Origin: Planctomycetales bacterium
GTDB taxonomy: Bacteria > 4484-113 > JAFGCY01
DNA length: 32,000 nt
Assembly (NCBI GenBank): GCA_022646745.1
Contig: CP060262.1
Coordinates: 960,001 to 992,000, forward strand
Reading direction: 5' to 3'
In this document: one piece after another, positions 1 through 32,000 of the stretch
Layout of the letters: the number at the start of each line of letters is the position of its first letter
Numbering within the stretch: position 1 is the first letter of the stretch
Program-made: the position numbers and the translations under genes
The notes under the pieces: model-generated
Told to the model about the DNA's origin: nothing
What the model saw: the letters and a program-made list of their open reading frames with translations, nothing else
The model's database searches: none

Positions 1-1
1 C

Positions 2-643
2 TGGGCGATGGAATACGGCCACCTGGCGCAGGACCCGGTGCCGGCTGAACTGGCAACGCAGCGCGGGCTGGACCTGCCGCATGCGCTGACCCAGGGTGAA
101 GTGCAGGCAATCCTCGATGCCACGCGCGGGCTGGATCCACTTTCCGTCCGTGACTCCGCGATGCTTGAGACCCTCTACGCCTCTGGGATGCGGGTCAGCG
201 AACTGACAACGCTGCGCCTGGCCGACCTGCACCTGCCGGAGGGTTTCGCGATCGTGACCGGCAAGGGCAGCAAGCAGCGCCTGGTACCGCTTGGGCATTA
301 CGCGATCGAGGGCCTGAAGGCCTATATCGGCCCCGTGCGGGAGTCGATCTGTCCGACAGCGCCCCTGCATCCGGAGGTGTTCCTCACCCGGCGCGGGGCG
401 ATCAGCCGCTCGATGGTGTTCCGGCTGGTACAGAAGTACGCCCTGCTGGCCGGGGTGAAGAGCCATGTCTCGCCGCATACCTTCCGCCATTCCTGTGCCA
501 GCCATATGCTGGAGGGTGGCGCGGACCTGCGCCTGGTGCAGGAACTGCTGGGACATTCCAGCCTGACCACCACGCAGATCTACACGCATATCGACAAGCG
601 GCGGCTGCGGGAGGTCTACGACCGCGCCCATCCCCACGCGTGA
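2..643 (+). CDS. xerD: Tyrosine site-specific recombinase, XerD/XerC family, C-terminal catalytic part (5' end lies outside the window)
   Basis: The frame is open from base 2 (WAMEYGH...). Motifs seen: SVRDSAMLETLYASGMRVSEL, GKGSKQRLVPLG, HTFRHSCASHMLEGGADLRLVQELLGHSSLTTTQIYTHI. These supply the catalytic R...H-x-x-R...H...Y set and closely resemble E. coli XerD. Stop TGA at 641-643. Confidence 0.85.
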   Translation, partial: WAMEYGHLAQDPVPAELATQRGLDLPHALTQGEVQAILDATRGLDPLSVRDSAMLETLYASGMRVSELTTLRLADLHLPEGFAIVTGKGSKQRLVPLGHYAIEGLKAYIGPVRESICPTAPLHPEVFLTRRGAISRSMVFRLVQKYALLAGVKSHVSPHTFRHSCASHMLEGGADLRLVQELLGHSSLTTTQIYTHIDKRRLREVYDRAHPHA

Positions 644-671
644 AACGATTTCATGCACCCGGCCGGCCTGG

Positions 672-1001
672 GTTGTCAACACGCAGCAGCCTGACAGGTT
701 GATAAGTCCGCTATCCACTGTTGACAATCTGTGCGCCGGATTGCTTTTGGGAATTTTCCGGGACAGCCCACGCAGCTGCCGGATGTCCGCCAGGCCTGGT
801 ATCCCCGTATGCCCTGTCCCGGACTGGCCCCAGGGAGATGGCAACCAGCCACATGCCCGTCAGTTGTGCCGATCTATCAACCAGTCAGGTTGACAACACA
901 GTCCCGTGGTTGATAAGTGAAGGAAATCCAGGGAATTTCAGAAATTACCCGGATTTCTTATTGACAACGGCTTGCTGGGGGAGTATCATCACATTGTCAA
1001 G
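672..1001. promoter_or_regulatory. Cluster of 9-bp palindromic boxes GTTGWCAAC (putative operator array)
   Basis: Boxes: GTTGTCAAC 672-680, GTTGACAAT 720-728, GTTGACAAC 889-897, ATTGACAAC 960-968 (overlaps the -35), ATTGTCAAG 993-1001 (at the predicted transcription start). Two copies of GGTTGATAAGT lie at 697-707 and 908-918. Confidence 0.4.
961..989 (+). promoter_or_regulatory. Near-consensus sigma70-type promoter
   Basis: TTGACA (961-966), exactly 17 nt spacer, TATCAT (984-989). The predicted start is about 996. An AT-rich consensus match is conspicuous in a GC-rich genome. Confidence 0.7.
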
Positions 1002-1416
1002 GCAGTGATGCTGATGGCGGAAACGCCGGAGTCACCGCCCTCCAGCGAGGCCCCCGGGTCGCGCTGGGGCAAGACAGGCATGCGGTTGGCAACAACCTCG
1101 TGCATCCCGCGGTGGCCTGTCCACCGTCGGGGAAGAGGCGGCTTCTGGGTGGCAACACCCAACTGGCCAGCCTGGGACCGCGCCGCAAGGCAGGTCCATG
1201 GCATGCCGGGACGCCTGGTGGCAACACCGGGCGGGTGCAGTGGCAACACCGCACTCCCGAGATGGTTAGGCTTCGGTTTAACCGGAATGCCGCAGGCCGG
1301 CGGCAACGGTGGCAACACCGATGCTGACGACCAAACCGACAGCGGGTTCGCCCGCTGTCACCCCCGCCCCGTGCGGGGGCCGAAGCCCGGAGCAATCCGG
1401 GCTTCACTATTTTCTT
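996..1416 (+). ncRNA. Candidate novel ~420-nt highly structured RNA with reiterated GCAA-tetraloop hairpins
   Basis: Bounded by the promoter at 961-989 and the terminator at 1382-1416. There are eleven local hairpins. Six carry GCAA loops (1084-1097, 1147-1160, 1175-1197, 1214-1231, 1235-1254, 1307-1320). One carries GAAA (1016-1027). Two carry UUCG (1264-1283, 1338-1359). These loop classes appear only when the + strand is read. The only ORF here (972-1421) is W/R/P-rich and merely translates the repeat. Confidence 0.6.
1382..1416 (+). terminator. Rho-independent terminator
   Basis: 9-bp perfect stem GAAGCCCGG (1382-1390) / CCGGGCTTC (1397-1405) with a 6-nt loop, followed by ACTATTTTCTT. 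Confidence 0.75.
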
Positions 1417-1439
1417 GCTGATTCGCCCGAGGGCTCATC

Positions 1440-1550
1440 GGTCTGGCGCTGCGGCTGCGCATTCGCGCATCCGGGTCGCGCGGAAGTTGCGGGGTTCGGC
1501 GGTCTGGCGCTGCAATCCGGCTAAGCCGGATTGGGTCGCGCTGAAGTTAC
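1440..1550 (+). repeat. Two tandem ~60-nt modules
   Basis: GGTCTGGCGCTGC occurs at 1440-1452 and 1501-1513. GGGTCGCGC(G/T)GAAGTT(G/A)C occurs at 1473-1490 and 1533-1550. Each module encloses a different internal hairpin: TGCGC-ATTC-GCGCA versus AATCCGGC-TAA-GCCGGATT. Looser copies of the 18-mer lie at 1713-1730 and 1779-1796. Confidence 0.65.
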
Positions 1551-1823
1551 TGGAGGCCAGATGTCAATCTGGCAATATCTTCAAGCGAAAACTCTCCTGT
1601 TTGTGCTATCAGCGATTGGCTAAGCCATGAGCTGTATTGCAGACCGTCGAGTGCTCGCACGAGACGGAAAGAGAATACGGCCTGGGCCTGCGCTGGCGCT
1701 ATCACTGCCAGCGGGTCGGCCGGAAGAAACATCGCTGCCCCTGAAGGTGCATCGCGCAATCAGTCAGGCCGAAGGCGTGATCGGCCTGAAGTTGCGTACT
1801 TCTGCAATGACAAGTAGAGACTT

Positions 1824-1998
1824 GTAGCGGTGGCGCCTTGCGCTAATTGAAAGGGCATCTCCCGAAGTTTCCTTGCCGAGAACTACATTTCCCTTGGATT
1901 GGAGTTGAACGGGACAAGAACCTGGCCACATTGATTTGAGCCATCAGCTTCGCAACCCGTAACTGTCACTTCCAGTTGGCGCCAGGCGCCACCGCTAC
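1824..1998. repeat. Perfect 14-bp inverted repeat enclosing a ~147-bp AT-richer core
   Basis: GTAGCGGTGGCGCC at 1824-1837 is the exact reverse complement of GGCGCCACCGCTAC at 1985-1998. Confidence 0.7.
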
Positions 1999-2022
1999 CC
2001 AGACTAATCGGACCATCCCTGT

Positions 2023-2127
2023 TGCCTTCTGCCTTCTGCCTACTGCCTACTGCCTTCTGCCTTCTTACCTCTGCCAGTCGTTGTCAGACTTTCGTCTGAC
2101 CTCCCTCTGCCACTGCCCACTGCCCAC
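2023..2127. repeat. Heptanucleotide tandem repeats flanking a 7-bp hairpin
   Basis: TGCCTTC x2, TGCCTAC x2 and TGCCTTC x2, then two degenerate units (2023-2078). Hairpin GTCAGAC-TTTC-GTCTGAC at 2083-2100. TGCCAC then TGCCCAC x2 at 2108-2127. Confidence 0.85.
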
Positions 2128-2130
2128 TCG

Positions 2131-3453
2131 CTAGGGCATCCACAGCATGATCCCCTCGTTCGTCAGCACGATGCACTGCTGTCCCTGCTCGGTGTCCAGC
2201 ACGACTGAGCCCTGGATGGTGCCTACCGGTCGGCTGCCGGCCCTTTCGTTCCCGGCTGCGTCGAACACGCGCATGCCGTGGTCATTGCCATAACCACCTG
2301 GCGTCACAAGCATGAATGGACGCAGGGTGCCAGGCGGCCGGTAGGGTTCGACCTGGCAGCCGTCCATGTCCCGGCTCCAGTTCAGCTTGAAGGCGGTTTC
2401 GCCACCCAGCACTGAATCGGTCCAGCCTCCGGTCCAGATCAGGTCGCTGCAAGCATCACCACTGATGTCAAAGGCAGCCAGCAGCTCCCTGTCCGGCAGG
2501 CCAAGCCCGGTAATGGACTGGCCGAACCCCAGGGAAACCAGGCTGATTGCCTGCTGGTCCCATTCAAGCACTTCCGCAAGGCCGTCACCGTCCACGTCGC
2601 CAAATCCACGGAATGACAGGCTGCGGCCCTGTCTCAGCTCTGCATTGCCGCTTATCACCTGCCGCTCTGATCCAAGCAGCACGTAGCCTGTGCGCGACTC
2701 ATCAAGGCAAAGCAGGTCCTCCAGCCCATCGCCGTCAAAGTCCGCCGGGGGCCAGTTCAACAGCGGATGGCAGGCCGGCCTGAGCTGGCGGGCGATCCCG
2801 GCGTTGTCAACGGTGAATCCGCCGGAGGGATGGTCCAGCACAAGCAGGTCTCGTCCGTCACCATCCGGGTCCCAGCCGTACAGCAGCCGCGCCCTGCCAT
2901 CCTGCCCACGTTGCGGGCTGATGCTGCCATAGACCTGCCAGCTGGTGGGATTGATCCAGCTAAGGAGCATGCGTTGCTGGTTCAGTACGATGATTTCCGC
3001 TTCGCCGTTGCCATTCGTATCCGCCAGGCAGATTGATGCTGAGTCAGCGAATTCGAGGGAATTGAGCCGGCGGCGCATCAGCCAGTTCCAGCCGCGCTTC
3101 AATTCCGCAGGGGCCTGTCCTTCATCAATGGCACTGTCCCGAGACTTGAAATGGAAGTCATCTGCCCTCCCATCCTGCAACTCCGGACGCTGATTGGCGA
3201 AATCCTGTGGAGCTGCAGGCTCCTCCTCAACAGGCTGGCGCACTTCCGGCTTCCACACCTCTTCCTGATACGGATGCACTTCTTCAACGGCACGGATCTC
3301 CGTCCCACCGAGGCCATGGAAGATGATCAACCAGAGCATGGCGACCAGCAGCATGGAACCGCCGCAGCCGTATGTCACCATGTCCGGAATCAACTGCGGG
3401 ATGTCCTCCGGCCGGGGTGGCTGTCCATTGCCTTCCGTGCGCCATCCGCTCAC
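2131..3453 (-). CDS. Membrane-anchored FG-GAP/VCBS-repeat (integrin-alpha-like beta-propeller) protein
   Basis: 440-aa ORF with an N-terminal hydrophobic helix (GGSMLLVAMLWLIIFHG). Repeated Ca-binding-like DxDGDG motifs: DTNGNGEAEII, DPDGDGRDLLV, DFDGDGLEDLL, DVDGDGLAEVL. The GTG start overlaps the upstream stop by 4 nt (GTGA at 3450-3453). Confidence 0.8.
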   Translation of the reverse strand: MSGWRTEGNGQPPRPEDIPQLIPDMVTYGCGGSMLLVAMLWLIIFHGLGGTEIRAVEEVHPYQEEVWKPEVRQPVEEEPAAPQDFANQRPELQDGRADDFHFKSRDSAIDEGQAPAELKRGWNWLMRRRLNSLEFADSASICLADTNGNGEAEIIVLNQQRMLLSWINPTSWQVYGSISPQRGQDGRARLLYGWDPDGDGRDLLVLDHPSGGFTVDNAGIARQLRPACHPLLNWPPADFDGDGLEDLLCLDESRTGYVLLGSERQVISGNAELRQGRSLSFRGFGDVDGDGLAEVLEWDQQAISLVSLGFGQSITGLGLPDRELLAAFDISGDACSDLIWTGGWTDSVLGGETAFKLNWSRDMDGCQVEPYRPPGTLRPFMLVTPGGYGNDHGMRVFDAAGNERAGSRPVGTIQGSVVLDTEQGQQCIVLTNEGIMLWMP

Positions 3454-4670
3454 GGATACACCAGCACCTTGTCAAAGGCGCAGACAACCAGGTGTTCCAC
3501 GCCGTCGGCATCCGCCACGACCTCAAGCCCGGTGCAGTACTTCTCCAGTGCTTCGTGGTATTCCACGCTGCCCAGCGGGCCATAGGCCACCAGTTCGGTG
3601 CCCATCTCGGCCTCCGGCACGGTCCACATCGACTTCCGGCCGTCGCCATCATGGTCGAACACCGCCAGCGGGATGCGGTACAGCCACATGTCGCTGAACA
3701 TGCTGCCCTCGCCCGGGTTCTGCAGCTCGCGGACGCGGCCCTCGGTATGCTCGTAGAAGTAGTCGCCCCAGCTCGGCAGCAGTTCTGTCACGCCGTCGCC
3801 ATCGATGTCCGCCACCATCTCGAACATCGGCCCCATCGTCATCAGCGGATCATCAGGCAGGGTCAGGCTGCTGCGCTTGCCGTCCACGTGCACGATCATC
3901 TTCACCGGACCGTCGCCGAACAGCACCGAATAGCGTCCGTCGCCGTCCATGTCCACCAGCAGGCAGTCCTGCTGGAACACCCCGTCGCTGTCACCGTCGC
4001 TGTTGGCAATGCTGAGCAGCTCGGTTCCGCCCTGGTTGTACAGCTTGCAGTGCGAGTAGTCCTGCTCATGCAGCAGCAGTTCCATGTCGCCGTCCCCGTC
4101 GCAGTCCGCCGTGGCGCGCCAGTCAGGCAGCAGCATGCCCTCGAAGGTATGCAGCGAGTTCATGTCGAAGTCAGCCACGTAGGTGCGCGGGGTGCTGCCG
4201 TCCTCGTCGTCATACACCACGTCGTCGCAGCCGTCCCCGTCGAAGTCCCAGAACTCCACGCTTTCGTTGTCAATCTCGGGCATCCAGTGGTGGCGGCGCA
4301 CCATCTTGCCATCCAGGCTGACGATGTCCACATCAGCATCGCCGGAACTGTCCCAGAACACCAGCTCGCGCAGCCCGTCGCCGTCGGCATCGACGCTGCG
4401 CATGTAGGTCACGGGTACGAAGATGTTGGTCGGGTGGTAGTCCAGCTCGCGCCAGGCCAGCTGGCTGCCGCTGAGCATGCCGGCCTCGCGCACCTCCGGC
4501 CGCATTTCGTCCACCGCACGCTGGATGCTCCAGGCCATCAGGCCGATCAGCACCACGATGAGCACCAGGCAGCTGCCGCAGCCCACCAGCCAGGGCGTGT
4601 AGTTCGCCTTCGGCTTCTGGTACACCGGCGGCGTGTAGCGCACCGGATCGTGGTAGCTCCCTTGGTTCAT
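3450..4670 (-). CDS. Membrane-anchored FG-GAP/VCBS-repeat protein, paralog of the downstream gene
   Basis: 406-aa ORF with a TM helix (WLVGCGSCLVLIVVLIGLMAW). Six DxDGDG-type repeats: DADGDGLRELV, DFDGDGCDDVV, DCDGDGDMELL, DMDGDGRYSVL, DIDGDGVTELL, DHDGDGRKSMW. GGGGGAG Shine-Dalgarno 5 nt upstream of the ATG at 4670. Confidence 0.8.
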   Translation of the reverse strand: MNQGSYHDPVRYTPPVYQKPKANYTPWLVGCGSCLVLIVVLIGLMAWSIQRAVDEMRPEVREAGMLSGSQLAWRELDYHPTNIFVPVTYMRSVDADGDGLRELVFWDSSGDADVDIVSLDGKMVRRHHWMPEIDNESVEFWDFDGDGCDDVVYDDEDGSTPRTYVADFDMNSLHTFEGMLLPDWRATADCDGDGDMELLLHEQDYSHCKLYNQGGTELLSIANSDGDSDGVFQQDCLLVDMDGDGRYSVLFGDGPVKMIVHVDGKRSSLTLPDDPLMTMGPMFEMVADIDGDGVTELLPSWGDYFYEHTEGRVRELQNPGEGSMFSDMWLYRIPLAVFDHDGDGRKSMWTVPEAEMGTELVAYGPLGSVEYHEALEKYCTGLEVVADADGVEHLVVCAFDKVLVYP

Positions 4671-4712
4671 GGCTGCTCCCCCTTGCGGGTCTGCCTCAAA
4701 TATATCAGCAGC

Positions 4713-5021
4713 CTAGCCGAAGATCAGCGTGCCGATCAGGTTGGCGACCGCCGCAGTGCCGCCGATGATCCAGGCCGGCTTCCAGTCGCAGCTCAGCACC
4801 ATCTTGGCGGCGAAGGCCGTACCGAGGAACAGCACCGCTGCGCCAAAGGCAGCTGACAGGAATGGTACGAACAGCAGCGGGGAAAGCAGGATGCCGAGGA
4901 TCAGCATCACCACGAAGCTGACGATGGCGACCACCAGGCAGCGCCAGATGTCCACGTATTCCAGCTCTGCAATCGAAGCGCCGATGTAGATCATCACCAC
5001 ATGTCCAATGAAGAAGAGCAC
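4713..5021 (-). CDS. Small polytopic membrane protein (hypothetical)
   Basis: Strongly hydrophobic ORF with 3-4 predicted helices. The preferred start is the GTG at 5021, preceded by AGGGGG plus 6 nt. The ORF track's longer start is at 5069. It lies 42 nt upstream of the FG-GAP gene on the same strand. Confidence 0.6.
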   Translation of the reverse strand: MLFFIGHVVMIYIGASIAELEYVDIWRCLVVAIVSFVVMLILGILLSPLLFVPFLSAAFGAAVLFLGTAFAAKMVLSCDWKPAWIIGGTAAVANLIGTLIFG

Positions 5022-5077
5022 AGCTGACCCCCTTGTCAGTAACGCTGGTTGGACGCAGGACGGCTGCACGCGGTTTC

Positions 5078-5653
5078 ATGGAGGGCGCTGCCTCGTTGCG
5101 CTATGATCTATCCGTGCAGCGGGTGCCATACTCCCTGATCAGCGCGGTGCAGGACCTGCACGAGATGTACACGCGCAGCTCGCCGGCCGGCCCCTTCCGG
5201 CTGGAACTGTTCCATGACGCGCTGCCCCGTGACCCGAAATGGCCCGCCCCCGTTGCCGCCTCCGCCACGCATATCGACGCCCTGATCCGCGCGATCTCCT
5301 GCCTGCTTGGCAATAACCTGGCGGAAGGTGCGCTGCCAGTGATCGCCGCGCTGTGGAAGGCGGTGCTCAGGCTGTCCGGTGAGATGCACAGCGACGTGCA
5401 GCCGACTGCGGAGTACTACCGCTTCCTGAGCTATGAGATGATCCGGCCGCCGGGCGACCCCTCGCAGCTGGCCTACCGCATGTTCGGCGAGGTGCTGGCT
5501 GCCTACCTGTTCGTGCTGGCGGATGCCACTCAGCTGCAGGTGCCGAGCCTGCGCTCACGAGTGGAGAAGCTGCGCCGGCAGATCGTTCAGAACGGGGAGC
5601 TGCCGGTGGAATCCGGCTCCGGCGGTGCACTCTCGGAGGACGCCGGGGCCTGA
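5078..5653 (+). CDS. Hypothetical protein
   Basis: This is the only long ORF across this interval. It has a GC3-rich codon pattern like its neighbours and a balanced amino-acid composition. The start is uncertain: ATG 5078 is preferred, TTG 5033 is possible. I recognised no motif. Confidence 0.55.
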   Translation: MEGAASLRYDLSVQRVPYSLISAVQDLHEMYTRSSPAGPFRLELFHDALPRDPKWPAPVAASATHIDALIRAISCLLGNNLAEGALPVIAALWKAVLRLSGEMHSDVQPTAEYYRFLSYEMIRPPGDPSQLAYRMFGEVLAAYLFVLADATQLQVPSLRSRVEKLRRQIVQNGELPVESGSGGALSEDAGA

Positions 5654-6240
5654 GCCTCGCCGCCGCTGGCAACCTTGTCACCGATCTGCACGCCGGGGAT
5701 CTGGCCCCCTTCCTTATGCCCGTTGGGTTCGGCCGTGGGCTCCTTCAGCGTCGGCACCAGGCCCTCGGGGATCTCGTTGATCAGGTCCTCCAGCCGGCGG
5801 AAGGTCTCGCGCAGGGCCAGCTGGCGGCGCTGGGCTTCGGCCTTGTCATTCTCGACCACCACCGGGTCGAGCCCCTCCATGTCAACCAGTTCCTCACCCA
5901 TGATCCGCTGGCGGCGGCGGCGCGACAGCTGCTCGGCATACTTGGCATTGATCGGCGGCAGCGCGCGGTACAGCCCGAGCGCAGTGCGGAACAGCTTCAT
6001 CGCCGCCTCGCGCTGGAAGATCTTCTTGCCCTCGCCCCAGTGGCCGCTGCACTCGCCGAGCATCTTCTCCAGGTTGGCACCGATGTTGGCAAGCATCTTG
6101 TAGTTCTCGTTGGTCTGGTGGATCCAGTAATGCGTGGTCTCCAGTTCGAAGATCAGGCGGTTGCTGGCATCCAGCAGCTCGAGCACTATCAGCCTGTCCT
6201 GCTGCAGCAGGTTGCGGATTTCAAGCGAAGGGTCTGACAT
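5587..6240 (-). CDS. Hypothetical protein with an alpha-helical N-terminal half and a low-complexity acidic/Pro-rich tail
   Basis: 217-aa ORF located 35 nt downstream of wecB on the same strand. The composition is coding-like and I recognised no family motif. Confidence 0.65.
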   Translation of the reverse strand: MSDPSLEIRNLLQQDRLIVLELLDASNRLIFELETTHYWIHQTNENYKMLANIGANLEKMLGECSGHWGEGKKIFQREAAMKLFRTALGLYRALPPINAKYAEQLSRRRRQRIMGEELVDMEGLDPVVVENDKAEAQRRQLALRETFRRLEDLINEIPEGLVPTLKEPTAEPNGHKEGGQIPGVQIGDKVASGGEAQAPASSESAPPEPDSTGSSPF

Positions 6241-6275
6241 ATCTGAAGCTTACCACGCCCCCTGCCCCCCGGCAA

Positions 6276-7403
6276 TCATCCCAGGCCGGCCCTGAGCAGC
6301 AGGCCGCGCACGGCCTCGAGGATGCGTTCGCTGGCGCGGCCGTCACCGAAGGGGCTCGGTGCATGCGGGTGGTCGCCACGCAGCAGGCGCGGCAGTTCCT
6401 CGCGGGCGGCATTGCGGATCTCGGAGGCGGCGGTGCCGACCACGCGGGTGTAGCCGGCGGCGACCGCCTCAGGCCGTTCGGTCTCGCGGCGCAGCACGAG
6501 CGCGAAGCGGCCGAGCATCGTGATCTCCTCCTGGATGCCGCCGCTGTCCGTCAGGATCAGGTCGCTGACCCGCATCAGGTTGACAAAGGCATCGAAGCGC
6601 GGCGGGTCAGTCAGCAGCACGCGTCCATGCCCGCCGAGGTGGCTGCGGATCTGGTTGCGCAGCTGCGGGTTGGGATGCCAGCAGAAGCAGGCCATCGCCG
6701 TCGGATGGTCGGAGAGGATGCCTTTGATGCCCTCGCAGATCGAGTCCATGTTGCTGCCCCAGTTCTCCCGGCGGTGGCTGGTGACGAGCAGCTTCGGCCC
6801 GACATGCCGCGTGTAGTCCTGCAGCTCATCCGGGAAGCGGTAGTCATCGCGCGCCGCGACGCGCACCGCATCGAGCGCGGTATTGCCGGTGACGTGCACC
6901 TCGCCGCCGAACACGCCGCGGTTGGCAAGGTTGGCAGCGGCCTCACTGGTCGGGCAGTAGTACTGCGCCGCCAGCATGTCAACGGCGCGGCGGTTGAACT
7001 CCTCGGGGAATGGTTCCTGGATGGTGCTGGTGCGCAGCCCGGCCTCCACATGCCCGACCGGGATGCGGCGATGGAAGGCGGCGAGCGCGGCGGCGAAGCT
7101 CGTCGTGGTGTCGCCGTGCACCAGCACGAGGTCCGGCTGCAGGCGGTCCAGCGCGGCCCCGACACCGTTCAGCACCCCGGCTGTGATGTAGTCGAGGCTC
7201 TGCTCCTCCTGCATCAGGTTCAGGTCGACGGCCGGTGTGAGCTGGAACAGCTCCAGCACGTCGTCAAGCAGGCCGCGGTGCTGGGCGGTGACGATCAGCT
7301 CGAAGTCGATGTCCGGGTCGTCAATCAGGAGCCTGACGACGGGCGCCATCTTGATCGCCTCCGGGCGCGTGCCGAAGATGCTGGCAACCAGCGGTCGTTT
7401 CAT
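6276..7403 (-). CDS. wecB: UDP-N-acetylglucosamine 2-epimerase (non-hydrolysing)
   Basis: The N-terminus IFGTRPEAIKMAPV, then HGDTTT, and the ~375-aa length are typical of WecB/MnaA. There is a 4-nt start/stop overlap with the upstream gene. Confidence 0.9.
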   Translation of the reverse strand: MKRPLVASIFGTRPEAIKMAPVVRLLIDDPDIDFELIVTAQHRGLLDDVLELFQLTPAVDLNLMQEEQSLDYITAGVLNGVGAALDRLQPDLVLVHGDTTTSFAAALAAFHRRIPVGHVEAGLRTSTIQEPFPEEFNRRAVDMLAAQYYCPTSEAAANLANRGVFGGEVHVTGNTALDAVRVAARDDYRFPDELQDYTRHVGPKLLVTSHRRENWGSNMDSICEGIKGILSDHPTAMACFCWHPNPQLRNQIRSHLGGHGRVLLTDPPRFDAFVNLMRVSDLILTDSGGIQEEITMLGRFALVLRRETERPEAVAAGYTRVVGTAASEIRNAAREELPRLLRGDHPHAPSPFGDGRASERILEAVRGLLLRAGLG

Positions 7404-8452
7404 GCCCTCGTCCCCACGAGCACCGCGATCAGTGCAAAGACCGCGGCGAATCCGTAAAGTGACAACACGGTGTTGCGGTGCGCGCGGCTGCGCAGCAGTT
7501 CGTCTCGCAGAGCGCCGTACTCTGCCTCCGGCATGGTGGCACGGTAGTCACGGCTCAGGCGGGCCAGCAGGCGGTGGTGGATATGCTTGTCGTCCGCCTG
7601 GGTGATCGGCCGCCTGGCCAGCAGGCGCCGCCCGATGGCGAACAGGGTGTCGCCGATCGGCAGGACGAGGATCAGCACCGGCAGCACGAAGCTGATCAGT
7701 GCGGCCTGCTTGTAGAGGCCGACGAGGCTGATCACCGCCAGCATGTAGCCGAGCGAGAAGGCCCCGCCGTCGCCGATGAAGATCTTCGCCGGGTGGAAGT
7801 TCCAGGGCATGAAGCCGATGATCGCACCGGCCAGCACCAGGCAGAGCGCGAGGCTGAGGATGGCGTTGGGCAGGTCCGGGCGGAACATCGCGATCATCAT
7901 GAAGGCCAGCGTGCAGATCAGCCCGATGCCGCTGGACAGGCCGTCGAGGCCGTCAATCCAGTTGAATGTGTTCACCACGCCGACGATCCACAGCACGGAG
8001 ACAAGGATCGAGAGCCACTCCGGCAGCACGTAACTGCCGAACACGGAGCCGATGCGCAGGCCGACCGCGCCGCCCTGCAGCACCACGAAGCTGGCCACCA
8101 CGAGCTGCATCAGCAGGCGCCACAGGGCCGGGATGCTTTTGAGGTCATCAAAGAAGCCGATGAAAAAGAAGCCGCACAGCCCGGCGTATATCAATGGAAT
8201 CATCCGGGCCTGGCTGGCGCTGAGCTGGATCAGCTCGCCCCAGACGCCGAAAGTGGTGAGGGTCATGCCGACGGAAACGGCGGTGAAGATCGCCACGCCA
8301 CCCAGCCGCGGGGTGCCGGAAGTATGCACCTTGCGCTCGCCGGGCATGTCCAGCAGGTCGTAACTGCGGCACAGGCGCACCACCAGCGGAGTGATCAGGG
8401 CGCTGAGTACCATCGATATGATGAGCAGACCGGCGAATACCGCTGTGGGCAT
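7400..8452 (-). CDS. wecA: Glycosyltransferase family 4: undecaprenyl-phosphate N-acetylhexosamine-1-phosphate transferase (WecA/TagO/MraY-like)
   Basis: Polytopic 350-aa membrane protein with FFDDL and NTFNWIDGLDGLSSG signatures of the MraY/WecA family. Cotranscribed with wecB. Confidence 0.8.
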   Translation of the reverse strand: MPTAVFAGLLIISMVLSALITPLVVRLCRSYDLLDMPGERKVHTSGTPRLGGVAIFTAVSVGMTLTTFGVWGELIQLSASQARMIPLIYAGLCGFFFIGFFDDLKSIPALWRLLMQLVVASFVVLQGGAVGLRIGSVFGSYVLPEWLSILVSVLWIVGVVNTFNWIDGLDGLSSGIGLICTLAFMMIAMFRPDLPNAILSLALCLVLAGAIIGFMPWNFHPAKIFIGDGGAFSLGYMLAVISLVGLYKQAALISFVLPVLILVLPIGDTLFAIGRRLLARRPITQADDKHIHHRLLARLSRDYRATMPEAEYGALRDELLRSRAHRNTVLSLYGFAAVFALIAVLVGTRA

Positions 8453-8494
8453 GCGCGCCTATCCTAACACCTGCGGCGGTTACAATAACGCGCT

Positions 8495-10321
8495 GTGGAG
8501 CTGTCCGGGTATTTCAGCAGGTTCAGGTTCTTTCGGCAGCTGGGTGCGCTGCTGGGCAACCGCAACATCAAGCTGTCGGACAACTTCTACCTCAACCTGC
8601 TGGCCGTGATCACCGGGATCCTGGTCGGCCTGCTGGTCTATGCCTGGAGCTGGATGCTGGAGGCCGGAAACGGCTTCCTGCGCGGGGACGGGGACTATCC
8701 GCAGTGGCCACTGATTGCAGACCACCACTGGCTGGTGCTGCTCTTCCCGCCGATCGGCGGACTGCTGGTGGGCATCCTGTTTCGCCACTGGGGCAGGCAC
8801 CGCCGCTTCCGCGGGGTGAGCGCCGTGATCGAGAGCGTGGCGCGCCGCGGCGGCCGCCTGAGCCTGCGCAAGAACGGCGTTGAATTCGTGGGCAGCACCA
8901 TCGGCATCATCAGCGGACTGTCCGTCGGGCCGGAGGGCCCGATCGTGTCCGCCGGGTCCACCATCGGCTCAAATGTGTCGCGCTTCTTCGGACTGAGTGC
9001 GGCGCGTACCCGCGTGCTGCTGGCCAGCGGTGCCGCCGCCGGCATCAGTGCCGTGTTCAATGCGCCGATCGCCGGCTTCTTCTTCGCGCTTGAGCTGATC
9101 CTCGGCGACTTTTCAAAGAAGGCCGTGGCCGCCATCGTGCTGGCCAGTGTGAGTGCCAATGTGACGATGCTCGGACTGATGGGCGAGCGCCGCATCTACG
9201 AAGTGGAAGCCTACGGCAAGGTGCCGCTCGCGGAGATGTGGGTGTTCATCGTGCTCGGCCTGGTCTGCGGCCTGGTGGCGGTGGGATTCGCCGAATGCCT
9301 GCACTTCCTCGAGAACCGTTTCAATAACTGGCGCATCCTGCCACCGGTCAAGCCGATGGTAGGGGGCGTGCTTGTTTCGCTGTCAGCGCTGTTCTTCCCC
9401 GAGGTGATGGGCACCGGCCACGACACGGTGGAAAGCCTGATCAACGGCACGCCGCTGCCGGACCCGCAGCTGCTGAGTGCGATCAACTGGCTGAGCCCCG
9501 TACCCTACCTGATCCTGCTGTGCCTGTTCAAGGTGATTGCCACCTCCGTCACGCTGGGCAGCGGGGCAGCTGGCGGCAAGTTCGCACCATCACTGTTCAT
9601 GGGGGCCACACTCGGCGGGGCCTTCGGCCTGCTGTTGGCCAGCAGCTCGCTGGTCGGCACTGCTGAGCCGGGCGTGTACGCCATCGTCGGCATGGCGACG
9701 ATCTTCGGCAGCATCGCCCAGGCACCGCTGTCCGTGGTGCTGATGGTATTCGAGATGAGTGGCAACTACACGCTGATCCTGCCGATGCTGATCGCCGGTA
9801 CCCTCAGCCAGGTGATGTTCTATTCGGTCCGCAAGAAGGGAGTGTTCACCCACAAGCTGGCCAAGCTCGGCGTGCAGTTCGGCCGCGGCAAGGACCTGAA
9901 CATACTCGAGGCGATCCCGGTCACGCGCGCGATGCACCGCGGCGTGGAGACGATCGTGAAGGACACGCCACTGGCCGAAGTGCGCGGCATCTTTGAGGAC
10001 AGCCAGCACCACGGCTTCCCGGTGGTTGACACGGACGGGATGCTGTGCGGGATGGTGACGACGAGCGACCTCTCGAGCCATGCCGATGAGGCGGCGGATG
10101 CCAGCGTGTACGCGATCTGCAGCCACAAGCTGTTCTACCTGAAGCATACTGACAACTGCCATACGGCGATCGCGATGCTGGAGGACAACCACATCGGCCG
10201 CATCCCGGTGCTGGACAAGGATGGCAAGCCCTACGGCATCATCACGCGCTCGGACATCATCGGCGCCTACAAGCTGGCGCTGCAGATCCGCCGCGAGGAA
10301 CTCGAGGAAGAGGACGGCTAG
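8495..10321 (+). CDS. ClC-family voltage-gated chloride channel / H+-Cl- exchanger with two C-terminal CBS domains
   Basis: GxEGP motif (GLSVGPEGPIVSAG) and GxFxP motif (GGKFAPSLFMG). About 10 or more hydrophobic helices. CBS pair: HHGFPVVD...GMVTTSDL and GRIPVLD...GIITRSDII. GTG start. Confidence 0.85.
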   Translation: MELSGYFSRFRFFRQLGALLGNRNIKLSDNFYLNLLAVITGILVGLLVYAWSWMLEAGNGFLRGDGDYPQWPLIADHHWLVLLFPPIGGLLVGILFRHWGRHRRFRGVSAVIESVARRGGRLSLRKNGVEFVGSTIGIISGLSVGPEGPIVSAGSTIGSNVSRFFGLSAARTRVLLASGAAAGISAVFNAPIAGFFFALELILGDFSKKAVAAIVLASVSANVTMLGLMGERRIYEVEAYGKVPLAEMWVFIVLGLVCGLVAVGFAECLHFLENRFNNWRILPPVKPMVGGVLVSLSALFFPEVMGTGHDTVESLINGTPLPDPQLLSAINWLSPVPYLILLCLFKVIATSVTLGSGAAGGKFAPSLFMGATLGGAFGLLLASSSLVGTAEPGVYAIVGMATIFGSIAQAPLSVVLMVFEMSGNYTLILPMLIAGTLSQVMFYSVRKKGVFTHKLAKLGVQFGRGKDLNILEAIPVTRAMHRGVETIVKDTPLAEVRGIFEDSQHHGFPVVDTDGMLCGMVTTSDLSSHADEAADASVYAICSHKLFYLKHTDNCHTAIAMLEDNHIGRIPVLDKDGKPYGIITRSDIIGAYKLALQIRREELEEEDG

Positions 10322-10350
10322 CGGGAGCCTGCGGCTCCCTGAGGGTGTAG

Positions 10351-10700
10351 TGGGGATGTTGGAGTGGGGAGGTTGGAGGTCAGTCCCGCGAAGCAGGACT
10401 GGAGGTCAGTCCCACGAAGCAGGACTGGGCAGGGGTGCTGCATCCCGCCGCAGGCAGGATATCAGGCTCCACAGCCTGACCAGAGGTTGCCATGCTCCTG
10501 CTGTTATGAACAGAATAGGAAATTCTGCGGCATATCAGTAGGGCAGGGCTTAGATGCCCTGCCAATGATGACGTTCGGCCATCCTTCCTTTCAACTTTCC
10601 GGTGAAGTGCTTGACGCGCTGGATTCTCCCGGCCGGCTATTCCGACCGGGGGCAGCACATTGAAGTGCTGCCCTACCACCTCCAAACTCCCCACTCCAAC
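10351..10700. repeat. 23-bp inverted repeat (1 mismatch) built from period-7 units, enclosing a ~300-bp hairpin-rich core
   Basis: Left arm GTTGGAGTGGGGAGGTTGGAGGT at 10358-10380. Right arm ACCTCCAAACTCCCCACTCCAAC at 10678-10700. A 26-bp direct repeat occurs twice at 10375-10400 and 10401-10426. Internal 8-bp hairpins lie at 10541-10562 and 10651-10672. Confidence 0.7.
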
Positions 10701-10707
10701 CGCGGAG

Positions 10708-10739
10708 ATAAAAAAAGCCCCCCGCCGTAGCGGGGGGCT
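10708..10739 (-). terminator. Rho-independent terminator of the cohesin/dockerin gene
   Basis: On the - strand: AGCCCCCCGC-UACG-GCGGGGGGCU, a 10-bp stem with a UNCG loop, followed by UUUUUUUAU. It lies 60 nt downstream of the stop at 10800. Confidence 0.85.
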
Positions 10740-10799
10740 CGTTTGCTGATCTGTTCTGCGGGACTGCGGATTGCTCCGCTGCCCGGTTGTCAACCGGCC

Positions 10800-12470
10800 T
10801 TATTCAGGCAGGTTCTCGGCAGCCACGAAGATGTGGTTGCTCTCGTTGGAATCACCGTCCTGGGCGAAGACCTCGGTGTTGGTGAAGTTCGGGTCGAAGG
10901 TCGCCGTACCCGGCGTACTCCAGCCGTTGGTCACCATGAACTCGAAGCCGGCCATCCAGGTAAGGGTGTTGACATCGATGCTGTCACCGCTGGCATCGCT
11001 CATCGTGTTGGAGATGAAGCTGAACTCAGTCATACCGTCGGTGTTGAAGGAGTTCGTGGCGATGATGTAGGCGGTGGCCTCACTGATGCCGTCACCGGTC
11101 ACGGTGGCCCAGTCGGCATCGCCGTCATCCTTGAAGATGAACACGCCGGCCGGGGCGATCTCGATACGGAAGTAGATCTTGTTGGTCTCGGTGCCGTCAG
11201 CAACCGCGGACACGTAGAAGGTGGTATCCACGAAGGATACATCCCAGGTGACCACGCCGGTGGCCTGGTCGATGCTGGTGGCAGCAGCGGCCGGGTTGGC
11301 GGAGATGGTCACGCCGGCGTTGCCGGTGATTTCACCACCACCGTTGTTCGGGGTGTCGTACACGGAGAAAGTGAAGTTCTCGGCAGCCTGGCTCGAGGAA
11401 TTGATGATCCACGGGGTGCCCTGGGAACCGTCACCGCCGCCGCCCGGGGTCGGGGTGTCAAGCTCAATGCTCGGCTTCTCGTTCGGGTCGCCACCAACAG
11501 CATCACTCGGGGTGCCGAGCTCGCTCGTGGCGCTGACGCCGCGCACCCAGTACTCATCGCCGGCACCGGGGGCCGCGACGGTGTAGGTGAAGCGCTTGCG
11601 CTGCAGGTTGGTGCCGGTGGCGGTGTTGAAGGCCACATTCTCAAGCACGGCAACGACATCAGCATCGCCACCGCTCGGCTTGTCAGCGGAGTTGCCAGCG
11701 TAGACGTTGTAGCCGCCGTTGCAGGAGTTGCCGAAGTTCACGCCGATCGGAGTGATGTCCGCCAGGGTGATCAGGCCGTTCTTGTCGCCGTCAACCACGC
11801 TCAGGGAATCCTCGACGGTGGCGCCGGAGGCGTCCTTGTTGAGGTTGATGCCGAGCGGGGTCAGGTCGGAGATGCCGACCTCACCGTTCTGGTCATAGTC
11901 GGCCGGGTTGTTGTACAGCCAGGTCAGGGTGTCGGTGCCATCCCACTCGATGTTCAGCGCGCCGCCGTTCACCGTGGTGTTGACCTTGCTGGTCTCACGG
12001 ATAAGCGGGGTCGGACGCTTGCGGAAGTTCACCGTCGCCAGGGTGCCGTCGCCACTAAAGCCGCTGTGCCAGTCAGGATTGGCAACCAGCTGGCCGCTGT
12101 AGATGGTGCCGCGCTCCTGCTCATGGGTCAGGCTCAGGCGGTCCGCATCGGAGGCGATCAGGTCGGAGTTGGTGACGCCCATCGGGATCACCATGTCCGG
12201 GTTGTAGTTCATGGAGAAGTAGAGAGCCTTCAGGTCCTGTGCACCTTCAACGTTGATGCTCACCTGGTAGTAGTCCTCTCCCTCCTTGGTGGTCGTGGTG
12301 ATGCCTTCCACGGTCGAGCCGTTGAAGAAACTTTCATCCATGACGTTCAGTGAGAAGGCCTCCGCAGTATCCCGCTCGGGGCTGCTGTTGCCAACATTGA
12401 GGGTGCTGCAGGATGCACTCAGGATGAGGGCAAAAGCGAGCACCGTGCCTAACCAGTACCTTTTCAGCAT
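10800..12470 (-). CDS. Secreted/surface protein with a cohesin-like domain, a type-I dockerin pair and Ig/FN3-like domains
   Basis: Signal peptide MLKRYWLGTVLAFALILSASC. The cohesin-like segment runs from QVSINVEGAQDLKALYFSMNYNPD to GDGTLATVNFRK. Dockerin EF-hand pair: DYDQNGEVGISDLTPLGINL and DGDKNGLITLADITPIGVNFG. GAGGTAGG Shine-Dalgarno upstream of the ATG at 12470. Confidence 0.75.
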   Translation of the reverse strand: MLKRYWLGTVLAFALILSASCSTLNVGNSSPERDTAEAFSLNVMDESFFNGSTVEGITTTTKEGEDYYQVSINVEGAQDLKALYFSMNYNPDMVIPMGVTNSDLIASDADRLSLTHEQERGTIYSGQLVANPDWHSGFSGDGTLATVNFRKRPTPLIRETSKVNTTVNGGALNIEWDGTDTLTWLYNNPADYDQNGEVGISDLTPLGINLNKDASGATVEDSLSVVDGDKNGLITLADITPIGVNFGNSCNGGYNVYAGNSADKPSGGDADVVAVLENVAFNTATGTNLQRKRFTYTVAAPGAGDEYWVRGVSATSELGTPSDAVGGDPNEKPSIELDTPTPGGGGDGSQGTPWIINSSSQAAENFTFSVYDTPNNGGGEITGNAGVTISANPAAAATSIDQATGVVTWDVSFVDTTFYVSAVADGTETNKIYFRIEIAPAGVFIFKDDGDADWATVTGDGISEATAYIIATNSFNTDGMTEFSFISNTMSDASGDSIDVNTLTWMAGFEFMVTNGWSTPGTATFDPNFTNTEVFAQDGDSNESNHIFVAAENLPE

Positions 12471-12776
12471 GGTCCTACCTCAGATTTTAAATATCTACGG
12501 GAGCATAATAGTCGCAGGACTCAGCCGGGTCAAGCGCTGGACGCCTTGACCGATTCTGTCCATCCCGTGGAGCACACGGGAAATGGATCTGCTCCATATA
12601 CCCCAAGCTTCCGGTTGCGACCACGGCCGGCTCGCAACCTGAGGCTATTTTAACGGAGATTTTGCCTCTGCATAGGGCTTTTATCAATTCAAGGGTGACA
12701 TGGTGGGACAAAATGGGTCACGATGCGGGCCGCGGATGTCACTTCGGGCATGATCTGATACCAATATTGTTATAAT

Positions 12777-14126
12777 GTGCTGATCGGTACCTCTGCGGAC
12801 AGATTCACCTATTATTCACGCGTCTTCGGCTGCCAGATGAACGTGGCTGACGTGGACGATATCTCCGCCCGGCTCAATGCCTACGGTGGCCGGCGTGTCG
12901 AGACACCCGAGGAAGCCGACCTCGTGATGGTGAACACCTGCATGGTGCGCAAGAAGGCCGAGGACAAGGCGATGAGCTTCTTCGGCGGCCTGAAGCACAC
13001 CATCAATCCGCAGGGGCGACGGCCCTTCATCGTGGCGATGGGCTGCGTGGTGCCCCGCAACCAGAAGAAGATCGCCGATACCTACCCGCATATTGACCTG
13101 CTGGTGAACTACTCCGACCCGGACCTCGTGATGAGCCAGCTGATGGAGCAGTTCGAGCTTTTGGCCTCATCCGCGCTGGATGATGACTTCACTCCGGCGA
13201 TGACCACAAGCATCGGTACGCAGAATTTCGTGACCGCGATCCGCGGCTGCAACCACCGCTGCAGCTTCTGCGTGGTGCCCTGGGCACGTGGCCCGCAGCG
13301 CGACGAACCGATTGAGAAGATCGTCGAGGAAGCCCAGGCGCACGAGGCGCGCGGCGCGCGCGATGTGACGATCCTCGGGCAGAGCATCATGGCCTACGGC
13401 AAGAGCAGCGGGGACGGCAGCCAGCGCTTCATCGAGATGATGGAGGCCGTGCTTGCAAACACCAGCTTCCCCTGGGTGCGCTTCCTGACAAGCCTGGCCT
13501 GCGACATGACGGATGAGATCTGCGAGCGCATCATTGCACACCCACGCATCACACCGCTGCTGCACCTGCCGATCCAGAGTGGCTCTGACAAGGTGCTTGG
13601 CGACATGAAGCGCAAGCATGATGTGGCGACCTACAAACGGATGGTGGCAAAGGCCCGCGAGGTGCGTCCTGACCTGTACCTGACGACGGACATCCTCGTC
13701 GGCTTCCCGACCGAGACCGAGGCGGACTACCGCGAGACCTATGCGCTGATGGAGGAGATCGGCTTCGACGATGCCTTCATGTTCGCCTACAGCGAGCGGC
13801 CCGGCACCCACAGCGCGCGGCACTTCCCGGATGTGCTGAGCCGTGAGGTGAAGATCAGGCGCCTGAGCGAGATCATCGAACTGCAAAGGAAGACCTCCGC
13901 CGAGCGCAGCCTGCGCTACATCGGCGAGCAGCTGGATGTGATCATCGAGTCGGTTAATGAAGACGGGGCAGTGGCACGAACATCTTTCAACAAGCCCGTG
14001 TACATGCCGAAGACAGATAAGGGAGTCGGTGAGTATTCCCGCGCAGTGATCCGCAGTGTCAGGGTCAGCGCATTCACGGGTGAGGAAATTGAAGTAGCGC
14101 ATGAAGCAGTACCGGCCAGAGTTTGA
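12777..14126 (+). CDS. miaB: tRNA-2-methylthio-N6-dimethylallyladenosine synthase (radical SAM methylthiotransferase)
   Basis: N-terminal FGCQMN motif of MiaB, radical-SAM CNHRCSFCVVP (CxxxCxxC), and a C-terminal TRAM-like segment. Length 449 aa. The GTG start at 12777 is the only upstream in-frame start. Confidence 0.88.
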   Translation: MLIGTSADRFTYYSRVFGCQMNVADVDDISARLNAYGGRRVETPEEADLVMVNTCMVRKKAEDKAMSFFGGLKHTINPQGRRPFIVAMGCVVPRNQKKIADTYPHIDLLVNYSDPDLVMSQLMEQFELLASSALDDDFTPAMTTSIGTQNFVTAIRGCNHRCSFCVVPWARGPQRDEPIEKIVEEAQAHEARGARDVTILGQSIMAYGKSSGDGSQRFIEMMEAVLANTSFPWVRFLTSLACDMTDEICERIIAHPRITPLLHLPIQSGSDKVLGDMKRKHDVATYKRMVAKAREVRPDLYLTTDILVGFPTETEADYRETYALMEEIGFDDAFMFAYSERPGTHSARHFPDVLSREVKIRRLSEIIELQRKTSAERSLRYIGEQLDVIIESVNEDGAVARTSFNKPVYMPKTDKGVGEYSRAVIRSVRVSAFTGEEIEVAHEAVPARV

Positions 14127-15693
14127 GCTGACACGGCCCGCGCCCTTCCCGGTCTATCCGGAGGACGGGCGCCGCGCCTGGCTGGAACGCGTCCGCAACC
14201 TGCTGGTGCTCATGCTGGTGATCGGCATCCTGGTGCCTTCCATCTCCCGTCCATTCACCCCGCTTGTCATTCCGGTGTACTACGACCGCGTCGACCTCGA
14301 GCAGCGCACACCGGTGGCAATCAACCTGGAACTGCCGAAGGGCAAGTATGAGGTCTCACCGGCCGGGCTGGGCTACTTCGATGACAACGGCCGCTTCATC
14401 TACACCGCCGACGTGTCACGCGGGCTGATCTACGGCCGCGGGCGCAAGGGCGTGATCGCGATCGAGCTCAGTGCCCCGCAGCGTGAGCCGGTCTACATGG
14501 AGGAGCGCATCGAGCGCATCCGCCAGCGGGTCGAGGACATCAACGACATCAAGAACCGCCTGCGCCTGCGCCGCATGAGCTTCGAGGAAGGCCGCAACAG
14601 CTTCGAGGAAGGCGTCGACGAGCTGTGGAATGCCAACGCCGGGGACAGCGGCCTGCCAAGCGTGGGCAGCCTCGGCAGTGCAATGGCGCAGCGCTATGCC
14701 GGCCATGAAATGGAAGCTGCGCGGGTGCTGAGTGACCGCAGCTACAACATCGCTGAGCTGAAGCAGCTCTGGTACGAGAGCCAGTTCGCCCGCCTCGACC
14801 TGCTGGTGGAGCAGTTCGACCTGCAGCTCGGCCTGGCCCAGCTGCCGCGCCAGCAGTTTGACGAGCTGGTCAGCCTCGGGGACGAGGGCCTGGTGCGCAA
14901 CACGATGCTCGGTGAGATCGAGCGCCTGCGCACGGCCTGGCTGGAGCGCAGCGCGATCCTCGACATCGAGATGGGGGAGGACAGCCGCCTGGCCACCAGC
15001 CTCGGCAGCAGCGTGGCGACGCTGGCCAGCCCCGGCAGCCTGACATCACCACTGCTGGAGGAGCCGAAACTGGCAACGGCGCCGGCTGACCCGGTGCTGC
15101 AGCAGAGCCTGGTGGAGACCCGCACCCGCGTTGCCAACGCGGAGAAGCAGATGATCAGCCGCGGGCTGGAGAAGCTTGACGATGCATCGCGCCACGTGCA
15201 GGCCGGCGTGCTGCCGAGCTGGACGCAGGTGCAGGAGATCGCGGTGGACCCGGTCAGGCTGGAGCTGCCGGCGATCGAGGAGCTGGACCTGTTCGCCCGC
15301 GTCGGGGACTCCAGCGTGGACCCGCAGCAGGCCCGCGACCTGCTGATCGAACTGAACCGCAGCTTCGAGGCGGACATCAACCGTGACCTCGGCGAATTCG
15401 AGATGAGCTGGGGTGGCGAGCGTGAGAACCGTGAGCTGACCAAGAACGAGCTGGCATACGGCCTGCTGGCGGTGGACAGCAGCACGCGCAGCGCGGCCGG
15501 GCCGGGGCAGCGCCGCAGCAGCGGGGTGATGCTGCCGCAGCTGCTGGAGGACATCCTCGCCAGCCCGCAGGGCTACGACGTGTCGCAGTACGAGCTTGGC
15601 TACCTGCGCTTCATGAAGTGGTATGCGGAGCTTGACCCGGATGACGACTACCGCCCGCTCGGCGCATCACCGCGCAGGAACTTCGGGAAGTAG
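14101..15693 (+). CDS. Hypothetical membrane-anchored, coiled-coil-rich protein
   Basis: 530-aa ORF with one N-terminal TM helix (LLVLMLVIGILVPSI) and a long E/R/L/Q-rich helical region. It overlaps the miaB 3' end by 26 nt. Confidence 0.7.
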   Translation: MKQYRPEFELTRPAPFPVYPEDGRRAWLERVRNLLVLMLVIGILVPSISRPFTPLVIPVYYDRVDLEQRTPVAINLELPKGKYEVSPAGLGYFDDNGRFIYTADVSRGLIYGRGRKGVIAIELSAPQREPVYMEERIERIRQRVEDINDIKNRLRLRRMSFEEGRNSFEEGVDELWNANAGDSGLPSVGSLGSAMAQRYAGHEMEAARVLSDRSYNIAELKQLWYESQFARLDLLVEQFDLQLGLAQLPRQQFDELVSLGDEGLVRNTMLGEIERLRTAWLERSAILDIEMGEDSRLATSLGSSVATLASPGSLTSPLLEEPKLATAPADPVLQQSLVETRTRVANAEKQMISRGLEKLDDASRHVQAGVLPSWTQVQEIAVDPVRLELPAIEELDLFARVGDSSVDPQQARDLLIELNRSFEADINRDLGEFEMSWGGERENRELTKNELAYGLLAVDSSTRSAAGPGQRRSSGVMLPQLLEDILASPQGYDVSQYELGYLRFMKWYAELDPDDDYRPLGASPRRNFGK

Positions 15694-15698
15694 GCAAT

Positions 15699-15851
15699 CC
15701 GGTTTCGGGTTGCCGGTTTCGGGTTTCGGCAAACTTCCTAAGCAAACATGAACAGCGCGATTTGATACGACATGACGCAAGCGACCAATTCTGTCCACTT
15801 TCCGCAAATCCTAAGAACTCCTCTGCCGAAACCGGAAACCCGATACCCGAT
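15699..15851. repeat. Inverted arrays of heptanucleotide repeats enclosing a 92-bp AT-richer core
   Basis: Left array: CCGGTTT CGGGTTG CCGGTTT CGGGTTT CGGCAAA (15699-15733). Right array: TGCCGAA ACCGGAA ACCCGAT ACCCGAT (15824-15851). Segment 15713-15731 pairs with 15824-15842 at 17 of 19 positions. Confidence 0.75.
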
Positions 15852-15860
15852 CACAGGATC

Positions 15861-16268
15861 CTAGTTGTCAGGCCCCGCGTCCCAGAAACCCTCGATCGGG
15901 GAGCCGTCCTCTGCCTGCAGCTCGAAGCTGCCAAGCATGTTGTTGCCTTCGGGCGTGCCGTCGAACTCACCGGTGAAGCCGGTCAGGTCGTCACTGATCC
16001 AGCCCTCGAGGCGCGTGCCGTCGAAGTAGCCGACGAGCTTCACATCGCGGTTGTTGAGCTTGCCGTCGCCCTCCATCGCGCCGGTGTCCTCGATATCCAT
16101 TTCGAAGGTACCGAGCACGAGCGTGCCGGTGTCATCGAGGAACTGGCCGATGTAGTCCCCCTGGCCGCTGCCGGCCGGGAGGGGCATGGCGACACTGCCG
16201 GGGCAGGCTGAAAGCAGCCCGGCGACCGCCAGAAGCAGGATGGTCAGCGAAATGCGCATCATTAGCAT
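15861..16268 (-). CDS. Small lipoprotein (hypothetical)
   Basis: Signal peptide with a canonical lipobox: (MLM)MRISLTILLLAVAGLLSAC. Alternative ATG starts lie at 16268, 16262 and 16259. The ORF-track GTG at 16301 adds an unlikely N-terminal extension. Confidence 0.7.
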   Translation of the reverse strand: MLMMRISLTILLLAVAGLLSACPGSVAMPLPAGSGQGDYIGQFLDDTGTLVLGTFEMDIEDTGAMEGDGKLNNRDVKLVGYFDGTRLEGWISDDLTGFTGEFDGTPEGNNMLGSFELQAEDGSPIEGFWDAGPDN

Positions 16269-16341
16269 TATATCCGCGCACCGCTTCAGTCTGTCACCCA
16301 CCCCTCCATGCGTGATTTTCCGGAATTTCCCACGAAATCAA

Positions 16342-16367
16342 AATATATCGGACTATCGCGATATATT
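16342..16367. promoter_or_regulatory. Putative ArsR-family operator overlapping the arsR-like promoter
   Basis: 9-bp inverted repeat AATATATCG (16342-16350) / CGATATATT (16359-16367) with an 8-bp spacer. It overlaps the -10-like TATATT at 16362-16367, which is 7 nt upstream of the ATG at 16375. Confidence 0.5.
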
Positions 16368-16374
16368 GATCTAT

Positions 16375-16692
16375 ATGAGTTCACGGATGGACACCAGGCT
16401 CAGTGATGACGCGCTGCTCAAGGCATCGGAGTGCCTGCGCGTGATCGGGCATCCCGCCCGGTTGCGCTTGATCAGCATGCTGGTTGAGGGGCGCTACAGC
16501 GTCGGCGAACTGGCCGATGCCTGCGGCATCCCGCCCAACCAGACCAGCGAGCACCTCAGGCTGATGCAGCGCTGCGGCTTCCTTGCGATGGAGCGCGAGG
16601 GACGCAGCTGCTACTACAGCATCGGGGACTGCACGCTGACCGACATCCTGGGCTGCATTGAACGGCGCTTCGGCGAGGCCACGGAGGGCTGA
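16375..16692 (+). CDS. ArsR/SmtB-family transcriptional regulator (BigR/CstR-analogous sulfide-stress repressor candidate)
   Basis: Winged-helix signature LRVIGHPARLRLISML...SVGELADACGIPPNQTSEHLRLMQRCGFL. Cys residues are present in both the N- and C-terminal parts. It lies immediately upstream of the persulfide dioxygenase-rhodanese gene. Confidence 0.8.
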   Translation: MSSRMDTRLSDDALLKASECLRVIGHPARLRLISMLVEGRYSVGELADACGIPPNQTSEHLRLMQRCGFLAMEREGRSCYYSIGDCTLTDILGCIERRFGEATEG

Positions 16693-16776
16693 CAGCCGGA
16701 CCGCGAATGACTCTTCAGGCGAGGCCATGGATGGCCGGATCGCCGCAGCGCACACTGTGCAGGGGGCAACACCAGC

Positions 16777-18162
16777 ATGATCATCGAACGACTGACAACA
16801 CCCGGACTGGCAATCCACAGCTACCTCGTCGGCTGCCCGGCGGCGGGCGAGGCGGTGGTGATCGACCCCACGCGCCATGTGGGCGGCCTGCTGGCTCTGG
16901 CCGAGCGCCACAGGCTGCGCATCACGCACAGCATTGACACGCATGTGCATGCGGACTTCCTGAGCGGCGGGCCGGAACTGAAGGCGATCCTCGGGGACTC
17001 ACTGACGATCCACAGCTCAGGGCTGGGCGGGGAGGAATGGACACAGGCCTTCGCCGACCGCGTGCTGGCGGATGGTGACAGCGTTCAGGTTGGCAGCATC
17101 CGGCTGGTGGCAAGGCATAGCCCCGGCCATACGCCAGAGCACATCGTGATCGAGCTCTACGACCTGCAGCGCAGCGCACATGACCCCTGGCTGCTGTTCA
17201 GCGGCGACCTGCTGTTCGTTGGCAGCGTCGGGCGGCCGGACCTGCTCGGAGAGCAGGCGCAAGCCGTGCTGGCAACGCAGCTGTACGACACGCTGTTCAA
17301 CCGGCTGGAGAGCCTGCCGGACTTCACGGAGATCATGCCGGCGCACGGTGCAGGATCACTGTGCGGCAAGGGCCTCGGTGGGCGCGACAGCTCGACCGTG
17401 GGCTACGAACGGCGCACCAACCCCTCACTGCAGCGCAGGCAGCGTGAGGCCTGGATCGCGGAGCTGATGCAGGGCATGCCGGCCGCGCCACCCTACTTTG
17501 CCGACATGAAGCGCATCAACCGCGAAGGCCCGGCCCTGCTCGGTGACCTGAACCGTCCGCTGCGCCGCCTCAGTGAGGATGAGCTGGCGGACCCGCAGCT
17601 GCAGGTGGTGGATGTACGCACTCCGGAGAAGTACATGGCCGGCCACCTGCCGGGCAGTTTCTCCCTGCCGGTGGACAGCGGGCAGGCCAACTGGGCCGGC
17701 TGGACGCTGGACCCGGGGCGGCCGATCGCGCTGCTGGCTGACAATGCGCATCCCAACCCGGCGGCACGCCGTGCGCTGGAGCTTGTGGGCTTTGACAACA
17801 TCTCAGGAGTGCTGGATGCCGATACACTGGCACACCGCATGCAGAGCGGGCGGCTGCTGACCAGTGGCGACGGCAGGCTGGTGGATGGCTCTGTGCAGGT
17901 GGTGGACGTGCGCAGCGCGGATGAGTTCAGTGCCGGGCACATTCCCGGGGCTGTCAACATCGAGACCGGCACCCTCGTCTCCGGCGGCTTCAGCCTGCTC
18001 GACCCGGAACGTACGCAGATCCTCGTCTGCGAAGGCGGGGTGCGGGCGGCGGTCGGAGCCTCGGCACTGGGCCGCAATGGATTTGGCAACTATGGCATGC
18101 TGGAAGGCGGCATGAAGGCCTGGCGCGCGACCCACAGTTCACTGCAGGCGGTTCACTCGTAG
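16777..18162 (+). CDS. Metallo-beta-lactamase-fold persulfide dioxygenase fused to two rhodanese domains (CstB-like)
   Basis: MBL metal motif DTHVHADFLSG. The first rhodanese domain has no active-site Cys. The second has the CEGGVRA (CxxxxR) loop. This three-domain order and the ~460-aa length match the S. aureus CstB architecture. Confidence 0.8.
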   Translation: MIIERLTTPGLAIHSYLVGCPAAGEAVVIDPTRHVGGLLALAERHRLRITHSIDTHVHADFLSGGPELKAILGDSLTIHSSGLGGEEWTQAFADRVLADGDSVQVGSIRLVARHSPGHTPEHIVIELYDLQRSAHDPWLLFSGDLLFVGSVGRPDLLGEQAQAVLATQLYDTLFNRLESLPDFTEIMPAHGAGSLCGKGLGGRDSSTVGYERRTNPSLQRRQREAWIAELMQGMPAAPPYFADMKRINREGPALLGDLNRPLRRLSEDELADPQLQVVDVRTPEKYMAGHLPGSFSLPVDSGQANWAGWTLDPGRPIALLADNAHPNPAARRALELVGFDNISGVLDADTLAHRMQSGRLLTSGDGRLVDGSVQVVDVRSADEFSAGHIPGAVNIETGTLVSGGFSLLDPERTQILVCEGGVRAAVGASALGRNGFGNYGMLEGGMKAWRATHSSLQAVHS

Positions 18163-19394
18163 CGCAGGCAGTCGATCGGCTTCAGCCGGGAGGCATACAG
18201 CGCCGGGTAGAGCCCGAACAGCAGGCCGGACAGCAGGCTGAAGAACACGGCCAGCAGGATCGTGCCCCATGTCAGGTGTGGCACCCAGTCCATGAATAAC
18301 AGGAAGGCGCGTGCGCTCCAGACGCCGAGCAGCACACCGAAGCCCGTGCCGAGGATGGTCTGCACCACCGCCTCCTCCACGAACTGGCGGTAGATGTCAC
18401 GCCGCCGGGCCCCGACCGCACGGCGCACACCGATCTCGCGGGTACGCCCCATCACCTGCATCAGCATCACGTTCATGATGCCGATGCCGGCCACGAGCAG
18501 CGCCACGCTGGAAATGCCGACCAGCAGAAACTCGAAGATGCCGGTGGTGGACGAGATGATGCCGGTCAGGTCCTCCACGCTGGCAACGGTGAAGTTGCTC
18601 GGCTCCTCGTCCTGCATGCCTGAGGCCGCGCGCAGCTCCTGTTCCAGTTCAGTCTTGACTTCCTCGAGGTCGGACTTGTCATTCACCCGCGCCAGCACGG
18701 TGTGCACGCCGGGGGTGTTGTACAGCTCCTGGCAGACCGTGAGCGGGATGAACACGCGGTGGTCCATGCGCTCGATGCCGACCAGCCCCTTCTGGATCAT
18801 CGTGCCGACGATCTCAAAGCGCTTGCCCTTCAGCACCAGCTGCTGGCCGAGCGGATCTCCGCCATCGGGGAACAGCTCCTCCACGAGGTCGTAGCCGATG
18901 GTGCAGACGAGTGCTTTGTCGTCCTCATCCTGCTGGGAAATGAAGCGCCCGCTGTCCACGCCATGGCCGCGGATGGTCGTGTAGTCCGGCTCCGCGCCTT
19001 CGATGGTGGTGTAGATGCGGTCGGCACCGACGCCGACATGCCCGCTCATCAGGAGCACCCCGGCGGCGAGGTCCACCTGCGGGTTGGCACGGGCCACCGC
19101 CGGATAGTCCGGCGGCAGGAAGGCCATCGCCTGGCTGCGCTGCGGGGCGTCCTCCTCTTCATTCTCAATGAAGCTGGTGATGAACAGGGTGTTGGCACCG
19201 ACATCGCGCAGGATGGCGAAGGTCTGGTACTTGGCGGTGTCCGTCACCCCGATCAGCGCGATGATGTTCGCGCAACCGATCGCCACGCCGAGCACCGCCA
19301 GCAGGCGGGTGGCGTCGAGCTGCCGCAGCAGGAAGTCCTTTACTGTTTGCAGGGCCGGCATCGGGGGTCTGATTCTATACCGCAGATCGGCCAC
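18153..19394 (-). CDS. ABC transporter permease, MacB/FtsX family
   Basis: Layout: N-terminal TM helix, large periplasmic domain, then a C-terminal FtsX 3-helix bundle (...ALLVAGIGIMNVMLMQVMGRTREIGVRRAVGARRRDI...). The start could also be the ATG at 19361. Confidence 0.8.
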   Translation of the reverse strand: MADLRYRIRPPMPALQTVKDFLLRQLDATRLLAVLGVAIGCANIIALIGVTDTAKYQTFAILRDVGANTLFITSFIENEEEDAPQRSQAMAFLPPDYPAVARANPQVDLAAGVLLMSGHVGVGADRIYTTIEGAEPDYTTIRGHGVDSGRFISQQDEDDKALVCTIGYDLVEELFPDGGDPLGQQLVLKGKRFEIVGTMIQKGLVGIERMDHRVFIPLTVCQELYNTPGVHTVLARVNDKSDLEEVKTELEQELRAASGMQDEEPSNFTVASVEDLTGIISSTTGIFEFLLVGISSVALLVAGIGIMNVMLMQVMGRTREIGVRRAVGARRRDIYRQFVEEAVVQTILGTGFGVLLGVWSARAFLLFMDWVPHLTWGTILLAVFFSLLSGLLFGLYPALYASRLKPIDCLRYE

Positions 19395-19409
19395 CGCTGT
19401 TGCAGTGGC

Positions 19410-22400
19410 TCAGGCCTGCCAGTCAAACGGGCCGACGATGCCCGCGCCATTGAAGCCGTACAGTGCCCACTGCACGCGATGGTCGGGCAGCATCGCCTGT
19501 GCCATGCGGCAGTACCAGCCAAGCTGCGCCGTGTGCCGCTCCAGCAGGAAGCGCCGGCCGGTGCGGTCGGTCTTGTAGTCCAGCACCAGCAAACGTCCCT
19601 CGCCGACGGCCAGCAGGTCGAGCGTGCCCTGCAGCACCAGCTGCTGGGCCTCGGCCGCCAGCCTGGCATCAATCCCCGCGGGCAGGGGATCCAGCGCCGT
19701 GGCCGGCAGGCTCATGCTGACCGGCAGCTCGCGGTGCAGCTCCATCCCATTGAGCAGGCCGCTGCGGGAGATGTCACGGCAGCAGCGCAACAGTGCATCT
19801 CGGTCGATCCGCTCTGCCAGCGATGGATCCAGCAGGCCTTCGGCCAGCAGGCGTTGCACCAGCTCCTCGAGGCCCTGTTCATCCGGCGGATGCAGCAGGT
19901 TCAGCTGGGCCATCATCAGGTGCATCGCGGTGCCGAACTGCATCGCACGCTCGCGGGCCAGTGGGTCAAACTGCGGAGCGGGCTGCTCGTCGGCCAGGTC
20001 GTCGGACGGCTCATCTGCACCGATTACTTCCGTGGCAGGCAGGGGTAGCTCGGCATCCGCATCCGCGTCCTCGGGCGGCTGCAGCAGGCGCTCCATCCCG
20101 GTCACGGTCAGCTTGCGCGGCAGGCCGGCCAGCCCGGCCAGCGGGTCCTGCCAGTTCACACGAGTGAGCGCGGCATCCAGCTCGGACTGGTCAACGAGGT
20201 CCTGCTCTTCCAGTACTACATCGTCATCCAGCGCCGGCAGGGCGTCGAGCATTTCCCAGCTGTTGCCTCCGCTGAACTGCTGTGGGTTTATCACTCCGGC
20301 CAGCTGCGGCGCAATCCAGTCCAGCGCGCAATTCGCCAGCGGACCGGGATGGCTGTCGCTCAGTTTGTCAGCGAAGTCAGACTTGACGGCGGCGACCAGC
20401 TCCAGCCGCTCACGGGCGCGGGTCAGGGCCACGTAGAGGATACGCAGTTCCTCGGCAGCCATCTGGCGGCGCAGGGCCTGGCCGACCACCCGGCGGCCGA
20501 TGGTGTCGGAGCGCAGCGGATTGTCACCACGCAGGCGCACATAGCGCCCGCCGATGCCGACGCCGCGCTCCCAGACCACGTCGTTGGCAAGGTCCATCAT
20601 GTTGAAGCGGCGGTGGATGTCCGGCAGGATGACAACCGGGAACTCCAGGCCCTTGGACTGGTGCACCGTCATCAGGCGCACCACGTCCTGCGCCTCACTC
20701 AGCAGCGGGGCCTCGCCGAGGTCGCCTGCGCTTCTGCGGCTGTGCTCAAGGAAGTGCAGGAAACGGGCCAGGCCCTGGCGTTCGTTCTGCTCGAAGCCGC
20801 GCGCCAGCTCGTGCAGCACGCCGAGGTTGGCAATCCGCTGGCTGCCACGCTCAAGCGCGGCGGCAGCCGGCAATAGTCCGGCTTCATGGTACAGCTGCCA
20901 GATCAGCTGGCCGAGCGGCTGGCTGCGGGCCACACTGCGCCATACATCCAGCCGTGACAGAAAGTCCCGCAGGGCATCCGCCACTGCATCATCCGGATTG
21001 GCAAGCAGCCAGCCATGCAGGCGGTCCCACAGGGGTGGGGCCTGGCGCTTCGGGTCATGCATCGCGATGCGCGCCAATTCGTTGATGTCGAGCCCGAGTG
21101 CCGGACCGGAGAGCACCGCTGCCAGCGGGATGTCCTGCAGCGGGTTGTCAATCACGCGCAGCAGGGCCAGCACATCGCTGACCTCCGGCCGCTCATAGAA
21201 GCCGCTGCGGCCCGGCGCATAGGCCGGCACCCCGGCCAGCTCCAGCTCTGACAGCAGGGTCTCACTGCGTCCGCTGGTGCTGCGCATCAGCACCACCATG
21301 TCGCGCCACTGCAGCGGTCTCTGTGTTCCGTCATGCGGGTCCGTGACCAGCTGGCCGGAGGCGTGGATCCCGCGCAGGATGCCGGCCACGCGGCGGTAGA
21401 CCAGGCGGTCCGTTGCCAGATCGGCATCCTCCTCGCCATCCTCGAGGTCGCTGTATACGAGATGCAGGCGCGGCTTCAGCTCACTGCCGGATTCGGGATA
21501 TGCCGCACCGTAGACCAGGCGGTTGGCGGAGTAGTCCTGCCCGCCGAAGTCCTCGGTCAGCAGGCCGCTGAACACGGCGTTCACGCCACGCACGATGCTT
21601 TCACGGCTGCGGAAGTTGCGGTTGAGCGTGATCGCCAGCCCGTCCGGCCGCCCGCTGCCCAGTTCCCGCAGGCGCTCGGTGAACAGGCCCGGCGTTGCCA
21701 GCCGGAAGGCGTAGATGCTCTGCTTGACATCGCCGACCACGAAGGCCGGCCGGCCCTCCTCGCCAACCGGCGATGGCGTGACCAGGCGCAGGATCGCATC
21801 CTGCAGCGGGTTGGTGTCCTGGTACTCGTCCACCATCACCATGCGCAGCTGGCTGCGCAGGTCCAGCGCACTGTCGGAGGGCAGCAGTTCGCCTTGGGAA
21901 TCGCGCTGCAGCAAGCCATCAGCATCGCGCAGGCAGAGGATGTCGAATGCGCTGTGCTCGAGGTCGGAGTAGTCCATCACCGCCCGTGAGCGCTTGTAGT
22001 CGTCATAGTGTTCCAGCAGGGCCAGCGTGGCTCGTTGCAGCACCTGCAGCAGGCCGCGAGCCGTGTTCTCGCGCATTGCCAGTTCGGCCCAGTCCTGCGA
22101 GAAGTAGTCGATCCATTCCTTCGCTGATTTGGCAACCGGCTCATTGCGGGCCCTGAGCCAGGCCTTCGTGAATTCATCTTCCTTGTCCAGGTCGCGCGCA
22201 TGCGATGTCAACAGGTCCGGCTTGTAGGCAATGTCATCCTGTTTCTCGCGCAGCTTTGCGAAGCGCTGTCCGACAGCCTCCCAGCCTTTCGCCAGTGACA
22301 GGCCGCTGAGCACTTCGCGGCGGCGCTGCAGGATGGACAGGAAGCCGCAGCCGCTGTATGAGGCGGACAGGCGCTCGGCGGTTTCAGCATCCTGGCGCAG

Positions 22401-23150
22401 CACTTCATCGGCCCATTCCCGCAGCATGCGCTCAAGGGAGCGGAGCAGCGGATGGGCGGGATCGAAGTTTTCCGGGTCCAGCTCAGTCAGGGCGCAGAGT
22501 TCGTCCCACCAGTGCTGCGGGTCCTCCAGTGAGCGCAGGAAGTCAGCCAGCCTCAGCACGCTGCGGCGCAGGCTGGAGCCACGTTCGCCACCGCTGATGT
22601 CCTCGCTGCCAACACCCTCGGTGCCACCCCAGGCCAGGGCCAGTTCGCGCATCTGCGCACCGAAGTCGTCATCCTGTGCCAGCAGGCTGTCCAGCAGTTC
22701 ACCCGCCAGCTCATGGCGCGCCAGTTTCGTCTCGTCCTCATTCATCAGGCGGCTTAGCGAACTGCCGGTGGCATGCCCGTAGCTGCGGATCAGAGTCGAG
22801 CAGAAGCTGTGGATCGTACTGATGCGGGCGGCTGGCAACAGTGCCAGCTGCGAGCGGATCTGCGCCGTGTCCTCACCGGCGGTACGCTTCCGCGCCAGTT
22901 CATCAGCCAGGGCGGCATGCAGGCGCGCCCTCAGTTCGGCTGCGGCGGCGCGAGTGAAGGTGACAATCAGCATCCGGTCGAGTGCGACCGGCTCCAGCGG
23001 CCCATCCGGACCCTGGCCAAGCGCTGCCCTGACAACGCGTTCGATCAGCACAGCCGTCTTGCCGGACCCGGCCGCGGCACCGACCGCCAGTTCGCGGTCG
23101 CGCACCGTGATCGCCTGCAGCTGGTCATCCGTCCATGAGCGCTCAGGCAT
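19410..23150 (-). CDS. addA: ATP-dependent helicase/nuclease subunit A (AddA/RexA, UvrD-like helicase plus RecB-type nuclease)
   Basis: WTDDQLQAI...AAAGSGKT Walker A, VDEYQDTNP (DExx box), and a C-terminal nuclease motif LDLL...LVLDYKTD. I prefer the ATG at 23150, which is preceded by GGGGAGGA plus 5 nt. The ORF track's TTG at 23171 is less likely. Confidence 0.9.
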   Translation of the reverse strand: MPERSWTDDQLQAITVRDRELAVGAAAGSGKTAVLIERVVRAALGQGPDGPLEPVALDRMLIVTFTRAAAAELRARLHAALADELARKRTAGEDTAQIRSQLALLPAARISTIHSFCSTLIRSYGHATGSSLSRLMNEDETKLARHELAGELLDSLLAQDDDFGAQMRELALAWGGTEGVGSEDISGGERGSSLRRSVLRLADFLRSLEDPQHWWDELCALTELDPENFDPAHPLLRSLERMLREWADEVLRQDAETAERLSASYSGCGFLSILQRRREVLSGLSLAKGWEAVGQRFAKLREKQDDIAYKPDLLTSHARDLDKEDEFTKAWLRARNEPVAKSAKEWIDYFSQDWAELAMRENTARGLLQVLQRATLALLEHYDDYKRSRAVMDYSDLEHSAFDILCLRDADGLLQRDSQGELLPSDSALDLRSQLRMVMVDEYQDTNPLQDAILRLVTPSPVGEEGRPAFVVGDVKQSIYAFRLATPGLFTERLRELGSGRPDGLAITLNRNFRSRESIVRGVNAVFSGLLTEDFGGQDYSANRLVYGAAYPESGSELKPRLHLVYSDLEDGEEDADLATDRLVYRRVAGILRGIHASGQLVTDPHDGTQRPLQWRDMVVLMRSTSGRSETLLSELELAGVPAYAPGRSGFYERPEVSDVLALLRVIDNPLQDIPLAAVLSGPALGLDINELARIAMHDPKRQAPPLWDRLHGWLLANPDDAVADALRDFLSRLDVWRSVARSQPLGQLIWQLYHEAGLLPAAAALERGSQRIANLGVLHELARGFEQNERQGLARFLHFLEHSRRSAGDLGEAPLLSEAQDVVRLMTVHQSKGLEFPVVILPDIHRRFNMMDLANDVVWERGVGIGGRYVRLRGDNPLRSDTIGRRVVGQALRRQMAAEELRILYVALTRARERLELVAAVKSDFADKLSDSHPGPLANCALDWIAPQLAGVINPQQFSGGNSWEMLDALPALDDDVVLEEQDLVDQSELDAALTRVNWQDPLAGLAGLPRKLTVTGMERLLQPPEDADADAELPLPATEVIGADEPSDDLADEQPAPQFDPLARERAMQFGTAMHLMMAQLNLLHPPDEQGLEELVQRLLAEGLLDPSLAERIDRDALLRCCRDISRSGLLNGMELHRELPVSMSLPATALDPLPAGIDARLAAEAQQLVLQGTLDLLAVGEGRLLVLDYKTDRTGRRFLLERHTAQLGWYCRMAQAMLPDHRVQWALYGFNGAGIVGPFDWQA

Positions 23151-26100
23151 CGCCGTCCTCCCCGCTGCCAAGGATGCTGCGCAGTGCCGAACCCGTGAAG
23201 TCCGGCTTGCCTTCGAGTATCAGTTTCTGGATGTCCTGGTTGCCAAGCGGCAGCATTTCACGGTAGGCATCACCGGCCACCGGGTCGAAGCGGCAGATGC
23301 TGCGGTAGCTGCAACCGTTGCAGGCCGTGAAGCTCCGTCCGTCAGACAGTGGCCAGGCCCGCACCTCGCCAGCCGCCAGCCGCCCGCCGAGTTCGAGCAG
23401 CACCCGCTGCGTTTCAGATACCGCCCAGTCATGCAGGGCCATGCGGATCGCCGGGGCATCCTCCTCCTTCACGCGGCCGGAGGGCTTCAGTGCCTGGGTC
23501 GGTTCGAAATCCGCGTAGCCATCCTTGTCCCACTGCACCTCCAGCGGCTGGTATTCGGCATCAGCCGCTTCCAGCGCTGTGCTGCCAGCCACACTGCGGC
23601 CGCGCACGGCCAGCATGTAGACGAAGAGCTGCAGCTGGTAGCCGGCCAGCAGGCGGTTCCACTGCTGTTTGCGCCCGCCGAGCTTGTAGTCAATCACGGT
23701 CGCACGGGATTCGCTGTCAATGTCGAGCCGGTCGATGAATCCGCTGATGCGGATGCGCATGCCATTGCCATCCAGCTCGTAGGGTGGCAACTCAGCTCCC
23801 TGTCCGCCGAAGCGCAGCTCAGTCTGCAGCGGACGCCGTTCGCCATGCCCAGCCAGCCACTGCCTCAGGCTGCGGCTGTGCTGCTCCAGCAGGATGCCGG
23901 CACGCTCCAGCACGTAGTCCACCCGTTCGCGGGCGGTTTCGCGGAACAGAGCCTCGCGCAGGGCTGCCAGTTCAAGCTGGCTGGCCTCGCTGATGCGTTG
24001 CCAGTCCCCATGCACCCAGTCGTAGCCTTCGGCATTCAGGCGCTGCACCGTGCGCTCGAACACGGAATGGTACATGTTGCCAAGCGTCAGTGCATCGAAG
24101 GCCGGTTCGCGCTGCTCATCGAGCCGCAGCCAGTAGCGTACATAGTGTTTGTAGGGGCAGGCGGCGAAGGTCTCCAGGCGTGTGGCACTGCAGGACAGCA
24201 CGCCGTCCTGCAGCTGGGCCCCGAGCAGGCCGCGGTCCAGCTGTTGGGTGCTGCGGCGCCGTCCACCCCAGCCCGTGGCCCAGCCCAGTGCACGTTCGGT
24301 CTCGACAGACAAGCCGGGCAGGGTGCGGTCGCGTCCGCCTGACAATGCCACGGCCACCACGAGGTCTCCCTCGCTTTCCACCTGCGAGAGGGCCTGGGAC
24401 TGCTCATGCGAGACCAGCCGTTCCTTCGCAGCGGTCCAGCCCAGCAGGCCGCGGTACCAGGGGGACATCGGCCGCGCGCGGCCTTCGGAATCCGCTGCCG
24501 GCCGCAGCAGGTGCAGCTGCTGGGAAGCTCTTGTGAGCGCGATCATTGCCAGCCAGGGCTCACGCAGGCAGTCCTCACGCGCACCACCGCTGAGCAATTT
24601 CTCAGTGCCATTGATCAGTTCGCGCTGGCTGTCACTGAACCAGGGGCTGTCAACCGCCGGTGAGGGCCAGCTGCCATCGGCCAGCCCAAGCAGGATGCTG
24701 GCGCGCACGGGATGGTGGCGGCCGCGTTCGACTTCGGTGACCAGCAGGTGCTCCTGGCGCAGCGGTGGCATCGCCTGCTGCAGGCGGCTGAAGCCGTACT
24801 CCAGCCAGTTCACCAGCGTGCGCAGCTCCAGCCCCTCATCATTGCCAACTGACATGGCTTCGCCGACGAGCTGCATTTCATTGAGCAGGTCGCGCACACG
24901 TGACAGCACCAGCTCATCGCCTGCATTCAGTGCATGTCGTTCGGCAACGCGATCCAGCAGAGCGGCCAGCAGTTCCAGCAGGCCACCAAGCCTGGCAGAG
25001 CCGGATAGCAGGTAGTCGCGCAGGGCCACGGCGTCCGCCAGCAGCATCCGCCGCCAGCCGTCCAGCCGGGCCAGCTCCTCCCGGATCAGTGCGGGATCAC
25101 GCCGCGGACGGCCCCGGCCTTCCTCCGTTGCCATTTCGCGGTGCCAGTTCCAGTCGCGGCCGTCCAGCCAGCGGCTGACGGACAGGCCATGCGTGTCACT
25201 GTAGACCAGCAGGCGGTCGACTGCCTGCTGCTGCGTGACGCTGTCGTCCTCGAATGGCAACAGGCCGCAGCGCAGCAGCCCGGTCAGTTCCTCGTTGCCG
25301 GCCAGCCCGCTGGCGATCCGCAGGATGCCGCGCACCAGCTGCAATAGCGGATGGTATGAGAGCGGCATGCGGCGGTCGATGAAGGCCGGGATGCCGTGTT
25401 CCGCGAGCCGCATCTGCAGCAACTCGGCATAGGGTGCCAGGTCGCGCGCGATGATGCTGATCTCGGAGCTGCGCAGGCCCTCGTCACGCATCAGGCGGCG
25501 CACGATGCGCACCGCTTCCAGTGTTTCCGTACGTTCGTCGTTGCAGAGCACGCAATGCAGCGGCGGGCTGGCATCTGTTTTGCCGGCAGGCATCGCACCC
25601 TGCTCAGCCAGGGTTGCCAATGACATAGCCTCACCCTGCCAGCGCGGGCTGTCACTGAGCGGCACCAGTTCCGGGCGGATGCCGGCACGCTGTGCCAGAG
25701 CCGCCATGCTTTCAAAAAGTTCGCGGCCCGGCCCGAACCAGTCGGCGCTGTCAACGGGCAAAGGGCCTTCGATGCGCTGCGGGTCCAGCAGCACAGAGAC
25801 AGTGACGGACGCCGTGCGGCTGAGGATCGCCAGCAGGGCGGCTTCCTCCGGCGGGGTGAAGCCGGCGAAACCGTCGATGTAGACCTCTGTCTGCTCCAGG
25901 AATGGCCACAGCCGGCTGGAGAGCAGGCGTTCGATGTTGGCAGCACTGGATGCGAATTGCAGTCCAAGCTCGTCACAGGCAGTGAGATAGCGTTCATGCA
26001 GCTCCGCCAGCTCCAGCAGGCGCTGGGGCAGTTCCTCAGCGCTGCGGCTCAGGGCCGGCTGCGTTGCCAGCTGCGCACTGCGCTGCCTGAGCTGCTCCGG

Positions 26101-26523
26101 GCTGGTGCCGAACTGGCGCAGTTCGGCCAGTACTTCACTGAGCTGCTCGACGCGGGCCTGGCGGCCACTGCGGCTGCTGTCCTGCTCCATCTCAGAGAGA
26201 ATGCGCCAGACCAGCAGGCGGCGGCCGAGGTCGCCATCGCGGCGCACCAGCTGCCCGGCCTCACTGGCCAGCCAGTTGCCCAGCCGGCTGAGGCTCATCA
26301 CGCGGATGCGGCTGGTGGCGGCCGGAAGGCCGAGCAGTTCGCCAAGCTTTGCAAGCAGTGCCTGCTCAGTCATCAGGGCCTGCTGCTCGGGGACGACCAC
26401 CAAAAGCGGCGGATGCTGGGCCGAAGCCAGCGGGGACTGCGCCGCACGGCGGCAGACCCGTTCCAGCAGCAGCTCCGTCTTGCCACTGCCGGCCCTTCCG
26501 AGAATCATCGTCAGCTTCGGCAC
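23143..26523 (-). CDS. addB: ATP-dependent helicase/nuclease subunit B (AddB/RexB) with an Fe-S cluster nuclease domain
   Basis: GRAGSGKT Walker A. The C-terminal Cys set is CPYKHY ... CNGCSYRSIC, giving the 4 Cys of the AddB iron staple. Located directly upstream of and overlapping addA. Confidence 0.88.
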   Translation of the reverse strand: MPKLTMILGRAGSGKTELLLERVCRRAAQSPLASAQHPPLLVVVPEQQALMTEQALLAKLGELLGLPAATSRIRVMSLSRLGNWLASEAGQLVRRDGDLGRRLLVWRILSEMEQDSSRSGRQARVEQLSEVLAELRQFGTSPEQLRQRSAQLATQPALSRSAEELPQRLLELAELHERYLTACDELGLQFASSAANIERLLSSRLWPFLEQTEVYIDGFAGFTPPEEAALLAILSRTASVTVSVLLDPQRIEGPLPVDSADWFGPGRELFESMAALAQRAGIRPELVPLSDSPRWQGEAMSLATLAEQGAMPAGKTDASPPLHCVLCNDERTETLEAVRIVRRLMRDEGLRSSEISIIARDLAPYAELLQMRLAEHGIPAFIDRRMPLSYHPLLQLVRGILRIASGLAGNEELTGLLRCGLLPFEDDSVTQQQAVDRLLVYSDTHGLSVSRWLDGRDWNWHREMATEEGRGRPRRDPALIREELARLDGWRRMLLADAVALRDYLLSGSARLGGLLELLAALLDRVAERHALNAGDELVLSRVRDLLNEMQLVGEAMSVGNDEGLELRTLVNWLEYGFSRLQQAMPPLRQEHLLVTEVERGRHHPVRASILLGLADGSWPSPAVDSPWFSDSQRELINGTEKLLSGGAREDCLREPWLAMIALTRASQQLHLLRPAADSEGRARPMSPWYRGLLGWTAAKERLVSHEQSQALSQVESEGDLVVAVALSGGRDRTLPGLSVETERALGWATGWGGRRRSTQQLDRGLLGAQLQDGVLSCSATRLETFAACPYKHYVRYWLRLDEQREPAFDALTLGNMYHSVFERTVQRLNAEGYDWVHGDWQRISEASQLELAALREALFRETARERVDYVLERAGILLEQHSRSLRQWLAGHGERRPLQTELRFGGQGAELPPYELDGNGMRIRISGFIDRLDIDSESRATVIDYKLGGRKQQWNRLLAGYQLQLFVYMLAVRGRSVAGSTALEAADAEYQPLEVQWDKDGYADFEPTQALKPSGRVKEEDAPAIRMALHDWAVSETQRVLLELGGRLAAGEVRAWPLSDGRSFTACNGCSYRSICRFDPVAGDAYREMLPLGNQDIQKLILEGKPDFTGSALRSILGSGEDGDA

Positions 26524-26568
26524 TGCCCCCTAGTATAGCCAGTTGTGCGCGGCTGCTAGGATTGCAGC

Positions 26569-27396
26569 GTGCGCCCGCTGGCAATCACCCTATGCATGCT
26601 CCTGGCCCTGCTGGGCGGCTGTGCGGTGCAACCTGACGAACTGGCGAAGGCGATCAGGCGCGGCGACATGGAGCTATACACGAAACTGATCGACCGGGTG
26701 GACGACATCAATGCCCCGATCGGGGGCGAATGGTACTGGCCACCGCTGCAGCAGGCCACTTTCCACGGACAGTCGGAGATCATCACTGACCTGCTGGCGC
26801 GCGGGGCGGACATCAACCTGCACAACACGAAGGACCAGGCCACGGCCCTGCATGTGGCCTGCAACCAGCAGGAGGACAGCGTGGCAATGCTGCTGCTGGA
26901 CCGCGGGGCGGACATCAATGCGCAGGACGGCCGGGGTCGCACACCGCTGCAGAACGCGATCGTGTACGAGGACCCTGAACTGGTCACAGCGCTGCTGGCG
27001 CGCGGGGCTGATCCCAATATCCGTGATGCGGATGGGCTGAGTGCGGTGCTGATGGCTGCACGGCGCTTCGAGCCGCAGATGCTGGCGGACATGCTGGATC
27101 ACGGCGGGGACGGCACCCTGCGAACGGCGGATGGGCGCGATGCCCTGCTCAATGCAGCAGGCAATGGTGATGCGGAGAGTGCACGCGTGCTGCTGGAGCG
27201 TGGTGCGGATATCAGCGCACGTGATGCCAGTGGGGACACGGCGCTGCATATCGCCTGCCGCAACGGAAACGCTGAGCTGGCGCAGCTGCTGCTGGAGCAT
27301 GGTGCGGACCGCCAGGCCCGCAATACGCAGGGAGAACTGCCGGGAGAATTGGCACAGGGCTGGGATGCAGTGGAGGCCCTGTTCGCCGGCAGCTAG
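26569..27396 (+). CDS. Ankyrin-repeat lipoprotein
   Basis: Signal peptide plus lipobox MRPLAITLCMLLALLGGC. About six ankyrin repeats (TALHVACNQQ...LLLDRGADINAQD, TPLQNAI...LLARGADPNIRD, TALHIACRNGNAELAQLLLEHGAD). Confidence 0.85.
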   Translation: MRPLAITLCMLLALLGGCAVQPDELAKAIRRGDMELYTKLIDRVDDINAPIGGEWYWPPLQQATFHGQSEIITDLLARGADINLHNTKDQATALHVACNQQEDSVAMLLLDRGADINAQDGRGRTPLQNAIVYEDPELVTALLARGADPNIRDADGLSAVLMAARRFEPQMLADMLDHGGDGTLRTADGRDALLNAAGNGDAESARVLLERGADISARDASGDTALHIACRNGNAELAQLLLEHGADRQARNTQGELPGELAQGWDAVEALFAGS

Positions 27397-27493
27397 TGTC
27401 CGGTCTGCCCGGGGACACTGTCACGGAAGTGTCACCGGTGATTTCCCGAAGAGGTGTCCCTGTAAAGAAAGTGGCCGGCGAGTTAAATTTGGA

Positions 27494-27667
27494 TTGTCAG
27501 AGGGAGACCGCATCCGTTGTAGTGTACGGCCCGGGATGCGGACTCCGTCAGGCACCGGCCCGCAACGGCTGAAGCGGGCCGTAAACGGTATATCCCATAC
27601 CCATCCCAGCCGCTGCCGGTCTGACGTGGATGATCCCTCTTCAGAACCCGGTGGCGGTTATTTTTTT
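27494..27667 (+). ncRNA. Candidate ~175-nt sRNA ending at an intrinsic terminator (could instead be the 3' UTR of the ankyrin gene)
   Basis: Hairpins at 27504-27545 and 27556-27581. An apparently unpaired segment UAUCCCAUACCCAUCCCAG lies at 27591-27609. Terminator at 27610-27667. Only a weak promoter-like TGTAAA-N16-TTAAAT is present (27461-27488). Confidence 0.3.
27610..27667 (+). terminator. Rho-independent terminator
   Basis: 10-bp stem CCGCUGCCGG (27610-27619) / CCGGUGGCGG (27648-27657), including two G-U pairs. There is an inner 5-bp helix. The stem is followed by UUAUUUUUUU (27658-27667). Confidence 0.7.
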
Positions 27668-27724
27668 GCGCCCCGTCCATGCCGTTGCAGGTACTGATCC
27701 AGACCAGTTTGAGGCAGCCTGTGT

Positions 27725-28390
27725 TCAGCTGAGCCCGCTGATCAGCTCGCGGTCTGCGATCTGCACCCGGCCCGCGTGATCAACGCTGATGCGGCCTTCC
27801 GCCCAGAGGCTGATCACGAGCGGCAGCAATTCGCGTTCCGCGGCCCGCACACGCTCCCCGAGGCTTGCCACATCGTCCCCCGTCAGCACCGGCACCACCT
27901 TCTGCAGCACGATGCTGCCGTGGTCGTACTCGTCATCGACGAGATGCACGGTGCAGCCGCTTACCCGGGTGCCGCTCTGGAGCACGGCTTCATGTACACG
28001 GTCGCCGTACATCCCCTGCCCCCCGAAGGACGGCAGCAGGGCCGGGTGGGTGTTGAGCGCCCTGTGGCGGTACTGAGGCGGCAGCAGGTACAGCGAGAGG
28101 AAGCCGCCGAAGACGATCAGATCAGGCTGCCAGCGGTCCAGTTCAGCCGTGATGCGGGCCGCGAAATCGGCTGCATCAAAGGGCTGGCCGCGCTCAACGA
28201 TGGCAGCTGGCACATTGAAATCGGCCGCATGCTGCAGGCCGCCGCAGTCCTTGCTGGCCACCACGCCGACGACCTCAGCATTCAGCCGGCCCTCTCGGAT
28301 ACGTTCGAGGATGTTGAGCAGCGTGGAGCCACCGCCGGATATCAGCACGGCGAGACGCAGCGGTGGACGGGACTGTGCATCGGGACTCAC
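27725..28390 (-). CDS. purN: Phosphoribosylglycinamide formyltransferase
   Basis: LAVLISGGGSTLLNI near the N-terminus, NTHPALLPSFGG, and HLVDDEYDHG (catalytic N/H/D set). About 221 aa when started at GTG 28390. The longer 388-aa ORF-track version overlaps the upstream PQQ gene out of frame. Confidence 0.88.
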   Translation of the reverse strand: MSPDAQSRPPLRLAVLISGGGSTLLNILERIREGRLNAEVVGVVASKDCGGLQHAADFNVPAAIVERGQPFDAADFAARITAELDRWQPDLIVFGGFLSLYLLPPQYRHRALNTHPALLPSFGGQGMYGDRVHEAVLQSGTRVSGCTVHLVDDEYDHGSIVLQKVVPVLTGDDVASLGERVRAAERELLPLVISLWAEGRISVDHAGRVQIADRELISGLS

Positions 28391-28424
28391 GCGAGGATTA
28401 TAGGACGGGGTCCGGCCGCGTGCT

Positions 28425-31400
28425 TCAGTCCCCGAAGGCGTACATGTTCCCATCCGCACTGCCGATGTACAGCGTGCCATCCGGTCCGATGGCAGGAGCA
28501 GCTGTAACAGCTCCTTCCAGGTCATGGGACCACAGCAGGTTGCCAGCGGAATCGAAGCAATGAATGAAGCCTTCCCTGCTGCCAGCGTAGACATGACCGG
28601 AGGAGTCAAGCGTGATGCCAAGGAATTCCTCCTGGAGCGCTGCGCCAATGATGTACTGCAGGATGCCCTCATCATTGAAAACATGGATGCCCTGCTTTCC
28701 GATGGCAACAAACAGTTTTCCATCAAGGTCCAGAGCAGGCGTATTGTACAGGCCAATGTAAGACGGGAATTCCCTGCCCCAGGTCCAGAGCGGAAAGCCC
28801 TGCGCGTCCAAGGCATTGATCGTGCCATCCGCATGCGTAAGGAACAAGGTGCTGTCAGCACCAAGCACCGGCGAGTTGAGCATGGAACCATTTACATTGC
28901 GGTACGTCAACTGGCCATTTCCATGCAGGATCAGGTTGCCGGTGAACACGTCGCCAGTCTGGCTGATGGCGGGACTGCAGAATAGCCCGACTCCGGCCGG
29001 TGCCATGTAGAGCAGGTTGCCCTGCTGGTCAAGTGAGAACAGATCCCCGCCGATGTCGCAGATATGCAGGCGGCCATCAGGGCCAAACACAGGGGAGGCT
29101 GCAAAGGGGCGAACGGCCTGGTATCGCCAGTTCTCTGTGCCGTCCGAGTTGACACAGTGAACCGCACCATCATTGCTGCCAACGCAGAAGCGGCCATCAT
29201 CCCGGATTGCCGGGCTGGCAGTGATCGGTCCCATGGTCTCAAACAGCCACTGCTGCTCACCTTCCGGATCCAGCAGGAACAGCGTACGGTTGTCACTGCC
29301 GAAGCAGACATCGCCATCCGGTGTGACAACTGCTGAACCCTGGATTGCGGCACCACACTGGAACTTCCACAACAGTCGCGCATCGGCTGGCCCGCTGACC
29401 TGGCTAAACCCGGTGCGCTGCGGGTTGCCACCCTGCAGCGGCCAGCCCAATGCAGGCTCATCACCCGCAGCCAGCCTGCCGGTCACTGGCCTGCTCCACT
29501 CCGAGCAGACATCCCCGCCGTAGACTGCACGCACACGGTATTCATATCCCTGCAGGCCGGCAGCCTGGGTACCAGGCACATGCCTGTACAGGCCGCGCTC
29601 CCCTTCCTTCAGGACAGCGAGCTCCTGCCACATTGCCAGCGGATTGCCAGCGGGCCGGTACTGCAGCTCAAACCCATCAGTGCCAAACTGCGCCTGCCAG
29701 CCAACCGTGACCTGGTCCGTCAGGCTGGTGGAAGCAGCGAGTCCCCGGGGAACAGCCGGCGGGCCGATCTGCAGGTAATGACCCGCATTGAGGAGATGCA
29801 GCCGCCCCAGTCCATCAAGCAAGGGAGTGGACCAGTCACCGGGCAGTCCCATGCGTTGCCAGGCAAGTTCACCCGTGGATTCCAGGCAAAAGAAGCGGCC
29901 GTCCTTGCTGCCGAAGTACACCTTGCCGGCGGAATCAACCAGCAGCCCACCTGTCACGGTTCCTGTCGGCTGGTAGCCCCAGAGCAGGTTGCCAGCCGGG
30001 CTGAAGCATTGCACCTTTTCGTAGGAGGCAAGCAGGATGTTGCCATTTGCGTCCAGCACAGGATAGGGTGAGGCCCCGCGGCGTATTTCTGCCTGCCAGT
30101 TCAGCTGGCCCTGTGGACTGACTGACACAAGGTCGCCGAAGTAGAGGATCAGGTACACCGTGCCATCCGCAGCAACACTGGGGGAACTGTCAATCGACTC
30201 CTCAAGTTCAAGCTCCCACAGCAGATCGCCAGATGGCGATATCGCGAGCAAGCGGTCCTGCCCGTTGTCACAGTAGATGGTGCCGTCTTGCGCGATCGCC
30301 GGGCCGTGGTCGATTGTCTGGTCGGTGAAGTACCACCAGAGCAGCTCACCCTCTGCACTGATGCAAAACAAGCGCCTGCCGGCGTCGCCACAGATGATCG
30401 CCCCGTCGGAACGCGGCACCGGTGGGCAGGAGATCCAGTTGCCGGCATCAAAGGTCCAGAGCAGGTCACCATCCGCTGTATAACGGTGGATGTAGAAACC
30501 CGCTGCCACCAGCAATCCGCCATCCGCCGTAGCGGTCAGTGAACGCACTTCCGACGGTGCTTCCACGCGCCACAGCTCAGTATCGTCCTGCAGGCTGAAT
30601 GCGGACACAGTAGCCCAGCCTGTGGCCCTGTAAAGCACTCCTCCGGGCGTGCTGATCAGCTGTATCTCCTCATCCTGTCCGTCGCGGGCCAGCTGGGAAA
30701 CCACGACCGGCCCTGCCACGCTGAACGGACTGCGTCCGGTATGCCGGGCATTGCCGCCGAACATGCACCAGTTGTCAATCCCAACCGGCCGGCTGCTGTC
30801 GACTGCCGTACCGGAATCCAGCGCCGTCACCCAGTATGTCCAGCCGGCCTGCCTGTCCAGCAGCCAGCTGTACTGCAGCCTGCCTTCACCGCTTCCCTCG
30901 GCTGTCGCCAGCTGGCCCAACAGCTGGGCTCCGGGACCGACAGTTCCTGAATCCGCAGGATGGTCTCGGGCCTCATTGCTGCCCAGGACTGCGTAATGTG
31001 TGATCCGCCGGCCGTAGTTGCGGGCGATCACCTGCACGTCAGCGATGTTCACCTCGCCATTGCCATCCCCGTCCAGCATTTGCTGGATGCTGCCCTGTTC
31101 AAATGGCGCGCGCTCACCTAGATGGCGGCTGAGTGGCACAAGGTCAGCAAGGCCGACTTCGCCATCCTGGTTGTAGTCGCCATCGAGCTGGCCCTGCCAG
31201 CTCATTGTGTTGCCATCCAGGCTGATTGCCCAGTTCGATTGCGCACCTGGCGTAACGGTAGCGGCAGCCTTCTCAAGCTCCAGGTAGCGCTCCAGCTCTA
31301 GTTGCATGGCTGCAAGTACTGAATAGTCATGGCTTGCTGCATGGACAGGGGCAGGCAGTTCCTCCTGCTGGACCTGAGCTGATGTGCCAGCACACCCGGC

Positions 31401-31481
31401 AATCAACAGCTGCACTGCCAGCAGCAATGCCATCAGGTTGTGCACAGGCTGACAACCAGCCCATCTGAGTTCAGTTGCCAT
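28425..31481 (-). CDS. Large lipoprotein: N-terminal dockerin pair, two PQQ-like (BamB-like) beta-propellers separated by an FN3 domain
   Basis: Lipobox LLAVQLLIAGC. Dockerin EF-hands DGDYNQDGEVGLADLVPL and DGDGNGEVNIADVQVIARNYG. Many repeats of the G-l-y-g--dG-l-a-d--G--lW type. FN3-like segment from TVGWQAQFGTDGFELQYR to YEYRVRAVY. An alternative start lies at 31433 (MALLLAV). Confidence 0.8.
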   Translation of the reverse strand: MATELRWAGCQPVHNLMALLLAVQLLIAGCAGTSAQVQQEELPAPVHAASHDYSVLAAMQLELERYLELEKAAATVTPGAQSNWAISLDGNTMSWQGQLDGDYNQDGEVGLADLVPLSRHLGERAPFEQGSIQQMLDGDGNGEVNIADVQVIARNYGRRITHYAVLGSNEARDHPADSGTVGPGAQLLGQLATAEGSGEGRLQYSWLLDRQAGWTYWVTALDSGTAVDSSRPVGIDNWCMFGGNARHTGRSPFSVAGPVVVSQLARDGQDEEIQLISTPGGVLYRATGWATVSAFSLQDDTELWRVEAPSEVRSLTATADGGLLVAAGFYIHRYTADGDLLWTFDAGNWISCPPVPRSDGAIICGDAGRRLFCISAEGELLWWYFTDQTIDHGPAIAQDGTIYCDNGQDRLLAISPSGDLLWELELEESIDSSPSVAADGTVYLILYFGDLVSVSPQGQLNWQAEIRRGASPYPVLDANGNILLASYEKVQCFSPAGNLLWGYQPTGTVTGGLLVDSAGKVYFGSKDGRFFCLESTGELAWQRMGLPGDWSTPLLDGLGRLHLLNAGHYLQIGPPAVPRGLAASTSLTDQVTVGWQAQFGTDGFELQYRPAGNPLAMWQELAVLKEGERGLYRHVPGTQAAGLQGYEYRVRAVYGGDVCSEWSRPVTGRLAAGDEPALGWPLQGGNPQRTGFSQVSGPADARLLWKFQCGAAIQGSAVVTPDGDVCFGSDNRTLFLLDPEGEQQWLFETMGPITASPAIRDDGRFCVGSNDGAVHCVNSDGTENWRYQAVRPFAASPVFGPDGRLHICDIGGDLFSLDQQGNLLYMAPAGVGLFCSPAISQTGDVFTGNLILHGNGQLTYRNVNGSMLNSPVLGADSTLFLTHADGTINALDAQGFPLWTWGREFPSYIGLYNTPALDLDGKLFVAIGKQGIHVFNDEGILQYIIGAALQEEFLGITLDSSGHVYAGSREGFIHCFDSAGNLLWSHDLEGAVTAAPAIGPDGTLYIGSADGNMYAFGD

Positions 31482-32000
31482 TATTCACCCCGAAAGCGAA
31501 GATGCGGTTGTTCAGTCCGCCGATGTAGACATTTCCCGACGCAGATATCGCCGGGGCGGAGATGATTCCGGACTCCGTCGATCGCTTCCACAGTAATGCT
31601 CCGCTGCTGTCATATGCCAGCACGTTCCCTTCCAGCGTGCCGCAGAAGATGCTGCCAGCCCCGTCCACCGCCACCGGGCTGACAATGCTGCCTTCCACCT
31701 GGTAGGTCCTGAGGCTGTAGCCCAGCGGGCTGATCCTGTGCAGCTCACCCTCCTCACCGCCGGCATAGATGCTGCCATCAGGACCCAGCACTGGCATGCG
31801 CTCCTCACCCTGCCCGCCGAGCTCGAAACTCCACAGCAGCTTGCCTGCCGCGCTGACTGCATGCAACTGGTCAATTCCATCAATGTAGTATGCAGTCCCG
31901 TCCAATCCGACCGCCGGTGCACTGGCTCCGGAGTTGGAGGCAGCGCTCACCCATTCAAGCTGCCCGTCCGTATTCAGCTGGAACAGCCTGCCTCTCGAAT
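31471..32000 (-). CDS. PQQ-like beta-propeller repeat protein, C-terminal part (5' end lies outside the window)
   Basis: The frame stays open to base 32000 (...SRGRLFQLNTDGQLEWVSAAS...). Repeats include DGTAYYIDGIDQLHAVSAAGKLLW and GSIYAGGEEGELHRISPLG. Stop at 31471-31473. Confidence 0.75.
   Translation of the reverse strand, partial: SRGRLFQLNTDGQLEWVSAASNSGASAPAVGLDGTAYYIDGIDQLHAVSAAGKLLWSFELGGQGEERMPVLGPDGSIYAGGEEGELHRISPLGYSLRTYQVEGSIVSPVAVDGAGSIFCGTLEGNVLAYDSSGALLWKRSTESGIISAPAISASGNVYIGGLNNRIFAFGVNNGN

Follow-up and report, generated by a model that had tools for sequence, protein, structure and literature searches.

A predicted structured RNA with a repeated UG-GCAA-CA hairpin downstream of xerD in a single bacterial clade

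Several described bacterial systems resemble parts of the locus analyzed here. The CsrB/CsrC and RsmX/Y/Z RNAs are stand-alone promoter-to-terminator RNAs with many stem-loops and one repeated short element, the copy number of which depends on the lineage while the remaining sequence drifts; the element is GGA/ANGGA, lies in loops or linkers, and binds CsrA/RsmA. ToxI and CptI are tandem-modular RNAs situated between a promoter and a terminator, and ToxI is made up of near-identical 34-40-nt direct repeats that are cut by the adjacent toxin. Clustered GC-rich palindromic hairpins in intergenic DNA characterize REP/BIME elements and naRNA4 (REP325), with REP sequences present as hundreds of dispersed copies in both orientations. 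A small GNRA-type hairpin top can serve as a sequence-specific protein site, as in lambdoid boxB, which is bound by the N protein and occurs as a single pentaloop hairpin at the nut site of an mRNA leader. OLE, GOLLD, ROOL and raiA are large RNAs with many covarying helices, GNRA loops and conserved junctions. To our knowledge, few bacterial non-coding RNAs exceed 400 nt, covary extensively and lack an assigned function, and such large RNAs have so far each given unexpected biology (a membrane ribonucleoprotein for OLE; RNA cages for ROOL and GOLLD).

The locus described here lies within a 32-kb stretch of DNA (hereafter the window) and combines features of these systems. Its predicted RNA is large (~420 nt in the window, ~445 nt in two relatives), runs from a promoter to a terminator and repeats one short hairpin top. 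In contrast to the Csr/Rsm RNAs, the repeated element comprises a GCAA loop and its two closing pairs, and conservation of the junctions and long-range helices is much stronger. Unlike OLE, GOLLD, ROOL and raiA, the RNA was seen in a single clade, matched no covariance model and carries one identical hairpin repeated internally. Whereas ToxI modules are near-identical, only the hairpin top is common to the modules here, and there is no toxin ORF; whereas REP sequences are scattered, the hairpins occupy one locus and one strand on a conserved non-repetitive scaffold. Compared with boxB, there was no sign of antitermination or of a phage. The features of the locus are collected in Table 1.

Table 1. 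Predicted features of the RNA locus and its flanks (positions within the window)
Feature	Position	Strand	Remarks
Upstream box 1, GTTGTCAACA, palindromic	672-681	+	Invariant in 6 lineages; flanking DNA unalignable
Upstream boxes 2 and 3, GGTTGATAAGT ... CTGTTGACAATCTGTG	697-733	+	Invariant alignment blocks
Upstream boxes 4 to 6, TATCAACC, GGTTGACAACAC, GGTTGATAAGT	868-918	+	Conserved in 5-6 of 6 lineages
Sigma-70-type promoter, TTGACA-17-TATCAT	961-989	+	11/12 match; preceded by A/T-rich stretch 932-959
RNA, ~420 nt, 17 helices, 5 UG-GCAA-CA hairpins	996-1416	+	Terminator is the last helix
5' end AUUGUCAAGGCAGUGAUGCUGAUGG and P1 (1001-1009/1031-1039)	993-1039	+	25 invariant columns at 5' end
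P1a, GGCG-GAAA-CGCC, enclosed by P1	1015-1028	+	
P2 hairpin, YYCG loop	1040-1069	+	Compensatory changes in 5 pairs
P3, core hairpin copy 1, GGUUG-GCAA-CAACC	1078-1103	+	2 covarying pairs
P4 hairpin, CCCG..GGUGG-CCUGU-CCACC..CGGG	1106-1131	+	2 covarying pairs
P5 (1136-1143/1165-1173) around P5a	1136-1173	+	P5 pairs invariant, 8/8
P5a, core hairpin copy 2	1146-1161	+	G-C to A-U compensation beside the core
P6, GGACC..GCC-GCAA-GGC..GGUCC	1175-1197	+	1 covarying pair
P7 multi-branch domain	1199-1292	+	Closing helices 1199-1204/1287-1292 and 1207-1210/1256-1259; covariation in helices 9-13
P7a, core hairpin copy 3	1212-1233	+	
P7b, core hairpin copy 4	1235-1254	+	
P7c, UUCG hairpin	1264-1283	+	
P8 long hairpin, core hairpin copy 5 (CGGUG-GCAA-CACCG, 1307-1320)	1295-1332	+	11/14 pairs never vary
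P9, GACAGCGGG-UUCG-CCCGCUGUC, and P10 hairpins	1338-1379	+	Covarying pairs: 6/9 in P9, 1 in P10
Intrinsic terminator: 10-bp stem, GCAA loop, U-rich tail	1382-1416	+	Stem invariant in 7/7 sequences
~55-nt repeat unit, 2 copies, GGTCTGGCGCTGC-[variable hairpin]-GGGTCGCGCKGAAGTT	1440-1553	+	From repeat comparison within window and relatives

The initial annotation had bracketed the segment with a near-consensus promoter and an intrinsic terminator, and both were located where it had placed them. The promoter is one of only two promoter-like sites within 500-2300. Across six lineages of relatives its -35 element, ATTGACAAC, showed no variation, and its -10 element was either TATCAT or TAGAAT at identical spacing. 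The 10-pair terminator stem (1382-1405) is followed by ACTATTTTCT. Upstream, boxes 2 and 3 double as a weak promoter, TTGATA-18-GACAAT (699-728, 9/12). The sequence GGTTGATAAGT was present twice in the window compared with 0.1 copies expected, the second copy being box 6, and box 4 corresponds to boxes 2 and 6 in inverted form.

Folding of 990-1420 gave -249.6 kcal/mol for the plus strand (z = -7.3 relative to dinucleotide shuffles), with z = -5.0 for the minus strand on the same measure. The consensus structure of seven sequences contained 139 base pairs in 17 conserved helices, with 96.8% of cells paired, and every hairpin listed in the initial annotation reappeared in it. Pairs that had changed on both sides numbered 26, compared with 13.7 ± 2.2 in shuffled alignments (0/500) and 3-6 in slid controls. 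Within paired positions, 82 cells were G·U and 9 were A·C, which shows selection on one RNA strand, the plus strand, the same strand that loop polarity had first indicated. This comparative evidence confirms 996-1416 as a predicted plus-strand structured non-coding RNA gene, the fold of which is held by compensatory substitutions. The long-range helices P5, P7 and P8 organize the hairpins, which are capped by seven GCAA, one GAAA and three UUCG/YYCG loops and two pentaloops. In P1 the 3' strand varies and the 5' strand is constant. The junction nucleotides CAAGAC, GAAG (1132-1135, after P4) and GCA are invariant.

A protein-coding origin was considered for the same segment, since one frame is open across its whole length in several copies and gene callers placed ORFs P0121-P0124 over it. 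Substitutions were spread over the three codon positions (32/36/37 and 32/25/30) with no third-position excess, leaving ORF 972-1421 without the third-position support that had been looked for, and 1-nt indels shifted the frame even relative to a 94.6%-identical copy. No Pfam match was found for the ORFs over the RNA, and among 15 billion proteins in two protein libraries the sole 'homologs' were the same spurious ORFs from its own clade. A cis-regulatory leader is opposed by the strong terminator that ends the RNA and by the next gene, which is convergent (2131-3453); there is no plus-strand gene after the terminator, and 1417-2130 is repeat-filled, unalignable between lineages and devoid of a conserved plus-strand ORF. 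We regard a coding segment (ORF 972-1421, or the 265-aa ORF in relative L342) or a leader as scarcely credible, and hypothetical-protein annotations over the RNA (e.g., R3F46_04145 in GCA_041395205.1) should be removed.

A match to a known RNA family, named beforehand as a possible refutation, was not found: cmscan of the whole window against Rfam 15 returned no match at the gathering score, among families that include RNase P, tmRNA, SRP, 6S, Ms1, OLE, GOLLD and ROOL as well as HEARO, STAXI, CsrB/RsmZ, ToxI, YrlA and naRNA4. At E ≤ 10, only five sub-threshold fragments were reported in 600-2200, the best being naRNA4 (18.4 vs 59.5 bits, E 2.1), together with BjrC68 (18 vs 39 bits), which corresponds to the terminator. 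ARAGORN identified neither a tRNA nor a tmRNA in the window. A highly divergent RNase P RNA, tmRNA, 6S, SRP or Y RNA missed by the Rfam models would be compatible with the size, with the promoter-plus-terminator layout and with a poorly sampled lineage. This is opposed by the noise-level cmscan result, by 5' and 3' ends that do not pair with each other, by the lack of a T-arm, and by the absence by eye of an GGAAAGUCC or ACAGAA core in the RNA, in agreement with the first reading, which had seen no RNase P, tmRNA, SRP or 6S core. In L342, a Ro60/Rsr gene located ~8.5 kb upstream had raised the possibility of a bacterial Y RNA. This reading was rejected: a YrlA-like RNA (L342:926-1034; 42.9 bits, E 1.8e-7) already adjoins rsr, ~10 kb from the hairpin RNA, so that the Y RNA role is apparently filled. 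Absence of the RNA beyond xerD in more distant relatives (below) also weighs against a housekeeping RNA, and we consider a divergent known family very improbable.

We then analyzed the repeated hairpin top. The 8-mer core TGGCAACA occurs five times in 230 nt (1087, 1150, 1219, 1241 and 1310), each time within a hairpin, and the 10-mer GTGGCAACAC has exactly four copies (1149, 1218, 1240 and 1309), all on the plus strand, with no others in 32 kb. Allowing one mismatch, GTGGCAACAC gave 11 matches, a number that none of 100 shuffles reached, compared with 2.9 expected. The proposal of a constant UG-GCAA-CA core within outer stems that differ yet still pair was borne out: the outer stems covary while the 8 nt stay constant. 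Core columns were invariant at 39/40 compared with 62% elsewhere (Fisher 5e-7) and 66% in other paired columns (3e-6), in tests that take columns as independent across seven sequences of one narrow clade, so that part of this invariance stems from shared ancestry. The P3 core reads UGGCAACA in five sequences and UGGCAACG in two. GNRA loops outside the core do vary; the P6 loop is GAAA in L132, which constrains it merely to GNRA, and the terminator loop is GUAA in L346.

Reiterated GC-rich palindromes in intergenic DNA, the naRNA4 fragment noted above and a dispersed repeat unit directly downstream might together suggest a REP/BIME-type cluster of GGTGGCAACACC palindromes acting as structural DNA or yielding a naRNA-like by-product. 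The cores are confined to one strand, however, and further exact 10-mers are lacking in the 32 kb. A wider sample of ~130 kb (the window, L342, L346, L129, L132, L130 and three more distant relatives) has almost no hairpin-forming copies elsewhere, and the core clusters in this RNA alone. Outside the RNA, hairpin-forming copies of TGGCAACA numbered at most four in these ~130 kb, and the REP/BIME-like scatter that had been raised as a concern was found in neither sample. Conservation moreover extends to the orthologous position, to the promoter and terminator and to the non-palindromic junctions, and the excess of G·U over A·C reflects selection on one RNA strand; the chance of a REP/BIME-type cluster is in our judgment very slim. 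A scan of a genome collection with GTGGCAACACCN{5,35}GTGGCAACACC returned at least 120 matches from every phylum, and the palindrome alone is thus not diagnostic. Nearly all of the matches listed were spaced in multiples of 3 nt and, judged from this spacing alone, are most simply read as coding repeats in which GGC-AAC-ACC gives Gly-Asn-Thr; no RNA of a similar kind was present among the matches listed.

The hairpins are held in four tandem modules of ~63-69 nt each (internal repeats at intervals of 63 and 69 nt), which align only at the hairpin core and are otherwise diverged. The four-module layout and the organizing role of P5, P7 and P8 go beyond what the initial annotation had observed. 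Relatives L346 and L347 carry a sixth core hairpin as a clean 22-nt insertion, GAUGCAGUG-GCAA-CACGGCAUC, directly 5' of P7a, so that each molecule contains five core hairpins, or six in L346/L347. One hairpin per module and a module number that varies would suit a precursor or antitoxin-like repeat RNA in which the hairpins are endoribonuclease sites (of the ToxI or Cas6 type) releasing several small RNAs. Against this, the modules are much diverged save for the hairpin top, TRF detected no tandem array in 996-1416 except a 9-nt doublet (two copies), and near-identical 34-40-nt direct repeats of the ToxI kind were not encountered there. Spacing between core hairpins was irregular (63, 69, 22 and 69 nt), and the stretches between them are themselves conserved helices. 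No toxin endoribonuclease ORF lies directly downstream on the same strand in 1417-2130, a region with no conserved ORF, and the window contains no cas or toxN-like gene. A processed repeat RNA is accordingly ranked as improbable.

Homologs had been sought especially downstream of xerD, and six further copies of the RNA were identified in metagenomes and one NCBI MAG at 75-97% identity to the window (L342, L215, L346, L347, L132/L170 and L129), with L130 a partial copy. L346 and L347 were recovered by a protein query with the single-frame ORF, and searching metagenomes for the invariant 5' 18-mer gave 82 matches, of which two were genuine (L215 and L170). In every contig that extends to the upstream gene, the RNA directly follows xerD. 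A synteny walk along XerD homologs revealed that the RNA occurs only with XerD at least 84% identical; downstream of xerD at 67-73% XerD identity it was absent. One relative's contig is labelled as the GTDB candidate phylum 4484-113. The conserved neighbors comprise xerD, a small membrane protein, a lipoprotein-like ORF, a T2SS-type ATPase and ECF sigma genes, with no RNA-binding protein among them; the small membrane protein and the lipoprotein-like neighbor were checked as partners, and neither had a family match. Three viral-contig scans contained no homolog of the RNA, and there is thus no phage link. Literature searches on the motif and on similar RNAs yielded no earlier description.

Because five to six copies of one invariant hairpin occur in an RNA of no known family, its most likely role is that of a multi-site docking platform. 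Our leading reading, which we hold tentatively, is a new lineage-restricted stable RNA that would offer identical hairpins to one partner as a sponge or scaffold. The RNA was built from tandem ~65-nt modules, each with the 8-nt top U-G-[GCAA]-C-A, and the number of tops changes by insertion of whole hairpins. Under this proposal the identical tops would all be recognized by one partner, in all likelihood a protein that binds RNA and possibly an oligomer. Such a multivalent platform could titrate the partner off other targets, as CsrB/RsmZ do, or could instead gather several copies of it into a ribonucleoprotein, while the conserved junctions and the never-varying P5 and P8 would keep the sites in a fixed geometry. 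No GGA/ANGGA hairpin loop, the mark of CsrB/RsmZ, was present among the loops of the RNA, and no CsrA-like ORF was detected in the window. Single copies of the hairpin in mRNA leaders were sought in the same ~130 kb and none was convincing, hence nothing points to a regulon that a sponge would relieve.

Group I and II introns, RNase P and the ROOL, GOLLD and OLE assemblies provide models for docking of GCAA/GNRA loops. A compact self-folding or homo-oligomeric RNA, with GCAA loops docking in helical receptors of the same molecule or of another copy and the RNA itself serving as machine or cage, would account for eight GNRA and three UNCG/YYCG tetraloops within ~420 nt and for the invariant junction nucleotides, and the unvarying P5 and P8 could act as the receptors. 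Large ornate bacterial RNAs can form RNA-only oligomers, according to one report (PMC12286853). Junctions and some helices match the hairpin tops in conservation, a pattern that fits a compact tertiary fold no less well than a beads-on-a-string arrangement. In contrast, no 11-nt receptor or other recognizable receptor motif was apparent by eye, and a scan of the seven sequences for additional conserved pairings revealed no convincing pairing, pseudoknot or long-range stack. Tetraloop-receptor contacts normally need no fixed two closing pairs in each hairpin, and L346/L347 accept an extra hairpin without other change, an observation that additive sites explain more readily than a tight fold does. 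We judge self-folding or self-assembly through docked loops, the chief alternative to the platform, rather unlikely. Conservation of the core and the variation between five and six hairpins only make a sponge or a GNRA self-assembly function more plausible. A broader formulation, possible though doubtful, is that the RNA, from an uncultured deep-branching lineage, founds a new ornate class in which a two-hairpin module was duplicated and the five to six UG-GCAA-CA tops nucleate a multivalent particle, either a ribonucleoprotein with a hairpin-specific protein or an RNA-only homo-oligomer.

The design favored here, that of a docking platform, is unusually legible: a small invariant GNRA top is set five to six times on a rigid conserved scaffold, in numbers that differ among close relatives. 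The 8-nt top could be used as bait or as a target for mutation, which provides a direct experimental handle, and the RNA would supply a novel element of RNA-protein or RNA-RNA recognition from a phylum without cultured members.

Downstream of the terminator, the ~55-nt units were considered as integron attC sites and dropped by eye, as they lack RYYYAAC/GTTRRRY ends. Degenerate copies of the unit lie near 1700-1800. At least one unit follows the RNA in each relative with DNA past the terminator (the window, L342, L346, L129 and L132), and in L129 units are present at other places too, indicating a genuinely dispersed repeat.

The candidate RNA, an approximately 420-nt segment on the + strand, lies inside a 1.5-kb interval without genes, between the 3' end of an XerD-type tyrosine recombinase gene (Pfam Phage_integrase, 1e-42) and a convergent FG-GAP repeat gene. 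The remaining genes of the window are ordinary chromosomal genes (epimerase, glycosyltransferase, ClC channel, MiaB-like enzyme, AddAB, MacB/FtsX, ankyrin), and no tRNA or tmRNA was found in the window. The initial annotation had described a near-consensus promoter and an intrinsic terminator bracketing a repeated hairpin core; all three were present across 961-1416, with the sequence as stated. Consensus scans revealed 11/12 matches for the promoter (TTGACA-17-TATCAT) and a terminator whose 10-bp stem (1382-1405) carries a GCAA loop and is followed by the tail ACTATTTTCT. Exactly four copies of GTGGCAACAC were identified (1149, 1218, 1240 and 1309), all on the + strand, with no other in 32 kb; when up to one mismatch was allowed, 11 were found compared with 2.9 expected, and no shuffle reached 11. 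The 8-mer TGGCAACA occurred five times within 230 nt, every copy forming a hairpin top. The folding energy of 990-1420 was -249.6 kcal/mol on the + strand (z = -7.3), and the - strand gave z = -5.0.

An XerD search led to a small clade of metagenomic bacteria, with one contig labelled 4484_113 (a GTDB candidate phylum). The RNA was located directly 3' of xerD in every fetched contig with an XerD at least 84% identical, namely L129, L130 (partial), L132 and L342, the last of which was 97% identical to the window across the xerD-to-RNA interval. L215 and L170 (the latter identical to L132) came from a metagenome pattern scan, and a protein-library search with the spurious ORF that overlaps the RNA identified L346 (NCBI GCA_041395205.1, a 1.88-Mb contig) and L347 (an ENA assembly). 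Pairwise identity of the RNA copies with the window was 75-96%. In relatives with an XerD 67-73% identical, different genes came right after xerD and the RNA profile had no match. When 1.84 billion protein representatives were searched exhaustively with HMMER, the clade-internal spurious ORFs were the sole hits, and no homolog of the RNA, and thus no phage link, was detected in the viral contigs scanned. Within the reach of these indirect searches, the RNA family is narrow in distribution.

Analysis of a seven-sequence alignment with RNAalifold revealed a consensus fold of 17 helices. Two short invariant helices (U-tract and 5' end) were left out of the pair statistics, and in the 139 remaining pairs 96.8% of cells were standard pairs, compared with 92.0% in column shuffles and 32-45% when the structure was slid along the alignment. 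Twenty-six pairs had changed on both sides, compared with 13.7±2.2 in column shuffles (0/500 reached 26) and 3-6 in slid structures, in a set of only seven sequences, two pairs of them close and all from one clade; the slid control is the more telling because shared ancestry inflates the shuffle test. Compensation was densest in P2 (5 pairs), P9 (6), P7a, P7b, P7c, P3 and P4. The proposed + strand orientation held, with 82 G·U compared with 9 A·C cells and loops that read as GNRA or UNCG on the + strand only; a - strand reading of the same helices would fall to 89% paired. A third-codon-position substitution pattern over ORF 972-1421, named in the initial annotation as a sign of coding, was not observed: substitutions were even across codon positions (32/36/37 against L129, 32/25/30 against L132), single-nucleotide indels occurred even against a 94.6%-identical copy, and a Pfam search gave no match. 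On the pairing data, the G·U excess and these properties of the ORF, the segment is a + strand structured RNA and not a protein gene. Public gene calls over the RNA or its 3' flank are hypothetical proteins of 129-265 aa, spurious ORFs that arise because of the high G+C content. Opposite-strand long ORFs also overlap elsewhere in the window, as expected at 62-67% G+C (3372-4856 (+) with 3450-4670 (-), and similar pairs at 6276-7457, 7400-8467 and 10743-12470); Pfam supports just one member of each pair, and neither member at 10743-12470.

Features of the RNA and its surroundings (bare coordinates, window; prefixed coordinates, contigs of relatives)
Feature	Position	Strand	Description
XerD-type recombinase gene, 3' end	8-643	+	upstream neighbour
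Upstream footprint	672		GTTGTCAACA
Upstream footprint	697 and 908		GGTTGATAAGT
Upstream footprint	718		CTGTTGACAA.CTGTG
Upstream footprint	868		TATCAACC
Upstream footprint	887		GGTTGACAAYA
-35 element footprint	960		ATTGACAAC
Promoter	961-989	+
Start-region footprint	993		ATTGTCAA
5' end	about 993-1017	+	invariant AUUGUCAAGGCAGUGAUGCUGAUGG
P1	1001-1009/1031-1039	+	surrounds P1a, GAAA hairpin
P2	1040-1069	+	YYCG loop
P3	1078-1103	+	core hairpin copy 1
P4	1106-1131	+	followed by invariant GAAG junction
P5	1136-1143/1165-1173	+	no variation; surrounds P5a (1146-1161), core copy 2
P6	1175-1197	+	GCAA loop; GAAA in L132
P7 domain	1199-1292	+	multi-branch; P7a, core copy 3; P7b, core copy 4; P7c, UUCG hairpin
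P8	1295-1332	+	core copy 5; nearly invariant
P9	1338-1359	+	UUCG loop
P10	1361-1379	+
Terminator	1382-1416	+
~55-nt unit copies	1440-1553; about 1700-1800 (degenerate); L129:7680-7730, 11382-11430, 12012-12090; L132:1909-2305; L346:10250-10300
FG-GAP repeat gene	2131-3453	-	downstream neighbour, convergent
Region past the RNA	2131-4670; L129:8037-11278; L132:2596-5110		gene content variable
Spurious gene calls	L342:11250-12047; L346:10001-10429 (R3F46_04145); L347:622-1122; L129:7530-7919

Internal repeats with 63- and 69-nt spacing indicate that a two-hairpin module is present in four diverged copies (P3+P4, P5+P6, P7b+P7c and P8+P9), which share the sequence ..GGCGG..GGUGGCAACACC. In the five UGGCAACA cores (the GCAA loop plus two closing pairs), 39/40 columns were invariant; the corresponding shares were 62% for the remaining columns (Fisher, 5e-7) and 66% for the remaining paired columns (3e-6). 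Covariation was observed at the pair directly outside the core, for example G-C to A-U in P5a and P7b, in agreement with the earlier claim of a kept core within outer stems that differ and stay complementary. Two other GNRA loops vary (GAAA in P6, GUAA in the terminator). L346 and L347 have a sixth core hairpin, GAUGCAGUG-GCAA-CACGGCAUC, cleanly inserted as 22 nt into the P7 multiloop.

The RNA is a dedicated transcription unit with a conserved 17-helix fold and copy gain by insertion, and one 8-nt top, present in five to six copies, is more constrained than the remainder of the molecule. That identical tops sit on stems that are otherwise independent suggests one common ligand that would read the loop and its two closing pairs, and the additive gain of a site suggests multivalency. 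Our best-supported model, which we advance tentatively, is that the RNA may be a multivalent platform for a hairpin-specific partner, as a CsrB/RsmZ-style sponge or the scaffold of a defined RNP. The partner would bind the identical UG-GCAA-CA tops and be either titrated or scaffolded; site geometry would be fixed by helices P5 and P8 together with the invariant junctions. Neither the locus nor the related DNA examined yielded a partner protein, a regulon or a receptor motif. The main rival is an RNA that folds or self-assembles by docking GCAA loops into helical receptors, as shown for ROOL, GOLLD and OLE (PMC12286853); we consider it less likely than the platform model. The conserved junctions agree well with this rival; the identical closing pairs and the tolerance of an extra hairpin agree with it less. 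Known multi-hairpin decoy or scaffold RNAs and ornate large RNAs resemble the RNA in kind. As a putative binding platform it should interest RNA specialists, being large and strongly supported, with an unusual repeated invariant hairpin and a clear experimental handle; set against this is its narrow known distribution.

The Rfam covariance-model scan proposed in the initial annotation gave no significant match to any known family. No family reached its gathering score in the whole window (Rfam 15), and a permissive scan of 600-2200 returned five sub-threshold fragments only; RNase P, tmRNA, SRP, 6S, OLE, GOLLD, ROOL, HEARO, STAXI, Csr/Rsm, ToxI and Y RNA are therefore not supported. Literature searches found no prior description of the RNA. 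The feature is genuine and represents a new RNA family, of an uncultured lineage, with no detectable relation to described RNAs. A palindrome scattered in both orientations, also raised initially, was not seen in ~130 kb of own and related DNA; within this DNA the motif was limited to one locus and strand, and a REP/BIME array is very unlikely. Among the matches listed in a GTDB genome scan (L009-L128), GTGGCAACACC pairs within 35 nt were common in many phyla, and the palindrome alone is therefore not a marker of the RNA; nearly all the pairs listed lay in arrays with multiple-of-3-nt spacing, which, judged by spacing only, are most simply coding Gly-Asn-Thr-type repeats. The RNA is not ToxI-like, as it lacks near-identical tandem repeats and a downstream toxin ORF.

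Beyond the limits of the window, L342 encodes a Ro60/Rsr homolog (1223-2737; TROVE 4.7e-10, vWA_Ro60 6.5e-6) some 9 kb upstream of xerD. This gene is directly preceded by a YrlA-like Y RNA (L342:926-1034; 42.9 bits, E 1.8e-7, under the gathering score of 69), which makes it very unlikely that the RNA under study is its Y RNA. A second T-arm-like element lies near L342:640-665. The locus would be a divergent Y RNA-Ro locus of an uncultured lineage.

Between xerD and the promoter, the DNA of the different lineages cannot be aligned apart from sharp conserved footprints. Seven to eight conserved copies of a GGTTGAYAA/TTRTCAAC box, invariant in six lineages, occur in both orientations at 672-733 and 868-918 (also 960-968 and 993-1000). 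These boxes could be tandem promoters, since 699-728 scored as a promoter, operator sites, or DnaA-box-like 9-mers, since TTATCAACC and TTGTCAACA match TTATCCACA at 7/9 positions by eye.

We also compared the sequences with DNA past the terminator (the window, L342, L346, L129 and L132). Each carried at least one copy of a ~55-nt unit consisting of GGTCTGGCGCTGC, a variable GC-rich hairpin and GGGTCGCGCKGAAGTT, invariably in the same orientation as the RNA. Its copy number differed even between L132 and the near-identical L170, and copies were also identified elsewhere in L129; the unit resembles a small dispersed REP/MITE-like element. The genes past the RNA differed by lineage, with FG-GAP in the window and a cluster of small ORFs in L129, one with an Imm40 immunity-protein domain. 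As this content differs between close relatives, the xerD-RNA junction borders a variable region. Heptanucleotide tandem repeats (TGCCTTC x6 and CCACTGC x2.7, at 2023-2075 and 2110-2128) lie just past the end of the convergent FG-GAP reading frame. On the - strand they read AGGCAGA/AGGCAGT, and the RNA itself contains AAGGCAG twice; the repeats are not kept in L132.
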